A stretch of 64,000 nt of DNA, from positions 1-64,000 of IMG/VR virus record IMGVR_UViG_3300020112_000604; one strand, given 5' to 3'. The position numbers and the translations under genes were made by a program. The stretch comes from a virus (lineage: Duplodnaviria; Caudoviricetes). The notes beneath the pieces are model-generated. The model was not told where the DNA came from and made no database searches. It worked only from the letters and a program-made list of their open reading frames with translations. Below are positions 1 through 64,000 of this stretch, in pieces (position 1 is the first letter of the stretch; the number at the start of each line of letters is the position of its first letter).

Positions 1-2
1 GA

Positions 3-3000
3 GCCTCTAATTTCGAAAATAATGAATCTCAGGAATTCGTCATTCCTGATGAAATAAACGGCAAGCCTGTAATAAGCTTAGCTGATGGCTTTATGTACAA
101 TACGGCTGACGCCATCGGTCACGTTACTATTGGTAAAAACGTAACGCACATCGGAAACTTCTTCCTTAGCAATCCGTTTATGATATACGGTTGCAATATT
201 GACAAAGTTCAGTATCCATTGGAAGTTACATTCGGAAACGAATTAACACCTAATGTATCTGTCGGTATGTACGTATTCGCATGGAGAATGATTCCACACG
301 TTTTATACATTCCTGAAGCATGGGGCATTCAGTATCCTAAGGGATGGAATACATTCGGTGCAACAGACATTTCATTATCTTCTTCTGGCACACCTATTGG
401 CGGAAGCTACGGATTATCTAGAAATAAAGATGAAGTTGAATATGGCCCATTTGCTGTGTATGACACCGCAACTGATGATAGTTCGGCCAGTTTATCTACA
501 TATACACCAAAAGAACAGAATGTTGAAGTATCCGGTGTAATTCGTAAACTTACGTTCAAACCGTGGGATACGAATATAACTGCGGAAAATACTTTATATG
601 GAGCTGCATACGTAATTGAACCGGATGATGAATACGCATTTGGCAAAAATATAAAAACACTGTGCTTGCATCCACATCATTTGGTTATCAGACCTTTAGC
701 AGATGATCCGGATAAAGACTGGCGAAATTCCAAAGTTACTATCCCTGGTTGTGCTAGGTTTATCTCTATGTATAAACTTCCAAACACAACTCGTAACTAT
801 GAACCTGCATGTTTCGGAGTAATAGATGATGCAGTTCCTGATGCAACACATCGTAACAATTATTTCTGGTTATTCAATTCTTATTCACCTAACTACTATG
901 GCAGATGGCAGGGTCCATGTGATGCCTACGGCACTAAGTGGCTAAGTGATGCAGATCAGAGACTTCGCCGAATGGAAGCTGATTATTTTGCGGCAGATTG
1001 TGGTGCTAACCGTACATATTATGGTAGACAAGACCATTACGGATATCTGAAATTTGATCCCGTAGAAGCAGAACCCGGGGAAACAAATCCACGTCGTATA
1101 ATGGCAATTCCGACATGGATTCAGTTACATAGAGAACAGGAAGATTCTAATCTGAATTATCCATTAGTCTCGTTGCATCCAACGTACAAGAATGGTACTT
1201 CTGGTACAACTATGAACTATACTACATATGGTATAACAGGAAGTAACTACAAATACAATTACGGTTACATAACAATTCCAGCAAACACTACACTGGAATG
1301 TAACTTCATAAAGGCTTCGGATATTATATTTGAAGACGAATCAGCAATACTGACTCCAACATGGGGTTCAGGTGCTAACTGGCCGAGTCATCCGTTCCAT
1401 GCCGAAGTAAGCAATCATGAACGTTTTAATCCTACAAAATATATGACGTTAACCGGCGAATCGTGGGATGTTACTGACGTTGAAAATAATAGTAATAATA
1501 GTTTGCCATCATTCCGAAACGCTAGTGCTACATCTTCATCGGGCGCGATGGCTTATTATCTCACACGTAATCCGGAAGCTCGAGGCGGTTATATGCTGTT
1601 CGACTATATGGACAATGCTGTTGGTAATGCAACGGACACATCGCATACAAATGAATGTGCCGATACACCATTAAGCGAACGTGTATATCGTGCTGATTGT
1701 ATTGAAAGCAAATTGATAAGTACAACCCTCGGTTCGGTTGGACGTATTCCGCATACTAAGATACTATATCTTCAGAATCCTGGAGATGGTAATGGTATGA
1801 AATGGTGGAATGGAATTTACTGCTACGCTAGAGTAAAGGTATATCCACTTAAGCTTAAATCGTATGCGGATTCTGATGGACTAGTATTTGACAATCCTTT
1901 ACGTCCATACACACCGGTTCCGATAAATCAGCCATTAACATCGGCCGATTGTAAATACAAGTACACAACGTCGGCAAATATATTAAACGTTTGGTGGGGA
2001 TTCTCTGAATGTCAGATGATATCATCAACAAATGCAAACTTGAATACAATGTATCCATCGTCCGGTGCACCATCGTCATCGTCGTACAACACGGTAGCAA
2101 TGGATAACATGGCGGGTTGGTGTATATATCTTCCGGAACTTATCACTGATAATCCTGACTTGGTATTGTGTAACGTGTTTAATCAGGCCGGAATGGTGCA
2201 TCCGTATGCGGTGTCGAGACGTGTAGGATTTAACTACATAAACTTACCAGCATATATCGGAAGTAGTTCGTACGGTACATCTCGCTGGAAGAACACGGTT
2301 TGTATCACTTTCGGACTTGGTACTGAACGTATTGAAAAGGGGGCTGTTCATGGAGGTTCAAGTATAACCCAGATACCGCCTACATGTAATTTTGTCGAAG
2401 CTGAAGCTATTACATTGTGGTATGAAGCATTGGCATACGCTGCAGTTCCTGAAAACTGCACAGTTGAAACCAATGCTTTCCGACGATATAATTCTAATAG
2501 CCAGAAGTATAACGGTGTGACTGCTATGAAAGTATATAAATATCGCACGACCAACAATATGGAAGACGCGTATACATATACTAAGGACTCAGCTACAATG
2601 ACATGTACGATTGCCAACGTTAATCAAAACTACTGGCAGTGTTGTGAAACTGACTCATATGCTAAGACTCTGTTTAAAACCCACATAGGCACATTATTAA
2701 TGCCATCTGTTACATCTGATGGATACACCGTAACAGCAATTGCTGCACCATCAACAGCAGGTTTCTTTAATCAGTATTATACCAGAGTATCAGAAGTATT
2801 TGTACCGGATACAATAACTGCAATACCTAACAACTTTTTACGTGGTTCACGTTTTATGTGTAAAACAAATATCCCAGCAGGCGTTACAAGCATTGGTGAC
2901 TACGCTTATTATCAAACCGATCACATGAATGTAATGGATATTCAGGCTGAGCACATCACATCGGTCGGAAAATATGCGTTCATGCGTTGCGGATATATGC

Positions 3001-4883
3001 TTTTATCACTCGACCCGTCAACTCTTACTACTGAGAAAACCGAGCCATATTGCTACCATTACCTGTATCAAGCTGGCCGCGGTCATCTTAGACATGAACA
3101 TGCTCCGTACCGTGGAGCACACAGCTTTAAGATGACGGATGAAATTACCAGTATCGGGGATTACGCGTTTGCTTACTCAAACGTATTACGGGGAGCAATC
3201 AAACTTCCAGAAAACTCATCATTTACTGCAGTTCCTCAACGTTGCTTCCTTGGTGCGGGCGGTATTACAGAAATATCAATGGGCTCAAATATTACGTCTA
3301 TCGGATTGTACGCATTTTCTGCAATAGATACTCTCGAAAAGATTACAATCCCAGCTACCGTAACTAAATGTGAAACAAACTTTGCATTGTGCTACGACTT
3401 AACAGAAGCTCATATCTTATGCCCACCACCTACAAATGCTAACGTTGGCAAAACATATTTTGCTCATTGCGAATCATTACGTAAGGTCGAAATTCCGCAG
3501 TTCACAACGTTGTACGAACAGATGTTTTCAGGTTGTTCATCTCTCTTCAGATTAGACTTCTATGGAACCAGAATTAAGCAGTACGCATTCATACGTTCAA
3601 ATATCGAAGAACTTCATATTTACAACGACTGTATTGTTGAAAGGCTTGCATTCTATGAAGCACCTAACCTTAAGAGAATCATTACACACAATGGCGCTAA
3701 ATTGACATTTGATACGGCTTGTTTAAACTCTCACTACAACAACGCATCAGTTCTCTCAGATCTGGCAGGCAATATTAGCATCTTGGAAAAGATGGATCCG
3801 GAGTCATATCAATTTAGTTGTATAACAACAACTAATTCGAATTACAGCAACACCAATACATGTGGTATTCCTGGCGTTGATGGAGACTTTGTTGATAAAT
3901 TAATTGCCGAGACTGGCACAACTCTGATTCCGCAGTCAATTAGTGAGACAACACTCACGTCTGGAATTAAACGTAATCCGATTTTCTATCGTACCTGCGA
4001 CGTGTTCAAATCTGTGCTTAAACAAAAAGAAACACATGACCATTCATACCCAGAATCGATTGTTGTAAGTGCTGATTTCGCTACTAGCAAGTGTTATAAC
4101 GTTATGCTATCATATAATACGACATATCCGGCTAATGACGATTTTATCGGACATAATGAATTTATGCCAGATTATAATCGTACATGCAATATCGAATTGT
4201 TTAGGCTTGCCCAGTTCCAGTTTGCTGAGTCCGGATTTACAAATATTAAGTGGTCCGAGGGTGATGACATATCATCATCGGTAAAGGCTATAAAGAATAT
4301 GCTTATTCCTTCATACTTTAATTCGCATGGCATCATCACAGAATCTCAGGTAAACCGTCTATGCTCACTATGTACAGGCGTAAATAACTTTGCATTCAAT
4401 CATCATGGTGACTATTTCGAAGACGGTGCACTGGTTGAAATACTCGATGCCGACGGTAATGACGCTCATCTTAAAAACCTGGTAATAAATTCTAATCATA
4501 CAGAGGCAGCTTACTATTACATAGGTTCAGGCGCATTTGTCGGAATATATAGTCTCGAAACGGTAAACGTTACAACAACTTCTCCGTATATCTATCTCTT
4601 TGGAATGGCATTTGGATTCTGTCCGAATCTTGAAAGCATTGAATTCAATTCTCCGGTTTACATAGCAGAAGAGAAAACCGGTGTCGGTTCTTGGACATTC
4701 GCACATTGTACAGGTCTTAAAACCGTTGTTTTCAATGGAGGATTTACATCTACAACTCAGTCGTCTTTCGTACGCGGTATGTTTGAAGGATGTGAGTCAT
4801 TAGAATCAATCACGGTTCCAACCGGAACGAGCACAGCTATAACTGGCACTTTCCCTGAAGGTGTGGAAATAATTTATATATAA
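3..4883 (+). CDS. Giant BspA/TpLRR-type leucine-rich-repeat protein, candidate receptor-binding or fibre protein; 5' end lies outside the window
   Basis: The frame is open from base 3 and includes the BspA N-cap-like IPDEINGKPVISL. Many LRR_5-type repeats follow (IPAGVTSIGDYAY, ITSIGDYAFAYS, ITSIGLYAFSAIDTLEKITIP, FAHCESLRKVEIP, FEGCESLESITVP). Confidence 0.75.
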   Translation, partial: ASNFENNESQEFVIPDEINGKPVISLADGFMYNTADAIGHVTIGKNVTHIGNFFLSNPFMIYGCNIDKVQYPLEVTFGNELTPNVSVGMYVFAWRMIPHVLYIPEAWGIQYPKGWNTFGATDISLSSSGTPIGGSYGLSRNKDEVEYGPFAVYDTATDDSSASLSTYTPKEQNVEVSGVIRKLTFKPWDTNITAENTLYGAAYVIEPDDEYAFGKNIKTLCLHPHHLVIRPLADDPDKDWRNSKVTIPGCARFISMYKLPNTTRNYEPACFGVIDDAVPDATHRNNYFWLFNSYSPNYYGRWQGPCDAYGTKWLSDADQRLRRMEADYFAADCGANRTYYGRQDHYGYLKFDPVEAEPGETNPRRIMAIPTWIQLHREQEDSNLNYPLVSLHPTYKNGTSGTTMNYTTYGITGSNYKYNYGYITIPANTTLECNFIKASDIIFEDESAILTPTWGSGANWPSHPFHAEVSNHERFNPTKYMTLTGESWDVTDVENNSNNSLPSFRNASATSSSGAMAYYLTRNPEARGGYMLFDYMDNAVGNATDTSHTNECADTPLSERVYRADCIESKLISTTLGSVGRIPHTKILYLQNPGDGNGMKWWNGIYCYARVKVYPLKLKSYADSDGLVFDNPLRPYTPVPINQPLTSADCKYKYTTSANILNVWWGFSECQMISSTNANLNTMYPSSGAPSSSSYNTVAMDNMAGWCIYLPELITDNPDLVLCNVFNQAGMVHPYAVSRRVGFNYINLPAYIGSSSYGTSRWKNTVCITFGLGTERIEKGAVHGGSSITQIPPTCNFVEAEAITLWYEALAYAAVPENCTVETNAFRRYNSNSQKYNGVTAMKVYKYRTTNNMEDAYTYTKDSATMTCTIANVNQNYWQCCETDSYAKTLFKTHIGTLLMPSVTSDGYTVTAIAAPSTAGFFNQYYTRVSEVFVPDTITAIPNNFLRGSRFMCKTNIPAGVTSIGDYAYYQTDHMNVMDIQAEHITSVGKYAFMRCGYMLLSLDPSTLTTEKTEPYCYHYLYQAGRGHLRHEHAPYRGAHSFKMTDEITSIGDYAFAYSNVLRGAIKLPENSSFTAVPQRCFLGAGGITEISMGSNITSIGLYAFSAIDTLEKITIPATVTKCETNFALCYDLTEAHILCPPPTNANVGKTYFAHCESLRKVEIPQFTTLYEQMFSGCSSLFRLDFYGTRIKQYAFIRSNIEELHIYNDCIVERLAFYEAPNLKRIITHNGAKLTFDTACLNSHYNNASVLSDLAGNISILEKMDPESYQFSCITTTNSNYSNTNTCGIPGVDGDFVDKLIAETGTTLIPQSISETTLTSGIKRNPIFYRTCDVFKSVLKQKETHDHSYPESIVVSADFATSKCYNVMLSYNTTYPANDDFIGHNEFMPDYNRTCNIELFRLAQFQFAESGFTNIKWSEGDDISSSVKAIKNMLIPSYFNSHGIITESQVNRLCSLCTGVNNFAFNHHGDYFEDGALVEILDADGNDAHLKNLVINSNHTEAAYYYIGSGAFVGIYSLETVNVTTTSPYIYLFGMAFGFCPNLESIEFNSPVYIAEEKTGVGSWTFAHCTGLKTVVFNGGFTSTTQSSFVRGMFEGCESLESITVPTGTSTAITGTFPEGVEIIYI

Positions 4884-4896
4884 TTTGTGGTGTTTT

Positions 4897-4933
4897 TGTT
4901 CGGGTAGAATTAGATTTCTACCCGAACATTTTT
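4897..4933 (+). terminator. Intrinsic terminator whose 3' arm overlaps a late promoter
   Basis: TGTTCGGGTAGAA / TTCTACCCGAACA stem followed by TTTTT. Confidence 0.7.
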
Positions 4934-4936
4934 ATA
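4925..4936 (+). promoter_or_regulatory. Late (non-virion RNAP-type) promoter
   Basis: AACA-TTTTTA-TA directly upstream of the GGAGGT SD; matches the AR9-type late consensus AACA-N6-TA. Confidence 0.7.
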
Positions 4937-4952
4937 ATTGGAGGTGGTCATT

Positions 4953-5684
4953 ATGGCATCAGCAAGCCGTGTAAAAAGAGGATTGTTGTCATATGTATAT
5001 GACGATACTACTAAAACGCACACATTGACGTCGAACTATCCTTTGTATTCACCTAATCGCGAGGTGGTTATGTATTTTACACCAACGCACGATTATTCGC
5101 CGAAGGATAAAATAAAAATAAATGGTAAAGCTTACAGTGCATGCGGATACGACGGAGCAGATTTAGAAGAGGGCTTCTTCACAGCATTTGCTACCCAGTC
5201 TACATACAAGAATATCATCGAATGCAAAATCGTTCAGAATGAAGGGCTTGTGTACATGAACAAACTCGTAATCGACGAGTTAACGGAATTAACCGTAAAG
5301 GGAGAAAATCATACTGTTGACATCGTTAATAGCGAATATCGAACGTTAGTTTCGTTCGATTTTATTGGTGCACCTAGCTATGGAAACAACATAGCCGTAG
5401 CTATAATCAATTTCTCTATAACCAACAGTGACAGATATACATCGTATCTTGATTATCAATTATACGTAAATGACGAATTACAGCCTTTCGAACCAAAGTC
5501 ATCATTTGGTAAACTGGACGAAATCGTTCCAGTTAATTTTTTGGTGCCAATCAACGTTGCTAACGTTGGTTTGTGTAACGTAACTCTTAAAGCCAAAACG
5601 CCGGCAGCCGAGGTAAACGTTGCTGTTAATACATCAAATTTAACTATGGCATTAAAGGGAATAAACCTTTATAATATCGTGTAA
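4953..5684 (+). CDS. Beta-rich virion/tail-fibre-associated protein
   Basis: ATG 4953 follows GGAGGT. The gene sits between the two LRR genes, and its N-terminal segment resembles the N-terminus of the next ORF. Confidence 0.5.
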   Translation: MASASRVKRGLLSYVYDDTTKTHTLTSNYPLYSPNREVVMYFTPTHDYSPKDKIKINGKAYSACGYDGADLEEGFFTAFATQSTYKNIIECKIVQNEGLVYMNKLVIDELTELTVKGENHTVDIVNSEYRTLVSFDFIGAPSYGNNIAVAIINFSITNSDRYTSYLDYQLYVNDELQPFEPKSSFGKLDEIVPVNFLVPINVANVGLCNVTLKAKTPAAEVNVAVNTSNLTMALKGINLYNIV

Positions 5685-5692
5685 GGGAGGGA

Positions 5693-8600
5693 ATGAGATT
5701 GTACGGAAATTTATCTCATGACAATAAAATAGGCAATAAGCACTATTTTACTATAGACATAGATGTGTCAACCAAACCCGTATTTATAGAAGCTGCGTTC
5801 TTAGCAAACTATCAGTACGAATCTGGTGACACAGCTAGTGTAAACAATGTCGACTATGAACTTACTGCAACTCCGGCAGTAGATCAGTTATTCAATATGA
5901 ATGAAGTTGTTACTTGCTGCATAGATATGAAGAACAAGAAGTTACTTGTTATCAACACACATAAAGCGAGCTTCGACGCATTCTACGTTTTTAATAAATT
6001 TGACGAAACAGATCGAACCCTTGGTAGTACCGACAGCAAGGTGAGTATGTTCGCAAAAGAGATTTCTATTCCAAAGGGACTGGACGGTGAAGATATGACC
6101 ACAGATATAAAAATCGGCGGTTCTATTTACATAAACTCTCAGTTCTCTTATGAACCGGAATATGGCACGGGTCCTAACGAAATAGGACTTCAAAGGTTCA
6201 CTTCTACATCATATCAAAGATGGGGGGTATTTGTTTGTAATATCGACGGAATCGAGCATAAGATTCCGTTTACCGTAACTCACAGAAATGAGTCTGCCGT
6301 ATTTGAAAAGTGCTTCACTATTAAAACCGGTAATCACTCAATTAAACTTGACGTATGGTATTCAAACTATAATTCCTTAACATCAAACAGCTTGACCTCA
6401 TATTTCATGGGTTCGAATATTGTTGTTATGCCATCATCCAATCTTGAAATAATTGCATTAGCCAAATCGGAGGATGCACCATTGGAAGGCTGGGTAATCG
6501 GCACACATGACCTTGAACTCGATGAGATCAAAGTACCAGATTTAATTCCAGGAACTACAATTCCAATTGTTGGCTCTATATATGGTGCAAGTGATTGTAG
6601 CTGGTCATCAATCACTAATGACAGCTATAACGTTCCTCGTATACGATACTGGAATCCTGAATGGGGAACTGGTACGGCTAATGATAAGAAGCTTACTATG
6701 CAGTCACTTATAAATAAGAACAGCAGTTACAATTACGCGTTCAGTAGTTCTACCAATATGAAAAATCTCAGAAAAATCACATTCGGTAGAAATACCCAGA
6801 TATGTGTTGTCGATTACAACGCATATCAGTATGGTAACAGTAGTGCAAATCTTTACTCCGGATTACCGATATTAGATTTTTCGAAATGTAAAAGTATCAA
6901 GGTCTTAGGTCCACAGGATTCATACTATTCGTACTACGGTGCACGTTATTCTGAAGATATAATGGCAAATTTAACTGCAGACGAATTTGGAATATACTCC
7001 GAAGAGATTTCGGTTTCAATGGACCCAGCGTTTGCATTAATAACGTCATGGCGAACATTGACAAATCATTATGTCGGTTCTGTATCTTTGTGTGCGAAAG
7101 ACTATAGCGGTATTATGGAAGACCGATTCGTCGAATCGTGGCTCGACTTAAATATAAATGGTCAAACCGAAAAGCTTGCTGTATTTACACCAGGCAGTTC
7201 TCCATCACATTCAACGTACAACTATCATGGTTATCGTTCAATTCGAAATCTGCATGTCACATCGAAAAACTTCATTATTCTGCCATATCTGAATAATGAC
7301 ATTTTACCTAACGGCAATAGATTACCTAATACAGATGCCAGATTTGATGAGCAGTGGTTCAACCTGTCACAAAAAAATCCAGAAACGTGCACAGACTTAT
7401 ACAGTGTTATGACGCCAAACATGTTTCCGAAAAACGTATCAAGTCTATACACAAATACAGCATATGTTAACATTAACCTTACCAATGCATCAGAAGACGA
7501 ACGAATTCATGTTAAATACGAATTTGACGGAAATCTTTCGTTACTTGGTTATAATGCGTATGCATATTTATATTTATTTGGTGTATCACGTTATAACATG
7601 TACAACACAATGTCACAGTACATTAATCCGTACATTTATGTAAACCACGACATAACCTTTAAAATTCATGGTTCATTCTACGCAATTAATAGAAACAAAA
7701 GCAATGCTTACTACTTCACAAATACAGACTGTCTGCTGACTAACTTAAATCCATTGGAAGGCAGCACCAGCCCTAATAGAAGCGTTTATCGTCCGTATTA
7801 TGGTTCATCCATTAACAAAACACGAACTTCTGGAGATTACTGGTTATATGGTATCAAAGGCCTGTATGAATGGCAGCCAAACAATAATTCGTGGACGATA
7901 TACGACATGTTATACCAGTTAAACGATGCAGATCACAAACGCAATATTCCTATGAAGATAGAAATTGATGGAAACTTTTATTTACCTAATGTATATTTCT
8001 ATCTCAGCACAACGTATCGTTCATCCGGCTCATGGGACCCGTATTGGAATGACTATGTTAACCATCCAGAAAATGTAGTACTGGCTCGCGTTAAAGGTAG
8101 CTGGATAGGTTTTCCAGACCTATTCGCTGTTAATAACCGGTCAACACATCGTTCATACGTTGGTCCGAATTCTTCGCACGTAACCTCATGGTCACTTAAT
8201 AACACCCCGTATTCCGAAGAAATTATCACCAATGGTATACATGGTAAGAATGTCAACGGAGATCCTATTCATCCATACGAAGTGCATGTTGACCAGAATG
8301 CGGTTCTTACGGCTGGATATGTGTATTTCAACTATGGTAACTACAATACTATATTCTTCTGTGACAAGATTGCTGGAGGATTGAGAAACTATTGTATGGG
8401 AGATGGTTCAAGATCATACGTTGCGGTAAACTCATTCATGATGTATCCAGAGTATTTCCATACAACAAAGAATGGTACAATAAACTTTACAGGATTTGCG
8501 GACGGTGCAATACTAGGAACACAGGTACTTCAGGATAGAGTGCTTCCAAAGGAACTCACTATAGATTTTTCTAACGTAAGTTACATTGGTACAGCATGTG

Positions 8601-11600
8601 TTCTGGCTTGTGCGTGTAGCGGTAACTTCGTATGGCCGACAGCAGAACAACCAGCTAAATGGATGTCTACACAGCCAGTTACTGGTGAGACTATTCATTG
8701 GGATTATCTTGAACTGGTATACGAGGCATATCAAGAAGCCATTGCTAACAATGAAGAAACGTTTAGCGTTGATGAAAATAAATATAAAGAGTATATTATC
8801 ATTCCGAGCATTGATTTCAACGGCGAAATCGTTGGTTCAATAAACGGCAGGATTCTGCTCAGAAAGTATCATGGTATCCCTACAGAAACGTTAGACATAG
8901 ATACTTGGTTTGATTCAACCATGAACGACTTAACGCATACGATAATAACAGCAGATGACGAATTCTTCACCAATATATACTCAGTTGATGGCTACGACAC
9001 ATCTGCATACTCGAACAGCGGATACTTTAATGAAAACGACGATTATAAACGCACAACCTATGGTAATTTAACACCAGAACAGTTTAACGACAAATTCAAA
9101 ACTAGAATTGGTACATACACAGCATACGAATATCACGGTGTTACATCAAACATTCTCGCATTTAAGTATGCAGGTAAGATGGTTGGTGATATTGAATTCC
9201 CAACATACACAATTGGTGAATGTGTCAAACATCTCACATCATTTGCGTTCTTAGGTCTTCCAGTACGTTGCAAAACCGGAGACGACGCTAACTTCCAGTT
9301 CAAAGAAATCAATCTTCCTAACGTTAAAACAATCGGTGAATGGGCATTTGCGTTCGGCGTATGGCGTGGTGAAGACGATGAAGTTGTTAGCGAAGGCGTT
9401 GTAAACTATTCAGTTGGAACCGAACTCGTTAAAAAGGTAACAGTTGGTCTCGATACTTGGTGGATTGACTACAACCCGAACGTAAACGAATTCGTTGTAC
9501 CGGAGCACAATACACACTTCGTAATTCAGGATGGATATATCTATTCATCAGATATGAAGATTCTCTTCCGTGCGGTAAACAATACAACTATTCGTTCATA
9601 TACTGCAGCGGATGGACCAGTTACAATTCCACCAACAATAGAATTGATTATTGATCCTACAGCATTAGCTTATGACCAGCGTATAACAAAAATGGAATTT
9701 ACTAGTGCATCAAAACTCGCAACAGGAATGAGACTTATGCCTCCAAACCTGAGGTCAATTGTGCTTCCATCGGATACATCTCTGGCTATAGATTCACTTC
9801 CAAGCAATTGTGAATTCAGAATCATAGACGTTGGCGGTACTAACTCAATTTACTATCAGCCAGTTGGTGGCTTAGCTAGTGAGGTTTATTCACCAACAGG
9901 CCCATCAGCATATCAGACATCATATCTCCGTAAGACCTATACCGGATTTGCATCAGACTACACTACTTTAACAGACTTAGCTTTACCTAATCTGAAATCT
10001 GTTGATGGTAAAACTTATCATACATTGGCGGACTACGGACGTATAGGTAACACAACATATGCTGAGCATCATTTCTACGAATCGTATAGTGTGCTACCAA
10101 CAGAAGGTTATGACGAGGCTAGATATGCATTAGGTAATGGTGGAGGCTCATTCTACTCCGGTGCGATTTACGCCAAATCAACCGAATATTGTTATACAGA
10201 TAACTACAACGTTATTTACTTTAAGCCAAATACTGACGGTACACCAACTAGATTAAATCTGGATAATCGCTGCTCAGTTTATAACTGTGATCGTGAACTG
10301 GATATTCTTGGTGTTAATTCTTCAATGGCACATCCATTATGGATAAGCGGCAATATAAAACAATTTGCGATAGTTTCGACAAGTGGCGAAACAACGTACA
10401 CCGTGTCAGACGATGGTAAGTCATTATACTACTTAGGCAGTTTAATGCATGTCGTTACAAATGAACCAATTGATGAATATCATATAACTACACATGTATG
10501 GCCTGGCGCATTCTACGGTTGCACAATCGAAAAGCTTTACATTGATATTACTGCACCAGATATAACGGTAGACAATCCTCTGGGTGCTACAGACGGTTCA
10601 TTCACACAGCGTGTACCTATTCCTCATGAATGGTATGGTTTATTTAAGGGTGCTAAGATTAATAAGTTGTATTTCAACTATAGTGATCTTACTGCTATAA
10701 CTATGCCGGCATATACCAAGAGTACAGGTACGTACGCACTTACTGAAAGAACTGCTATGGCTACACCATTGTGGAAGGCTTCTAAGTATGAAGACGCACA
10801 TATAAACGAAATCCATATCATCGGATTAACCCAGGAAATTCTGGATAACGATACATTGACATTGAATCCATCAATATATGGTGAAGGCATTACATGGTCA
10901 ATACTCACAGGATTATGTCCAGTACAAGTCAAATATGACCCAGCTACGGATAAATACGTGTATAGAGACCCGGTTGTATATCTCGATACCGAAGACGTGT
11001 ACTTTACTAAGATGAACCGTAATATGGGATTCGGCGTTAAGTGGCACAATGCAGCAGAAATGTTTAAAAATGTCAAATACGCATGCCCGGGTGCATGTCC
11101 AAGTGAGCCAATCAACCGTCATATAATTCATGGCGCTAAGATTGATAATAATAATTACGACCTCTACTACTTCTGGAATGGTGCATTCGTGTTTATCAAT
11201 GGCGATAGACAAAATGTATCTATTAAGTATGCAAGAATAGGACGTGATGGATTATTCATTAGCGGTAATCCGACATCTCTTACGCTTGATAAAATTGGTT
11301 CAGGCAAATGGCGATTTGAAGATACATGGGAAACCATATTCTACAGTAACCGTGCACCTTATGGATGGGAAAATGCTGATACCGTAACTACGGATCAGCT
11401 TTACACTCAGATGCGCGTAAACACAATCGAAAAATTTGATAAACTTCATTTTAACTTATCTGAAGTGGAAGACGGGGCACTCGAAATATGCCGTGGTTCT
11501 TTCTCGGAAGGATATGAAACCCCTATTAACGGTGACCCAAGTTCACCACGAACACATCATTGGCCTCAACATGGTTACGCTGACGTAGCTATTCGTATAT

Positions 11601-13507
11601 GCCAGTATTCAGGTGATGGGGCTCATGACGAGCACTTGTTTGATACACTCAACGAATGGCAAATCTGTAATAGACATGGTGTTGATGCCGACCCATATAA
11701 TGACTATATCGGTAGTTGTTCAATAATCACTAGAACTGCAGCTGAAACCTTAACATTCTTACACGATACCAAAATACGTGCGTATATTGGTGGCAGAATG
11801 AACTTCTGGCTGAACTATGGCGACGATGATGCAAACCTAACAATTACTCCGTTCTACAACACCATAACAAACATGAAAGGTATTAATTATTCGTGGAGCT
11901 CCGAACGAACAGAATACGCGATTCCGCATATTCAGAGATGTTTTATTCCACTGAAAAACACGGCACATTGTACATGGAATCTTACAACCAAAGAACCAAC
12001 AATCAATGTACCGGCAGGTACAACTCCGGAAGAGTTTGTTAAGATTTGGACTGAGGCAAGAATCGATGCATTCAGATACGATTGCGTTACATTCAATTCA
12101 GACTACTGGGTAGACTGGCAGGTATTCGATATGTCCGCTGTGTATGATTGTGAGGACGCATTACTCGGTGTTTCATGGGTATATGAAGACCAGTTCGCGG
12201 AAGATGCTCAACAGGAAAAACGTGTGTTCTTCAAAAAGATAGTTCTAAAAACTCTCCCAACACACTACGATCCGGCAAATTCCAGCTCAGACACGACGGG
12301 GATTAACGATCTCAATAATAACATCGAAACACGTAATGTTATAAGATATTCTGAAGGAAGTAGACTCGACGGTGAGTATTGTCCATTACAGATATTATCA
12401 ACATGCATGTATTGTACACAGAGTTGGATTGTGCGATTGGCATTCACTTGTGATTTCCCATGGACAGAATATGTATGTGATTCACCGACATCAGCTATTA
12501 CCGTGTCGACGTTATCATATTATCTGTCGTCCGGTAAAACGGGATATGGTGATAACTACTATATAACCATGACTGACGAAATGTGGGATGATTTAGATCA
12601 CATTCATAAGTACATACCTCAGAACTATTCAAAAAATTACTTCCCATTAAACTGCATGCACATTCTTGTAAAAGAACTTACTATAACAAGCAATTGTAAA
12701 AAGCTGATTCTCGGAACAATATCAGGATTAATCCTTCCGAAACTCGAAATTGAAAATCTTGAAAAGATTTACATTCAGGATACAGCTTGGCTCGGAGGAT
12801 TTGTTGGTGAACGTATATCGTTACACAATGTAACACCATTATGGTCATCAGTACGTTCTCAGAAGAGGCTGTACAGTGAAGCAGCTAATATAAACGAGAC
12901 TCGAACATTCCAAAACTGGTTCAGTGTAGCGCAAAGTCTCAAAGAAATCGAGTTAATGTTTGATATGACAGATGTAACAGCATTCCTTACCGAAAGAGAT
13001 GCAACAGAATACCCTCGTGTTTCCGTATGGACACATTTATTCGCATTACAGGTACATGAAATAGACATTATCAAGACCAACATTCCGTGGAACCGCACAT
13101 CATTTGTGTTCCAATACAGTGCTATTCTTCCTAAAGTTGTAATGATACCATCGGCTAGCGGATTAGCGGTTTTGGGTGATCACATGTTCTACGGCTGCGA
13201 AGATGACGCGTTCAGCATTGATTGGCGTGACTTTGATGGAAACGCAATTGATGTACCTTCAGCTATAACTCAGACCTACGGATACGCATTCGCCGGAATG
13301 AAGTATGACTCAGCTCATGAGAATATGACATTCCCGAATATGACAATAGTTAAAAACGACTTTGATGACGCCAAGGGTCTTAAAGAAATCGTTTTACCAT
13401 CATGTACATCGGTTACTATGAATACAGCTGGTACAGTGGAACTCATCAAGGTTCCAACCGGTTGCACGGTTAATGTCCCATCAACAGTACTCGTTATATT
13501 CCTTTAA
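5693..13507 (+). CDS. Giant (2604 aa) protein with degenerate BspA-type LRRs, candidate adhesin or fibre
   Basis: LRR-like units (INLPNVKTIGEWAF, FVVPEHNTHFVIQDGYIYSSDMKILF, LKEIVLPSCTSV); Tyr/Asn/Thr-rich; C-terminus similar in pattern to the upstream LRR protein. Confidence 0.65.
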   Translation: MRLYGNLSHDNKIGNKHYFTIDIDVSTKPVFIEAAFLANYQYESGDTASVNNVDYELTATPAVDQLFNMNEVVTCCIDMKNKKLLVINTHKASFDAFYVFNKFDETDRTLGSTDSKVSMFAKEISIPKGLDGEDMTTDIKIGGSIYINSQFSYEPEYGTGPNEIGLQRFTSTSYQRWGVFVCNIDGIEHKIPFTVTHRNESAVFEKCFTIKTGNHSIKLDVWYSNYNSLTSNSLTSYFMGSNIVVMPSSNLEIIALAKSEDAPLEGWVIGTHDLELDEIKVPDLIPGTTIPIVGSIYGASDCSWSSITNDSYNVPRIRYWNPEWGTGTANDKKLTMQSLINKNSSYNYAFSSSTNMKNLRKITFGRNTQICVVDYNAYQYGNSSANLYSGLPILDFSKCKSIKVLGPQDSYYSYYGARYSEDIMANLTADEFGIYSEEISVSMDPAFALITSWRTLTNHYVGSVSLCAKDYSGIMEDRFVESWLDLNINGQTEKLAVFTPGSSPSHSTYNYHGYRSIRNLHVTSKNFIILPYLNNDILPNGNRLPNTDARFDEQWFNLSQKNPETCTDLYSVMTPNMFPKNVSSLYTNTAYVNINLTNASEDERIHVKYEFDGNLSLLGYNAYAYLYLFGVSRYNMYNTMSQYINPYIYVNHDITFKIHGSFYAINRNKSNAYYFTNTDCLLTNLNPLEGSTSPNRSVYRPYYGSSINKTRTSGDYWLYGIKGLYEWQPNNNSWTIYDMLYQLNDADHKRNIPMKIEIDGNFYLPNVYFYLSTTYRSSGSWDPYWNDYVNHPENVVLARVKGSWIGFPDLFAVNNRSTHRSYVGPNSSHVTSWSLNNTPYSEEIITNGIHGKNVNGDPIHPYEVHVDQNAVLTAGYVYFNYGNYNTIFFCDKIAGGLRNYCMGDGSRSYVAVNSFMMYPEYFHTTKNGTINFTGFADGAILGTQVLQDRVLPKELTIDFSNVSYIGTACVLACACSGNFVWPTAEQPAKWMSTQPVTGETIHWDYLELVYEAYQEAIANNEETFSVDENKYKEYIIIPSIDFNGEIVGSINGRILLRKYHGIPTETLDIDTWFDSTMNDLTHTIITADDEFFTNIYSVDGYDTSAYSNSGYFNENDDYKRTTYGNLTPEQFNDKFKTRIGTYTAYEYHGVTSNILAFKYAGKMVGDIEFPTYTIGECVKHLTSFAFLGLPVRCKTGDDANFQFKEINLPNVKTIGEWAFAFGVWRGEDDEVVSEGVVNYSVGTELVKKVTVGLDTWWIDYNPNVNEFVVPEHNTHFVIQDGYIYSSDMKILFRAVNNTTIRSYTAADGPVTIPPTIELIIDPTALAYDQRITKMEFTSASKLATGMRLMPPNLRSIVLPSDTSLAIDSLPSNCEFRIIDVGGTNSIYYQPVGGLASEVYSPTGPSAYQTSYLRKTYTGFASDYTTLTDLALPNLKSVDGKTYHTLADYGRIGNTTYAEHHFYESYSVLPTEGYDEARYALGNGGGSFYSGAIYAKSTEYCYTDNYNVIYFKPNTDGTPTRLNLDNRCSVYNCDRELDILGVNSSMAHPLWISGNIKQFAIVSTSGETTYTVSDDGKSLYYLGSLMHVVTNEPIDEYHITTHVWPGAFYGCTIEKLYIDITAPDITVDNPLGATDGSFTQRVPIPHEWYGLFKGAKINKLYFNYSDLTAITMPAYTKSTGTYALTERTAMATPLWKASKYEDAHINEIHIIGLTQEILDNDTLTLNPSIYGEGITWSILTGLCPVQVKYDPATDKYVYRDPVVYLDTEDVYFTKMNRNMGFGVKWHNAAEMFKNVKYACPGACPSEPINRHIIHGAKIDNNNYDLYYFWNGAFVFINGDRQNVSIKYARIGRDGLFISGNPTSLTLDKIGSGKWRFEDTWETIFYSNRAPYGWENADTVTTDQLYTQMRVNTIEKFDKLHFNLSEVEDGALEICRGSFSEGYETPINGDPSSPRTHHWPQHGYADVAIRICQYSGDGAHDEHLFDTLNEWQICNRHGVDADPYNDYIGSCSIITRTAAETLTFLHDTKIRAYIGGRMNFWLNYGDDDANLTITPFYNTITNMKGINYSWSSERTEYAIPHIQRCFIPLKNTAHCTWNLTTKEPTINVPAGTTPEEFVKIWTEARIDAFRYDCVTFNSDYWVDWQVFDMSAVYDCEDALLGVSWVYEDQFAEDAQQEKRVFFKKIVLKTLPTHYDPANSSSDTTGINDLNNNIETRNVIRYSEGSRLDGEYCPLQILSTCMYCTQSWIVRLAFTCDFPWTEYVCDSPTSAITVSTLSYYLSSGKTGYGDNYYITMTDEMWDDLDHIHKYIPQNYSKNYFPLNCMHILVKELTITSNCKKLILGTISGLILPKLEIENLEKIYIQDTAWLGGFVGERISLHNVTPLWSSVRSQKRLYSEAANINETRTFQNWFSVAQSLKEIELMFDMTDVTAFLTERDATEYPRVSVWTHLFALQVHEIDIIKTNIPWNRTSFVFQYSAILPKVVMIPSASGLAVLGDHMFYGCEDDAFSIDWRDFDGNAIDVPSAITQTYGYAFAGMKYDSAHENMTFPNMTIVKNDFDDAKGLKEIVLPSCTSVTMNTAGTVELIKVPTGCTVNVPSTVLVIFL

Positions 13508-13518
13508 TCAATTATTAT

Positions 13519-13554
13519 GAGGAAGAGCCAATTAGGTTCTTCCTCTTATATTTT
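13519..13554 (+). terminator. Intrinsic terminator
   Basis: GAGGAAGAGCC-AATTA-GGTTCTTCCTC followed by TTATATTTT. Confidence 0.7.
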
Positions 13555-13680
13555 GGGAAAGTCAAACATTTCAGTTGTATACTATTATAGTGATAAGGAA
13601 CAAGAAAGCATCGTCCTTATTACATAAAACAATAGCCTATGATGCAGGGCACATTAGTACTTAGGAGGTACATTACTATG
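13555..13680 (+). repeat. Conserved early promoter plus structured 5' leader, copy 1
   Basis: GGGAAAGTC...TTGTATACTATTATAGTG, hairpin with GCATC loop, GCCT-ATGATGCA-GGGC, then GTACTTAGGAGGTAC and ATG; same architecture at 20618 and 49512. Confidence 0.85.
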
Positions 13681-13884
13681 ACACTTTATAACCTTTATTC
13701 AAACGACAACTCATTCACTCAGGCTAATTATGAATTCGTTCACAAGATTGTGGACGAAGCACATACCACGACAGCGTGGTATGAAACCGACGCTAAGAGC
13801 CTCAGCGAAGTCGTAGCAGCTTTAGACGCTGCTGGTAAGGGTAACACCGTTGCTTGCAACAGACTTCGTGCAGCAATTAATTAA
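13678..13884 (+). CDS. Small early protein (68 aa), unknown function
   Basis: ATG 13678 follows AGGAGG in the conserved leader; the ORF-track start at 13639 lies inside the leader. Confidence 0.65.
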   Translation: MTLYNLYSNDNSFTQANYEFVHKIVDEAHTTTAWYETDAKSLSEVVAALDAAGKGNTVACNRLRAAIN

Positions 13885-13938
13885 TGACATTTTCACTTGA
13901 CATTTTTTAAATCCTCTTTTCTTTACTTTCCTCATTTC

Positions 13939-13972
13939 GAGGAGACGTCTATGACGTCTCCTTATTTTTTTT
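13939..13972 (+). terminator. Intrinsic terminator
   Basis: GGAGACGTC-TAT-GACGTCTCC followed by TTATTTTTTTT. Confidence 0.8.
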
Positions 13973-13989
13973 GTAAATCTTTACTCGCA

Positions 13990-14014
13990 TTTTAACTTAT
14001 ATATTATAAGGGTG
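13990..14014 (+). promoter_or_regulatory. Early (virion RNAP-type) promoter
   Basis: TTTTAACTTATATATTATAAGGGTG, with a TATATTAT core as in phiKZ/AR9 early promoters; followed by a 5' hairpin. Confidence 0.7.
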
Positions 14015-14058
14015 AATGACTAGTAAGTTATTCATCAAATATAATTAATAGAAAGGAA

Positions 14059-14574
14059 ATGATTATTATGCCTAATTGGTGCGAAGGAGAACTTCGTGTA
14101 AGAGGACCACTTCAGAATCTTTTAAACTTCTTTCAGTATGGACTGCGTTTAACAGACCATACGTACTGTACGAAACCATTCAAACTGTTTCCGGTAAGAA
14201 TCGACACATCATGTTTCGGACCGGATGATGAAATCTATATATCCATACGTGATACGTGTTGGGTTAAAGGTTCATCCAGAGCATTTGTCGACAACGACGA
14301 AATAACAATTTACAAGCACAAATTCGATCCTGAAACGGAACAGGACATCTACTATGCGACAATTCCTACGATACGGCAGGCATGGAGTTTCGAAGCTGAT
14401 ACATATCTCGAACTGGCACGAACGTTCGGGGTAGACATTAAGATTTGGGGCGCTATGTGCTATCAGGAATTTGAACAGGAAATCGTGATAGAGAAAGGAG
14501 AACTAATCCGAGACGAGGAACACGACTACGATGATTGGGTTTGGGAATCAAGATTCCCGACTAATGGTTATTGA
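14059..14574 (+). CDS. Phage protein of the MPNWC / DUF1281 (YubB ferredoxin-like) type
   Basis: N-terminal MPNWCEGELRVRG and later QAWS...LARTFGV pattern typical of this family. Confidence 0.5.
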   Translation: MIIMPNWCEGELRVRGPLQNLLNFFQYGLRLTDHTYCTKPFKLFPVRIDTSCFGPDDEIYISIRDTCWVKGSSRAFVDNDEITIYKHKFDPETEQDIYYATIPTIRQAWSFEADTYLELARTFGVDIKIWGAMCYQEFEQEIVIEKGELIRDEEHDYDDWVWESRFPTNGY

Positions 14575-14590
14575 TGAAAAGGAGAAAATT

Positions 14591-16768
14591 ATGAATCTTA
14601 CAAACTATGAAGAATATGGTGTATTTGAAGAATTTGCAAGAACAGGTTTTCAGAGAATATATCCGGCTAAGCTCACCAAGAAGAATATTGAGAAGTATCG
14701 AATCGGTCTTCTTAATGTATTCAAGGATGGTGTTGAGCAGAATGAAGTACATGACGGAAGAATAGAGTTATATTGGGAAGAAGATAAGAAGTGTAAATTA
14801 TCACTTCAGGATACATTCATCAATATAGTACTTTGGTCAATGCTGGTATCTCTTGATGCTAAGATTGAACCATACAATTTATTTTATAGTAAGAATGTCA
14901 CAGGCGGCGACATCAAGGATTACATCGATACAAACGTTGTAAACAAGTATATCGACAAGGTTGATATTCTGATTCTTAACAGAACCATTTATAATGGATA
15001 TAAACATCTTATGGATATCGATATCTTCGCTGAATATCTGGCAAACACATTCGACCTTTACGATTTCGTAGAGCTGGCCGAAAAGTGTCCAGAAGTAGCG
15101 GAGATGTTTGACAGAGACTACTCAGACATTCCGATTGAAGAAATCAATGACTTCGGTGATAAGATAAACGCAAGGTTTATGGAAATCATCGAAAAGGAAA
15201 GTAAGTTATTCATCGGAAGAGACCATTGTTGTGCAAATGCGATAAGAGCTAAGGCAGGACTTAGTCCACGTCAGTTTAAGGAGCTTTCAGTAAACATCGG
15301 AACAAAGCCTGACGGACGTGGTTCAATCTATCCACATATCATCAACACATCATTCATCAACAGAGGTCTCGATTCATACGAATCAATCTTTGTTGAGACT
15401 GCATCGGCAGGACGTTATGCTCAGATCATTGCAAAGGGTAACGTTGCATCTTCAGGTGCATTCGCTCGAATCCTTGGTCTGAATAATATGGATACATTCT
15501 TAAATGATGATCCGCATTATACATGTAATACAAAGAACTTCGTTCGTCTTACAGTAACTTCAAAGAAGATATTCAATATGATTATCGGACGTTACTATCG
15601 TTGGACAGAATGTGGTGATGATCATTGTATCAGGGAAAAGGATAGAGATGACCTTATGGGCAAGACTATCCTTTTGAGAGACCCAATGACTTGTCAGAGC
15701 AAGGCTATGGGTTGTGGTATCTGTTACAAGTGCTATGGTAAGCTTGCTTACAATAACTGCACAATCAATATCGGTAAGATTGCAGCTGAAATACTTTCGT
15801 CAATCCTGACACAGCGTCTTCTTTCAGCTAAGCATCTTCTTACAGCAAAGCCAATCAAGATTGTATTCGGAGACATGTTCGGAGACTTCTTCTGTAATGA
15901 AGAAATGATGATAACTGTAAATCCGGAAGCAATCACAAAACACGCATTTGTCAAGATTGACATGGATTCAATCGAGTCTTCATTATCTGATGATGACGTT
16001 GACAATGAAGAAGAGGCTGCACTTGACATGAACGAATTTGTTAACGAATTCATTCTTGAAGTTGACGGTGTAGAATATCCTATGCATTCAGAAGCATTCG
16101 ACCCGTTATATCTCACATCAGAGTTTACGGATATCCTTAACAGGACACGTCCAAACTACGATGGTGAAAAGACATATAAGGTCATAGCACTGAATGACCT
16201 TAACGGAATAGCATTATTCCAGTTACCTCTTGTAAACAACGAACTCGTTAAAGCACTTAACGATATCAAGCACATTATCAATCTTACAAAGGTAACTTCA
16301 TCACTCAGCAAGGACGAAATCTTACAGAAGTTCCTTGAAGCTATCGTTCAGGGTGGTCTGTCAATTCATTCATCACATGCATCGGTTATCATCAGTAATC
16401 AGATCAGAGACAAGAATGACATTCTTGAAACTCCAGACTGGTCTGTACCGAATCAGACAAACTATCAGATTCTGCCGCTCTCCGCATCATTAAACAATCA
16501 TCCATCGGTAACAATCAGTTTAATGTATCAGGGAATCTCAAGAATGCTGGTAACGCCAACAACCTTTAAGAAACACAAGTCATCACGTATGGATCTGTAT
16601 TTCATGCAGAAACCTCAGAAATTCCTCGCAGGTACAGATAACTACGTGCAGAAGACAGCAACCAATGAACATGTTAATCCACTCGGAGCACCTCATGGAG
16701 CCGATTGGAAGACAAGGGAACAGGCATATCGCAGATATCTTGAAAAGATGGCTGCGCGCGAAGACTAA
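14591..16768 (+). CDS. Multisubunit RNA polymerase beta' C-terminal subunit, probably non-virion RNAP (phiKZ gp74 / AR9 gp154 type)
   Basis: Bridge-helix-like AGRYAQIIAKGNVASSGAFARIL, zinc site RDPMTC...GICYKCYG and trigger-loop-like IGKIAAEILSSILTQRLLSAKH. There is no DxDGD motif, so the enzyme is split. The gene lies downstream of an early promoter; SD AAGGAG precedes ATG 14591. Confidence 0.88.
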   Translation: MNLTNYEEYGVFEEFARTGFQRIYPAKLTKKNIEKYRIGLLNVFKDGVEQNEVHDGRIELYWEEDKKCKLSLQDTFINIVLWSMLVSLDAKIEPYNLFYSKNVTGGDIKDYIDTNVVNKYIDKVDILILNRTIYNGYKHLMDIDIFAEYLANTFDLYDFVELAEKCPEVAEMFDRDYSDIPIEEINDFGDKINARFMEIIEKESKLFIGRDHCCANAIRAKAGLSPRQFKELSVNIGTKPDGRGSIYPHIINTSFINRGLDSYESIFVETASAGRYAQIIAKGNVASSGAFARILGLNNMDTFLNDDPHYTCNTKNFVRLTVTSKKIFNMIIGRYYRWTECGDDHCIREKDRDDLMGKTILLRDPMTCQSKAMGCGICYKCYGKLAYNNCTINIGKIAAEILSSILTQRLLSAKHLLTAKPIKIVFGDMFGDFFCNEEMMITVNPEAITKHAFVKIDMDSIESSLSDDDVDNEEEAALDMNEFVNEFILEVDGVEYPMHSEAFDPLYLTSEFTDILNRTRPNYDGEKTYKVIALNDLNGIALFQLPLVNNELVKALNDIKHIINLTKVTSSLSKDEILQKFLEAIVQGGLSIHSSHASVIISNQIRDKNDILETPDWSVPNQTNYQILPLSASLNNHPSVTISLMYQGISRMLVTPTTFKKHKSSRMDLYFMQKPQKFLAGTDNYVQKTATNEHVNPLGAPHGADWKTREQAYRRYLEKMAARED

Positions 16769-16777
16769 TATCTCCCC

Positions 16778-16811
16778 AAGGGAGCGGTTCAATCCGCTCC
16801 CTTATTTTTTT
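16778..16811 (+). terminator. Intrinsic terminator
   Basis: AAGGGAGCGG / CCGCTCCCTT stem followed by a T-run. Confidence 0.8.
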
Positions 16812-16822
16812 ATTGCAAGCTC

Positions 16823-16834
16823 AACTTTTCGATA
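16823..16834 (+). promoter_or_regulatory. Late/middle promoter
   Basis: AACT-TTTCGA-TA upstream of the helicase SD. Confidence 0.65.
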
Positions 16835-16853
16835 AATACTGAGGAGGGATACA

Positions 16854-18419
16854 ATGAATAAGATAGAAGTATGCTTTTCATACATCAAGATTAACGACTA
16901 TGACCAAGGAGATTGTCCGGCTTTAGAGAAACTATTCCGTATCTGGAATCAGGCTTATCATAGAGTCGAGTATCATCATATTAAATTTGATAAAGAACAC
17001 AGATGTTTATACCTGCCTAGAGGTATGGACGTATTCACTGTTGAACGTTGTTTACATGCTAAAGCATGGTTCAATAACGTTCCTAGCAGATACGAAACTA
17101 ATCCGCAAATCGGAATGAAGTTTCCGCCAAGAGATGAGAAACAGAATGAAACACTTAAGTTCCTTACTGGTGCAAACGAATATCGTGCTTATAAGAACTA
17201 TTCACAGTATCTTGTAGCATTATCACCGGGTGTCGGTAAGACGTATGTATCCACAGCGTATATTGCTATAACTGGTCTTAAGGCTATGGTTATATCATAT
17301 AATCTGTCTGACCAGTGGATGGAAAGAATCGGACAGTACACTGATATACTGCCACAGGAGATATACAATATTCAGGGTGGACCATCTATACAGTCTCTGT
17401 TTAAGAAGACACCTGAACAGCTGTCCAGATATAAAGTATATCTGGCAACACATGATACGCTCAAGTCATTAATGGACCGAGACCCAGACGGACTAGACAG
17501 GCTGTTCAATCATCTGGGTATTGGTATCAAGATATTCGATGAAGCACATAAACAGTTTGAATCTATGTGTGCTATCGACTACGCCACTAACGTCATGAAG
17601 ACTATATATCTCACGGCTACTCCTGTCAGAAATGATTCGCAGGAGAATGATATCTACATGACATATTTCAAAAACGTTCCGAAGATATCACTGTTTGATG
17701 ATGCGGACAAACACGTTAAGTATCTGGCATTAAAGTATTCATCTAATCCGTCGTTAAGAGACATGGATGATTGTATGAGTGCATACGGTTTTAATCGTAA
17801 CTCATATGCTAACTATGTAGTTACTAAGCCAGAGTTCTATCAGATGCTGTACATCATACTGGATATGATTAAGAAGATGCCGGGTAAGAAGCTGATGTAC
17901 TTAGCTTCCAATGACGCTATTCTTACTGTAGAACGGTGGATTAAGGCTGACCCTAGACTATGGTATTACCATGATAAGATTGGTATCTACACGTCTATCA
18001 ATAAGAACAAGCAAGCCGCATTAAAACAGGAATTAATCCTCACAACGAGCGGATCTGCAGGTGAGGGTCTAGATGTACCGGGACTTATCTGCGGAATCAA
18101 TTTAGCCGATCCTACCAAGTCTGAACCCCTTAATAGACAGCGTTTCGAGCGTGTTCGTGCAAAGGGATATTTCATAGATGTAGTTGACGAGGGCTTTAGA
18201 ACCCTTATAAACTACTACTATGCTAATCAGAAGATCTATGCTAACTTCGCGGTATCTACTAACCAGAGTACATATTCTCAGGCTAGATTAGATAAAGAAG
18301 AGGGTAAGATTAACCACAACAATCCTATACCAGGTCATGCATTATTCGGTGCATGTCAGAAATACAATCAAAGAGCTTATGAGGCATATCTCAGAAAGCG
18401 CGGAGTCACAGACAAATAA
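16854..18419 (+). CDS. Superfamily 2 (DEAH) helicase, UvsW / phiKZ gp75-like
   Basis: Walker A SPGVGKT, Walker B IFDEAH, motif III LTATP, motif V GEGLDVP, motif VI-like QRFERVR; follows the beta'C gene as in phiKZ. Confidence 0.88.
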   Translation: MNKIEVCFSYIKINDYDQGDCPALEKLFRIWNQAYHRVEYHHIKFDKEHRCLYLPRGMDVFTVERCLHAKAWFNNVPSRYETNPQIGMKFPPRDEKQNETLKFLTGANEYRAYKNYSQYLVALSPGVGKTYVSTAYIAITGLKAMVISYNLSDQWMERIGQYTDILPQEIYNIQGGPSIQSLFKKTPEQLSRYKVYLATHDTLKSLMDRDPDGLDRLFNHLGIGIKIFDEAHKQFESMCAIDYATNVMKTIYLTATPVRNDSQENDIYMTYFKNVPKISLFDDADKHVKYLALKYSSNPSLRDMDDCMSAYGFNRNSYANYVVTKPEFYQMLYIILDMIKKMPGKKLMYLASNDAILTVERWIKADPRLWYYHDKIGIYTSINKNKQAALKQELILTTSGSAGEGLDVPGLICGINLADPTKSEPLNRQRFERVRAKGYFIDVVDEGFRTLINYYYANQKIYANFAVSTNQSTYSQARLDKEEGKINHNNPIPGHALFGACQKYNQRAYEAYLRKRGVTDK

Positions 18420-18423
18420 TATT

Positions 18424-18457
18424 TCCGGGATGGTTATAAGCCATCCCGGAGTTTATT
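18424..18457 (+). terminator. Intrinsic terminator
   Basis: TCCGGGATGG / CCATCCCGGA stem followed by GTTTATT. Confidence 0.6.
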
Positions 18458-18463
18458 GTCGAA

Positions 18464-18489
18464 ATTTCATTTATATATTATTGTATTGA
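18464..18489 (+). promoter_or_regulatory. Early promoter
   Basis: ATTTCATTTATATATTATTGTATTGA; followed by a 5' hairpin (AGATGA...TCATCT). Confidence 0.7.
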
Positions 18490-18570
18490 ATCGGAGATGA
18501 TTTCGCGAGTCATCTTTGAAGAAACGATAAATCAAATCAATCGAAAGTATCGAAAGGAAAGGTATTAATT

Positions 18571-20052
18571 ATGAAAACAATGACAAAGCTTAACAGAACA
18601 ATCAGAAGAAATCTCAACGCAAAGAACCCGGCAGTGGGTGCATTCTATGAGGAAGAAACAACAAACTTCCACGCATTTGACAAGGATGCAAACATCGTTT
18701 CAACTTCAAACAAAGAAGAAGCTGAAGAAATTCAGAACGTACTTAAGAAGGCTCTTGCTGAAACTGATATGTCCGTTGAAGAAGTGGCTAAGGCATCCGA
18801 TGCAATAACTGAGGACGATGACGTTACAGAAGTCAAGACTGCAGAAGATCCAAAGGCTGAAGCTAAGGCGGAAGACACTACAATTGAAACTACAGCTGAA
18901 GAAATTAAGGTTGAAGCTGTAGCAGCAAACTCAGCACCATCAGTTCCACACGATGCTAACTGCACATGTGGATGCAACAACAATGCAGCAACAAGTGCTG
19001 TAGCTAAGAGCGACGCTCTTGCAAATATGCTTCAGAACACACCAGTTATCGATGCACTCAGCAATGATAACGATGCGAACAAAACTGAAGAACAGCTCAG
19101 ACATGAGGCCGAGCTTCTTGGCGAACACGTAGTAGAAGAATGGCCTCCTCAGCCAAGAAATCAGTATGAGGCTGCTTACTACACATTCCCAGGATACAAG
19201 ACAGTTTGGAACGGTGAAACAGATCCAAACGGAAATCCAATCGTATTCCCTAATGGTGTGCCATATGCTAATCCAATGACAGGAAAGGCTTCTGGCAGAT
19301 GGGAATACATTGCAGAAACACAACAGCAGGAAGCCGCTCCGGTCGAACCTGCTCAGGCAACTACATCAGAATGGAATGCTGATGGTACTAAGACATTATC
19401 ATCACACAATATTCCGATTGTAAGCAAGGAACGTTTAAACACCGCAAAGGCAACAGCTTGGGAAGGCAAGCCAGTAGAATACACTGAGAACAGCATTGAT
19501 GCTACAGCTTATTTCGATAATGTAAACAAGAGCATCAATTCTGCAGCTCAGGACATGGCAGCAGAACTCCGTAGACAGGAAGAAGCGGCACATGCCGAAG
19601 CAGCAAGATATCAGAATATGCAGGCTAGCATGATGCAGTTCATGCAGCAGGCAGATACTCGTTCTTCAAACCAGAAGTTTATGGATGCTCTGAACTCTAA
19701 CGGTTCAGACATCTGTACAATGACAGTAGAACAGGCTGAACAGTCAATGGGTAACGCATCTGCACAGCCAGCGGCAACAGCAGGTATTATAGATGACGGT
19801 AGAATCTATACTGTTAAGTACGTTAGTGAAAACGACGCTAACAATCTCAGAACACTGAGCAATCAGTTCGGCAGAGTTCTTCGTCCAGAAGAATTTGCTG
19901 AATATGACATTCACACAGGTACAATGGCACACAATCTCCAGACTGTTATAAGTTGGATCCAGAATACTGGAATCTCAATGTATACAATCTATGATGACCA
20001 GGGCAACGTGCAGAAATCAACAATGGAATCACTTGGCGGCATGGTAGCCTAA
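18571..20052 (+). CDS. Early protein, Ala/Glu/Gln-rich and largely low-complexity, unknown function
   Basis: 493-aa ORF with SD, codon usage typical of highly expressed genes, downstream of an early promoter. Confidence 0.7.
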   Translation: MKTMTKLNRTIRRNLNAKNPAVGAFYEEETTNFHAFDKDANIVSTSNKEEAEEIQNVLKKALAETDMSVEEVAKASDAITEDDDVTEVKTAEDPKAEAKAEDTTIETTAEEIKVEAVAANSAPSVPHDANCTCGCNNNAATSAVAKSDALANMLQNTPVIDALSNDNDANKTEEQLRHEAELLGEHVVEEWPPQPRNQYEAAYYTFPGYKTVWNGETDPNGNPIVFPNGVPYANPMTGKASGRWEYIAETQQQEAAPVEPAQATTSEWNADGTKTLSSHNIPIVSKERLNTAKATAWEGKPVEYTENSIDATAYFDNVNKSINSAAQDMAAELRRQEEAAHAEAARYQNMQASMMQFMQQADTRSSNQKFMDALNSNGSDICTMTVEQAEQSMGNASAQPAATAGIIDDGRIYTVKYVSENDANNLRTLSNQFGRVLRPEEFAEYDIHTGTMAHNLQTVISWIQNTGISMYTIYDDQGNVQKSTMESLGGMVA

Positions 20053-20075
20053 TTTATTGAGGAGGAAATATAATC

Positions 20076-20534
20076 ATGAGAAAGAAAGGCCATAAAATCA
20101 CAATCTTAGGACAGACCGGACTTGACATCGTCAACCTTAAGAAAAAGCTCAGAACCTATGACAATTACAATGAAATACATTTTCAAATGGGATTTGAAGA
20201 TGCGGGTGAAAACCGCGATTTCAAAGTAAACGCCAAGGAAGCATATATTGTATTCCGTGGAATGCAGTCTATGTATCAGGACAAGGTTTACCGTGAGGCA
20301 TTCGATGAATTCGGAGCACCAATCCGATTCGATTACCGTTATGTACCGTTGATTTACAGTCACAGTTTTCTGGGTCAGGCATATATTGGTGCCATGCTGC
20401 AGAAAAATGCTATCGATAATACGGTACGCTGGGATTCTGAAATCCCAACATTCTACGAGTTTATGGAGAACGCTGATAAAGTAATTAAGCGTTACAATAA
20501 ACATGGATTCAATATCAATCTAAACATTGCTTAA
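20076..20534 (+). CDS. Early hypothetical protein, paralog of 20738..21208
   Basis: SD GAGGAGG; shares LGQA(Y/F)xxAM(L/M)Q...P(T/S)FxxF...KxI(K/R)RxxKxG with the next gene. Confidence 0.7.
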   Translation: MRKKGHKITILGQTGLDIVNLKKKLRTYDNYNEIHFQMGFEDAGENRDFKVNAKEAYIVFRGMQSMYQDKVYREAFDEFGAPIRFDYRYVPLIYSHSFLGQAYIGAMLQKNAIDNTVRWDSEIPTFYEFMENADKVIKRYNKHGFNINLNIA

Positions 20535-20617
20535 ACTTTGAATAGATGATTCTTCCGATGTAGGGTGAGAGGTGCATTAAGCATCTCTCACAATTACATC
20601 CCCAAATTTTTTCTTAT

Positions 20618-20740
20618 GGAAAGTCTCTCATTTCAGTTATATATTATTATGGTGATAGGGAAATAGACGCATCACCTTATCTAATATAAGTAAACGCCCA
20701 TGATGCAGGGCATATATGTACTTAGGAGGTACTAATTATG
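20618..20740 (+). repeat. Conserved early promoter plus structured 5' leader, copy 2
   Basis: GGAAAGTC...TTATATATTAT...GATAGGG[..GCATCA]CCTTATC...GCCC-ATGATGCA-GGGC...GTACTTAGGAGGTAC...ATG. Confidence 0.85.
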
Positions 20741-21208
20741 ATTAAAGACGGTATGAAAAGAAGCATGTTCGGCAACGGTAAGGGAAACCTTGGACAGCGT
20801 CCAGGTTTCACATACTTCATTGTAAATGCTAAGAAGGAACTCGGAGCAGATGATAATCTGCTCTGCGGAGACACATTGACACTCAACCACGAAGCTAACC
20901 ATACGTTATTTGAGGCGTACACATTCTTCTGCCGGATGCGCAGAATGATGCTGGGATGTCCAGCTGAAGACACAGTTTGGGAAACAGTTTACAACGACTG
21001 TATTCTCGGTCAGGCATTTGTCTGCGCAATGATGCAGACCAATGTTGGCATTTCAATATATGAAGGAGACTGGACGATGTACGCACCGTCGTTCAGGCAA
21101 TTTGTTAACATGCTCGCAAAATGCATCCGTCGTCATATGAAATCGGGTGCCAGCTTCGGTTTCAAGGTAATGGATATTCTTCATTACTGCGAATCCGACG
21201 AGCACTGA
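20738..21208 (+). CDS. Early hypothetical protein, paralog of 20076..20534
   Basis: Starts at the ATG of leader copy 2; followed by a terminator at 21214-21239. Confidence 0.7.
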   Translation: MIKDGMKRSMFGNGKGNLGQRPGFTYFIVNAKKELGADDNLLCGDTLTLNHEANHTLFEAYTFFCRMRRMMLGCPAEDTVWETVYNDCILGQAFVCAMMQTNVGISIYEGDWTMYAPSFRQFVNMLAKCIRRHMKSGASFGFKVMDILHYCESDEH

Positions 21209-21213
21209 TGTAT

Positions 21214-21262
21214 TGGAGAGACTCATACGAGTCTCTCCACTTATATATCAATTTATTTTTTT
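21214..21262 (+). terminator. Intrinsic terminator
   Basis: TGGAGAGACTC-ATAC-GAGTCTCTCCA followed by a T-rich tract. Confidence 0.6.
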
Positions 21263-21275
21263 GTACACTAAGTTC

Positions 21276-21287
21276 AACTTCACTATA
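21276..21287 (+). promoter_or_regulatory. Late/middle promoter
   Basis: AACT-TCACTA-TA upstream of the GAGGTG SD. Confidence 0.6.
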
Positions 21288-21301
21288 AACGAGGTGATTT
21301 T

Positions 21302-22189
21302 ATGATATTGACAAAAGTTGTTGATACTGTATTTAGTATCCCAGATAAACTTAAGATTGAATTAGCAACCACAATTGTACAGGATAATAAATCGGACTTC
21401 AACAACCGCGGAGTCCCTAACATGAACCTTTATAAAGATGCATCTGAACAATTACAAAGCGTTACGGGAACACTGTATCGTAAAGTAATTTACAAGATGA
21501 AGATGGTTGGACCCAATGGGTTCAACAAAACATTTAGTCTCCGTAGTGCAGGAATGAATATAGATTCCGGAGACCTATACAGAATCAAACGTTATGGTGA
21601 AATGATTCTTGACAGAATATATGATGTTAAGGATGACTTCGCTATCAGTCGTAAAGATAAATCGGTATATGATTCGCTTCATAAAGAGGAAGTTTATACA
21701 GATATCACTGGGTCTAATGATCCTAATGATAGATTGTTATATATGAAGAAAGCTAATGTCTTTGGTCCTAGACTGGAGCTTAGTAACTTCGCAGTAATCA
21801 ATACAGGATTCTTATTATATCCAATGCAACGAGCATTTCCATCGCCGATGGCTAAGAACGTTGTAGGAATAGAGATGTCTCTATCTAGAGATACAGCTCC
21901 ATATTGTACGCAGTTAGGGTTTGACCCTAACCCAATATTAAGTGAATTCGAATTAAGTGAGTTGGTAGACTTTGCTAGTAAGTTTGACCCAGTATCGTAT
22001 GCAATGGACGTTACTAACGCTTACAGTACAAGTACACTCAAATGGCTCGCAAAATGCGAATTTAAAGATCGCACTCGCCAGAACCCCTCATATGATGCAG
22101 TTGTGAACAACAATTCTACATCATTACCACCAAAGCAAACGTCTAGACCAGACGCTAATCTACGCAACGAGTTATCTCAGTTACTATAA
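21302..22189 (+). CDS. Hypothetical protein (295 aa)
   Basis: Long ORF with SD and promoter; no motif recognised. Confidence 0.65.
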   Translation: MILTKVVDTVFSIPDKLKIELATTIVQDNKSDFNNRGVPNMNLYKDASEQLQSVTGTLYRKVIYKMKMVGPNGFNKTFSLRSAGMNIDSGDLYRIKRYGEMILDRIYDVKDDFAISRKDKSVYDSLHKEEVYTDITGSNDPNDRLLYMKKANVFGPRLELSNFAVINTGFLLYPMQRAFPSPMAKNVVGIEMSLSRDTAPYCTQLGFDPNPILSEFELSELVDFASKFDPVSYAMDVTNAYSTSTLKWLAKCEFKDRTRQNPSYDAVVNNNSTSLPPKQTSRPDANLRNELSQLL

Positions 22190-22217
22190 ACTTTTGAATA
22201 ATAAAGGAGGTGTGCTT

Positions 22218-22589
22218 ATGTTTCCACCGAAAGGATATGACCCTAAGTACCAGTTAGCATCAGAGGATGGCGACCACATCCTCACAGATTCATTCTGCAG
22301 ATTCCTCACAGCTAAAGGATATGAGTTTAAAGTAATTACATTTCCTGAACTCAGGCCTAATATAGTATGTGAGACAGTACGTGCTCCACTCTTTGCTAAA
22401 TACCGTAAGGTAATTGAATTCCATAATGCCGATGGAAAACTCGTAGCGTTACTCCATAGATATGGTTTAACTGACTACGTGGAACGATTTACTAAAGGAA
22501 GACTCGACTTGACTCTTGACTTCCCTGACGCATTGGTAAAGATGAATGTCTTATTGGGATCGGAACCGTTCCCTACATATGGTGATTGA
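22218..22589 (+). CDS. Hypothetical protein
   Basis: AAGGAGGTG SD before ATG 22218; promoter AACT-TTTGAA-TA at 22189-22200. Confidence 0.65.
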   Translation: MFPPKGYDPKYQLASEDGDHILTDSFCRFLTAKGYEFKVITFPELRPNIVCETVRAPLFAKYRKVIEFHNADGKLVALLHRYGLTDYVERFTKGRLDLTLDFPDALVKMNVLLGSEPFPTYGD

Positions 22590-22597
22590 CAAAAGTT

Positions 22598-22630
22598 TGG
22601 GGTAGGCTCAACGCCTACCCCAGTGTTTTG
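22598..22630. terminator. Bidirectional terminator between convergent genes
   Basis: TGGGGTAGGC-TCAAC-GCCTACCCCA. Confidence 0.7.
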
Positions 22631-22634
22631 TGTT

Positions 22635-23864
22635 TTAGAGTTCAGGATATGCAATCTGAATTACTGAGTTAGAATAATCATATTTGAACTTGGCATTGTG
22701 TGCTAAGTCAAATCTTAAATCTCTATACTTGTCAAGAAGTGTCATAAACTTCTTAGCTTCAGATGTAGAGAGTTCAACGTTCTCTAATACATCTTCAAGC
22801 ACAGAAATTCTCTGGTTAACCTGACGCAGTACGAATAATGCGTTGTTCTTATCTCCGAGAGATCTAGCCTGCATAACCAGTTCGTAGTAGTCTTCTTCAT
22901 ATGGAGCCACACCTCTAAGAATAGCAGCTTTACGCTTGTTACTCTTACGGATTTCAGCTTCCTTGCTTTCTTCTATGTATTCCTGTTCAAGTAACAGGTC
23001 AACAGATTCGTATACATTGATTACTGCCCCGTCGTCTGTAGAGTAACGCTTGAGCTTATCGATGCATGTCTTGATATCAATCTTTTCAAACTTACTCTGA
23101 GTAACTCTCATAGCATCCATAAGAGAATGAACAGCAGTGTTTCTCTTGAACTTGATATCCATCATCAGCTTGATAGACCAAGTAAGAGCTACGAGTTTGT
23201 TATTGGCAACGTTGTTTGCGACGTTTATGCCGTTCTTAGTAACCTTCTTGAATACTGACTGGAGTGAATCAAGATAACCACATTCGTATACAAAATGGTC
23301 AGCAAGTACTTCACCATCTTTGTATATACAGAACATGGAACGTGTCTTTCTGATTGTATTGTTAAATCCATACTTGAGTATAGACATAGCAAGGCTTCTT
23401 TCCTTTTCGCCATCAGGGAGCTGAATAGATACATGGTTCTTGGCAGCATAGATATTTACAACGTCACACATCTCTTCGTAGAGTGTTGTGTCGTTTACTA
23501 TGTGTCCTACTTCATGTAATACCATAGCGAGCATTTCGTCTGGTGTGATATCTATTCCAGAGAATATTCGTGAATCGATTTCTATTCTATAGGAATCGAT
23601 ACGATGCTTGTGTTCATCGTCATTCTCTAATACGGCACTGATAAACTGTGGTGTGAGTTCCGGATGAACACACATACCAAAGAATAATCCGTCGTTTTCT
23701 GTGAATACAACAGCCTGGCACTTTGAATCGGAAAAGAATCTATTCAATTCTTTACGCAGGTCGTTTAACTGTGATTCTTTAATTCTGCAATGTATGTCAT
23801 ATTCACTAATCATATCATCGAAAATGTCTAAGAAACCACTAAAGTTATAATTGACTTTTCTCAT
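22635..23864 (-). CDS. Zincin-like (HExxH) metallopeptidase, probable virion protein
   Basis: AMVLHEVGH plus downstream EVLADHFV (M48-like third-ligand motif); directly downstream of the capsid gene. Confidence 0.7.
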   Translation of the reverse strand: MRKVNYNFSGFLDIFDDMISEYDIHCRIKESQLNDLRKELNRFFSDSKCQAVVFTENDGLFFGMCVHPELTPQFISAVLENDDEHKHRIDSYRIEIDSRIFSGIDITPDEMLAMVLHEVGHIVNDTTLYEEMCDVVNIYAAKNHVSIQLPDGEKERSLAMSILKYGFNNTIRKTRSMFCIYKDGEVLADHFVYECGYLDSLQSVFKKVTKNGINVANNVANNKLVALTWSIKLMMDIKFKRNTAVHSLMDAMRVTQSKFEKIDIKTCIDKLKRYSTDDGAVINVYESVDLLLEQEYIEESKEAEIRKSNKRKAAILRGVAPYEEDYYELVMQARSLGDKNNALFVLRQVNQRISVLEDVLENVELSTSEAKKFMTLLDKYRDLRFDLAHNAKFKYDYSNSVIQIAYPEL

Positions 23865-23977
23865 GAGTAGTTTACCTCCTTAAGTGGAATATCAAAAAAG
23901 GCGTCTGTGCCCTAGAGCACAGACACCGTTTTTATGTTAGGTTGTTATGTCAATGTATTGTCAGCTGTATCAGCAGA

Positions 23978-25924
23978 TTAATAATCAGCGTTATCAACAG
24001 CAAAGTCGTTAAGACCCATGTTGTTGCCGATGAATGCTTCAAGGCCGCCCTGAGCAGCAACAGCGTCCATACCTGGCTTGAATGCAGCAGCATCTCTACC
24101 CATAACGTTAACGCATTTAATTCTAGCCTGAACTGGCTGGTATTCAAAGATGCCCCAACGGTCGAATGCTGTGATTGCAGGGAGATATACGTTTTCGCTT
24201 GAACGGAGTTCATTTGATACGTATGTCTGGTAATCGTAGATTCTGTACATGAATCTTTCGCTGTTCTTTGGTGTAAGAAGAACGATAAGGTTGTTCTGAT
24301 CTCTCATCTTGTCAGCTGAGATGAACTGGTATGTTCTGTTATCAGATGTCTGTACTGTCTTTACGAAGTCAAGCTGGAAAGGACCAACCTGTGATGGTGT
24401 TGACCATGTGTACTGTGTTGGTGTGAGCTTTCTGATAAGGTCTGATCTACCAACGATGTTAACGATAACGTTGCCGTCGTTCCAGATGTTGAGCATCTGT
24501 GTTACCCATGTATCGAGGTCCGGTAAGAATGCCTTCTTAGCCCAATCAAGATGATCATCAACGAACTGGAATGCTGGTGTGAAGTCAAAGATGTGTGACA
24601 TCTGAGCTCTCCAAGGCATCTTTCTGAATGAATCATCAAGGAATTCCTTAGCTGTTGAGTCTCTGTATTCTTCGAGCATTGTAGCGAAGAAGCTCATGTG
24701 CTTTGTAATCTGGTTTACGTTGTAAAGAACTGCAACGTCCTTCATTTCTTCAGGAGATACCTGAGCCTGGAGATGTGTAGCTTCAGGAATTCTCTCCATG
24801 TGAGTCTTACGAACCCATTCGCCGTGAGGTGAAGGAAGTGTACCAGTTGATGAAGCCTGACGGCAGCTGTAGATGAAGCCCTTAGCAGCTGTTGAGTTTG
24901 TCATAACTGAGAGAAGGTCATCTCTGCAAACGCCTGAGATAAGAACGTTCTCTGAAACAGCGCTTGTACCTGTTTCGTCAGCAACAGCGATTGTGATTTC
25001 GTGGTTGAAACCTGTTCTGTCTGAGTCACCGATGATTGGGTATGTGATGAGTCTTGTAGGAATGATAGCGTTTTCACACTTAACGTATGCAGCTGTTCCT
25101 GTGTTTGTGAATGTCTTAATAGCAGCTTCAACAGCAGCTGGATCACCAGCAGCAATAGCAGCGTCCATAGCTGTCCAGTCAACGTATTCAACTGATTCGC
25201 CAGGGCCAACCATTACGTCTGCAACGATACCTGAGATATGTGCATCTGTATCAAGGTGTTCCTGAATACCCTGAGGATTTCTTGAAACGCCTGTAGCATC
25301 AGCTGTGCAGCCGAAGAGTACATCAAGGAATCTTGTTGTCTTGTTTTCAGGGAACTTACAGCCAACTCTTCTCATTGGACGAGCGTTCTTAACAGCCTTA
25401 GCGATCTTATACTGCTCCTGGAACATGTCAAATTTCTCGCCTGTTGTTGGGTCAACGAGGAGTCTTACTTCTCTTTCAACCTGAACGTTTGGTGTGTTTG
25501 TTACGAGTCTTGGGATGATACCCTGCTGCCATACGCAGTTCATGAGAATATCCTTATGAAGCGGAGGTGTGAATGTCATTGTTGGGTTGAAGCCGTTGAT
25601 TGCCATAGCTTCACACATGCATTCTCTGTCGTTCTCATAGAAGAGAGCCATTTCTTCTTCAGCTTCGTTCATGAGTTCCGGATTACCACCGAGTTTTGGA
25701 TCAAACTTAGGGTCCTTCGGATCGTAAGCATACTTCTTGTAGTATGCGAGAAGATCGTTCTGAACAGCACTTTCGCAAAGTGCCATCTGAGTATTACTTA
25801 CAGGGTCGATCTGTGAGTTCTGCTTGATTGCTTTGAGTGTGTTTACCCAGTCCTTAGCAACTCCGTACATCTTGTCGCCAGTTGCTCTAACTTCCGGGCG
25901 TTTTGCTTCCTTATAGATAGCCAT
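23978..25924 (-). CDS. Major capsid protein precursor
   Basis: 648 aa with strong high-expression codon bias, its own promoter and terminator, and an N-terminal region carrying processing-type motifs (LCES, MNEA, MCEA). The C-terminal YRIYDYQTYVSNELR...LPAITAFDRW pattern resembles my recollection of AR9/PBS1-type capsid proteins. Confidence 0.75.
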   Translation of the reverse strand: MAIYKEAKRPEVRATGDKMYGVAKDWVNTLKAIKQNSQIDPVSNTQMALCESAVQNDLLAYYKKYAYDPKDPKFDPKLGGNPELMNEAEEEMALFYENDRECMCEAMAINGFNPTMTFTPPLHKDILMNCVWQQGIIPRLVTNTPNVQVEREVRLLVDPTTGEKFDMFQEQYKIAKAVKNARPMRRVGCKFPENKTTRFLDVLFGCTADATGVSRNPQGIQEHLDTDAHISGIVADVMVGPGESVEYVDWTAMDAAIAAGDPAAVEAAIKTFTNTGTAAYVKCENAIIPTRLITYPIIGDSDRTGFNHEITIAVADETGTSAVSENVLISGVCRDDLLSVMTNSTAAKGFIYSCRQASSTGTLPSPHGEWVRKTHMERIPEATHLQAQVSPEEMKDVAVLYNVNQITKHMSFFATMLEEYRDSTAKEFLDDSFRKMPWRAQMSHIFDFTPAFQFVDDHLDWAKKAFLPDLDTWVTQMLNIWNDGNVIVNIVGRSDLIRKLTPTQYTWSTPSQVGPFQLDFVKTVQTSDNRTYQFISADKMRDQNNLIVLLTPKNSERFMYRIYDYQTYVSNELRSSENVYLPAITAFDRWGIFEYQPVQARIKCVNVMGRDAAAFKPGMDAVAAQGGLEAFIGNNMGLNDFAVDNADY

Positions 25925-26011
25925 AATAGAATTCCTCCTTTAGTAGTAAAAAATAATAGATTTTATAAAATATACTATTTTTAATAGTAGAATAGCTAGA
26001 AACCAGCTATT

Positions 26012-26024
26012 TACTTAATATGTT
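26012..26024 (-). promoter_or_regulatory. Probable late promoter of the capsid gene (7-nt spacer variant)
   Basis: Minus-strand AACA-TATTAAG-TA, embedded in an inverted repeat. Confidence 0.45.
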
Positions 26025-26072
26025 TCTAGCTATTTTACCATTTTTATATAAAATCTATTATTCTGTTGTCAA

Positions 26073-26963
26073 TTAAATCATTTCGCCGGTCTTTTCAACC
26101 GTTTCAGAATCTCTTGATTCAATAGCATCAGCTATCTTGTCATCAAGGTCATCGTCTTCTTCGTCCGCATCGACATCATCCGGAATGATTTCTTCCAGAA
26201 GACGCGCTACTGCGTCGAACTGTGCAAGGCACTGTTTATATAAAATATCATTCTCGAAAAATGTTCGAGTATAATATGTCTCAGTAATATTGACATGAAT
26301 CATGTCTTTGAGTTCTATAAGCTTACGAGCTGCAAGCTTGAGAACCTGGACATTTGAATCCGTCTTAGGTACGAGGTTGAGACGCTTAAGAGCTTTGTCT
26401 GTAGACTGATAAAGCTTAACGAAGTTTCCTTTAAGTTCTTTATGTTTAAAGGCTTTCTGTTCATCAGTAAGATCTCCGAAGAGTTCATCTTCAACAGCAT
26501 TCAGATCCGATACTAAAGTTTCTCGGTCTTCAGCGCCGCCTACATCATCAAAGTTTTCATCGCCTTCTTCTCCTCCGTCGTCGCCGGCATCAGTTTCATC
26601 ACCGTTTTCGTCGGATCCTGTGTCGCCAGAGTCCATGCCTGGGTCAGCTGAGTCGCTGCCACCTTCGGCTGTGTCAGCTTCATCATTTTCAGATGGTTCA
26701 TTATCCGCTCCGTTGTCAGCAGCACCGTTATCACCTCCATTGTTGTTTACATCAACGTTTATATCGACTTCCTGAGGCGAAGGGTCAGAGTTATCCGGTT
26801 CCGGATCTGGTGTAGCTTCACCATCGAGGTCACCTTCTTCAGGAGTATAGTCTGCTCCGCCTGCATCAACGTCGTCAGTGTTCTGAGTGTAATCTGCAGG
26901 ATCATCATCGGCCTCGTTGATGGCATTGTATTTATAGCCGATTGCGTTAAGGTTGAATATCAT
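26073..26963 (-). CDS. Highly acidic head protein, candidate scaffold/core protein
   Basis: Asp/Glu/Gly-rich N-terminal half after an INEA motif, helical C-terminal domain, immediately upstream of the capsid gene. Confidence 0.5.
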   Translation of the reverse strand: MIFNLNAIGYKYNAINEADDDPADYTQNTDDVDAGGADYTPEEGDLDGEATPDPEPDNSDPSPQEVDINVDVNNNGGDNGAADNGADNEPSENDEADTAEGGSDSADPGMDSGDTGSDENGDETDAGDDGGEEGDENFDDVGGAEDRETLVSDLNAVEDELFGDLTDEQKAFKHKELKGNFVKLYQSTDKALKRLNLVPKTDSNVQVLKLAARKLIELKDMIHVNITETYYTRTFFENDILYKQCLAQFDAVARLLEEIIPDDVDADEEDDDLDDKIADAIESRDSETVEKTGEMI

Positions 26964-26981
26964 AACAGATACACCTCCTTA

Positions 26982-27713
26982 TCAAAGTTTGAACTTTCTG
27001 AGTTTTACGCCACGTTCGTCTTCAATCGCTTCAATCTCTTCGGTAATACCAGCACCATAGTATGTGGATGTGTCTTTACCGAAAGATTTTACTGTAAGGT
27101 CAAAACGTTTTCTTGCTGCCATAAGAGATTTTTCGATTTCGCTCATCTGCTTGTCACAAGTTTCAACAAGCTTTTTGTTATCGCCACCGGCAGCTTCAGC
27201 TTTCTGTTTAAGCTGCATAAGAGCTGCATATGCTTCAACACCGACAAGATATCCGTCTTTATCCTCGCCGTCAGGCTTTACCTTTTCAGCTGTCTTATTT
27301 GCGAAAACTGCGCTTGTAACGAATGAACCAACAATGTTTGCATACATAATGATGAATCCAACAATTTCGCCGCCCATCAGAAAACCAGGTACTGTTGTTA
27401 CCATATACACTATAAGTGATACAATTCGTACGAGTTTGTTGAGAACTTTCATTTTTTCGGAATTGGAAGTAGCTGTTTCGACAGCAGACTTTGCTGCTTT
27501 CGAAGCATCTTCGATTGATTTCTTAACGTCTTCAGGTTTGCTGTTCTTTGTAATCTTGATATTATCAAGATCTGCAACGGCTGCTTCAAGCATAAGCATG
27601 TCGTTTTCGTGAAGCATGTCTAAATCTTCATGAGAGAATGAATGCTCTCTCATTATAACAGAGCCTTCATTTATTGTGACAGGATTGTATCCTATCTGAT
27701 TGAAATTATTCAT
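26982..27713 (-). CDS. Probable internal head protein with a hydrophobic hairpin
   Basis: INEG, LHEN and MLEA motifs at the N-terminus; two adjacent hydrophobic helices at about aa 95-140. Confidence 0.55.
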   Translation of the reverse strand: MNNFNQIGYNPVTINEGSVIMREHSFSHEDLDMLHENDMLMLEAAVADLDNIKITKNSKPEDVKKSIEDASKAAKSAVETATSNSEKMKVLNKLVRIVSLIVYMVTTVPGFLMGGEIVGFIIMYANIVGSFVTSAVFANKTAEKVKPDGEDKDGYLVGVEAYAALMQLKQKAEAAGGDNKKLVETCDKQMSEIEKSLMAARKRFDLTVKSFGKDTSTYYGAGITEEIEAIEDERGVKLRKFKL

Positions 27714-27716
27714 AGA

Positions 27717-30700
27717 CTAGTCCTCCTTAATGTTTTTCATATCACGGTCTTTAAGTTTGTTATCAACCTCGGTTAAGCAATCCTGAAGCAACTTACGCTG
27801 GTTCTTCAGCTGACGCTGTTTTACAGGATCTGTCTCCTTAGCAATTTCCTTTGTTAACTCGTTGATAGCTTTTTCACAATCTGAACGAGTATTCTTGAAT
27901 GCAACCTTGACTCTAGGGTCAAGAACGTTTACTGATGATTTAAGAATCTTTTTAAGTTTGTTAACAACAAATGTTTGCAGTCCGGTACTTAAATCTAAAG
28001 TCCATGCTAATACATCGACAATACGATTAAGTGTAAGTACTGGGTCAGATTCTTCATCTTCAATATACCGCTTAACAAGTTCAGGATTCTTTAACATCTC
28101 ATCCTTAGTGAGTTTCTTGTTAGCAATTTTCTTGTCAGACGCAATTGTATCCTTAGAGAACTCGTCTTTAGTTTTGTTTACAACGTAGTTTGCCGCATCC
28201 TTCGTATCGTCTCCGGCTTTCTTAACTGACGCTATAGCATCGTTAGCAATGTCATCAAATGAAAATTCATCAGATTCGTTTATGCCGTGGAGTTTCTCCC
28301 CATTATTTATATCAGAACGTTTACTTTCGTTCATAGCCCGTTCTGTAAGAATTGTGTCGATGTCTACATATGTCATTGCTTCATCAGCAGCGTCAAGCTT
28401 TGGAAGTTTATCAGGCTTTGTATTGTGAACCATAGACATATTATAAACCAAACGATTTCTCTGTCTCTGAAGTTCACGCTGAGTCTTCATTACATTACGA
28501 ATAGCTTCCATATCTCCTTTTTCTTCGAAATGCTTAAGATAACGGTTACACATATTCAGTTCGATATCGATATCGTCAATGATTATCTGACGTTCTTTCT
28601 TTCTCATCGACTTATTGATTCCGATATAACCTAACAGCCCGATTACAGAAACAGCAGGATTGATAGCCCATGTAGCACCAGTCATAATCGCTATCTTAAT
28701 ACATGCTGATGCTTTAGGAAGAATGGTTCCCTTGATTACCGCTTCACGGTTTTCCGATTCAAAGGTTCTGTGTATATTATCTCTGATAGTCTCAAGGGAA
28801 GCATCTACTCTCTTTGAGAGCATACGTTCACTATCAGTGAGTTTTACCATGTCTCTCTTAAGAGTATTCATGGCATTTATAACCTTATTACGTGAAGACA
28901 GGGCATTCTTCTTAAATGATTCCTGATATTTCTTTGTCTCTTTAGCAGCATTGATAGTTGCAGCATCTTCATTGAATGAATCTGAACAGAAATCTATCAT
29001 GTCTGATACAACGTCTTTCTTATAACGAGTGTTTTCATAAAGCTCATATCCGTTTTTGAATACTATTCCGAAATCATGTGCTTCGTTTACGGTATCAATA
29101 GCATGAGCCAGAGATGGTATAAGAGCGTATTTCTTTTCTTTAGATAATTCGGCCATAGTTGATTCCATAACTGAAGCAATTTTCTTTGTGTTGATTACAT
29201 CCGGGCATAGTCTGCAGAATTCTGCAATTGCCTCAAAGTCTTCAGCTCGTTCAGACTTTCTGATCTTGCTGTTTACGATAGTAGTGAGATCTGATTTCCA
29301 AACGTAATTCTCACATACATCGCATATACCAAGCATAAGTGTAACAGCTTCTTCAAAGTCGAAATCGAAATCAAATTCGAAATCATCTTCACCGTCGTCA
29401 TACAGCTTGGAATTGTCTTCTTTTTCATGACGTTCGTCGTTCTCCTTTTCGGTATGGAGTTTGCTAAGTTCATCGTCAAGGGTTCCACGAGCCGTAAGAA
29501 GTTTGTCACGATACTTCTTTAAGGATTCCTTAACCTGGTCTGTATCAGCTTTCTTAATTTTCTTATTGACACGTACGATTTCTCTATCATACTTTTCAAT
29601 AGCAACTTTAAGTCCCTTTCTTCCATACTTTGTCTTGAGACAATAGTCTGTTACAAGGGTTATAATGCCGAGTACAGGCTGAGCAAATGACGCCACGATA
29701 ATAAGACCTCTAAGTATACCGAATATATTGGCGAGATTGTCTATGACATCTCCTGGGTGTCCCGCATAGATTCTATACAGGATAGATTTGAATATATTAG
29801 GGTCTTTTATAGGCTGAGCCTTGAACTTTCTGAACTCAGCATCCGGATCGATAGCTCGACCGCTCTCAACAAATACGTCCAATGCTTCACATACAGATGA
29901 GATTTCGTGACCAGTATCTTCGTCTTTCAAGAAAGCAACCATTTTCCGAGTATCTGATTCGGTAAACAGTTTCGCTTCTTCAAGTATGTAAGCCATCTTT
30001 TCGAATACTTCTCCCCTGAGGTCAATATATTCAGTCATAAGGAAGTAATCAGTAATTGTACGAATGAGAGATTCATTCGTAACGTTGACGTTATTCTTAG
30101 CCAGAGAATAGAATATATTCTCCAGAGCTGTGTTGTAACGAGCTTCAAATGGAGCATCGTATGTGTTGACGAATTCACAAAGTAATTCGATAGTATCTTC
30201 GAGGTCATCAGACTCTCTAACGATTTTATCGAAGTTGAATCTCTTGTTCAGATTCTCGTTGTTTATAAGAACACGGTCACACTGTTCGATTTTAAGAGCC
30301 GTTTCAAACAGTTTGTCGTAGCATTCTTCAACGAAGTCATCTGACACCTTTTTAAATCCGCCATATGGCTTAGCATGATAACCATGCTTAGCCTCCCAGG
30401 CTTTAGCCGCTTCCTGGGTATCAGGGATATCCTTATTAGCCGTACGAGTGGCAGTTGTAATCTTCCTATTAGGAGATTTGAACTTACCCTTCTTCATTGA
30501 AATATTAAGCTGAAATTCCTGAGCATTTCTAACCTTGTTAGAAACTTCCTCATTGATAAACGATGTGATGTACGCAATGTGTTCTTCACTATCTTCGTAC
30601 GCAATAGCAGCTTCGAGTATATCAAGTACTCGGCATGCCGCCTCTGTAGTATCTTCGTGAAGCTCTCTCCAGTACCGAAGCACCTGTGCTGCTTCAGTAA

Positions 30701-30821
30701 AGGAATACTCTTTATTGACTATCTTATCGTACAGACGGTAAATTCCGTCTGGTGCGTTAGTCGGTCTCATCTGTTCCAGCTCGTTCTTTCTATGGCTTAT
30801 GTCATGTAACGTTATATTCAT
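27717..30821 (-). CDS. Large (1034 aa) probable internal head / ejection protein
   Basis: Late promoter AACT-TTTATA-TA (30840-30851); multiple xxE(A/S) motifs (VCEA, VNEA, MNES, INES); hydrophobic hairpins followed by coiled coils. Confidence 0.55.
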   Translation of the reverse strand: MNITLHDISHRKNELEQMRPTNAPDGIYRLYDKIVNKEYSFTEAAQVLRYWRELHEDTTEAACRVLDILEAAIAYEDSEEHIAYITSFINEEVSNKVRNAQEFQLNISMKKGKFKSPNRKITTATRTANKDIPDTQEAAKAWEAKHGYHAKPYGGFKKVSDDFVEECYDKLFETALKIEQCDRVLINNENLNKRFNFDKIVRESDDLEDTIELLCEFVNTYDAPFEARYNTALENIFYSLAKNNVNVTNESLIRTITDYFLMTEYIDLRGEVFEKMAYILEEAKLFTESDTRKMVAFLKDEDTGHEISSVCEALDVFVESGRAIDPDAEFRKFKAQPIKDPNIFKSILYRIYAGHPGDVIDNLANIFGILRGLIIVASFAQPVLGIITLVTDYCLKTKYGRKGLKVAIEKYDREIVRVNKKIKKADTDQVKESLKKYRDKLLTARGTLDDELSKLHTEKENDERHEKEDNSKLYDDGEDDFEFDFDFDFEEAVTLMLGICDVCENYVWKSDLTTIVNSKIRKSERAEDFEAIAEFCRLCPDVINTKKIASVMESTMAELSKEKKYALIPSLAHAIDTVNEAHDFGIVFKNGYELYENTRYKKDVVSDMIDFCSDSFNEDAATINAAKETKKYQESFKKNALSSRNKVINAMNTLKRDMVKLTDSERMLSKRVDASLETIRDNIHRTFESENREAVIKGTILPKASACIKIAIMTGATWAINPAVSVIGLLGYIGINKSMRKKERQIIIDDIDIELNMCNRYLKHFEEKGDMEAIRNVMKTQRELQRQRNRLVYNMSMVHNTKPDKLPKLDAADEAMTYVDIDTILTERAMNESKRSDINNGEKLHGINESDEFSFDDIANDAIASVKKAGDDTKDAANYVVNKTKDEFSKDTIASDKKIANKKLTKDEMLKNPELVKRYIEDEESDPVLTLNRIVDVLAWTLDLSTGLQTFVVNKLKKILKSSVNVLDPRVKVAFKNTRSDCEKAINELTKEIAKETDPVKQRQLKNQRKLLQDCLTEVDNKLKDRDMKNIKED

Positions 30822-30850
30822 TATGCCACACCTCCCAGTTATATAAAAGT

Positions 30851-32194
30851 TTAATATTTTCGTGGTAACGGTGGTTCATTCGGCTTGTCGTTTGATTGAC
30901 GGTTAAACTGATACCACATATCATACTTGAATATTCTCTGTTCGTTCATGTATACCATGTCTATATATAGTGCTAATGAATTGATTGAACTCTTTGTAGG
31001 TTTGAATGAAGTAAACTTCATATCGTCCCAGTTTACTACACCCTCAACTTCTCCGAATGAATTGTATATTCTGAGGTCCATGAATGACGCCGGTGAAATT
31101 CCCTTAGCCATATGAGCTTCAATCATATCACGAAGTTCACCTTCAAAGTAGTCTCTGAAGTCTACAACCATTGGATTCTCAAGGTCATCTTCTCTAAGAC
31201 AGTCGAGGTCTCGCACATAGAGTCTCCAGTTCTTTTCGTTAACTTCCGGAATCTTGTACAGTGAATGCTGTGATACATAGAATGTCTCAGCAATTGGGTC
31301 TGCCTTAGCTATCTTAGGATAGTTGTACATACGTTCAGCAGCATGGTACTCGTAGAATCTAGGAGCACCCATTCTGACACTGAAGTTGAAATTGATATTG
31401 TACATATCGTGGAGATGATTGAACGTAGTTCCGTCATCCTTGGTAAGAGATGCTCTCATAATACGGATAATATTCTCAGGCATTCTTACATAGTATTCTG
31501 GACATCTAGATGCCGAACGATACTTGTAGAGTATTGGTGTCATACTCCACTGATTAAGGTACGCAAGGAATTCTAACGGTCTATCTATATCTCCGTCAGC
31601 ATTCAGACCGAATCCAGCATCTTCAGCAATACAGAGAACAAGCATTCTCGGAAGCAGGAAGTCCTGGTCCACATAATGGGTTTCCGGCATACCAATATTA
31701 AATGCTAACTTCATCCAGTCATATAACTGCAGCTGTTGCATTCTAGTATGTACAGTTACTTTAATTTCGAACTGCATCGATAATAACTGTGACTCCATAG
31801 AGATATGACGGTTATTATTAACGTCAGACCAGAAAGCATGGTCTAACGGGTCTTTTCTTAACATGAGTTCTGATCCGTATGCTATATCAGCACCGTCTCT
31901 ATTGAATTCTTCCTCTATGATAGGTGTAATAACCAGAGCAGCTCTGGTCGCATCCAGATGAGACAGAATACGTTTCTTTTCAAGCTGAGCTTCTTTCAAT
32001 ACGTTGGCTTCAGATACATGCTCATACGAAAAGAAGTCTTCAGCAAATTTATCTCTAAACCAGTCTCTTACAAATTCTGTAGCTAAAGAGTACGAATTCG
32101 CAAGACATGCGGTTATGAGGTTCTTAGTAAGCATCCATCTCTTAGGATTCTTAACATTGAAGTCCGATGGATGGAATTCTCTAAAGTCAGCCAT
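30851..32194 (-). CDS. Conserved virion structural protein (possibly neck or tail completion)
   Basis: 447-aa alpha/beta ORF in the structural cluster; role assigned from context only. Confidence 0.45.
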   Translation of the reverse strand: MADFREFHPSDFNVKNPKRWMLTKNLITACLANSYSLATEFVRDWFRDKFAEDFFSYEHVSEANVLKEAQLEKKRILSHLDATRAALVITPIIEEEFNRDGADIAYGSELMLRKDPLDHAFWSDVNNNRHISMESQLLSMQFEIKVTVHTRMQQLQLYDWMKLAFNIGMPETHYVDQDFLLPRMLVLCIAEDAGFGLNADGDIDRPLEFLAYLNQWSMTPILYKYRSASRCPEYYVRMPENIIRIMRASLTKDDGTTFNHLHDMYNINFNFSVRMGAPRFYEYHAAERMYNYPKIAKADPIAETFYVSQHSLYKIPEVNEKNWRLYVRDLDCLREDDLENPMVVDFRDYFEGELRDMIEAHMAKGISPASFMDLRIYNSFGEVEGVVNWDDMKFTSFKPTKSSINSLALYIDMVYMNEQRIFKYDMWYQFNRQSNDKPNEPPLPRKY

Positions 32195-32730
32195 TATTCA
32201 TGCCTCCTAGCTTTTGGATCGAAAGATACTTCGACGGTTGTTTTAATAGAATCATAGTGATCTATCGGAATTGGGTTTACATCACGAATCAACGCTTCAC
32301 GTTCAGGGTCCATCCACTTATGACGATAAAGATGGTCCGCAATTTGTTTATTGTTGTTTATGTAGTATATATAACCCTCACCGATGGTACTGAACGGAGT
32401 ACCGTTGATTCCCTCACATATCATATGAATCGTATCGAATGGTTCTGGCTTTTTCAATTCACCAATTGGAAGCTTCCATTCTTCGTACCCTTTATTATAA
32501 TTGCCTTTAGGTGTTTTAATCCCTCTAGTCACTGCAAATATCTGTGCTATTCTAAAGAATGGCGTCACGAATAGCTCTCCAGTCGATGGAAGTTCTATTT
32601 CGTCACCTAATGCTTTGGTCGTTCCGACATATAGATAAGGGTACTGGCTATACGAGAGCTTTATCTTTTCTGGATGAGCATTCATCTTAGTTATGTCATA
32701 AGCCTCGAATACATTAATGTCAAAATCCAT
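32194..32730 (-). CDS. Hypothetical protein
   Basis: AAAGGAGG SD before ATG 32730 (MDFDINVFEA); TAATG overlap with the next gene. Confidence 0.6.
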   Translation of the reverse strand: MDFDINVFEAYDITKMNAHPEKIKLSYSQYPYLYVGTTKALGDEIELPSTGELFVTPFFRIAQIFAVTRGIKTPKGNYNKGYEEWKLPIGELKKPEPFDTIHMICEGINGTPFSTIGEGYIYYINNNKQIADHLYRHKWMDPEREALIRDVNPIPIDHYDSIKTTVEVSFDPKARRHE

Positions 32731-32788
32731 ATCATTTCCTCCTTTCGACGAAAAAAAAAATAAAGGCACTCCGAAGAGTGCCATTATT

Positions 32789-33040
32789 TTAGATGAGGCT
32801 AAACGCTTCGTCTCCTTCAACAAGAAGATCATAGTAATGACCAAGCTCTGGCATTGTAGGTTCTGTCTTGTCGTTGAGCTCCTCGGCCTCTGTTGCACAC
32901 ATTACATTGAATACGAGATTGCCAATCTGAATATGACCAATGATTCTGACCTCTACATCAAAATCTCCTGGGTCATGATAATTGCCTAATGTACCTACTG
33001 GTATCATATCATCACGTCCTTTCACTGTAATAGTATACAA
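32789..33040 (-). CDS. Small hypothetical protein (83 aa)
   Basis: Fills the gap between neighbours and is followed by a minus-strand terminator (GGCACTC hairpin plus T-run, about 32750-32783); weak SD. Confidence 0.45.
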   Translation of the reverse strand: MYTITVKGRDDMIPVGTLGNYHDPGDFDVEVRIIGHIQIGNLVFNVMCATEAEELNDKTEPTMPELGHYYDLLVEGDEAFSLI

Positions 33041-33052
33041 ATGAAAACCGGA

Positions 33053-33979
33053 TTAGAAGTTGCCGTTTGGACCTACAGCTACAAGTCTCCACTGGAGTCC
33101 GTAGTTTGAATTCGATACTGTCATTGTAAGCTTATTTACTTCAGCACCCTGCAGCATCATAGGGTCTGGTAATGGGTAGTTTGGTACTAACTGGTTAGTG
33201 TTTGTGTCAATTACACCGAAGTACTTTTCATCTGTAGCATCGTTGTAGAATACAACGGTTTCGATGTTTGGAGCATCGCCGATAATCATTCGGTTCTGTT
33301 CTGGTGTAAGAGTTGCTGCGAATGCTGCATATTCGTCCGAGTCATCCATTGTCTGCTGGAACTGATATGCTGGATTGTTATTAGCTAACGCTGCAGTCAT
33401 TGTAATTGGGTTATTAGGAATCTGCTGCTGTGTAGGCATATTGATATAAGCCTGGTAAAGGTCTGCTGTATACTTAGCATCACTTACTGCAGCTTCAGAA
33501 GCCTTCTGTGCCTGTGCTCGCTTCATTTCGAAGTTATGGCAATCTGTGTAGATCTTATTCTTTTCTCTTACGCAGTTAATCTCTGTAGAGAGAAGAGAGT
33601 TGATAGCACCTGCACATTCATTAAGGTGCATGAACTTGTTCTTCATTACCTTATTATTCTTAAGTAAGTCGAACTGAGTCTTGAGGTCGTTTACCATTAC
33701 ATTAGCCTGGGAAGCTATGTAATCGTACTGTTCAAGTGATTCCTTATATGAGTTGATATAAGGTGTGTTTGTTGAGAAGAGGTTGCCTACTGGAGCTGGA
33801 GCAGGCTGCTGTGCCGGGACAATCTCGTCACGGTTCTTAGGTGGTCTACCACGTCTCTTTGGTGCCTGTTCTCCCTCTGCCGGAGCGGCTTCGGTCTTCT
33901 CTTTTGGTACGGCTACGCCACGAGATAATACCTCGTAATCAATGTTAAGGCCGTAAGCTGTTTCTGTTTCTTTACTCAT
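33053..33979 (-). CDS. Hypothetical protein with an AT-hook motif and coiled coil
   Basis: KRRGRPPK; SD AAGGAGG; late promoter at 34019-34030. Confidence 0.65.
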   Translation of the reverse strand: MSKETETAYGLNIDYEVLSRGVAVPKEKTEAAPAEGEQAPKRRGRPPKNRDEIVPAQQPAPAPVGNLFSTNTPYINSYKESLEQYDYIASQANVMVNDLKTQFDLLKNNKVMKNKFMHLNECAGAINSLLSTEINCVREKNKIYTDCHNFEMKRAQAQKASEAAVSDAKYTADLYQAYINMPTQQQIPNNPITMTAALANNNPAYQFQQTMDDSDEYAAFAATLTPEQNRMIIGDAPNIETVVFYNDATDEKYFGVIDTNTNQLVPNYPLPDPMMLQGAEVNKLTMTVSNSNYGLQWRLVAVGPNGNF

Positions 33980-34018
33980 AATGGTTCCTCCTTATATGAA
34001 AAAGTGATGTATTTTTAT

Positions 34019-34043
34019 TATTTTGATGTTTAACATTATAATG
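34019..34043. promoter_or_regulatory. Back-to-back divergent late promoters
   Basis: Minus strand AACA-TCAAAA-TA (34030-34019); plus strand AACA-TTATAA-TG (34032-34043). Confidence 0.6.
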
Positions 34044-34145
34044 AGAGGTAAAACAACACCTCCATCTTTAAATTCTGTTTCTGTTCGCAAATCATCGCCT
34101 CCTAAGTCCCCATCCGGTTCGGCTCGGATGGGGAAATTTCTTTTC
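34043..34145 (+). ncRNA. Candidate small RNA with exposed anti-Shine-Dalgarno sequence
   Basis: Late promoter, 5' hairpin GAGGT/ACCTC, pyrimidine-rich body with CCTCCTAAGT, then terminator TCCCCATCCG/CGGATGGGGA plus a T-rich tail. No plus-strand gene upstream explains the terminator. Confidence 0.5.
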
Positions 34146-34157
34146 TACACAACCCGA

Positions 34158-34169
34158 AACTTTGAAGTA
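34158..34169 (+). promoter_or_regulatory. Late/middle promoter of the DNA polymerase gene
   Basis: AACT-TTGAAG-TA. Confidence 0.6.
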
Positions 34170-34205
34170 ACCGTAAAGGGTTTAAGAGTGAAAGGAGCAT
34201 GTTTT

Positions 34206-36227
34206 ATGGACAATATTATTACAGGATATAGTAAAGGTGCTAATATAACAATCATGAATACAATCAATCATCCAGGTCATTTTGGTGAAAACAACAAATG
34301 GATCGGGTCTAAGTTAGACCTGATCTATAAAGACTGCGATACAGGTAAAAAGGGTGTTGAACAGATTGATACCCCTATGTATGAGTATTATCTGTTAAAC
34401 GATGAAGCATATCACGTTGATTACAATCGTGACTTCATTGAGAGGGAAAACGTTCATCCAGTTATATGCGAACATCAGAAACTCAAGTATGATATAGCAG
34501 AGAAGACTGGTAATCTTGAATGGTTCAAACAGAATAAAGCCACAGGTAATGGTAGACTCAACAACAAAATTCATTATCATCCGGATGTATTCATGTCTGA
34601 CATGAATATCTCAGATCATTATCGTTTCCAGTTCAATACAAACTATAAGAATGAAGTATGTCCAATAACAAAGATGTACTTCGATATTGAGTGTGATACT
34701 ATCAATATTAAGGGTGACTTCCCGGAATTAGGGGAAGCACCGGTTAATGCTATTTCATGTATCATGGATCATACAGTATATGTATTCATTCCTAGAGACT
34801 ATACTATTCCGGGAATGGTTGCATTCGAAAAGGAAGTCAATGAACACAAAGCTGAACTCGAAGCTGAGTTCGTTAAGTTCATTCAGGACTATGTAGGTGG
34901 CAATAGACCAAAAGTTTATCAGAAACGTCTTAAGGCTCTCGATATGGAAGAACTTCATATCAAGTTTGCGTTCTACGATTCAGAGATTCAGTGCATAGCA
35001 GCATTCTTTGCAATGGTAAACAAGTTACAGCCGGACTTCGTCCTTGCGTGGAACATGGGATTCGATACTCCGACTCTGATTGAAAGAATTCGTCAGTGTG
35101 GTTATAAACCAGAAGACATTTGTTGTCATCCAGACTTCAAGAAGAACAGAGTTGCTGAATATGTAATCAAGTATTCAGACATAGCACCGGATGACTATGC
35201 AGAACGCGGAGACTATTGTAATATCAGCGGTTATAGTAACTGGATGTGTCAGCTTATTCAGTTTGCATCTAAGAGAAAGGGACAGCACGCAATCGAAAAC
35301 TATAAGATTGACTACATTGGTCAGTTAATATGTGGTGTACCGAAGCTTGACTATTCTCACATATGTGATTCTATCAAGGATCTTCCGAGAGCAGACTTCA
35401 GAACCTTTATCTTATACAATATTGTGGATACTATAGTTCAGAAGTGTATTGAAGAAAGAGTTAATGATATTGACTTCGTATTTGCGAATACAATAGCATT
35501 CAACACAAGATATTCTAAGGTACACAGACAGACTGTATTTCTTACTAATAAGAGAATCAAGGAATTCATGGCTTCAGGATTCGTTCCGGGTAATAACGTT
35601 AACAAAGAAAACGAAAAGAAAGAATATCCGGGTGGTTTCGTTGCAGACCTTGAACTCATATCACATTATCCTATGGATAAGATCAATGGTGTTCCAGTTA
35701 GACTGTTTAAGAACTTGGTTGACTTTGACTATAAGTCACTTTATCCATCTATCTGGCGTCAGTGGAATATGTGTAAGAATGGTATGATTGGTCAGATGAA
35801 TCTCTTAGAACCATCTAGATGCGGTAATAAGTTCGGGGTTAAGTGTTATGACACTAATATAGCATTTGCTCAGGATATTCATGCGGCAAACTGGATTGAG
35901 TTCGGTTGGAGATGGTTTGACTTACCAGACTTCGAAGAAATGGTTTCAGATTGTGAAGAGTACTTTAAGAATCATAGAACACAGGGTTATATGGCTCTTA
36001 ATCCAGATAATGGAGCAATCAAACTCTTCAGACCAAGAGACACAATAAACAAACCTATCAAACCTTGCAGACATTGGCAGGCTAACGAATTTGCTGATTA
36101 TAAGATTAACGATGTAAAGTGTATAAAGCCATATAGTCTTGATGTGCCTATGGATAAGCTTTATGACACATACTCAGTTAAGTTCTTTGAAGAGCGTTCG
36201 GATGTCGTAGCAATGGCTGAACAGTAA
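34206..36227 (+). CDS. Family B DNA polymerase, N-terminal subunit (3'-5' exonuclease plus motif A) of a split enzyme
   Basis: ExoI YFDIECD, ExoII AWNMGFD, ExoIII YNIVD, YPGGFV and motif A DFDYKSLYPS are present. KxxxNSxYG and DTDS are absent. SD AAAGGAG precedes ATG 34206. Confidence 0.85.
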   Translation: MDNIITGYSKGANITIMNTINHPGHFGENNKWIGSKLDLIYKDCDTGKKGVEQIDTPMYEYYLLNDEAYHVDYNRDFIERENVHPVICEHQKLKYDIAEKTGNLEWFKQNKATGNGRLNNKIHYHPDVFMSDMNISDHYRFQFNTNYKNEVCPITKMYFDIECDTINIKGDFPELGEAPVNAISCIMDHTVYVFIPRDYTIPGMVAFEKEVNEHKAELEAEFVKFIQDYVGGNRPKVYQKRLKALDMEELHIKFAFYDSEIQCIAAFFAMVNKLQPDFVLAWNMGFDTPTLIERIRQCGYKPEDICCHPDFKKNRVAEYVIKYSDIAPDDYAERGDYCNISGYSNWMCQLIQFASKRKGQHAIENYKIDYIGQLICGVPKLDYSHICDSIKDLPRADFRTFILYNIVDTIVQKCIEERVNDIDFVFANTIAFNTRYSKVHRQTVFLTNKRIKEFMASGFVPGNNVNKENEKKEYPGGFVADLELISHYPMDKINGVPVRLFKNLVDFDYKSLYPSIWRQWNMCKNGMIGQMNLLEPSRCGNKFGVKCYDTNIAFAQDIHAANWIEFGWRWFDLPDFEEMVSDCEEYFKNHRTQGYMALNPDNGAIKLFRPRDTINKPIKPCRHWQANEFADYKINDVKCIKPYSLDVPMDKLYDTYSVKFFEERSDVVAMAEQ

Positions 36228-36240
36228 GGAGAAATATATA

Positions 36241-36945
36241 ATGACTATAAGAAGATTATTAGAACACAGCAAGCTTTTAATGGATGTACTTAGAGTAACT
36301 AAGGTTGGTCTGGATTCATTCGTCTTTACGACGGATGAACCGGGCAAAGTATTCGTAATAAATTCAGAGGGTTCAGTTATATATGTGGTATCCATCCCGG
36401 CTAATAGTCAGGGATGGATTCCTAATCGTATGCATATTGCAGGTGCGGTTAAGAACTATAACAAGATTATGTCTGAATTGGAAGATTCTAAGAAAGATGG
36501 AGAATCACCATTCGACAATATCATATTCACAACGTACAATCAGTGGTTATATCCAACCACATTGCATGCACATTGGGTTACATGTCTGGCATGGTTGAAT
36601 TCGTTGAGAGCCAAAATGCCAAGCTTCAGAGATAATATGGTAGTTGAATCCGAAGACATTCTTACTGACCCATATTATGAATTCATATTTACAGATGTCT
36701 TCTCAAAAGGTACAGGTGTTGGTGATATTGTCAAGACTAAGAGTGGACGACCTATCACAGTGTATAAGGGATTGCTTCCATATACATCTAAGGATAAGAT
36801 TAAACTTACTACTGGAGATATAGGTTCAAGAGAGTTCATCACTTGCTATACTATATCTAAGATTAAGCCAACAGCTTCATCTATGAGTGTAGATATGTAC
36901 ACAAGATGTCTTGACATCTTTGCACCTCAACATTTGAGTAACTAA
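36241..36945 (+). CDS. Hypothetical protein co-transcribed with the polymerase subunit
   Basis: SD AAGGAG; 234 aa. Confidence 0.65.
   Translation: MTIRRLLEHSKLLMDVLRVTKVGLDSFVFTTDEPGKVFVINSEGSVIYVVSIPANSQGWIPNRMHIAGAVKNYNKIMSELEDSKKDGESPFDNIIFTTYNQWLYPTTLHAHWVTCLAWLNSLRAKMPSFRDNMVVESEDILTDPYYEFIFTDVFSKGTGVGDIVKTKSGRPITVYKGLLPYTSKDKIKLTTGDIGSREFITCYTISKIKPTASSMSVDMYTRCLDIFAPQHLSN
36929..36940 (+). promoter_or_regulatory. Late promoter of the portal gene
   Basis: AACA-TTTGAG-TA. Confidence 0.7.
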
Positions 36946-36965
36946 ACAGTTAGGAGGTAGCTACT

Positions 36966-39335
36966 ATGGCCAAAGATAATAAACGGGAGTCAAGATCTCA
37001 GCGTGCTAAATATAAACAGCATAACGCTAAGATTAACGCTCTCGCAAAGTTTTTAAATTCAAACGGTGATGGCATCAAACGTACCGTCACATATACAGAC
37101 CCTAAGGACGACAGAGACTACGAGAGAGTAACTTCCGGCATGGAAGATACCCTTGACAGATTGCTCGACGGAATTAATACCGACGGCTCAAGTAATGCCG
37201 GCGGTATGGGTTCATCATCATTAACACATCGTTTTGCGGATAACGGAACAAGCGAAGAAGACATCATTAAAATGCAGAAAGATTTCAACAATCTGTTAGC
37301 ATTATCAGCTAACGATAGTTCATTCTTATCTGGTATGGCTAATGATGACTTAGTTGAACATGACTTACGTATCGACACAGTGCTGCATTACTGTCCTAAG
37401 CTTGATGAAGCTCTTAATGCTAAAGCAGACTGTATTCTTTCAGCTGACCATTTTGATAGAACGTTTATCAACGTTACATCCGAATCATCTGCAGAGCAGG
37501 AAGAATCCGTATTCAATCAGCGTGTTTCTGAACTCATGGAAATGCATGAGTTTGAAGATAAAGCCGATGAATGGTATCGTGAAGCAGCTAAGTATGGTGA
37601 GGTATACGTATACCGTGTTCCATTCGACAAAGCTACATCACGTTTACTCCGTGCTAAGGATGCATCCAATATGGCTTTACAGAAAGCATCAATTAATGCT
37701 TGTGGCATTGTTGGTGAAGGTGTAAGCTGTAATTGGTCTAAAGATGAATCTGAAATGATTACTGAGAATTTCGGCGAAGACTTCAGTATTGAAGTCGAAA
37801 TCAATAAGAGCGGATTAATTACTGATGTAGTTAACGAAGCTTACTCTATTCATGAAGCAATGTCTTTCAACGAAAGCATGTGTCTTAGCAGCTTCAATGA
37901 AGTAGCTGACGATTGTGATGGCGAAGCTATATCTGCTATGGGTAGAGCACCTAAGAGAAAGTATGATGTACTTATTCCATCAGATTCGTTAGACTATAAA
38001 TCATTCAACAAAGTAACACGTCACAAAGGTGACAAGGTTACAATCACAGGTGCAGAGGATGGTCTTGTTGATCCATCTAAGACTAGTATTTCAAATTATG
38101 AAATCAATATCCCTGGCACAATAATCAAGAAGTTACCTCGTAAAAACGTTATTCCACGTTATATAGGTGACACTTGCCTTGGATACACATATATTGAATT
38201 ATTAGACACTGCCCGCTCCGAAAACCAAAGAATACGTAACTTCAGGAGCACAATTAATCCTATCAACACAATGACAGGATATACTCAGAACCATCCAGAT
38301 GCTAAGAAAGAGTCTCCGGATGAAGAAGCTGTTAAGTTTATGGCTAAGCGTATTGCTAGTTTCATAGACACAAACTTCGTAAACAACAACCAGGATATCG
38401 CTCAGGATATCTATACAATCCTCAAGTACAATGATGACCTTTGCTCTAACAAGAAAGTTAGAATTACATTCATTCCGCCACAGGATATGTGTCACATATT
38501 CTTCAAACAGGACCCGATTACTCATCGCGGTATTTCGGATATTGAAGACTCTATCGTTCCTGCTACATTATACTCCGCTATGTTTATCACTAACGCTATC
38601 TGGAATCTCACCAGAGGCCAGGATAAGAGAGTATACTACGTAAAGCAGAACGTTGATACAAACACTTCACAGGTGTTACTTAACACCATTGACCAGATTA
38701 AGAAAGGTAATATGGGTATTCGTCAGATTGAGAATATCTCTCATATCCTTAACGTAACTGGTAGATTCAACGATTATCTTATTCCTACATCGGCATCTGG
38801 CGAAGAACCAATGCGTATGGAAATCTTACAGGGACAGACTGTAGAACTGCAGTCTGAACTCATGCAGGTTCTCTTAGAAGCTGCAATTATACCTACAGGT
38901 ATTCCTATGGAATACATCGAACAGAGACGTAGCGTTGAATTCGCTACACAGCTCACTATGTCAAACAACAAGTTCCTTATGATTGTATATAAGCGTCAGA
39001 ACAAGGTGCAGAAGATTCTCACTAAGGAACTTAAGGTTATGTACTTCAACCAGTATGGTGAAACATGTGCTCTTAAGGTTAAACTTCCACCTCCGATGTT
39101 CCTGAACATCACTAACATCAATCAGATCATGATGAACGTAGCTGATATGGCTCAGAAGTTAGTTGAAATCATGGGCGTCGGATACAATGAAGAAATACTT
39201 CCTTATGTACAGAAAGCAATCACTGTTAAGTATCTCGGTACATATATAGACCTTGATGACATTGAAGATATCATGAAGAATGCTGAGCATGAATACATGA
39301 TAGAACACAAGTCGGAGAACGGCGAAGAAATGTAA
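36966..39335 (+). CDS. Portal protein (T4 gp20 / phiKZ-like)
   Basis: WYREAAKYGEVY, TRGQDKRVYYV, NDYLIP, MEILQGQ and TGIPMEYI follow the order of T4 gp20 conserved blocks (RWYVDG, RAPERRIFYID, EDYWLP, ITTLPG, LxVPxSR). Confidence 0.78.
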   Translation: MAKDNKRESRSQRAKYKQHNAKINALAKFLNSNGDGIKRTVTYTDPKDDRDYERVTSGMEDTLDRLLDGINTDGSSNAGGMGSSSLTHRFADNGTSEEDIIKMQKDFNNLLALSANDSSFLSGMANDDLVEHDLRIDTVLHYCPKLDEALNAKADCILSADHFDRTFINVTSESSAEQEESVFNQRVSELMEMHEFEDKADEWYREAAKYGEVYVYRVPFDKATSRLLRAKDASNMALQKASINACGIVGEGVSCNWSKDESEMITENFGEDFSIEVEINKSGLITDVVNEAYSIHEAMSFNESMCLSSFNEVADDCDGEAISAMGRAPKRKYDVLIPSDSLDYKSFNKVTRHKGDKVTITGAEDGLVDPSKTSISNYEINIPGTIIKKLPRKNVIPRYIGDTCLGYTYIELLDTARSENQRIRNFRSTINPINTMTGYTQNHPDAKKESPDEEAVKFMAKRIASFIDTNFVNNNQDIAQDIYTILKYNDDLCSNKKVRITFIPPQDMCHIFFKQDPITHRGISDIEDSIVPATLYSAMFITNAIWNLTRGQDKRVYYVKQNVDTNTSQVLLNTIDQIKKGNMGIRQIENISHILNVTGRFNDYLIPTSASGEEPMRMEILQGQTVELQSELMQVLLEAAIIPTGIPMEYIEQRRSVEFATQLTMSNNKFLMIVYKRQNKVQKILTKELKVMYFNQYGETCALKVKLPPPMFLNITNINQIMMNVADMAQKLVEIMGVGYNEEILPYVQKAITVKYLGTYIDLDDIEDIMKNAEHEYMIEHKSENGEEM

Positions 39336-39348
39336 GAAACACAAACAA

Positions 39349-39382
39349 TCCCCGGTACCTAAGAGGTACCGGGGGTTATTTT
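39349..39382. terminator. Bidirectional terminator
   Basis: CCCCGGTACC-TAAGA-GGTACCGGGG between convergent portal and tail tube genes. Confidence 0.75.
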
Positions 39383-39399
39383 GTTAAACGTATAGTTTA

Positions 39400-40377
39400 T
39401 CAGATTGTAGTTGTTGATGAAGACTCTGTTCCTACAGATACAGGATCCTTACTCATGATTGAGTGTTCACCACCTACGTGGCCATCCTTGTTGCTCATCA
39501 TGTTTGCAACGATATCTGTATGATATCCAGTACCTTCTTCACCACGGTTATCACCCTTAGATGTAAGAATGAACTTCTCTTCATCTGTCTGGAGCTTACC
39601 GAGTTCTGTGTACTCGAATCTTGTTGAGTTAACGATAAGACGTGAGTTTGTCTTGTTTTCAGGATTTCTCATGATTCTAAGAGCTGCAGCAGCCTTAGCA
39701 TCGATAGCGTCATTCTGGAGGCAGAGGCCGTTGAATGTGAGCTGTCTTACTGAGAAGTCGATTTCACCCTTCTTGTGTTCTGAAATGCTGAGGTCAGCTG
39801 TTGTAGGCTGGCAGCAGCAGAAGAGGTGGGCAGCTTCAACACGTGAGAATGTGTTGTCTGTTGTGAAGTAAAGGAATGTGAATACTTCCTTATCAAGACC
39901 TGGCTGTACTTCATCGAAACCGAGTGTGTCGATAAGACCATGGTATGTCTTAGCCTGTGTTTCAAGGTCATGAATACCTGTGAGGTAGTATCTGTGGAAC
40001 TTAGTGAGAGGCATACCTGCTCTTTCATGGTATTCCATAGTAATCTGACCTGCAGCCTGTTCAACCTTATTGATTACAGAGAGTTCTCTGATACCGTTAG
40101 AGATTGTAGCTGTTGAAGTTGTGATATTTTCGATACCGTCAAGTCCGATGAATTCGTTCTCAAGAACGTGGAGGTATGTCTGGATGATTGAACGTACTTC
40201 AGGGCCTTCATAAGCCATAGCACGTCTGATCCACTTTGGATAGTCAATTACGATGAGGAATGGGAAACCTGTCTCGTAGTAGTCGAACTGTTTGAGGTTA
40301 GTCCAGTCAGTTACACCCTTCATGAGGTTGTAGTTGACAACTTCTCTAGGAGTTCTTAAGTTACTGAAAAGTGACAT
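39400..40377 (-). CDS. Tail tube protein
   Basis: Immediately downstream of the sheath gene; high-expression codon bias; tube-like beta pattern (ITMEYHERAG...YLTGIHD...FLYFTTD...QPT). Confidence 0.7.
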   Translation of the reverse strand: MSLFSNLRTPREVVNYNLMKGVTDWTNLKQFDYYETGFPFLIVIDYPKWIRRAMAYEGPEVRSIIQTYLHVLENEFIGLDGIENITTSTATISNGIRELSVINKVEQAAGQITMEYHERAGMPLTKFHRYYLTGIHDLETQAKTYHGLIDTLGFDEVQPGLDKEVFTFLYFTTDNTFSRVEAAHLFCCCQPTTADLSISEHKKGEIDFSVRQLTFNGLCLQNDAIDAKAAAALRIMRNPENKTNSRLIVNSTRFEYTELGKLQTDEEKFILTSKGDNRGEEGTGYHTDIVANMMSNKDGHVGGEHSIMSKDPVSVGTESSSTTTI

Positions 40378-40398
40378 ATATTTAGCACCCCTTTCTTA

Positions 40399-43300
40399 TT
40401 AAACCGCATCGTTGTTGAGTACAGTTACCTTGATGATTTCAGACTGGCTGAATGGTTTGAACTGTACTTCAAGAGCGCCGTAGAAGATCTTGTTCTTAGC
40501 ATATGCTTCGTCTTCGATGTACTTGAATCTGAGTGTAGCGAAGTACTGAGCGTACTGGTCAATAACGCCGTCCTGAACGTCAGCCTTGTACTGAGCGAGT
40601 GAGTCGCTGTCCATGAAGCCGTATCTTGTGATTGAAGGAAGCTTTTCACGAATCTTCTTCATGATTGTCTGTACTGTCATAACGTTGTTAACGTATGAGA
40701 GTTCAGAATCCTTGTCGTAAGTTGTGAAGAGTGTTTCCATTGTGAGGACACCGTTGAGGTATGAAGCGTAGTTAACCTTGATATCGTTCATTTCCTGCTT
40801 CTCGTTTGTGATGCAAGCTGCATCTGAAGGATATGTGTTATCAAGTTCTTCAGGTGTGAATGTTGTGTTTGGATAGATCTTAGGAATGTAGTTAACTGTT
40901 CCTTCGATAGCTTCAGGGAATTCGATCTGATACATCTTACCAGCGAACGGTCTGTTGAAGCCGTTGATGAAGTGGTTAACCATTCTGAGAGCTGCACCCA
41001 TTGTAGCTGTAACAGTGATCTGTCTACCGTCAAATGGGTTCTTCATGTCGTAGAAGAGGTCTGTTACCCAAACAGCACAGTGCTTCAGGTAGAAGTATCT
41101 TGGATCTGTTTCGAGTTCAGCCTTACCAGCTACTGTACCATCCCATGCCATCATATCCTTAATCTGCTGGAGTCCTGAAACTGTTGTACCCATGTCCATG
41201 AATGCAACACAGTCGTTTCTGTAGCAAGCAAGGTTCTGGATATCGAGCTTAACCTGAGCGTTGTCATAGTTAGCATCGAAGATGCAATCGAATGTGTAGA
41301 GATCAAAGTTGTAGATATCCTTTGAGAATACACCTGTAAGAGCTTCGTGCATTGCTGTGTAGAACTTACCCGGATTTTCGTTCATCGATGTGATTGCACC
41401 GTATGAACCGTTCTCGAGTAATGCTGGTGTATGGTAATCGTAGTCGTATGCAAGAGCAGCGTAACCTGTTGGGTTGCTTGAAGTTCTTGGAGAAGCAATA
41501 ATGTACTCCTGTCCTGTAACTGGTGATGTGTAAGCAACCTTGTTCATAGCCTTACCAGAAAGCTGCTTCTTGTTCATGATGTCGTATTCTGAGAATACTG
41601 TTGAAGGAACACCATATTCAGCGAGCTTGTCGATGAGAGCATCCCAAGCATCGTAGTATGAAGATGCATCGATAAGGTTAGAGTTACCTGAAACAACAGT
41701 CTGAACGTCTGTCTTCTTAAGGTTTGTGTTAACGCCGTTAGCATCGATTGAGATTGTCCAGTTTTCGATAGTTGCTGATGTAGCACCGTCGATAACGTTG
41801 AGTGTGTAGATCATCTTGCCGTTTGACTTAGCAAGTGAGTAGTTTGGTTCGATTGAGAAGTACTTGTCTGAAATACCACGACCTGAATCGAAGATTGTGA
41901 AGAGCGGGAAGAGAATACCATCGCTTACCTGAGCACTTGGGTCGTTGTAGAGTCTGTACTTTCTGCTGTCAGAATAGTCCGGATTGTAGATAATAAGTTC
42001 TTCGTCGAACATATCAGGATCAATAACCTGACCCTTGATATCCTTCTGAGCATAACCGTAGAGATATTCCTTATCGTCGTTAACACCCTGATAGAATACA
42101 TCAGTATTTGTGAATGAAACAACGATTGGACGGAGAACAAGGCCTCTTTCTGTTACAGAAATACGTACAACCTTGTCATATTCCTTAACCTTGATACCTG
42201 TTACATCCTTGATATCAATTTCTGTTGTTGGGTCGATTGTATGGATAGCTTCAACGATTGTCTGGCCGCCTTCGTGTTCGTCATCAAGAACGTAGTGAAC
42301 GCCCTTCTTTGTAACGAAATCGCCAACAGCGAAAGGAATTGAAACTGCAGAGTCGTCGATAGCAACGTCAGAAGAAATTGTAGCAACTTCTGTTTCTGAA
42401 AGACCGTCTCTTGCCTTGATAGCTGAAACAACGTTCCAAGACTTGATTGTGTCGAGGAATACGTTAGCGCCGTCTTCTTCATTCTTGTAGTTTTCAACAG
42501 AAAGGCTGTCCTGCGAAATGAATCCAGCTTCGAGAGCCTTTGTCTGACCGATGTATGTTTCAACTTCCTTAACGTAATTGCCTGCCTTGATACCTTCTGT
42601 AGGATCAGTAGCAATCTTACCAGCTGCTGTGAAGTATGCCTTACCCTGGTAGTAAAGAAGTGTTTCTTCTGTTACAAGAGTATAGCCGTCAGCTGCAGAT
42701 GTCTTAACGTCGAGACATGGATATACGTAAACAATATCACCAGGGAATGCTACGTAGAATGGATCACCTGTTTCTGGAGTGATCTGTTCACCTGGAACGA
42801 GACTTGCTTCAACAGCTTCGCCGAGACCTGAATCGTTTGAAAGGATAAAGGTTGGGCCTGAAGGAGCTGTCTTTTCTTCAGCGATAATGAGAATTCTTCC
42901 TGGTGTTGAGTTGTCACATTCAACGTAGAGCTGAGATGTCTTAACTCTCTTACCGAGTGGTGAAGCTGGAAGAACTGTAAGATTTGTATCAATCTTAGCA
43001 AGGTCAACTTCGTTTGCAGCAACAATGTGTGTTGTTGAACGAACTGTGAGAGCTCCTGTGTCTCCTTCAGCTGCTAACTGATAACCAATCTTAGCGTACT
43101 GAATTGTTGACATAGCGAGCATAAGTGTCTTGTTGGCGAGCTTAGCATCGTCAGCAACAATTCTTTTTGAGAACATTTTTGCACCAGCGTTAACACTGAG
43201 GGCAGCCTGGAGAAGTGGCTGGCCGTGCTTGTTGAAGTTTGGTGTGTTATTTGACAGATAAGCCTTAGCCCATGCATCTCCTTCGAGAATTGTGAACTTT

Positions 43301-43422
43301 TCAGGACCTCTGTCAGATGTAAACATTGACATGTACATTGGCTTATTTACTGCACTTGTGTTTGCAATAATCGGCTTGATTACAGAATCGTCACGCAGTA
43401 TAAATTTAGTACCTGGATACAT
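40399..43422 (-). CDS. Contractile tail sheath protein with an internal insertion of about 320 aa
   Basis: N-terminal MYPGTKF, SDRGPE, HGQPL and KRIVADDA; C-terminal LSYVNNV...LEVQFKPFSQSEIIKV; late promoter AACA-TCAAGA-TA (43498-43509). Confidence 0.82.
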   Translation of the reverse strand: MYPGTKFILRDDSVIKPIIANTSAVNKPMYMSMFTSDRGPEKFTILEGDAWAKAYLSNNTPNFNKHGQPLLQAALSVNAGAKMFSKRIVADDAKLANKTLMLAMSTIQYAKIGYQLAAEGDTGALTVRSTTHIVAANEVDLAKIDTNLTVLPASPLGKRVKTSQLYVECDNSTPGRILIIAEEKTAPSGPTFILSNDSGLGEAVEASLVPGEQITPETGDPFYVAFPGDIVYVYPCLDVKTSAADGYTLVTEETLLYYQGKAYFTAAGKIATDPTEGIKAGNYVKEVETYIGQTKALEAGFISQDSLSVENYKNEEDGANVFLDTIKSWNVVSAIKARDGLSETEVATISSDVAIDDSAVSIPFAVGDFVTKKGVHYVLDDEHEGGQTIVEAIHTIDPTTEIDIKDVTGIKVKEYDKVVRISVTERGLVLRPIVVSFTNTDVFYQGVNDDKEYLYGYAQKDIKGQVIDPDMFDEELIIYNPDYSDSRKYRLYNDPSAQVSDGILFPLFTIFDSGRGISDKYFSIEPNYSLAKSNGKMIYTLNVIDGATSATIENWTISIDANGVNTNLKKTDVQTVVSGNSNLIDASSYYDAWDALIDKLAEYGVPSTVFSEYDIMNKKQLSGKAMNKVAYTSPVTGQEYIIASPRTSSNPTGYAALAYDYDYHTPALLENGSYGAITSMNENPGKFYTAMHEALTGVFSKDIYNFDLYTFDCIFDANYDNAQVKLDIQNLACYRNDCVAFMDMGTTVSGLQQIKDMMAWDGTVAGKAELETDPRYFYLKHCAVWVTDLFYDMKNPFDGRQITVTATMGAALRMVNHFINGFNRPFAGKMYQIEFPEAIEGTVNYIPKIYPNTTFTPEELDNTYPSDAACITNEKQEMNDIKVNYASYLNGVLTMETLFTTYDKDSELSYVNNVMTVQTIMKKIREKLPSITRYGFMDSDSLAQYKADVQDGVIDQYAQYFATLRFKYIEDEAYAKNKIFYGALEVQFKPFSQSEIIKVTVLNNDAV

Positions 43423-43534
43423 AGTATCTTCCTCCTTTAATTATAGTCTTAAAAAATATATTTTTTAAAAATATAACCAGAAACCAACATTACTGGTTAT
43501 CTTGATGTTGCTTTATTGGGGCTATCAAGATAAT

Positions 43535-44275
43535 TTAATCCATGAAGAGCTTCTCCAATGGTGATATCTCTGATGTGTCATTTTTCTCAGAAAGTGTTAC
43601 CATTGCCATACATGCTTCATCCCAGTTTTCGGCTGTGATAGCTGTCTGAGGTGATGTATATCTAGGTAATTTCTGAATTGGTACTACTCGGTAGTTAAAC
43701 TTATTTGAGATATCTCCCGATGATCTAAACGGCATAGTTCTGTCTTCTGGTGTTCTGGTAATACCGGCTATCGTTACGCCAATCAACTGCATTGTATTTG
43801 CGTATGATGCGTCATTAAGTTCCATTGAATCCATGAATACATCCTGGAGTTTATCATATGGAAATGTCTGAGTAATTGTCATATTGCCGCCAAGAAACAT
43901 ACGATACACTTCTTCGATATGGTCAGCTTCCATAGGCACCTTTGTGGATGCTATGAGTTCTGAACCCTTCTTGTACTTGAGAAGCCTATAGTCTAATACA
44001 GGTGAATTCTTGGTGAGCTGAACTCCTTTAACCTTTTCCTGAGCGTATGGAACTGTAAGGAAAGCAGATGGAAAGTAGAATCTCTTTAACTTTCCGTATT
44101 TACCATTGGCATCTGCAATGGTATAGTCTAAAAGACCGTACAGTGATATATTATCACCGATTGTTTGTGCGATATTGATGTCAAACCATTTCTCTGGTAC
44201 GAAGAATATGAATTCTCCTTCACCAGTATAGGTGACAACATCGCCTTCTTTCTTGATAAATTTCGGCATGCTCAT
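43535..44275 (-). CDS. Probable virion RNA polymerase subunit corresponding to the extreme C-terminus of beta'
   Basis: YDKLQDVFMDSMELN...MQLIGVTIAGITR...VPIQKLPRYTSPQTAITAEN...SPLEKLF aligns by eye with the C-terminus of the 14591 beta'C protein; late promoter AACT-TTATAT-TA (44292-44303). Confidence 0.55.
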   Translation of the reverse strand: MSMPKFIKKEGDVVTYTGEGEFIFFVPEKWFDINIAQTIGDNISLYGLLDYTIADANGKYGKLKRFYFPSAFLTVPYAQEKVKGVQLTKNSPVLDYRLLKYKKGSELIASTKVPMEADHIEEVYRMFLGGNMTITQTFPYDKLQDVFMDSMELNDASYANTMQLIGVTIAGITRTPEDRTMPFRSSGDISNKFNYRVVPIQKLPRYTSPQTAITAENWDEACMAMVTLSEKNDTSEISPLEKLFMD

Positions 44276-44355
44276 TCGTATCACCCTCCTTTAATATAAA
44301 GTTTTCAAAAAAAAAATAAAGGTGGGGAAGGCAGCTAGCCTTCCCCGAGCTTTAC

Positions 44356-44616
44356 TTACTTGATTTTGAATACCTGCTTAACAACACATCTCAGCATCAT
44401 AATGAGTATAAAGACAGCCACTATAAGCACTGATGTAAAGTCAAACTTTATCAGCTTAGTAAGGAGCGGCCATTTCTCAATTATAAATCCGGATGTGTAT
44501 TCTGCAATCAGTACAGATGCGAGGGCATACAGTACAAAGCGTATTACTTTCTTTGTCAGTTTACCGATAAGTAATGCAAGCAGGATTACTCCTACTATAA
44601 TGAGGCATGTATTCAT
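44356..44616 (-). CDS. Small membrane protein (about 3 TM helices)
   Basis: SD AAGGAG before ATG 44616; hydrophobic segments; last gene of an early operon, followed by a terminator at about 44306-44347. Confidence 0.6.
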   Translation of the reverse strand: MNTCLIIVGVILLALLIGKLTKKVIRFVLYALASVLIAEYTSGFIIEKWPLLTKLIKFDFTSVLIVAVFILIMMLRCVVKQVFKIK

Positions 44617-44617
44617 A

Positions 44618-46012
44618 TTACCACTCCTTAGTATTTTTTGTGATGTCCGGTGCCGGAAGTGTATTGGCCAGTGTGTCAAGGTTCTCAAAGTGATTCTCGA
44701 TAGAACGTTCACCAAGAATCATTCCGAGTGCAATCTTAGACATTAAATTGACATATCTTGCCATAGTTATGTCAGCAAGGTCTTTGCCAAATCTGGTTTT
44801 AAACTTGGACGCATCATGATAGTGATGCATCGTGTTAGTAAGATAACCGAGCTGTGGAGCTAACTCGAAGTATACTGAACGGCTCTTGTCCTTTCCGGTA
44901 TAAAGTCTTCTGTAGTTCTCCATGTGATATCTGATATCCATTGCAGACATGATTCTCATGTCCATGTCTTCAACGTTTCCTATCTTTCCGAAATCGACAT
45001 ATTCTGGTCCGAAAGCAATTAATGACCTTAACGTATTGAAGTTTAAGTCACTGACATACTGAACGTCTACAGTGTTTGCATCAATAGTGTTAATCTGAAT
45101 CATCTTGGTTGAACGTGCTATTACCGAAATGATTCCCTGGTCTTCCACATACTTGTTTGAGATTGACAGCGAATTGTCGTTGTAGAATATTGTGAATTCG
45201 TCTTCAACAATATCGTCGTTAGATAAACTTACAGACATGCCGTAAATGTCATCAATCTTGAATGTCTTGATAAGTGCTCGCTTCTTTGTTTCCAGGTCCT
45301 GGATGAGTGTAACGAATGCGTGTTCAGTTTCATTATAACTGATACGAACAGTCATTCTTGTCTTCCAGTTCTGGTATATCTTGAACATAGAGTCGTCATT
45401 ATCAATACTGTAAGAGATTTTGGTTTCTCTTGCTGGACATGGTTCTTTGTCCGGTTTGTTAGACACGAAGTTGGCACCGATGAAATTTATCAGATCAACC
45501 GTATCTATATTCACAGTGCTTATGTGTGTAGATAAGTCTCCGTTGGATAACTTAATCTGGGTGTTCATAATAATGTCATTAAGTTCATTTCTGTAACCCT
45601 CGATGCTGATATTAGTAGCCGACGGAAGATTCGGATATAAGCATGCTGCGTATGTCCTGAGTTTCTTGTCGATGTTTGCCTGTATTGAACCTGGGGATAC
45701 CTTGAAATCAATAGATTCCGCTGGTTCGCTATTTATCTGAACCGTAGCTTCATTATTATACTCGGTCGGATAATTCAAGAATATTGTGTTAGATGTATTC
45801 GACGAAACTTCGTTAACACAACGTACCGCAGAAGCAGTGTGCTTTTTCTTGTCCCGTACTCTAACACTTGTTATATTTTTACCGAATGCATTACAGTTGA
45901 CATTGCAAACTGTTTTATCATCGCATTCAGTGATTGTTGAAACAAGATTGTCTGCCTGGTATTCTGTAACGGTAAATCCGTTAGATGAAAATGTTTTGTT
46001 TGATAATTTCAT
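44618..46012 (-). CDS. Early hypothetical protein (464 aa, beta-rich)
   Basis: Long ORF with AGGAGG SD. Confidence 0.7.
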   Translation of the reverse strand: MKLSNKTFSSNGFTVTEYQADNLVSTITECDDKTVCNVNCNAFGKNITSVRVRDKKKHTASAVRCVNEVSSNTSNTIFLNYPTEYNNEATVQINSEPAESIDFKVSPGSIQANIDKKLRTYAACLYPNLPSATNISIEGYRNELNDIIMNTQIKLSNGDLSTHISTVNIDTVDLINFIGANFVSNKPDKEPCPARETKISYSIDNDDSMFKIYQNWKTRMTVRISYNETEHAFVTLIQDLETKKRALIKTFKIDDIYGMSVSLSNDDIVEDEFTIFYNDNSLSISNKYVEDQGIISVIARSTKMIQINTIDANTVDVQYVSDLNFNTLRSLIAFGPEYVDFGKIGNVEDMDMRIMSAMDIRYHMENYRRLYTGKDKSRSVYFELAPQLGYLTNTMHHYHDASKFKTRFGKDLADITMARYVNLMSKIALGMILGERSIENHFENLDTLANTLPAPDITKNTKEW

Positions 46013-46042
46013 ACAATTTTTCCTCCTATATTTGTTTTGTGT

Positions 46043-46306
46043 TTATGTGGCTGATACGATATCTACAATCGCAACCATGCCGATATTCATGAGTGTGTAG
46101 AATCTTCTGAAGCCTGCATCAATGCAAAGCTTTCGACCGAATTTCTTTTCGAACGGACGGATGTTTGTAATCTTATATTCTCCCGACAGAATCTTTTCTG
46201 TGATTACGTCGGCATTAAGATGAAACTCCGCTGGAGCCTGGACAATTTTAAAGCCTTCAAATGTGCCACTTGCTACTATAACACTGTCTACAATGTGCTC
46301 TCCCAT
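46043..46306 (-). CDS. Small early hypothetical protein
   Basis: AGGAGG SD; operon context. Confidence 0.6.
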   Translation of the reverse strand: MGEHIVDSVIVASGTFEGFKIVQAPAEFHLNADVITEKILSGEYKITNIRPFEKKFGRKLCIDAGFRRFYTLMNIGMVAIVDIVSAT

Positions 46307-46318
46307 AATGAATTCCTC

Positions 46319-46813
46319 CTATTCATTAAAGCTGTATTCGAAAAATGTAACATACGCATTGTCATGCGTAAATATTGAATGGTTGAAGATATTGTGTAAT
46401 GACGCATCGAAACACAATCTCTTCTCAGGTTTGATTACGTAGTCAAGACCCTCTGCTGGCAGTGGGTTTTGTCTCCACGTTATTTTAGGTTCATCGTCGT
46501 GCATGTCATAAATCATAATATCGATTTTGCTGACATCAACAGTGTCGATGTTTCGGATATCGAATGATACCCAATTGAATTCCTTTTCGGTGATAGAACA
46601 CCACACATCTGGAAGTGTCATGAACTCTTCATCGAAATTTTCCGTTAGATACACATTACGTGTACTAATTTGCGTTATACCTGCACAAGGAGATACAAAA
46701 TCTGTGGCAAGTATATCTTTAATGATTGGGTCTGGGTCCGGATAATTGTATACCGGATGGTCTGTTACTAGGATGCCTAAGTGACTTCCTTCAAGTTTAC
46801 CTACGCGAATCAT
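46319..46813 (-). CDS. Early hypothetical protein
   Basis: AAAGGAGG SD; first gene after the early promoter. Confidence 0.65.
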   Translation of the reverse strand: MIRVGKLEGSHLGILVTDHPVYNYPDPDPIIKDILATDFVSPCAGITQISTRNVYLTENFDEEFMTLPDVWCSITEKEFNWVSFDIRNIDTVDVSKIDIMIYDMHDDEPKITWRQNPLPAEGLDYVIKPEKRLCFDASLHNIFNHSIFTHDNAYVTFFEYSFNE

Positions 46814-46830
46814 ATTTGATTCCTCCTTTC

Positions 46831-46856
46831 TATCCTAATAATATATAATTGAGAAT
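46831..46856 (-). promoter_or_regulatory. Early promoter
   Basis: Minus-strand TTCTCAATTATATATTATTAGGATA. Confidence 0.65.
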
Positions 46857-46860
46857 ATGA

Positions 46861-47151
46861 TTACTTATACGGTTTTGGGAGACGCATGTAAGCGGTTACT
46901 TCATCTGTACATTCACATTGCGAATCGTTGACCCAACATACTTCTTCACCGTCATCATCCAGAATCTTGTATGTGGAAAACATACGTATCATATCGGGAT
47001 TAGTCCACGTCTTAGTTATGTGATTCCAATACAACGTACGAAGATTTTTATGGTTTGGCGCTGTTTTGATTGTGCATAGATACCATCCGTCGGTAATTGG
47101 AGTATAGTCTGGAAATGCGTGCCAGTGTAATGGATGTAATGTACGGTTCAT
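46861..47151 (-). CDS. DUF551-like small phage protein
   Basis: WH..PD..P...GWYLCT...W...VTAYMRLPKPY pattern. Confidence 0.6.
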   Translation of the reverse strand: MNRTLHPLHWHAFPDYTPITDGWYLCTIKTAPNHKNLRTLYWNHITKTWTNPDMIRMFSTYKILDDDGEEVCWVNDSQCECTDEVTAYMRLPKPYK

Positions 47152-47211
47152 AAAGCATGTCTCCTTTCGTCAAATAAATGGAGGAACCCAATTAGGGTTC
47201 CTCTATTCTTA

Positions 47212-47583
47212 TTAAGGGTTGACGTTGATAACGTATTCAGTGATGTCTCTGATGTTAGTAACGTCGAGAAGCTTGATTCTTCCGTTGTTACATCTTGAGT
47301 AATCAAATATAAGAGATTCGATAAGATTTGGACAACCGGAAGTTGTAAGGTCTACCATATTTGAGCTAAGTACATCTGCTCTGATGATAGCCTGTTTGAA
47401 TACACCTGTCATCTGGCTAACTTCTCCAGTTTCCTGATCGTAGTACACAACGTTGTACTTCTTTTCAGGCTGAAGATTGATTGTCTTCGTAGTTGTGCCA
47501 GTAGGTGCCGTTGGGTCATAGTTGCTGATCTGAACAGCAGGAATAATCCAAGCATAGCACGATGTGCCGAGAAAAGTAGTCAT
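47212..47583 (-). CDS. Hypothetical protein
   Basis: AAGGAGGT SD before ATG 47583; followed by a minus-strand hairpin terminator at about 47180-47203. Confidence 0.6.
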   Translation of the reverse strand: MTTFLGTSCYAWIIPAVQISNYDPTAPTGTTTKTINLQPEKKYNVVYYDQETGEVSQMTGVFKQAIIRADVLSSNMVDLTTSGCPNLIESLIFDYSRCNNGRIKLLDVTNIRDITEYVINVNP

Positions 47584-47588
47584 TGTAA

Positions 47589-48635
47589 TTACCTCCTTTT
47601 CTTGTTGCCTTTGCCCTTTCTGCATTCCTTTTCGATCTTCAGTGTTGTAACCAGATTGCTGATAAGCTTAACAGATTCGTTCATCTGAGCTGTTACATCA
47701 CCGAGAAGTGTTGACTTGTGTAAAAGGAAGAGTACTTCAGTCATGTAGTAAACATACCACTTGTCGTAAACGTTGTTAACGTCTCTTGAGTAGATAGTGT
47801 TTTCTGCAACGAGTATACAGATAGTCTTAGCAACTTCTTCACTTACATGAGCGTTGCTGACAAGTCCCCAGTATACGCCCTCAAGTGTTCTTACTTTAAC
47901 GTTGCTTTCTGTGCAACAGAACTTGCTGTCGAATTTCATAGCATACATGTCGAAGTCTCCGATAGACTTGAATGCTCTGTTAAGCTTTGATGGACGTTCT
48001 TCGATTTCTTTGAGAATTGGTGCCATAGTGATAGCATTTGTGAATGCTTCATATGTCTTCTCAACCTTTACCGCTGATTCCTCATCGTTTTTCTCACGAA
48101 GAGCATCACGTGTTTCGTACAGCTTGTTTACTCTGTCGAGAACGCTGTCAAGTCTTGCATCGTTTTCGATATTGACTTCAGTTGTTCTTGACTTCATGTC
48201 GTTCATGACGTCATTGAATTCATTGAGATATCCGTCGAGTTCAGCGCTCTGGAATAATTCATTAATGAATGCTGATGCCATGAAGTCAAGTTCGTGCGCA
48301 GCAGGATCGTTTCCGAATGCCGGTACAAATTCTGTTCTGATGATCTTCTGGAGTGGTGTAGGTAACTGAGCAAATGTGTTTGTCAGTTTGTCTCCGGTAT
48401 CGATACGTTCTTTGAGTTCCATCAGTTCTTTGATAGCAGTAACTGAGAGTTCAATTCCGTACTTAGTCTTGAATTCATCAAGAAGATTGCTGATAGATGG
48501 ACCTGCATCTTCTGTAGGTTCCGGTGTTGCGATAAATTCTTCGGCATCGGTAGATGCTTCAACTGTTTCCGGGTTAATAGCCTCAACATTGAGTTCAGGC
48601 TGTAATACTGTTTCGTTCATATTCTGTTCCTCCAA
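47589..48635 (-). CDS. Hypothetical helical protein (348 aa)
   Basis: Long ORF in the late operon; acidic N-terminus, basic C-terminal tail; true start possibly ATG 48620. Confidence 0.65.
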   Translation of the reverse strand: MEEQNMNETVLQPELNVEAINPETVEASTDAEEFIATPEPTEDAGPSISNLLDEFKTKYGIELSVTAIKELMELKERIDTGDKLTNTFAQLPTPLQKIIRTEFVPAFGNDPAAHELDFMASAFINELFQSAELDGYLNEFNDVMNDMKSRTTEVNIENDARLDSVLDRVNKLYETRDALREKNDEESAVKVEKTYEAFTNAITMAPILKEIEERPSKLNRAFKSIGDFDMYAMKFDSKFCCTESNVKVRTLEGVYWGLVSNAHVSEEVAKTICILVAENTIYSRDVNNVYDKWYVYYMTEVLFLLHKSTLLGDVTAQMNESVKLISNLVTTLKIEKECRKGKGNKKRR

Positions 48636-49421
48636 TTATTTATTAAGATAGTCGTCAATGGCGAACTTTCTTTTCTGTGTTTCAGCTCCTATAATGCTTT
48701 TCAGTTCTGATACCAGTGAAGCAGCATAGTAGCAGTTTTCAAATCTTCCACAGATTACCCCCTTATAGAAGACGCCTGTGTCGATAGTATTATCAATGAT
48801 AATCTGTTTGATCTGTGAATCGATTGACAATGCATTAACGAAGTCGGCAAATGTGACGTCAAATGCTGCCATGTATTTGATTACCTTATACATATAAGCA
48901 AGTACAATCGGAGTCTTCTTATCATTAAAGAGACCGATGAATGATGAGTCTACAGACTTGCTGAACTGTGAAAGTTCGCAGCCGTCGTAAAGGTCATCGA
49001 TATTGTTCTTGATATAGTTTGCAAAGAAGTACAGCATATTCTGGTTAATATGGGATACCAGGATGTCATACAGATTGTAAGCAAGAACGTAGTTCTGATC
49101 AGGGTTTTCAGATTTGTTAATCTGAATTCCGAATGCTGCAGAAAGATGATCGAGAATGTAGTAATATGTTTCGATTCTTGCATTGGTAATCTTTGCTGCA
49201 TCTGTTGGATATTCGTTCATCGAAGCGATGAAATCGGATTCGAATGTGCGAACGATATTTGCCGGCTGTCTTGATGCATTGAATGGATGAGACTTGAAAA
49301 TCTCAATTTCTGAATCCATGCAATCAAGAATATAATCTGAAGATAAATGCTTTAAAGCTTCTACCATATTGGCGTCTGAGCGTACAGTGAAGACATCACC
49401 ATACTGTGTCATGTCTGTCAT
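48636..49421 (-). CDS. Hypothetical protein (261 aa)
   Basis: AAAGGAGG SD; promoter variant AACC-TTAAGA-TA (49474-49485). Confidence 0.65.
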   Translation of the reverse strand: MTDMTQYGDVFTVRSDANMVEALKHLSSDYILDCMDSEIEIFKSHPFNASRQPANIVRTFESDFIASMNEYPTDAAKITNARIETYYYILDHLSAAFGIQINKSENPDQNYVLAYNLYDILVSHINQNMLYFFANYIKNNIDDLYDGCELSQFSKSVDSSFIGLFNDKKTPIVLAYMYKVIKYMAAFDVTFADFVNALSIDSQIKQIIIDNTIDTGVFYKGVICGRFENCYYAASLVSELKSIIGAETQKRKFAIDDYLNK

Positions 49422-49511
49422 AGATGTATTCCTCCTTTAATATTACACACCTATTGTGTGCTACAACATATATTATCTTAAGGTTATGTGTTCTTTCCAA
49501 AATTACAAGTT

Positions 49512-49634
49512 GGGAAAGTCGAATCTTTCGATTGTATACTATTATAGTGATAGAGAATATAAAAGCATCACTCTATTAATAAATGAAAACGCCTATGATG
49601 CAGGGCAAAGAGTACTAAGGAGGTACTAAAAATG
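49512..49634 (+). repeat. Conserved early promoter plus structured 5' leader, copy 3
   Basis: GGGAAAGTC...TTGTATACTATTATAGTG-ATAGAG[..GCATCA]CTCTAT...GCCT-ATGATGCA-GGGC...AGTACTAAGGAGGTACT...ATG. Confidence 0.85.
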
Positions 49635-49943
49635 ATTGAAATCAAAGACATTGCAAACGTATACGTTTGTAAGTACAATGCGAACTCTCAGTTCGCGGGC
49701 GAAGAAGTTATCATCGTTCAGGATATCAATGGAGGTCTTGGCATTATGGCTTTCACAAGCCACCGTGACTTTGAATCAGGCAAAATTGACACATTCTACA
49801 CATCCAGACCGCTTATGCACAGCATTCGCACTGGAGCTTGCATGCTTACATGCTATCGTAGATACCGTAAGCCATCAGCTGAGGTTCTCGAGAATTTCAT
49901 GATAGCATCAGGAAAAATGTTAAAAAAGTGGGAGGGTAAATAA
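49632..49943 (+). CDS. Early hypothetical protein (103 aa)
   Basis: Starts at the ATG of leader copy 3. Confidence 0.65.
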   Translation: MIEIKDIANVYVCKYNANSQFAGEEVIIVQDINGGLGIMAFTSHRDFESGKIDTFYTSRPLMHSIRTGACMLTCYRRYRKPSAEVLENFMIASGKMLKKWEGK

Positions 49944-49944
49944 T

Positions 49945-50370
49945 ATGACATCATCAATAATAATCGCAATAGTAGCTGCCATCGTTGGCAGCTGCACAAT
50001 CATTAAAAATCGCAGAGCCGCAATTGAAATTCCTGACGGCACAACAGTTACAGAGTATACTGGAAAGAGAGTTAGTATATTTGATATGCCAGCAGAAATG
50101 CAGGCAATCGTGGGTCTGTTTGATGAAATTTCCAGAACAGTCTGTGTGAAAGATTATTCGATGTCTATTGATGATAGATATCGTAAGAAGAACCATCTTC
50201 ATACGTACAGCAAAGATGCTTTGTTAATGGAGTCATTTGCGGCATGCAGTTTAAATGATTCTGATGAGATAGAAAAGGAGATACAGATATTCGTCACAAA
50301 GGATGAGTATCTGTGTGCATTCTCTATTAAGGACACAGAAGCAAATAGACGTACAATAAAGAAAATGTAA
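49945..50370 (+). CDS. Early protein with an N-terminal membrane anchor or signal
   Basis: MTSSIIIAIVAAIVGSC hydrophobic N-terminus; GGGAGG SD. Confidence 0.6.
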   Translation: MTSSIIIAIVAAIVGSCTIIKNRRAAIEIPDGTTVTEYTGKRVSIFDMPAEMQAIVGLFDEISRTVCVKDYSMSIDDRYRKKNHLHTYSKDALLMESFAACSLNDSDEIEKEIQIFVTKDEYLCAFSIKDTEANRRTIKKM

Positions 50371-50386
50371 AAGGAGAGATTTTTAT

Positions 50387-51013
50387 ATGAAAAGATACTT
50401 TTTAAACGATAAACAATTCATGTTCGTTTCTGGTCATACATTCTACGTATCAACCGAAAACGGAAATGTTGAAGTTGACGGATTCATAATTGACGAAAAT
50501 GAAGATGACAACTTCATTACGTTATGCAACGGAGAATGGCTGGCATGTCCAAAGTCAATCCCGTTAGACTGGCTGCAGGACGTGTTTATCTTTAAGCATC
50601 TTGATGATGCCTTCGAGATAAGCACAAACTTGCGAATGACGGTAGCGACGGATTATAGGTGTAACCCAACCGTATCAGCTGACCGTCTTAAGAAAATAAT
50701 CAAGGACCGCAGATATTTAAAGGAATTAGGTATCTTGCATCTAATCAATTATTACGATGACGCGGATGTACTGGTTACTGAAGTTGGACACGGTATAAAG
50801 ATTCACCATACCAGACATAACAGGCGTTTTCCGAAAGCACCGTCATCAAAGTATCCGGACGATAATATCCGTTCGGTATTCATTTATAAGGATGACGTTT
50901 ACATCTGCCCTTCAGACAGAAATGCCAATGGCATTCTCAGACTGGATGAAGACGACACGTTGTATTTAGCAAGGTTTGGTGAACTCGAAGAGGAAATCTT
51001 CAAGTTCATTTAA
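50387..51013 (+). CDS. Early hypothetical protein (208 aa)
   Basis: AAGGAG SD; followed by tandem terminators at 51042-51090. Confidence 0.65.
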   Translation: MKRYFLNDKQFMFVSGHTFYVSTENGNVEVDGFIIDENEDDNFITLCNGEWLACPKSIPLDWLQDVFIFKHLDDAFEISTNLRMTVATDYRCNPTVSADRLKKIIKDRRYLKELGILHLINYYDDADVLVTEVGHGIKIHHTRHNRRFPKAPSSKYPDDNIRSVFIYKDDVYICPSDRNANGILRLDEDDTLYLARFGELEEEIFKFI

Positions 51014-51172
51014 TCTACAAATTCTAATAAAACAACTAAACTAAAAGAGCTACGGGCTCTTTTGAGAAGGCTATGCCTTCTTTTTTTTATTTCAATGTAA
51101 CAATATTTGACATTGTGTATACTTTTGTTAAGAACAAGGGGTCTTTGTAGCAAAAGTAGTTAACTACGAAGT

Positions 51173-51350
51173 ACCTAACATTTTCGTAATTTATACGAAA
51201 ATAAGACTAAGATTAGTCTAAGTGTGACTGTGCCTTAGCTAAAGTCACACTAAGCTAACTGGTCTTAAATATTCTCTGTATAAAACGAAAATATATCCTA
51301 ATAACCAAATACTTTGACTCTACTTGTTGACCAAGTAGAGTCTTATTTAT
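51173..51350 (+). ncRNA. Candidate structured non-coding RNA (long rod plus terminator)
   Basis: Tandem late promoters (51162-51173, 51177-51188), nested stems 51181-51291, terminator GACTCTACTTG/CAAGTAGAGTC plus TTATTTATT; no ORF in the supplied track. Confidence 0.45.
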
Positions 51351-51449
51351 TGTAGACAGGATCTGAATTAGAAGTATGAGTTTCATAGTATAGGACTACG
51401 CTAAGGCTACGTCCTATACTAAGGGACAGACCTTAAAGCCCTAGGGCAA

Positions 51450-51461
51450 AACATTTTAGTA
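51450..51461 (+). promoter_or_regulatory. Late promoter
   Basis: AACA-TTTTAG-TA upstream of AAAGGAGG. Confidence 0.7.
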
Positions 51462-51479
51462 ATAAAGGAGGAATGTGCT

Positions 51480-52697
51480 ATGACAGAACAGTATCGTTAC
51501 TCTGCTGTAATGACATTCATGAATAACAGAAGAGAAGCTCAAGAAATATCTATGGATGTAATCCAATTCATAGTTATAGACAAAGATTATGAAAACAATA
51601 TTATGCCAGTTATAACTACATCTATTTTATTAGATTCCAAACTTAGAGACAAAATGATTCTTGAAATGGATGATTCTATAGTATCTCTACAGATATACAA
51701 ATTCAATAAAGACGAAGATGACAGAATAGGACAGACTATTCTGAATGATATCTTTGTTTATATGATACCAGGTGACATATCTCATTCACAGGATATGGAC
51801 TATAAAGATGAAATCGATGAAGAGAACCCACCAAGAATACCTACTACAGTTTATCTGATAAAGAGAGACTCAATAAACAACAATCGTCAGGTAATCAATT
51901 GTGTCAATCGATTTACTTACGACAAGAATATTAAGAAACAGATATCAATGACAGACATGGTAATGAGAACGTCAGCATATCTCAGACCATTATTGCTAGA
52001 ACCAATAACCAACAATAAATCATTTGATGAGATTGTAATACCTCCATTATCTTCATTATCAGATTATGTCAACTATCTCAATGATAATATCTGTTCACTA
52101 TATCCAACCGGATATAGATTCTTCATGGACTTTGATACAAACTACATCATATCTAAGTCCGGTAAAAAGGTTGAGCACAAAGACCAGAATTATCACTCAG
52201 TAATCATAGATATTGGTGAAAAGAGCAATCTTAATTATGCTGTAGATGGAAACCTGTATAACAGTGAAAATCGTTTCTATCACGTTCCAGTATCAATTGC
52301 TATGGCAAAGTTCCAGCGTAACATTACAGCGAAACACCTGGTTACTCAAGTGGCTTGTATCGATAGTTCAGGAACAGCTTTTTCAGAAGACGTATCAGAC
52401 ACGTCTGCTAATATTAAAGAAAAGCTATCTATTATGCAGTCAACAACTTCTAACTCTGGCATCATAGACAATGTCAAGAATGACGTCGTAAATGGCTCGC
52501 TTGTAATAGACATTGTTAAACCAAATTTGGACGCCAGCATATTTACAATCAATAAAGAATACATAATAAACAATACCGAAGAGTATAAAGACTATGACGG
52601 CAGATATCTGATATGCTGTGCTAAACAGTTCTTTATCAAAGAAGAAGATGGATTCGCTATGAATTCCCTGATGAGATTCAAAAAAATATCCCAGTAG
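51480..52697 (+). CDS. Virion structural protein, possible baseplate hub (T4 gp27-like)
   Basis: Late promoter; about 400 aa, beta-rich, with C-terminal YDGRYLI reminiscent of hub proteins. Confidence 0.4.
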   Translation: MTEQYRYSAVMTFMNNRREAQEISMDVIQFIVIDKDYENNIMPVITTSILLDSKLRDKMILEMDDSIVSLQIYKFNKDEDDRIGQTILNDIFVYMIPGDISHSQDMDYKDEIDEENPPRIPTTVYLIKRDSINNNRQVINCVNRFTYDKNIKKQISMTDMVMRTSAYLRPLLLEPITNNKSFDEIVIPPLSSLSDYVNYLNDNICSLYPTGYRFFMDFDTNYIISKSGKKVEHKDQNYHSVIIDIGEKSNLNYAVDGNLYNSENRFYHVPVSIAMAKFQRNITAKHLVTQVACIDSSGTAFSEDVSDTSANIKEKLSIMQSTTSNSGIIDNVKNDVVNGSLVIDIVKPNLDASIFTINKEYIINNTEEYKDYDGRYLICCAKQFFIKEEDGFAMNSLMRFKKISQ

Positions 52698-52723
52698 GCA
52701 TCTAGCCTACTGGGGATTTTTTG
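52689..52723. terminator. Bidirectional terminator
   Basis: CCCAGTAGGC-ATCTA-GCCTACTGGG flanked by an A-run and a T-run. Confidence 0.75.
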
Positions 52724-52734
52724 TGTTTTACTTT

Positions 52735-54198
52735 TTATAAACCTGGTGTACCAATTGAATTGTTGGATACGTTCTGTGAACCACCAGCATTCATATTGGT
52801 TGTTGTCTGAGCTGTCTGTGTACCAGCGTCAGTCGCATTAGAGTCTACCTTGCCCGAATAGCTCATTACATGAGCTGAGATTACAGACATGTATTCTCTA
52901 GTTATCTTTTCAGCACCTGTACACATAGCACCGATTACGGTACCAACAGTTTCAGTTACTATCTGGCAGTATTCAGCAACAGACTTTGTCCAAGCCTTGA
53001 TAGCCTTAGAATCCATTCCGTTCTGAGCATTGCCAACGTTTGTGTATGCCTGGTTAGCAGCAGCGTCTTTAATCTGCTGTGAAGCACCGTTCTTCATGTT
53101 AGCTGTAGCATTATTAGCAGCATTAACAGTATCGTTCTTAGCATTCTGGCTAGCACCAGCATCAGCAATACCATTTCGGTTGTTATTGTATGTGCTGTTC
53201 TTGTTAACGTACTTTCCGTTAGGCTCAGAGTTTGTATTGCTGTTGAAGTTAATCTTAGCTTCATTGATGTAGCTTTCGAATACTACTGAGTAAACTTCCG
53301 GAAGTTCTGTAGAAGCGTTTACAGGCTGGTTAGCATTGTTGTTACCACCAGTATTATTTGTGTTAGCCTGTGGCTTAGCATTAGACTGAACTGGCTTAGC
53401 TTTGTTTGCGTTTGCTTTCTTTGCAGCTTCTGCAGCATTGCTAGCAAATGCCTGAGCGTCCTTAGCCTTAAGAGCGTTACCAGTCCTAGCATTCTTCTTG
53501 TATGATGAGTTATAAGCCTTTTCAGCCTTAGCCATCCACTTGTCGAATGAATCCTTAGTCTTAAGGATACCAGTTCTGAATGTATTAGCTGAGATACAGA
53601 AGTTGTATAAGTCAGCCATATTTATTGAAGATGTCGGAACGTCCTTATCCGGACCTGGGCAGTAGTAAGCTTTACAAGCATCGGCGAAGCTCTGGTCCTT
53701 TTCGATCTTAATAGTTTTGTTTGTAACAAAGTTCTGGATGTCTGTTCTCCATTTATCCTTATTACCTTCGGCTCCATCGTTAGCAGCTGCAGCAGTAAGG
53801 TCATCGATGAATGTAACGTTAGGGAATACAATGTTTATCTTACCCTGAAGTCTCTTGATACATTCAGGGATATTGCTTGCCATTGTAATTGTACCTTCCT
53901 GAAGCTTCTTACCAAGAATGATTTCCTTGTTTTCTGTAAGGAACGCAACGTCGTTCTTAAAGAACTTATCCGCTCTTGTAAGGAATCTATTCCAGATACC
54001 AGCAATCCATGCTGTGAACTTAGACCAGAATGACTGAGCCTTATCATTTGTAGCTTCATGAATATATTCAATTTTAGACACAACGTCTGTGCCTTCGGCA
54101 ATAGCTACACATTCTTTGAGGAATTCCTGTGTGTCGAGCTGACGTTTCATAACTTCATATCTGTACACAGATTCTTCAAGCATTTCTATATATTCCAT
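52735..54198 (-). CDS. phiKZ-type internal head protein paralog
   Basis: IHEA followed by the amphipathic helix FWSKFTAWIAGIWNRFL. Confidence 0.65.
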   Translation of the reverse strand: MEYIEMLEESVYRYEVMKRQLDTQEFLKECVAIAEGTDVVSKIEYIHEATNDKAQSFWSKFTAWIAGIWNRFLTRADKFFKNDVAFLTENKEIILGKKLQEGTITMASNIPECIKRLQGKINIVFPNVTFIDDLTAAAANDGAEGNKDKWRTDIQNFVTNKTIKIEKDQSFADACKAYYCPGPDKDVPTSSINMADLYNFCISANTFRTGILKTKDSFDKWMAKAEKAYNSSYKKNARTGNALKAKDAQAFASNAAEAAKKANANKAKPVQSNAKPQANTNNTGGNNNANQPVNASTELPEVYSVVFESYINEAKINFNSNTNSEPNGKYVNKNSTYNNNRNGIADAGASQNAKNDTVNAANNATANMKNGASQQIKDAAANQAYTNVGNAQNGMDSKAIKAWTKSVAEYCQIVTETVGTVIGAMCTGAEKITREYMSVISAHVMSYSGKVDSNATDAGTQTAQTTTNMNAGGSQNVSNNSIGTPGL

Positions 54199-54201
54199 AT
54201 A

Positions 54202-55554
54202 TTACACCTCCTTAGCAAGCTCATTGAGCTTAGCCTTGCAACGAGCGCCAACGGCATTAAAGAATGCCCAAGCTGTAGAGAGTCTAGCTTCTTCAACCTT
54301 TAATGCTCCTGAGTAGTAATTAACGATTGCTTCGCCGGCTGTGTGAATCATTACTTCACACTTCTGAACAACTTCAAACTCGAGCTGTGAAAGAGCTTCG
54401 TTAGAACTTGATGGAACTCCAGAGTTAGAAGTAACTCCTCTCTTAGAAAGAATTCTTGTGAGTTCGGTTGATGGGTCTATAGCCTTAACTGAAGCGATAG
54501 CTTTATTGATTGAAGCATCAATTGCTTTCCACTTCTTACCAACGTTGAAGAGATAAGAAAGTATATTAGATTTCCAGTTATCGTTCTCAGAAACGTTAGA
54601 TTCGTCCGGTTTAGTGAAGTTAGTCAGGATACCCCTTACAAGCTCAATTCCTGAAAGTCCTGATTCCTCAACTGCTGAAAAAGCGGCATCTGTGGCTCTG
54701 CTTCCTCCGTCTGTGTTAGAGTAAGCAAGGAATGCTGTAGCAAAATCAGTCATCATCTTAGGGTTGTATGATTCTGACTTATCAGTGTTTGTCAGACCGT
54801 ACTTGTGAATGATATCTGTGAGAGTCATATTCTTAACTTCAGCACCGAGAACAGATGAACAAACCTTAGCCATGCTACCAAACTTAGAAACAGCGGCATT
54901 TGCTCCGAATGCTGAGAATACGGCACCGAATGCATCTGATGTATTTGTTGAAGTATATTCTGATGCGAAACCATCCATATACTTATAGCTCTTTACGGAC
55001 TTAGCAATCTCGTCGAGTTCTCCAGTGAGATCAAAAGCGTTGACGACGTTTGCAGCATTTGATGCGTTCATTGATACTGCCATCTGTTTGAGTTTTTCAA
55101 ATTCAGCTTTCTTAGCAGCATCATCTGTATTCATAGTAAGAGCTTTAATGTCGTTCTTAAAATCTGAAATATTTGTTGTTTCACCGTTAGTGAAGAGTTT
55201 GCCAGCAACGCCAGTCATCTTCTGACTTAAAGCTGTAAGAGCTTTTACGATAGCTGTCTTAATCTTACCGCATAATGTTTTTACGCGGTTAATCATACCA
55301 GCAGACTTAGCTTCAGCTTCAGTAACAAGTACGGTGGCTTCTTCCGTAATCATTGACTTGAAATAGCTCTTGAGCGATTCGTTCTTGGCGTCAAGCATTT
55401 CAAGTAAAGCGTCATAACAAATCTGATTGATACTACGAGTGTCATGAACTTCGGCAAATGTGTCGAGCATAGATGCTTCGCAGATATCAGTACATTTAAT
55501 ATTTCCGATATCTTTAGATACCGGTTTAGCCGTAATGGCTGATACATTAAACAT
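54202..55554 (-). CDS. phiKZ-type internal head protein paralog
   Basis: VTEA followed by MINRVKTLCGKIKTAIVKAL; late promoter AACT-TTTAAG-TA (55633-55644). Confidence 0.6.
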   Translation of the reverse strand: MFNVSAITAKPVSKDIGNIKCTDICEASMLDTFAEVHDTRSINQICYDALLEMLDAKNESLKSYFKSMITEEATVLVTEAEAKSAGMINRVKTLCGKIKTAIVKALTALSQKMTGVAGKLFTNGETTNISDFKNDIKALTMNTDDAAKKAEFEKLKQMAVSMNASNAANVVNAFDLTGELDEIAKSVKSYKYMDGFASEYTSTNTSDAFGAVFSAFGANAAVSKFGSMAKVCSSVLGAEVKNMTLTDIIHKYGLTNTDKSESYNPKMMTDFATAFLAYSNTDGGSRATDAAFSAVEESGLSGIELVRGILTNFTKPDESNVSENDNWKSNILSYLFNVGKKWKAIDASINKAIASVKAIDPSTELTRILSKRGVTSNSGVPSSSNEALSQLEFEVVQKCEVMIHTAGEAIVNYYSGALKVEEARLSTAWAFFNAVGARCKAKLNELAKEV

Positions 55555-55652
55555 ATAATGGCCTCCTTACTGTAATCAAGTATAAAAGAGACCGTCATCA
55601 AGATACAACTTGATGACGATCCATAATTGTATTACTTAAAAGTTTATTGATA

Positions 55653-56738
55653 TTAATCTTCGCGATCTTCTTCAACAGTGTCACCATTTTGGTCGACAAA
55701 CGTAGGCTTCTGTGTTTTGATATTGAGACGAAATTCTGTTAAGTCACCGGCCTGTTTTGCGACGTCATATTTGTTGTCGTTGACATATCTATTATATGCG
55801 ACAATAATTGAGTTTCTTACACGTACAACCTCATTAATGTAATCGTGCATTGTGTGCGTGTAAAAATCGACAACGCTTCCTATTATTTCAAATAAACTTG
55901 TCACAGTATTCGCCATAGTTGAAAAATCTCGTGCTGATGTATCATTACGATAAGCGTCAACACTTCTACCATACTTGTCTGTCGCATGTGATGCATCCAC
56001 ATATCGTAATGGCCTAAGCGACAATTTAGAGAAGTAGCTTTGTATCTTCTTAGTTATAGCACTTTCCTCATATGTATGCTGATGCATAACTTTACGAACA
56101 GTTCCGAGAAATTTGTCATCAAGTAATGCATCTTTATATTCAGGAAGTTCCATAGCTTGTTCCAGAGTCATAACGCTTCCCTTTGTTGCGATGTCAACAG
56201 CGTGTCTCATGTTTAAGTCGTTGTCCAGATCATATATCGACATGTCACTACGTAATTTCGATATGTCAGTACCAGTTAATGTCTTGACGTCGGCATCGAT
56301 TCCGATGCCTTTCATCCAAGCGTTGATTTTATCTATGCTAGCGTCGACAAGTTCTTTGTTTTCGTTGGTTTTATCGTTTGTGATATCGTCAAGCATGTCG
56401 AACACTATCCCATAAATATCTGTAGAGTTCTTTAACGTTGCTGTGATATTCTTTGGGTTAAGGTAGTCAGGATTCATTCGTCTAATACGAACATTACAGC
56501 TTTTGATAATGTTAAGACGGCGACTGTCTATCGAAAGAATCTTCTTTATTGCACTAACAGCTCGTTTTTCGTCTATCTTCTGTATTAATTCCTGTATGGC
56601 ATTAGACAACTTTTCACAAAGAACTGATATTTTACGGATAATCTTTAACACGATTTTCTTGATTCTGTCGAATATTGAACGCTTAACTTTGGACTCGTCA
56701 CTTTCAGTAACGATGAATGATTCTAAACTAATGTCCAT
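55653..56738 (-). CDS. phiKZ-type internal head protein paralog
   Basis: SLES / VTES followed by IFDRIKKIVLKIIRKISVLCEKL. Confidence 0.65.
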   Translation of the reverse strand: MDISLESFIVTESDESKVKRSIFDRIKKIVLKIIRKISVLCEKLSNAIQELIQKIDEKRAVSAIKKILSIDSRRLNIIKSCNVRIRRMNPDYLNPKNITATLKNSTDIYGIVFDMLDDITNDKTNENKELVDASIDKINAWMKGIGIDADVKTLTGTDISKLRSDMSIYDLDNDLNMRHAVDIATKGSVMTLEQAMELPEYKDALLDDKFLGTVRKVMHQHTYEESAITKKIQSYFSKLSLRPLRYVDASHATDKYGRSVDAYRNDTSARDFSTMANTVTSLFEIIGSVVDFYTHTMHDYINEVVRVRNSIIVAYNRYVNDNKYDVAKQAGDLTEFRLNIKTQKPTFVDQNGDTVEEDRED

Positions 56739-56751
56739 ATGTCATTCCTCC

Positions 56752-58002
56752 TTACTTTTTATCGTCGTCTTTTTCTTCAGCTTCAGCATCTACAGTTCCA
56801 TAAGGAATACCAGTTGCCGGATTAACCTTGAGGTCTGTACAGAATCTTGTAAAGAGTAAATAGCACTGTCGATAGAATGATGCAATGGCATTTGTTGCAT
56901 TACCAACGAGTGTAATATATGACTGAGCGATCTCAGAAGCTGATTCTACGAACTGAGCAGCAACTGATTCATTGCTGTGCTTCTCAATTTCAACGCTCTT
57001 CTGAATAATAAGATTTGTAAACTTAGTATCCAGTGAAGCCTGCATCTGTTTTACACGTTCGGTATTAGAACCGCATATAAGTAAGAACTCTGTGATGTTT
57101 TCGAGATTGTATACAGGGTCTTTAAGCAGATTAACTTCACCGTCAGCATCTCTGTCAGATGAAAGAACTGGAGCAACAGCTGATAACTTGGACATCATTT
57201 TTCTGTTGTACTTGTCAAGATCATCAACACTCTTACGATATGTCTTAGCACTCTTATCAGAGAACTTCTGTGAGCCTTTATTATCGTCGTTTGCGGCTCT
57301 CTTATCAGCTTCTCCGGCGTAATCTATAGAGTCGCCGTATCCGTCGAGGAATTTCTTAAATGCGTTGAGTGTATCTGATGAATTGAGAATGAATCCTGTC
57401 TTAACGATATCCATGTTTACAGAGAATCTCATACCTGTAAGTTTCTGAATTGCGGCCCTTTCGATTTCGTCCTGCTTACGGATAGATTTAATCTTTGATA
57501 TAACCTGCTTAGCTCCGTTAATGTCTTTATTCTTTGATAAAGCTTTCACGAGTCTCTGAATCAGTTTGTCAATAGCTTCTCTAATCTTTTCAATAAGATG
57601 CTGAATGACTCTCTTGATATTTCTCTTAATCTTATTGACACGGTCTTTATTTACATCATAACCGCCGCTCTTAGAAGAGTCATCTTTCTTTTCTTCTTCT
57701 TTATTGTCGTCTTTCTTTTCTTCATCAGCTTCGTTGAACACAGCGAGGAAGCTAGGATCAGCAAGAAGAAGATCTCTATTTTCTGTAACGAAGTTTAACT
57801 CGTCTTTACCGAGTTCTCTAACGAAAGCATTTACGCCTTCCTGAATCTGAGTACAGTATTTAGCAGCAATCCATTCTGGATCATCGCCTACTGCGAATGT
57901 AGTCATTGTTGGGTGATATTCCTGCACTGATTCAGTAACAGTATTTTCTTCCTGAACTGATGAGCTATACTTAGCTTTAAAGTCTGAGTTAAAAATTCCC
58001 AT
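56752..58002 (-). CDS. phiKZ-type internal head protein paralog
   Basis: N-terminal propeptide similar to the next gene (MGIF...TFxVGDxxEWxAA...); FNEA, then KIKRNIKRVIQHLIEKIREAIDKL. Confidence 0.65.
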   Translation of the reverse strand: MGIFNSDFKAKYSSSVQEENTVTESVQEYHPTMTTFAVGDDPEWIAAKYCTQIQEGVNAFVRELGKDELNFVTENRDLLLADPSFLAVFNEADEEKKDDNKEEEKKDDSSKSGGYDVNKDRVNKIKRNIKRVIQHLIEKIREAIDKLIQRLVKALSKNKDINGAKQVISKIKSIRKQDEIERAAIQKLTGMRFSVNMDIVKTGFILNSSDTLNAFKKFLDGYGDSIDYAGEADKRAANDDNKGSQKFSDKSAKTYRKSVDDLDKYNRKMMSKLSAVAPVLSSDRDADGEVNLLKDPVYNLENITEFLLICGSNTERVKQMQASLDTKFTNLIIQKSVEIEKHSNESVAAQFVESASEIAQSYITLVGNATNAIASFYRQCYLLFTRFCTDLKVNPATGIPYGTVDAEAEEKDDDKK

Positions 58003-58081
58003 ATTAAGGTTCCTCCTTTATGCTTATAAAAGGATCCGTGTCATCTAAGACACGGATCCAATACATTTATTTATGGATTGA

Positions 58082-59572
58082 TTAGATAATAGCGTTGAAA
58101 GCGCCGAGGAAATCGAAGTCTTCTTCTTTTACAGATTCTTCTTTCTTTTCTTCCTTAGCTGGTTCTTCCTTCTTGTCTTCAGCCTTTGCGTCCTTCTTGT
58201 CTTCGGAATCTCCTTCAACCTTGAATCCGGAAACAAGCTTTGTAGCAACGTTTCTTGTTTCGCCAAGGTATCCACACATAGCCTGAGCAAGACCACCTGC
58301 AGCTGCAACGTATACTGAATGGATTTCAGAAATGAGTGACTGAGCCTTTGTAACGTTAGCATAGCCGTTTGATGTGAAGTTTATACCGATCTGCGTCATG
58401 TGAGCTTCGAGTCCTTCGAGAACCTTCTTGATTCTTGCTTCCATGTTGTTGAGAGCCTTAACAGCCTTAGCCTGAGCCTTAGGGCCTGATTCAAGAGCTG
58501 AAATGATTGTATCAATCTTCCAGATGCCTGATTCTGTATAAGGATTGCCGAGAGGATGGAGAACACCAGAATAAACTGCATAAACCGCACTCTGTGAAGC
58601 CTCGATATCTGTTGAAGAAATACCAAAAGCCTTAAGAATTGTACCCTTAACATCTGTAGCTTCTTCAGCTTCGAGGATGAAAGATTCGTTCTTAGCTTCT
58701 TCCTTCTTTTCTTCCTTAGCTGCTTCTTCTTTCTTTTCTTCAGCCGGCTTTTCCTTAGCTTTATAATTGTCAACCTGGCCACCGAGCCTATCGATAGCAG
58801 CGAAGTCTACGATAGAATCCCAACCGTCGATCTTTGTGATCTTTTCGTCCCAACCGTGTACCTTCATACCGGCAGCGATGTCAGCGTTCTTCTTTGGTTC
58901 AGGGTCATCCTTGCCCTTCTTAAGAGCTGCAACGATCTTCTTAACGGCAGCATCGTCCTTAATCTTAGATATGAGATTGACAACCTTCTGTCTAAGTTTT
59001 TTGAAGAATTCGATAACGGCAGAGATAACCTTCTTGATGAATACAACGATCTTTGTGTTAGCAAACTTTGAGCCTGAGCCAGCCTGAACGTCAGCAGAAA
59101 GAGCTGTCTTTGGCTCTTCGGCCTTTTCTTCAGCTTTTTCGTCCTTCTTTTCTTCAGTCTTTTCCTCGTCAGCTTCGTTTACAGCCTTAGACTTACCACT
59201 GCATACAGGACAATCCTTCTTACCGCATTCGCACTTGCCTTCTTCTTTGCAAGCCTTCTTGCATGATTCCTCGAATTCTGCTTCAGCAGCAGCTGCAGCT
59301 TCTTTGAGTTCTTCTTCTGTAAGTGGCTCATATTCAACTTCGAGACCTGTTGATTCTGTGTATGCGAGTTCCATAACACCCATGTCCTGAAGGAACTGGT
59401 TAGCAGCTTCTTCTACTGTAGCTGTGTTTGTAGCAGCCATCCATTCAAAAGAATCTCCGACTGTGAATGTTTCGTTTGTTACTGTGAATTCTGTAGCTTC
59501 GTTAGCTACTGACTTTGCGGCATTTTCGAGCATAGCTTTCATGCCGTTAGCACCTGTTGAAAAAATACCCAT
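58082..59572 (-). CDS. phiKZ-type internal head protein paralog
   Basis: VNEA followed by KIVVFIKKVISAVIEFFKKL; K/E-rich linkers; Cys cluster in the propeptide. Confidence 0.65.
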   Translation of the reverse strand: MGIFSTGANGMKAMLENAAKSVANEATEFTVTNETFTVGDSFEWMAATNTATVEEAANQFLQDMGVMELAYTESTGLEVEYEPLTEEELKEAAAAAEAEFEESCKKACKEEGKCECGKKDCPVCSGKSKAVNEADEEKTEEKKDEKAEEKAEEPKTALSADVQAGSGSKFANTKIVVFIKKVISAVIEFFKKLRQKVVNLISKIKDDAAVKKIVAALKKGKDDPEPKKNADIAAGMKVHGWDEKITKIDGWDSIVDFAAIDRLGGQVDNYKAKEKPAEEKKEEAAKEEKKEEAKNESFILEAEEATDVKGTILKAFGISSTDIEASQSAVYAVYSGVLHPLGNPYTESGIWKIDTIISALESGPKAQAKAVKALNNMEARIKKVLEGLEAHMTQIGINFTSNGYANVTKAQSLISEIHSVYVAAAGGLAQAMCGYLGETRNVATKLVSGFKVEGDSEDKKDAKAEDKKEEPAKEEKKEESVKEEDFDFLGAFNAII

Positions 59573-59644
59573 AATAAAATTCCTCCTTTATTACAAATAC
59601 ATATAAAACGTAGTGAGCTAAGTGCTCACTACGTTATTTTTTAC

Positions 59645-60760
59645 TTATGCGAGAGCAGATTCAGCTTCGAATTCTACGAGGTTAGCAGCTTCGATATATG
59701 ACTCTTCACCGATAACACTGTAGAGGTTAGCGAAGTCGATAGCTTCTTCAACGAATTCGAATCCTTCGTTCTTAGCTGTCTCCTTAGCTTCCTTCTTGTC
59801 TGAGCCCTTAGCCTTGTAAGAAACTGCAGCCATGAATACCTTACGTCCCTGGATAGCAGCCTTCTTAGCAGCATTGATTCTTGCTGTTGTGAATGTGATA
59901 ACTTCTGACTGGAACTTAGAAGCAGCAGCAACTGCACAACCTGCAGCAGCTTCAGCCTTATCTCCAGCTTCCTTAGCCTGATCAGACATATTCTTTGATG
60001 TAGCCTTTGTTACAGACTTTTCGATTTCAGAAGCTTTCTTCTTAGCTGACTTAACGAGGTTGTTAGCAGCAGCTTCTGTTGTCTTGTTGTTCTTGATGAA
60101 TGCAGCGAGGAGGCTCTTTGAGAGTGATTCCTTAACCCATCCGTCAACTGTAGCTGTGATTTCAGCTTCTGCAGCAAAGCATGTATCGAAAGCTTCGTCA
60201 GCTGACTTGCCTTCCTTAGCTGAAATGTATGCTGATGGGAAGCACTTGCTTACCATTTCTGCAGCAACAGCGTCAGCTTCCTTACCGTCACAGTTACCGA
60301 TGATATCGAGTGTCCACTGAGCCGGAGCAACGCCTGACATGCTGAAGTACTTGTTTACATCAAATACTCTTGCCTTAACCTTGCAGCCTGAGAGATCCTT
60401 ACCGTTAAGAACCTTTGCATACTGTTTGTAAAGCTTATCACCGTCTGCGAAGAATGCTGTCATCTTTGCAGTAGCTGTAGCGATGATACCCTTGATCTTT
60501 GCAACGAGCTTTTCGAAAATCTTAACGATTGAATCCCAGATTCCCTTAACTGTAGCTTCGTTGATAGCTTCACGCTGTTCCCATTCTTCAGAAAGAACAG
60601 ACTGAATGTCGTTTGTGATTACGCTTACGAAAAGCGCCTGGTCATTTTCCTTAGCTTCATGAAGAGCTCTAGCGCATCCTGAGATGCCACCGTAACTCAT
60701 ATCAGCTTCGATGTCGCTTGCTTCGAGAGCAACGCATCTATTGTTACCAAAAATAGCCAT
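59645..60760 (-). CDS. phiKZ-type internal head protein paralog (probably the most abundant)
   Basis: INEA followed by GIWDSIVKIFEKLVAKIKGII; strongest codon bias of the array; late promoter AACA-TTATGA-TA (60834-60845); SD before ATG 60760. Confidence 0.7.
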   Translation of the reverse strand: MAIFGNNRCVALEASDIEADMSYGGISGCARALHEAKENDQALFVSVITNDIQSVLSEEWEQREAINEATVKGIWDSIVKIFEKLVAKIKGIIATATAKMTAFFADGDKLYKQYAKVLNGKDLSGCKVKARVFDVNKYFSMSGVAPAQWTLDIIGNCDGKEADAVAAEMVSKCFPSAYISAKEGKSADEAFDTCFAAEAEITATVDGWVKESLSKSLLAAFIKNNKTTEAAANNLVKSAKKKASEIEKSVTKATSKNMSDQAKEAGDKAEAAAGCAVAAASKFQSEVITFTTARINAAKKAAIQGRKVFMAAVSYKAKGSDKKEAKETAKNEGFEFVEEAIDFANLYSVIGEESYIEAANLVEFEAESALA

Positions 60761-60865
60761 AATTAGAATTCCTCCTTTAATAAGTATATATTCCATTTCG
60801 AAATGTAATATACCCTGAGGTGAGCTCAGGATTTATCATAATGTTCTTGAAATACATACTATATG

Positions 60866-62209
60866 TTAAAATAATGCTGATGTAATTGCGTCAGGAGCGG
60901 TTGAAACGACGTCGTCTGCCTTAAGTTTCTTGCGTTCACTTACGAGTGCGTTCGATGCCTGACGTTCTGCTGACTTGTTATCAACAGCAATCTTTTCTGA
61001 TATTGTACGGAACTTAGCTGCCACAGCAACCTGCTTTTCAGCAACCTTCTTAGCGTCCTGCCCAGTCTTTACAAGACCGCTACCAGATTCGATATTGTAT
61101 GCGTTAAGTTCAAGAATATTACTCTGAGCCTCGAAGTAATCTGAAACCTTAACTCTTGAATAGTAATAAAGGAATACGAGTTCCTTAATACATGGAATGA
61201 TAGCAAGAATTGCCACGATAGCTCCGATAGGTGCCAGAGCTACAAGTGAGCCAGAGAAGTTCTTAACGTTTTCTCTGAGGCATGCTTCGATACACTTATC
61301 AACAGCTCCCTTATCACAAGCAGCGTTGAATTTTTCAAGTGATTCGAATACCATGTGATCTTTTGACTTATTGAGAGCACCTCTGTCGACAACGATATCA
61401 AACTTATCAGCTGTTGGACTCTTAATAAAGTCGATGCACATTGAAAGCATGTATGTAGTAGACTGAATTAATGCCAGAACGATTGTGTTGTAGATTACCA
61501 TTGGGAATTCAATGTTGAGGTTATAAGAACGAACCCAAGATTTTGTTCTTGATTCGATATTGTTCATAGCCTTAACAAGAGTTGTAATCTGTGACGAACC
61601 TTCGTTGTAGTGCTTAAGTACTTCTGTCATAAGCTGAATGCAATCCTTAAGTGAACCGTAGTTCGGAAGCTTTGTGATATCGCCGCGTGTTCTCGGAATT
61701 TCACCAAAGTCGATGTCATCGATTCTGTCGATGATTGTTTCGTACAGTCTTGATGTAAGACTGATACCCATTCTATCCTGTTCAGCTTCGTTCATAGCAA
61801 ACAGAACCTTTCGAGTTGTGTTGTCTTCAAGGTCCATGTATTCATAAATCATTTCATTGAATTCCGGAGTTCTCTCGATTCCTGAAAGGTCGAGCTGACT
61901 GTATGCGGATTCGTTAATCTTGAAGATTGATTTGTTCTTCTGAGCCTCGGTTTCATCAGCCTTAGCTTTCTTAACGATTGTAGGATCAGCACTGAAGTCC
62001 TTAGAGTTGTTAACTTCCGGCTTAATTGAATCGTATGAATAATCATCAAGTAATTTCTTTGTGCCGGTCTTACCAGCATCAGCATCCTTGACGTGTTCAA
62101 GTTCTTTATTTGTGTACTTGTTACCAGCCTTTTCTAATTCGTTAGCACCGAAACCAGAAAGACTGATTCCTTCATTAATAGCTGAGCCTGTCTTATTGCT
62201 ATATATCAT
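60866..62209 (-). CDS. Virion (head) protein with a C-terminal hydrophobic helix
   Basis: INEG, INES and MNEA motifs; LVALAPIGAIVAILAIIPCI. Confidence 0.55.
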   Translation of the reverse strand: MIYSNKTGSAINEGISLSGFGANELEKAGNKYTNKELEHVKDADAGKTGTKKLLDDYSYDSIKPEVNNSKDFSADPTIVKKAKADETEAQKNKSIFKINESAYSQLDLSGIERTPEFNEMIYEYMDLEDNTTRKVLFAMNEAEQDRMGISLTSRLYETIIDRIDDIDFGEIPRTRGDITKLPNYGSLKDCIQLMTEVLKHYNEGSSQITTLVKAMNNIESRTKSWVRSYNLNIEFPMVIYNTIVLALIQSTTYMLSMCIDFIKSPTADKFDIVVDRGALNKSKDHMVFESLEKFNAACDKGAVDKCIEACLRENVKNFSGSLVALAPIGAIVAILAIIPCIKELVFLYYYSRVKVSDYFEAQSNILELNAYNIESGSGLVKTGQDAKKVAEKQVAVAAKFRTISEKIAVDNKSAERQASNALVSERKKLKADDVVSTAPDAITSALF

Positions 62210-62226
62210 AATTCATTCACCTCCAA

Positions 62227-63582
62227 TTATCTCATCTTTGACATGAGGTTAACGATCTTCTTGTATGAATCATCCTTTGATTCTCTTTCGAGTCCGCGGA
62301 ATGACATGGATTCGAATCCGTCATCTGTGCCTGTGTCGTAGAGGAACTGAGCGATTTCCATAGACTCATCAACAACGGCAATACACATAAGGTTAAAGCT
62401 TTCAAGAAGCAGCCTTGCTGTGTTTGTTTTCATGATATTGATATTAGCCTGTTTCTGAATGTCTTCAACAACGTTGCTTGAAAGTACAAGAGTTGTGATA
62501 GCAGTACAGTCATTAGCTTTACGCATTAAACGCTTAGCCTTAGACTTAGCAGCACGTCTTTCAAGAACCTTCCACATCTTGTTTGACTTACCCATAGAAC
62601 CGAAGCTCTTAGCATCGATCTTAGCCTTGTCAATAGCAAGAACGAAATCCTTCATGAATGAGATTTCCGAAGTTGTAGCCTTTACGAGATTGATGAGCCA
62701 GTTCTTATCCTGAGCCTTAGATACAAGATGGTTGATTACATCCATGTATTCTACCGGATAGAGTTTGCACTTAACGCCGATAACAGCTGTTCTTGTGCAT
62801 ACTGGGTCGCCAGAAGCTGATGTCTGAACAAAGTTTACAGTCATCATTGTAGGCATGAGTTCGTTTGCCTTCTTAATATCAGAAGGGAGAATAAGTTCCT
62901 TTGGAACTTCGACTCTCATATTGAGAGGTGTCTTTTTATATTCTCTGTATTCTTCTGAATCCTTGTCAACTGGACGTGGAATTGTGTTTGGAGCGATAGG
63001 ATCGTTCCATGTACCGGCAGCTTCTGAAACAGTTGTACCAGCCCAAGTATTTTCAACAATGAAATCCTTGAGAGCACGTCTATTTTCTTCAGAAGCAAGA
63101 ACTGAAGATGAAAGCGATTCACAGAGAGCTTTCTGCATAGCATACTGAAGACCAGCATCCTCAAGGTCTACTCCCTTATAGTCTTCGCCAACAATTCTAT
63201 CAGCAACGCCGATATAATCGTCAAGAGACATATCGAGTCTTGATGTGTTGTTATGGAACTGACCAAGGAATCCCATAACGTTTCCATCTGAAGCAGCATT
63301 ATAGTCTCTTACAGAGAAGAGCATCTGCAGCATTGAAGCACATTTCTTTTCCTGTGCACTCATGATCATCGTAGCCGTGTTAATGCTAATGTCTGATGAA
63401 ACAAGGATAGGGAATGTAAGAATAAGGTCCTTTGTAGCTGAAGAGATAGACTTCATATAAGATGAACTACCACCAGCAGTTACATTCCAGCCTTTGTCTT
63501 TGAGATCTTTAACGTCATCGATGATATCGAAAATATCAGCAAGAATACTTTCGTGGATAACGTCGTAATTTATTTCGTTCAT
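62227..63582 (-). CDS. Conserved virion structural protein of phiKZ/AR9-like phages
   Basis: IHES at the N-terminus; SISSATKDLILTFPILVS block; late promoter AACA-TATCTA-TA (63610-63621). Confidence 0.55.
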   Translation of the reverse strand: MNEINYDVIHESILADIFDIIDDVKDLKDKGWNVTAGGSSSYMKSISSATKDLILTFPILVSSDISINTATMIMSAQEKKCASMLQMLFSVRDYNAASDGNVMGFLGQFHNNTSRLDMSLDDYIGVADRIVGEDYKGVDLEDAGLQYAMQKALCESLSSSVLASEENRRALKDFIVENTWAGTTVSEAAGTWNDPIAPNTIPRPVDKDSEEYREYKKTPLNMRVEVPKELILPSDIKKANELMPTMMTVNFVQTSASGDPVCTRTAVIGVKCKLYPVEYMDVINHLVSKAQDKNWLINLVKATTSEISFMKDFVLAIDKAKIDAKSFGSMGKSNKMWKVLERRAAKSKAKRLMRKANDCTAITTLVLSSNVVEDIQKQANINIMKTNTARLLLESFNLMCIAVVDESMEIAQFLYDTGTDDGFESMSFRGLERESKDDSYKKIVNLMSKMR

Positions 63583-63625
63583 AGACTTACCTCCTTATGA
63601 AATTATCATTATAGATATGTTTTCA

Positions 63626-63660
63626 GAAAAAAATAAAAGGGCTCTTTTTAAGAGCCCTTT
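63626..63660 (-). terminator. Intrinsic terminator
   Basis: AAAGGGCTCTT-TTT-AAGAGCCCTTT with a minus-strand T-run. Confidence 0.7.
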
Positions 63661-63668
63661 CGAGGGGA

Positions 63669-63998
63669 TTAGTATGCGTAGAAAAGGTTTTCGCCGATTG
63701 CCGGTGTATAAGTAATTTTTCTTACGAGTCTTGGGAACTGTGTTTCCGCTCTGAGTTCAGGCTGTGGCAGAACCTTGTATGCAGTATGGTTCCAAAGGTC
63801 GACTTCGCCATTCAGCAAGAAGCAGCGGTGTGACATTTCCATTGAAAGATAACCTTCGATTATAGCATCATAGCATATTTCCGTAGGAGTTGTACCAGTA
63901 CGCTGCATAAAGCATGTACAATTGTTCAGGTCGTAATCCACGATAGCACCAGCAATGTAAATCGGCATATAATCGTGGAATTTACCTGTTAAGAATTC
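63669..63998 (-). CDS. 3' part of a gene extending beyond the window; weak resemblance to gamma-glutamylcyclotransferase-like phage proteins
   Basis: The frame is open to the window edge; FM...PT..CYDAIIEGY resembles the C-terminal P..Y...I.EGY of that family. Confidence 0.35.
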   Translation of the reverse strand, partial: EFLTGKFHDYMPIYIAGAIVDYDLNNCTCFMQRTGTTPTEICYDAIIEGYLSMEMSHRCFLLNGEVDLWNHTAYKVLPQPELRAETQFPRLVRKITYTPAIGENLFYAY

Positions 63999-64000
63999 TT

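Follow-up and report, generated by a model that had tools for sequence, protein, structure and literature searches.

A three-hairpin 5′ leader repeated at early promoters of an uncultivated AR9/PBS1-like jumbo phage

An uncultivated jumbo phage of the AR9/PBS1 type carries a recurring structured 5′ untranslated RNA of 80–89 nt (~87 nt), each copy of which, judged from its sequence, is joined to an early promoter of the AR9 type. The leader consists of three hairpins, P1, P2 and P3, and comparison of its copies shows that this architecture is real and is kept by compensatory mutations. The DNA analysed, called the window below, is a 64-kb stretch comprising bases 1–64000 of a 183,720-bp IMG/VR virus record that is ~75% complete and has 39.5% G+C.

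Copies, promoters and genes of the leader module

The first-pass annotation described three copies of the module in the window; the upstream box, the TATAYTAT core, P1, the GCATCR block, P2, P3 and the start codons were all found where it had placed them (Table 1). The three copies align at 82% mean column identity, and a 12-mer spanning the P2 loop and its 3′ arm has exactly three perfect matches in the window. Searching the rest of the genome by pattern and with a covariance model made from the copies added three more and brought the total to exactly six in the 184-kb record, the P2 loops of the copies outside the window lying at +120482, −100813 and −161336. The repeated promoter and leader module proposed earlier is seen in six copies in the record and in eight in a sister phage.

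Table 1. Coordinates of the leader units within the window
Unit	Feature	Position	Strand	Details
1	Intrinsic terminator	13519–13545	+	After the upstream 2604-aa gene; left border of the unit
1	Early promoter	13556–13591	+	Box 13556–13563; core TATACTAT 13578–13585; six-base spacer
1	P1	13592–13621	+	8 bp, from the predicted +1 (13592); loop block GCATCG 13608–13613
1	P2	13635–13650	+	4 bp; loop ATGATGCA 13639–13646
1	P3	13657–13671	+	Around the SD
1	Gene, 68 aa	13678–13884	+	Start codon 13678; homologs behind leaders in relatives
1	Intrinsic terminator	13939–13963	+	Closes the monocistronic unit
2	Early promoter	20618–20653	+	Box 20618–20625; core TATATTAT 20640–20647; spacer
2	P1	20654–20681	+	7 bp including one G-U, from the predicted +1; block GCATCA 20669–20674
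2	P2	20696–20711	+	Fourth pair C-G, not U-G; loop 20700–20707
2	P3	20718–20732	+	Around the SD
2	Gene, 156 aa	20738–21208	+	Start codon 20738; followed by a terminator-like hairpin
3	Early promoter	49513–49548	+	Box 49513–49520; core 49535–49542
3	P1	49549–49577	+	Both partners of pairs 5 and 6 differ from those in the other copies; block 49565–49570
3	P2	49591–49606	+	Loop 49595–49602
3	P3	49612–49626	+	Around the SD
3	Gene, 103 aa	49632–49943	+	Start codon 49632; heads a small operon

The assignment to AR9/PBS1-like phages agrees with the polymerase genes. A beta-prime fragment of a multisubunit RNA polymerase is encoded at 14531–16768, and its best isolate relatives are those of Bacillus phages AR9 and PBS1 (~29% identity). 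With another beta-prime-like gene near 113 kb of the record, two are present; like AR9, the phage has split multisubunit polymerase genes. Its dockerin genes suggest a cellulolytic Firmicute as the host.

In AR9, early promoters are used by the injected virion polymerase and have the consensus AAATATATATTAT-6N-G(+1) (PMC5312081). The leader promoters, with TATAYTAT, six bases and a G, match this consensus in all six copies, and thus share with AR9 and PBS1 the AT-rich TATATTAT core, the six-base spacer and the G at +1. A consensus scan for a sigma-70 promoter at the leader found none, and that candidate was dropped. In the whole genome there are 18 such early-type sites with the same T-rich upstream signature, that is, the six leader copies and 12 others; six of the 18 have very short leaders that start with the SD, and the remainder have other leaders. 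The early-type promoter at 14000 precedes the operon with the polymerase beta-prime gene, a homolog of AR9 g154, and the beta-prime gene is early in AR9 (PMC5312081). GTC at the distance of the upstream box GGAAAGTC recurs in other early promoters, so the box is in part general promoter context; in part it reflects common descent of the leader copies.

Some features of the other early promoters were observed in passing. The census sites include 14000, 18474, 33037 (−) and 46845 (−) of the window. The minimal early leaders, about one third, begin with GAAAGGAGG, placing the SD at the 5′ end, while several leaders outside the module carry their own hairpin at or near +1. A relative has a further early leader, L085:8724–8790, in which the same complementary blocks (GAUGCAU and AUGCAUC) pair with each other as a simple 5′-proximal hairpin. 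Early promoters also occur in tandem, at 49469 (early-promoter-like) and 49535 of the window, at 8 and 96 of L201, and in L374; in L201 and L374, the upstream promoter is followed by a degenerate leader copy with a P1-like hairpin that lacks the loop block.

With the core-6N-G geometry of AR9, P1 begins at the predicted +1 or +2 in 16 of 16 full copies. The first-pass annotation had expected transcription to start just before P1, and this geometry indeed predicts +1 at the first base of P1. Because the AR9 spacing sets +1 there, P1 would be a blunt 5′-terminal hairpin with +1 on its first G, a prediction extrapolated from a phage whose polymerase is only ~29% identical.

The downstream genes are unrelated, as had been claimed, the six proteins having no mutual BLASTP similarity. 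Those of 68, 156, 103, 89 and 62 aa have no Pfam or PHROG match, and the 525-aa protein is ABC-transporter-like. Each unit runs in the order of terminator, promoter, leader and gene, with a terminator again for copies 1, 2 and 6; these three units contain one gene each, and their own terminators follow straight after. The 525-aa gene, encoding a membrane domain and an ATPase, is preceded by the copy 6 leader and occupies 161303–159726 (−) of the record. The 68-aa protein encoded after copy 1 is one of a small family that diverges fast and shares an HTT(T/S)AWY motif (window, L336, L341 and L085), and whose members are all encoded behind leaders; the syntenic member in the sister phage is only 37% identical.

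Paired stems and the candidate loop–loop contact

Each copy in the record, folded alone, gives P1, P2 and P3 as the minimum-free-energy (MFE) structure, and the SD-enclosing P3 noted earlier is found in all three window copies; the z-scores of single-sequence folding are modest (−0.5 to −2.6). When 16 full sequences including those of relatives were folded singly, all formed the three hairpins, except that P2 is weak in L087 and that P3 has been replaced in L340, its whole stem around the SD having been exchanged for a different one. L374 has the same hairpin arms by inspection. P3 has only 4–6 bp, and a loose test finds SD-flanking stems at 27 of 120 other start sites; its loop carries the AGGAG of the ribosome-binding site, 2–6 nt upstream of the start codon.

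That structure is conserved more than sequence, as the first-pass annotation had seen, is borne out by compensatory changes in all three stems. In a conservative hand register, pairs 5, 6 and 7 of P1 each vary on both sides. Pair 1 of P2 changes from G-C to C-G and pair 2 from C-G to G-C, while pair 4 is U-G, C-G or U-A, with U-G the commonest (11 of 17 sequences). In P3, pair 1 changes from G-C to A-U or U-A, and pair 3 from A-U to U-A or C-G. In a model-fitted alignment, 100% of the cells hold standard pairs versus 30–50% with the partners slid by 1–3 columns, 11 pairs are changed on both sides, and none of 500 shuffles reaches the observed values, to be read with the caveats that this alignment is fitted to structure and that four sequences are register-shifted in P1, which inflates the P1 counts. 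Gene conversion has, furthermore, homogenised many of the copies, which are paralogs or orthologs of one another, so that counting cells overstates the number of independent compensatory events. The frequent G-U pairs correspond to A-C on the opposite strand, so that the fold is specific to the sense transcript, and on this evidence the element is an RNA and not a duplex-DNA site. No Rfam family matches it, a comparison that had been proposed earlier: with Rfam 15 there are no matches in the window at the gathering level, and at E up to 10 there are 11 weak ones, none overlapping a leader in the six loci.

The loops are even more constant than the stems. All 17 full-length leaders have GCAUCR, which ends the P1 loop on its 3′ side, and UGAUGC, the core of the 8-nt P2 loop; these blocks are the best-conserved RNA segments (0.94 and 1.00, compared with 0.46–0.61 for the linkers and the rest of the P1 loop). 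In all 17 the two blocks are complementary over six bases, or over five plus a G-U pair, the G-U occurring in copies 1 and 6 of the record. The first-pass annotation was right on the complementarity and on the G-U pair in copy 1, and the complementarity is kept in every full-length homolog. An isolated loop–loop duplex has a predicted energy of −6.4 to −8.1 kcal/mol. Five of the six pairs never vary and one alternates between A-U and G-U; for a possible seventh, eight copies have U-A and L087 has C-G. Of the contact proposed from these blocks, the complementarity recurs in additional homologs, but covariation is absent, both blocks being invariant. An intramolecular kissing contact is plausible from the sequences, and the helix that it would form could stack on P1, whose 3′ strand directly follows the first block. 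The blocks stand 22 to 27 nt apart, a variation that an RNA tolerates but that sits awkwardly with a rigid DNA operator. Mutual pairing alone needs no invariance; that the loops are invariant while the stems drift hints at third-party recognition and suggests that the loop sequences are also read by something else. A genome-wide hairpin search for a trans partner of the loops gave no convincing one, the best candidate lying inside a gene. An upstream ORF starting from the AUGAUG of the P2 loop was also considered and dropped, as it lacks an SD and is constant neither in length nor in its frame with respect to the main gene.

Partner blocks in two hairpin loops are shared with ColE1 RNA I/RNA II, the HIV-1 DIS and L2–L3 of purine riboswitches. 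In the HIV-1 DIS loop, the core is flanked by an A on each side. The 8-nt P2 loop has the same layout, with an unpaired A on either side of a six-base Watson–Crick core in a small loop. Unlike those systems, the putative contact here would be intramolecular and would join tandem hairpins across an 11–16-nt linker, without a three-way junction, and the element is the leader of a phage mRNA.

Relatives and concerted change among the copies

Several searches place the leader among relatives of this phage. The leader region has no megablast match among GenBank phages, and a single-protein search of IMG/VR for relatives of the polymerase found none. Alignment of the helicase in IMG/VR gave 80 loci, all at 45% identity or less, while homologs of the neighbouring helicase (16854–18419) from 81% identity downwards were present in Logan and ENA assemblies. 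Complete leaders stand at the site syntenic to copy 1 in L087 (74% helicase identity), L201 (66%) and L374. In L085 (79%), the leader at this site is truncated upstream of P2, and the P2-loop core is kept. One JGI metagenome yielded eight further leaders on seven contigs (L335–L341) from a sister phage with 91–96% nucleotide identity; six of the eight are orthologous to the six of the record and two are additional.

Toward more distant phages the leader is lost from sight. The 57% relative L090 still has hairpins resembling P1 and P3 but has lost both loop blocks together. A 5′ hairpin with AUCAUCA in its loop and a downstream UAUGAUGC was noticed in a 54% relative (L093:1772–1934); it was not counted because in the MFE fold that block is part of a stem, and because coding sequences commonly contain the 8-mer. 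Among distant IMG/VR relatives (helicase at most 45% identical), the covariance model on 30 whole records and the pattern on 50 gave only weak or chance matches. In scans of IMG/VR, the P2 motif had 71 matches and the two-loop pattern more than 116, all of them by chance and lying mainly in coding regions; the covariance model accepted none. Separately, in L095 and L096 (52% helicase identity), a 62-aa gene at 17541–17729 of each has a precomputed Pfam match to the Acb2/Tad1 hairpin, which suggests an anti-CBASS or anti-Thoeris sponge.

AR9 itself offers a partial likeness. Its early UTRs are 26–340 nt long (PMC5312081), and an unexplained motif in them is mentioned in the same paper. Some of these UTRs, for example those of g292, g152 and g200, open with a hairpin when folded. 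The long ones, in contrast to the leaders here, fold without the two loop blocks, and the covariance model finds nothing significant in AR9, whose polymerase is ~29% identical. Since the leader is missing from AR9 and from the searched relatives with helicases of 45% identity or less, the recognisable family is therefore, as far as these sequences go, confined to a narrow uncultivated clade.

A double change in P2, with the second pair flipped, is found in five of eight sister-phage copies versus none of six in the record. L341:8316–8402 is the same as L337:2118–2205 in P1, linker and P2 and differs only between P2 and P3, despite sitting at the copy-1 locus. By these sequence patterns, leader copies evolve in concert inside each genome. 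In addition, contigs of relatives from independent samples stop inside or at the leader (L085:1–61, L087–L089:1–96, L372 and L373), and the contigs with the L085 gene all end within it; a multi-copy repeat accounts for assembly breaks at such sites.

A possible stabilising leader and competing explanations

On balance the sequences slightly favour a portable leader acting after transcription, shielding the 5′ end and displaying the ribosome-binding site, and possibly recognised via its loops. The promoter–leader unit would act as a movable cassette before unrelated, mostly small, early genes, in some cases as monocistronic units bracketed by terminators. P1, from +1 onward, would form a base-paired blunt 5′ end that hinders 5′-end-dependent decay, whether by pyrophosphohydrolase, by RNase J1 or through RNase E/Y entry, as may be compared with the ompA, papA and aprE leaders. 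The loops would kiss, and the resulting helix would stack on P1 and draw the A/U-rich linker into a compact fold. The weak P3 would show the SD and meter or gate ribosome access, by itself or through a factor. In this manner, the leader might give a subset of early mRNAs a common programme of stability and translation.

Known 5′-terminal stem-loop stabilisers such as ompA, papA and aprE (cited in PMC3997798) are the nearest precedents for this proposal. In E. coli ompA and papA and in B. subtilis aprE, a 5′ stem-loop is combined with strong ribosome binding, and here, too, a hairpin at the extreme 5′ end, as placed by the predicted start, is followed by a strong SD; the transferability of the leader between genes is a further likeness. 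Those stabilisers differ in having neither a conserved second hairpin nor loop–loop complementarity. As in the targets of CsrA-type repressors and T4 RegB, a short hairpin loop of the early phage mRNAs exposes GGA or GGAG from the SD, whereas a second GGA site is not conserved here and searches of the record found no CsrA, RegA or RegB homolog.

This last likeness belongs to the main competing explanation, possible though on the whole unlikely, in which the leader is a recognition platform for a trans-acting RNA-binding protein or small RNA that times an early regulon off or on, the binding determinants being the invariant loops or their kissing helix together with the GGA-in-loop P3. Invariant loops on three covarying stems suit sequence-specific recognition over simple pairing, one leader on unrelated genes defines a co-regulated set, and the P3 loop shows AGGA over the SD, the layout that CsrA-type repressors bind and T4 RegB cuts. 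There is also a small-RNA candidate at 34041–34146 (+) of the window, with a late promoter (AACA-6N-TG) and a strong terminator at its end. A single-stranded stretch of it, CCUCCUAAGU, is exactly complementary to ACUUAGGAGG, a sequence found elsewhere in the genome only in leaders 1, 2 and 4, and the 10-mer ACTTAGGAGG occurs four times in the genome, in these three leaders and as antisense in the candidate. The match is suggestive but short: it covers ten bases around a generic anti-SD core, and copies 3, 5 and 6 differ at the targeted bases. Against a trans factor, moreover, the 184-kb, 75%-complete record yielded no homolog of CsrA, RegA or RegB (the RegA and RegB searches having no positive control), and no other hairpin in the genome with a matching loop stands out. 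If the modules were instead just a duplicated promoter and ribosome-binding site, alike through recent duplication and gene conversion, the homogenisation of copies within each genome (five of eight against none of six for the P2 change, and the identity of L341 and L337 over P1, linker and P2) and the breaking of relatives' assemblies inside the leader, as repeats do, would follow directly. This is nonetheless quite improbable, for stem substitutions are overwhelmingly pair-preserving, with all cells pairing against 30–50% after sliding; the linkers diverge freely and the loops do not; the architecture is kept where the flanking helicase is only 66–79% identical; and 12 other early promoters in the genome do without the leader.

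Two further explanations fare worse. The inverted repeat GCATCA...TGATGC lies directly 3′ of the promoter and both of its half-sites are invariant in the manner of an operator, so that it could be a DNA-level site for a dimeric protein or a post-initiation signal for the virion polymerase. The half-site spacing, however, ranges over 22–27 bp, which would rotate one site relative to the other, the G-U pairs of P1 and P2 become A-C mismatches on the other strand, and P1, P2 and P3 covary, which duplex DNA would not need; a DNA-level function is accordingly very improbable. Still harder to credit is that the leader senses a ligand as a riboswitch or acts in processive antitermination like the HK022 put RNA; in favour one may point to a structured RNA right after the promoter, a loop–loop contact like that of purine riboswitches, and an SD within a hairpin. 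Rfam gives no match even at E up to 10. The riboswitch-like sensor that the first-pass annotation had listed among its options is unlikely, as the leader has no multi-helix junction, no conserved pocket and no alternative expression-platform helix competing with P3; it is composed of three independent hairpins with variable linkers, and its few conserved unpaired bases are confined to the two loops. As for a put-type element, units 1, 2 and 6 end at their own terminators after a single gene, and so leave nothing to antiterminate.

A more far-reaching reading, rather doubtful at present, is that the kissing complex of the invariant loops serves as a recognition signal for a dedicated factor, or for a late small RNA pairing with the P3 loop, and that this times the shut-off of accessory early genes. 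If true, the leader would be a phage-specific switch marking a regulon of virion-polymerase transcripts, and we know of no such post-transcriptional switch in jumbo phages with their own polymerases. Structured mRNA leaders and 5′ stabilisers are as such known; what appears to be new is the three-hairpin architecture, the way it is coupled to a virion-polymerase promoter and its regulon-like spread over several copies, and a full-text literature search found no description of such a leader.

Being compact, the leader lends itself as a candidate intramolecular kissing-loop fold to in vitro probing, for which the uncultured host is no obstacle, and if it stabilises mRNA in Firmicutes it could become a portable expression part. 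Jumbo phages of the AR9 and phiKZ type use their own polymerases, and to our knowledge post-transcriptional control in them is almost unknown. A covariation-supported, multi-copy leader that marks a subset of early genes would offer a testable handle on mRNA stability and translation in such phages.

Follow-up and report, generated by a model that had tools for sequence, protein, structure and literature searches.

Between two divergently transcribed genes of an uncultured tailed phage, one encoding an uncharacterised 308-aa protein and the other a DNA polymerase, there is a short spacer carrying promoter motifs, a strong hairpin and a T-rich tail. As the original prediction had already noticed, there is no plus-strand gene upstream of this hairpin which would need a terminator. 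The locus therefore raises two questions, namely whether the spacer specifies a small RNA of its own and, if so, with which message this RNA would pair.

The window analyzed in this work, i.e., the whole 64-kb stretch (64,000 nt), constitutes the first part of a single virus record of 183,720 bp, whose completeness was estimated at approximately 75%. Judging by its sequence, the phage is a distant relative of the AR9/PBS1 jumbo-phage group. Near-identical DNA was found in faecal, gut, soil and wastewater metagenomes. Among cultured phages, we found neither a close DNA relative of the region nor a close relative of the 308-aa protein, and single-protein scans of viral contigs returned nothing. 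An RNA polymerase (RNAP) beta-like gene was recognized, and the Pfam RNAP beta model PF00562 had no match in the genome, a result to be read with the incompleteness of the record (~75%) and the divergence of these subunits in mind. Translation signals in this genome are strong and uniform, and in 84 of the 99 genome-wide occurrences the AGGAGG motif is a Shine-Dalgarno (SD) sequence placed 3–14 nt ahead of a called gene. The coordinates of the relevant features are collected in Table 1.

Table 1. Coordinates of the spacer elements, the candidate RNA, its proposed target and other genes of the window
Feature	Position	Strand	Details
RNAP beta-like subunit gene	14531-16768		matches phrog_3015 at 4e-47
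Major head protein gene	23978-25924		
308-aa gene	33053..33979	-	18 homologues
Proposed target	33950..34019	-	5' UTR, SD 33993-33987, AUG 33979-33977 and first codons of the 308-aa mRNA
Spacer holding the module	33980-34205		226 nt, between the minus-strand 308-aa gene and the plus-strand DNA polymerase gene
Minus-strand promoter AACATCAAAATA of the 308-aa gene	34019..34030	-	predicted start site ~34019, 40 nt ahead of ATG
AR9-type late promoter of the predicted small RNA	34032..34043	+	AACA 34032-35, TTATAA 34036-41, T 34042, G 34043
Predicted non-coding small RNA	34043..34146	+	~100 nt (104 nt folded)
5' hairpin	34045..34062	+	right after the start site; stem GAGGU/ACCUC
CUGUUUCUGUU segment	34075..34085	+	complementary to AACAGAAACAG, codons 4-8 of the 308-aa mRNA, 33968-33958
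CAU-CG-CCUCCU segment (anti-start-codon and anti-SD)	34093..34103	+	within the single-stranded region
Intrinsic terminator	34107..34146	+	11-bp GC-rich stem (hairpin 34107-34134), 6-nt loop, T-rich tail AATTTCTTTTCT
Second plus-strand promoter AACTTTGAAGTA, for the DNA polymerase	34158..34169	+	37 nt before ATG 34206
Family-B DNA polymerase gene	34206-36227	+	~30% identity to AR9, PBS1 and Staphylococcus jumbo phage polymerases
Portal-like protein gene	36966-39335		

Promoters, terminator and predicted transcript

According to dRNA-seq of AR9, late promoters of that phage have the form AACA-(6N)-TA/G and start transcription at the last base, and its early promoters have the form AAATATATATTAT-(6N)-G (PMC5312081). 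Both grammars, early and late, are used in the genome analyzed here. Early motifs of the TTATATATTATA type precede one set of genes, six of which then carry a shared leader of ~90 nt. The late-type motif AACW-N6-TA shows a 3.7-fold enrichment in intergenic DNA. A gene of the same orientation begins within 120 nt downstream of 48 of its 66 intergenic sites, which typically come right after a terminator; unlike the -TA form, AACW-N6-TG shows no enrichment in this genome.

The plus-strand late-type promoter of the original prediction (AACA-TTATAA-TG) is present in the spacer and fits the AR9 late consensus, i.e., AACA at -11 to -8, six bases, T at -1 and A or G at +1, which places the predicted start site of the small RNA at G34043. 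The homologous position is occupied by AACA-N6-T[AG] in all 18 clusters of relatives described below, and the motif ends with TA in every clade except that of the window (TG). The second plus-strand promoter, AACTTTGAAGTA, bears out the earlier claim that the polymerase gene has its own promoter after the hairpin, and was kept downstream of the terminator in 16 of the 18 clusters. On the opposite strand, the 308-aa gene is preceded by a perfect promoter motif, AACATCAAAATA, which the first description of the locus did not include; AACW-N6-T[AG] is found at the matching relative position in 17 of the 18 clusters. The AACA elements of the small-RNA and 308-aa promoters lie back to back, 1 nt apart (the gap reaches up to ~26 nt in relatives), and the resulting start sites, 34043 (+) and 34019 (-), are divergent and 24 nt apart. 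An in-frame extension of the DNA polymerase ORF to TTG 34023 (734 aa) was considered and rejected, because it would include the terminator hairpin and two promoters; the SD belongs to ATG 34206.

The module composed of promoter, body and terminator spans positions 34032-34146 (+), and the GC hairpin with a T-rich tail, the 5' hairpin and the pyrimidine-rich body described at first were all found there. In the predicted fold of the RNA (-26.8 kcal/mol, z -2.8), nt 3-20 form the 5' hairpin and nt 21-64 stay single-stranded ahead of the terminator. The single strand, a pyrimidine-rich segment of ~43 nt, is more than 80% unpaired. Seven of the 11 bp of the terminator stem are GC pairs, 8 T fall within the following 12 nt, and the hairpin was catalogued as a plus-strand terminator-like site. 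On the plus strand of the module there is no start codon with an SD and no ORF, and a search with the Rfam covariance models assigned it to no family (best E-values 0.9-6, to unrelated eukaryotic or snoRNA models). In the only RNA-library run containing the region (X20), parts of the stretch were recovered as unstranded contigs without usable ends, at a depth of 3-5 over both genes and the spacer alike.

Thus, on the evidence of its sequence, the segment from 34043 to ~34146 (+) is a predicted gene of a non-coding RNA of ~100 nt within a real, conserved module. The stand-alone plus-strand small RNA of the original prediction, with a late-type promoter and its own terminator, is in this way upheld as a prediction by the sequence features and by their conservation, to which we now turn.

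Conservation of the module in related viruses

Contigs encoding homologues of the 308-aa protein (31-99% protein identity) were collected from public metagenomic assemblies and IMG/VR. The divergent pair of the 308-aa gene and the DNA polymerase gene is kept in all fetched contigs, and the same layout between these two genes was recognized in ~54 loci, representing 31 distinct sequences and 18 clusters. The order is uniform: minus-strand promoter, plus-strand promoter, 5' hairpin, CU-rich body (40-106 nt), hairpin (8-15 perfect Watson-Crick pairs), T-rich tail, second plus-strand promoter and polymerase gene. The small RNA is identical in a relative of 99% identity (L013). Among the substitutions listed for strain contigs diverging by ~2%, none falls in 34022-34229, as against ~3 per 100 nt in the flanking genes, which is a weak indication of conservation.

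The stems also covary. In the terminator stem, double (compensatory) changes were found at 9 of 16 pairs in the window's clade and the next one combined (A2), and at 10 of 12 pairs in a distant clade (A3); the stem of the 5' hairpin shows double changes at 3 of 4 pairs within the window's clade. To assign the terminator to a strand, the strongest perfect hairpin of each spacer was picked without any tail criterion, and T residues were counted in the 12 nt following it. There were 7.2 of them on the plus strand and 3.5 on the minus strand, the plus strand being the richer one in 18 of 18 clusters (p=1.8e-4). In nearly all relatives, the body contains a CAU with a CU-rich motif after it. The CUGUUUCUGUU motif is kept in L001, L004 and L006.

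These data bear on another use of the same DNA, which had been pointed out as a caveat to the original prediction. Read on the minus strand, ACTTAGGAGG could be the SD of a small ORF (TTG 34090, 32 aa, or ATG 34095, 19 aa) or, together with the hairpin, a STAB-SD-like 5'-UTR stabiliser of the 308-aa mRNA. It is true that most AGGAGG motifs of this genome are SDs (the 84 of 99 given above), that the TTG lies 7 nt downstream of the SD-like motif and that the stop codon of the 32-aa ORF sits within the SD of the 308-aa gene. On the other hand, the conserved promoter of the 308-aa gene is situated downstream of the SD-like ACTTAGGAGG, no minus-strand promoter motif occurs upstream of the hairpin, and the terminator tail is on the plus strand in every cluster. 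Moreover, the lengths of the deduced peptides vary between 2 and more than 32 aa, their sequences have nothing in common from cluster to cluster, and 5 of the 22 sequences encode none. In the window, L001 and L006, the conserved AACAGAAAC falls into a different frame each time. The 32-aa ORF, lying upstream of the conserved 308-aa promoter and having no conserved peptide, was rejected, and we regard a minus-strand function of either kind as highly improbable. What recurs on the minus strand, an SD and an ATG with a short spacer between them, is the plus-strand CAU and CCUCC seen in mirror image, i.e., an anti-initiation-region.

The module is a discrete and dispensable unit, because in one relative (L030) the stretch between the two plus-strand promoters was lost exactly, in comparison with near-identical relatives, while the target was kept, and because more distant relatives with spacers of 88-142 nt are without it. 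Such dispensability would also be compatible with an element having no function in trans, i.e., an insulator or promoter-competition device, or, for the DNA polymerase mRNA, an attenuated leader, with the short RNA as a by-product. With AACA elements 1 nt apart, polymerases must compete, and the terminator is placed directly ahead of the polymerase promoter in all clusters, as would be expected of a transcriptional device. However, a by-product would not retain a 5' hairpin, single-strand motifs and complementarity specific to the cognate neighbour (see below), and the polymerase has its own conserved promoter. We consider this purely transcriptional role improbable, and the preferred reading remains that of an RNA acting in trans.

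Candidate targets of the predicted RNA

As initially proposed, the targets were the repeated early leaders, whose SD loops would be paired by a late small RNA shutting off translation of the early mRNAs. This proposal has several points in its favour. The sequence CCTCCTAAGT at 34098-34107 is an exact 10-nt complement of ACTTAGGAGG at 13659 and 20720 (leader copies 1 and 2), the same leader SD context precedes the gene at 120520, the leader family counts at least six copies behind early-type promoters, and one leader-carrying region, that of the gene at 20738, takes 8th place among 166 in the energy comparison described below. The match itself is thus genuine, but the complementarity is no more than expected by chance: with up to one mismatch, ACTTAGGAGG occurs 6 times against 2.6 expected, and 6 occurrences were reached in 4 of 100 shuffles. 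Since T34107 is already in the terminator stem, only 9 nt of the match are single-stranded, and most of it is generic SD sequence. The additional pairings noted earlier, between AATCAT and ATGATT and over 8 nt with the portal SD, turned out to be generic as well.

When the RNA was compared by duplex energy with the 166 initiation regions of the genome (-40 to +30), the six leader-carrying regions ranked 8, 22, 63, 72, 90 and 123, so that the early leaders do not stand out as specific targets from other SD-containing messages. The flank which would confer leader specificity, UAAGU, is not conserved among close relatives (UAAAG in L001, CUCUC in L004 and UAUUU in L006). The fetched contigs around the 308-aa gene, 84 loci in all, do not contain the leader core. 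Because the leaders are unsupported as specific targets, the early-to-late translational switch built on them is unsupported too. A late-promoter RNA array elsewhere in the genome, with a 16-nt perfect complement to an early gene initiation region, makes such a switch plausible for this phage; for the RNA discussed here we find it quite unlikely. The early leaders or other SD-containing messages may be secondary targets.

A different picture emerged for the adjacent 308-aa gene. No other of the 166 regions matches the RNA body by exact complementarity over more than 9 nt, whereas its initiation region, in 1st place, does so over 11 nt (CUGUUUCUGUU:AACAGAAACAG). Furthermore, CAU pairs with the AUG at 33979-33977 and CCUCCU with the AGGAGG at 33992-33987. 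The predicted duplex (-25.7 kcal/mol) consists of three helices across the ribosome-binding site, which are separated by a bulge (5 nt) and an internal loop (7x8). In the energy ranking, the 308-aa region comes only 11th of 166, and no region is an outlier (mean -17.9, sd 4.5, best -29.6 kcal/mol).

The comparison across the 18 cluster representatives is more informative, as each RNA can be confronted there with its own neighbour and with those of the other relatives. Duplex energy averaged -25.7 kcal/mol for cognate and -21.0 kcal/mol for non-cognate combinations (0 of 20000 permutations), the longest seed 8.1 and 6.8 nt, respectively (0 of 20000 permutations), and the cofold energy net of intramolecular structure -11.7 and -8.6 (p=1e-4); because the clusters share ancestry, so that the number of independent pairing solutions may be five or six instead of 18, these permutation p-values overstate the number of independent events. 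With intramolecular structure taken into account, no significant cognate effect was seen for the control regions, i.e., the DNA polymerase gene (p=0.21), the next downstream gene (p=0.27) and the second next gene (p=0.36). The corresponding raw duplex-energy values were marginal, at p=0.048, p=0.011 and p=0.67, and the reverse complement of the RNA showed no cognate effect in the same duplex test. In a strand-discrimination (G:U versus A:C mirror) test, cognate combinations favoured the proposed strands by 5.0 kcal/mol and non-cognate ones by 3.4 kcal/mol, so that this preference is confounded by base composition. A second CU-rich motif of distant clades was also considered as a partner of the next downstream gene and was rejected, as the duplexes were inconsistent and the effect, marginal by energy (p=0.011), was not significant once structure was included.

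In every cluster, 5-11 nt of the SD region are included in the predicted duplex, which in 13 of 18 also takes in the complete AUG. The pairing sequences vary by clade. Thus, UCCAAAUGAU is paired in L008, spanning the start codon; L017, L025 and L012 pair AUGUCU and GAGGAAU/A (in L017, AUGUCUU and GAGGAAU); L019 and L021 pair GAGGAAAUCA, AUGC and the upstream AAUGCUCA; and L004 and L006 pair the AACAGAAAC codons. The correspondence has its exceptions: L001 retains the CUGUUUCUGUU motif and its 308-aa gene is missing the matching codons, and little or no cognate effect is seen in the most remote clusters (L029, L035, L036 and L080). Taken as a whole, the RNAs are better suited to their own neighbours than to those of other relatives, and sequence comparison points to the adjacent 308-aa gene, over the leaders, as the most likely target. 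The idea of an exposed anti-SD segment base-pairing with a translation initiation region, put forward in the original prediction, seems therefore to be sound, with a different message as its probable partner.

The anti-SD segment could also be read without any particular partner. An RNA mimicking the 3' end of 16S rRNA (AUCACCUCCU in L001 and L006) would damp or redirect host or phage translation globally, and such a reading would agree with the fact that UCCUC/CCUCCU are the most conserved feature of the body in all clusters, as well as with the many initiation regions at -23 to -30 kcal/mol and the lack of a clear outlier among them. Nevertheless, the phage's own 84 AGGAGG SDs would be affected too, and the conserved CAU and the clade-specific pairing beyond the SD, confined to the neighbour and not seen in the control regions, would be left unexplained. 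A generic anti-SD role is in our opinion unlikely.

In the mechanism which we prefer, and to which we would give slightly better than an even chance, an RNA of ~100 nt made by the phage polymerase would pair in trans with the mRNA of the neighbouring 308-aa gene and lower or delay its translation. The phage RNA polymerase of the non-virion type would fire divergently from the back-to-back AACA-N6-TG and AACA-N6-TA promoters, giving two products: the 308-aa mRNA and a short, hairpin-capped RNA ended by the intrinsic terminator before the DNA polymerase promoter. The single strand of this RNA would then anneal with CCUCCU to the SD, CAU to the start codon and CUGUUUCUGUU to codons 4-8, and this annealing would block 30S binding, resulting in less or later 308-aa protein and perhaps also in mRNA decay. 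As both promoters belong to one class, it may be conjectured that the RNA acts as a fixed-ratio damper, or as a threshold or delay element.

Relation to known antisense systems and possible significance

A close parallel is provided by c4. This RNA is processed from the transcript of its own target, in temperate phages, and controls an antirepressor (immunity). It adjoins the target without overlapping it, blocks the ribosome-binding region with short exposed segments and covaries with the target between related phages. The module described here resembles c4 in being a (predicted) phage small RNA next to a non-overlapped target, in the use of short segments at the ribosome-binding region and in RNA-target covariation. 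It differs in having its own promoter and terminator, divergent transcription, a jumbo phage with its own RNAP as the carrier and an uncharacterised target gene, and there is no sequence relationship between the two.

The c4 RNA of P1/P7, sar of P22 and OOP of lambda are phage antisense RNAs covered in a review; sar and OOP are of ~70-77 nt, each with a promoter and a terminator to itself, and sar binds the ant mRNA at the ribosome-binding site (PMC12197685). The RNA predicted here would likewise be a short phage RNA with its own promoter and terminator, pairing with a phage mRNA. However, sar and OOP are cis-antisense RNAs, which overlap their targets and hence are perfectly complementary to them, whereas the RNA body at 34043-34146 has no overlap with the 308-aa mRNA, and its partial complementarity would have to be maintained by selection. 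Since the two transcripts diverge without overlapping, the locus does not belong to the cis-antisense (OOP/sar) class.

Chromosomal small RNAs of the RsaE/RoxS and RNAIII type are transcribed by the host RNAP and act on many metabolic mRNAs, their C/U-rich motifs pairing with SDs of the GGAGG type. These C-rich RNAs of Firmicutes share with the predicted RNA a 5' hairpin, unpaired C/U-rich motifs and a Rho-independent terminator; the latter RNA differs in being phage-borne, in its AR9-type promoter, in extended pairing to one neighbouring gene and in the lack of an Rfam match.

In AR9, seven late promoters drive antisense transcription (PMC5312081). The promoter class, AACA-(6N)-TA/G, is the same as here, but the AR9 antisense RNAs overlap annotated genes, and the AR9 polymerase locus has no divergent gene pair and no counterpart of the module. 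The AR9 polymerase gene has co-directional upstream genes and an early promoter, and because of this different upstream arrangement the AR9 dRNA-seq data are not transferable to our locus. Hence, antisense control of a ribosome-binding site is known in principle, and by analogy with these systems the arrangement found here would be a variant of that theme.

Regulatory small RNAs are known mainly in temperate phages and prophages (PMC12197685). If the proposed mechanism is true, an RNA made by a phage polymerase and aimed at a specific phage ribosome-binding site would add a post-transcriptional layer to the promoter programme. To our knowledge, gene timing in jumbo phages with their own multisubunit RNAPs has been explained almost wholly by promoter classes. 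The locus also provides a candidate RNA-target pair open to direct testing, for which both covariation and a deletion variant occur in nature. Its back-to-back promoters, for a message and its antagonist, may moreover serve as a compact and portable means of controlling translation in hosts that depend on SDs (Firmicute-type).

The 112.15-112.70 kb region of the same genome contains a late-promoter array of CU-rich units bounded by hairpins. Over 16 nt, one of these units is perfectly complementary to the SD region of an early gene (at 14068); it also matches the TATAGAAAGGA context of several further early-type genes. Because of this complementarity, it may be asked whether the RNA of the spacer is one element of a wider phage system of anti-initiation-region RNAs, transcribed from AACA-type promoters and each tuned to particular messages, a possibility that we regard as rather doubtful. 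If such a wider system did exist, AR9-like jumbo phages would have an RNA-based temporal control of translation atop their two-polymerase transcription programme.

With regard to the presumed target product, the N-terminus of the 308-aa protein is disordered and contains KRxRGRP; the protein further comprises a long coiled coil and, at its C-terminus, a beta domain. Searches of Pfam, PHROG and PDB gave neither a family nor a matching structure. Its AF2 model (pLDDT 66.7) had matches in BFVD exclusively among uncharacterised viral proteins, one of which is from AR9.

Natural variation at the small-RNA locus

Among the metagenomic loci of relatives carrying the same divergent gene pair, L030 (positions 1150-1500) is a natural variant in which, compared with L024, L026 and L027, the small-RNA module is missing. 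The deletion endpoints are exactly the two plus-strand AACA promoters, so that a hybrid promoter remains, and the flanks and the initiation region of the 308-aa gene are otherwise identical to those of the three other loci. In the clade of L008, L011 and L014-L016, the SD of the 308-aa homologue is an unusual AAGGGGG, with which the CCUCCU of the small RNA can still pair via a G:U pair.

Early leaders and a CU-rich array

An early-type promoter joined to a leader of ~90 nt (TTGTATAyTATTATAGTGATAAGG ... GCCTATGATGCAGGGCA ... GTACTTAGGAGGTAC) forms a family that recurs at least six times across the genome, versus the three copies counted in the original prediction, in which the late RNA was proposed to silence or remodel these early messages. 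Outside the window, the late-type promoter AACAATGCTATA drives a region that is poor in ORFs and made up of CU-rich units with hairpins at their borders. One of its units is a 16-nt perfect complement of ATAGAAAGGAAATGAT, the SD region of an early-type gene; at several other genes, this unit also matches 11-13 nt of their TATAGAAAGGA context. Silencing of early messages by a late RNA fits this array better than it does the small RNA studied here.

Features of the early leader family (leader copies with their promoters), the CU-rich array and the divergent gene pair
Feature	Coordinates	Frame	Strand
Leader copy	13540-13677	window	
Leader copy	20600-20737	window	
Leader copy	49500-49631	window	
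Leader copy	about 100774-100900	genome	-
Leader copy	about 120400-120519	genome	+
Leader copy	about 161304-161430	genome	-
CU-rich array	112154-112700	genome	
Complementary unit	~112634-112649	genome	
ATAGAAAGGAAATGAT	14048-14063	window	
Early-type gene, start	14068	window	
308-aa gene	33053-33979	window	-
Gap with TTGTATACTATTACAGTG	33010-33052	window	-
Small downstream gene	33007-32789	window	-
Open polymerase frame	34023-34205	window	+

The divergent genes and their surroundings

The 308-aa protein has a disordered N-terminus bearing an invariant, AT-hook-like P-K-x-R-G-R motif. It further contains a coiled coil of 100 residues and a C-terminal beta domain, modeled with confidence, in which the motifs PEQNRMI and DPNIET are invariant; a distant structural match to an uncharacterised AR9 protein was found. 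Because TTGTATACTATTACAGTG, a motif resembling an early-type promoter, lies in the 45-nt gap 3' of its gene with GAAAGGA and ATG 33007 after it, the small downstream gene may belong to a temporal class other than that of the 308-aa gene.

On the other side, the polymerase frame is open for 61 codons 5' of ATG 34206, giving a 734-aa ORF from TTG 34023. This start was rejected, as the extension spans two promoters and a terminator, and ATG 34206 is preceded by the SD GAAAGGAG; the open frame is most likely due to chance.
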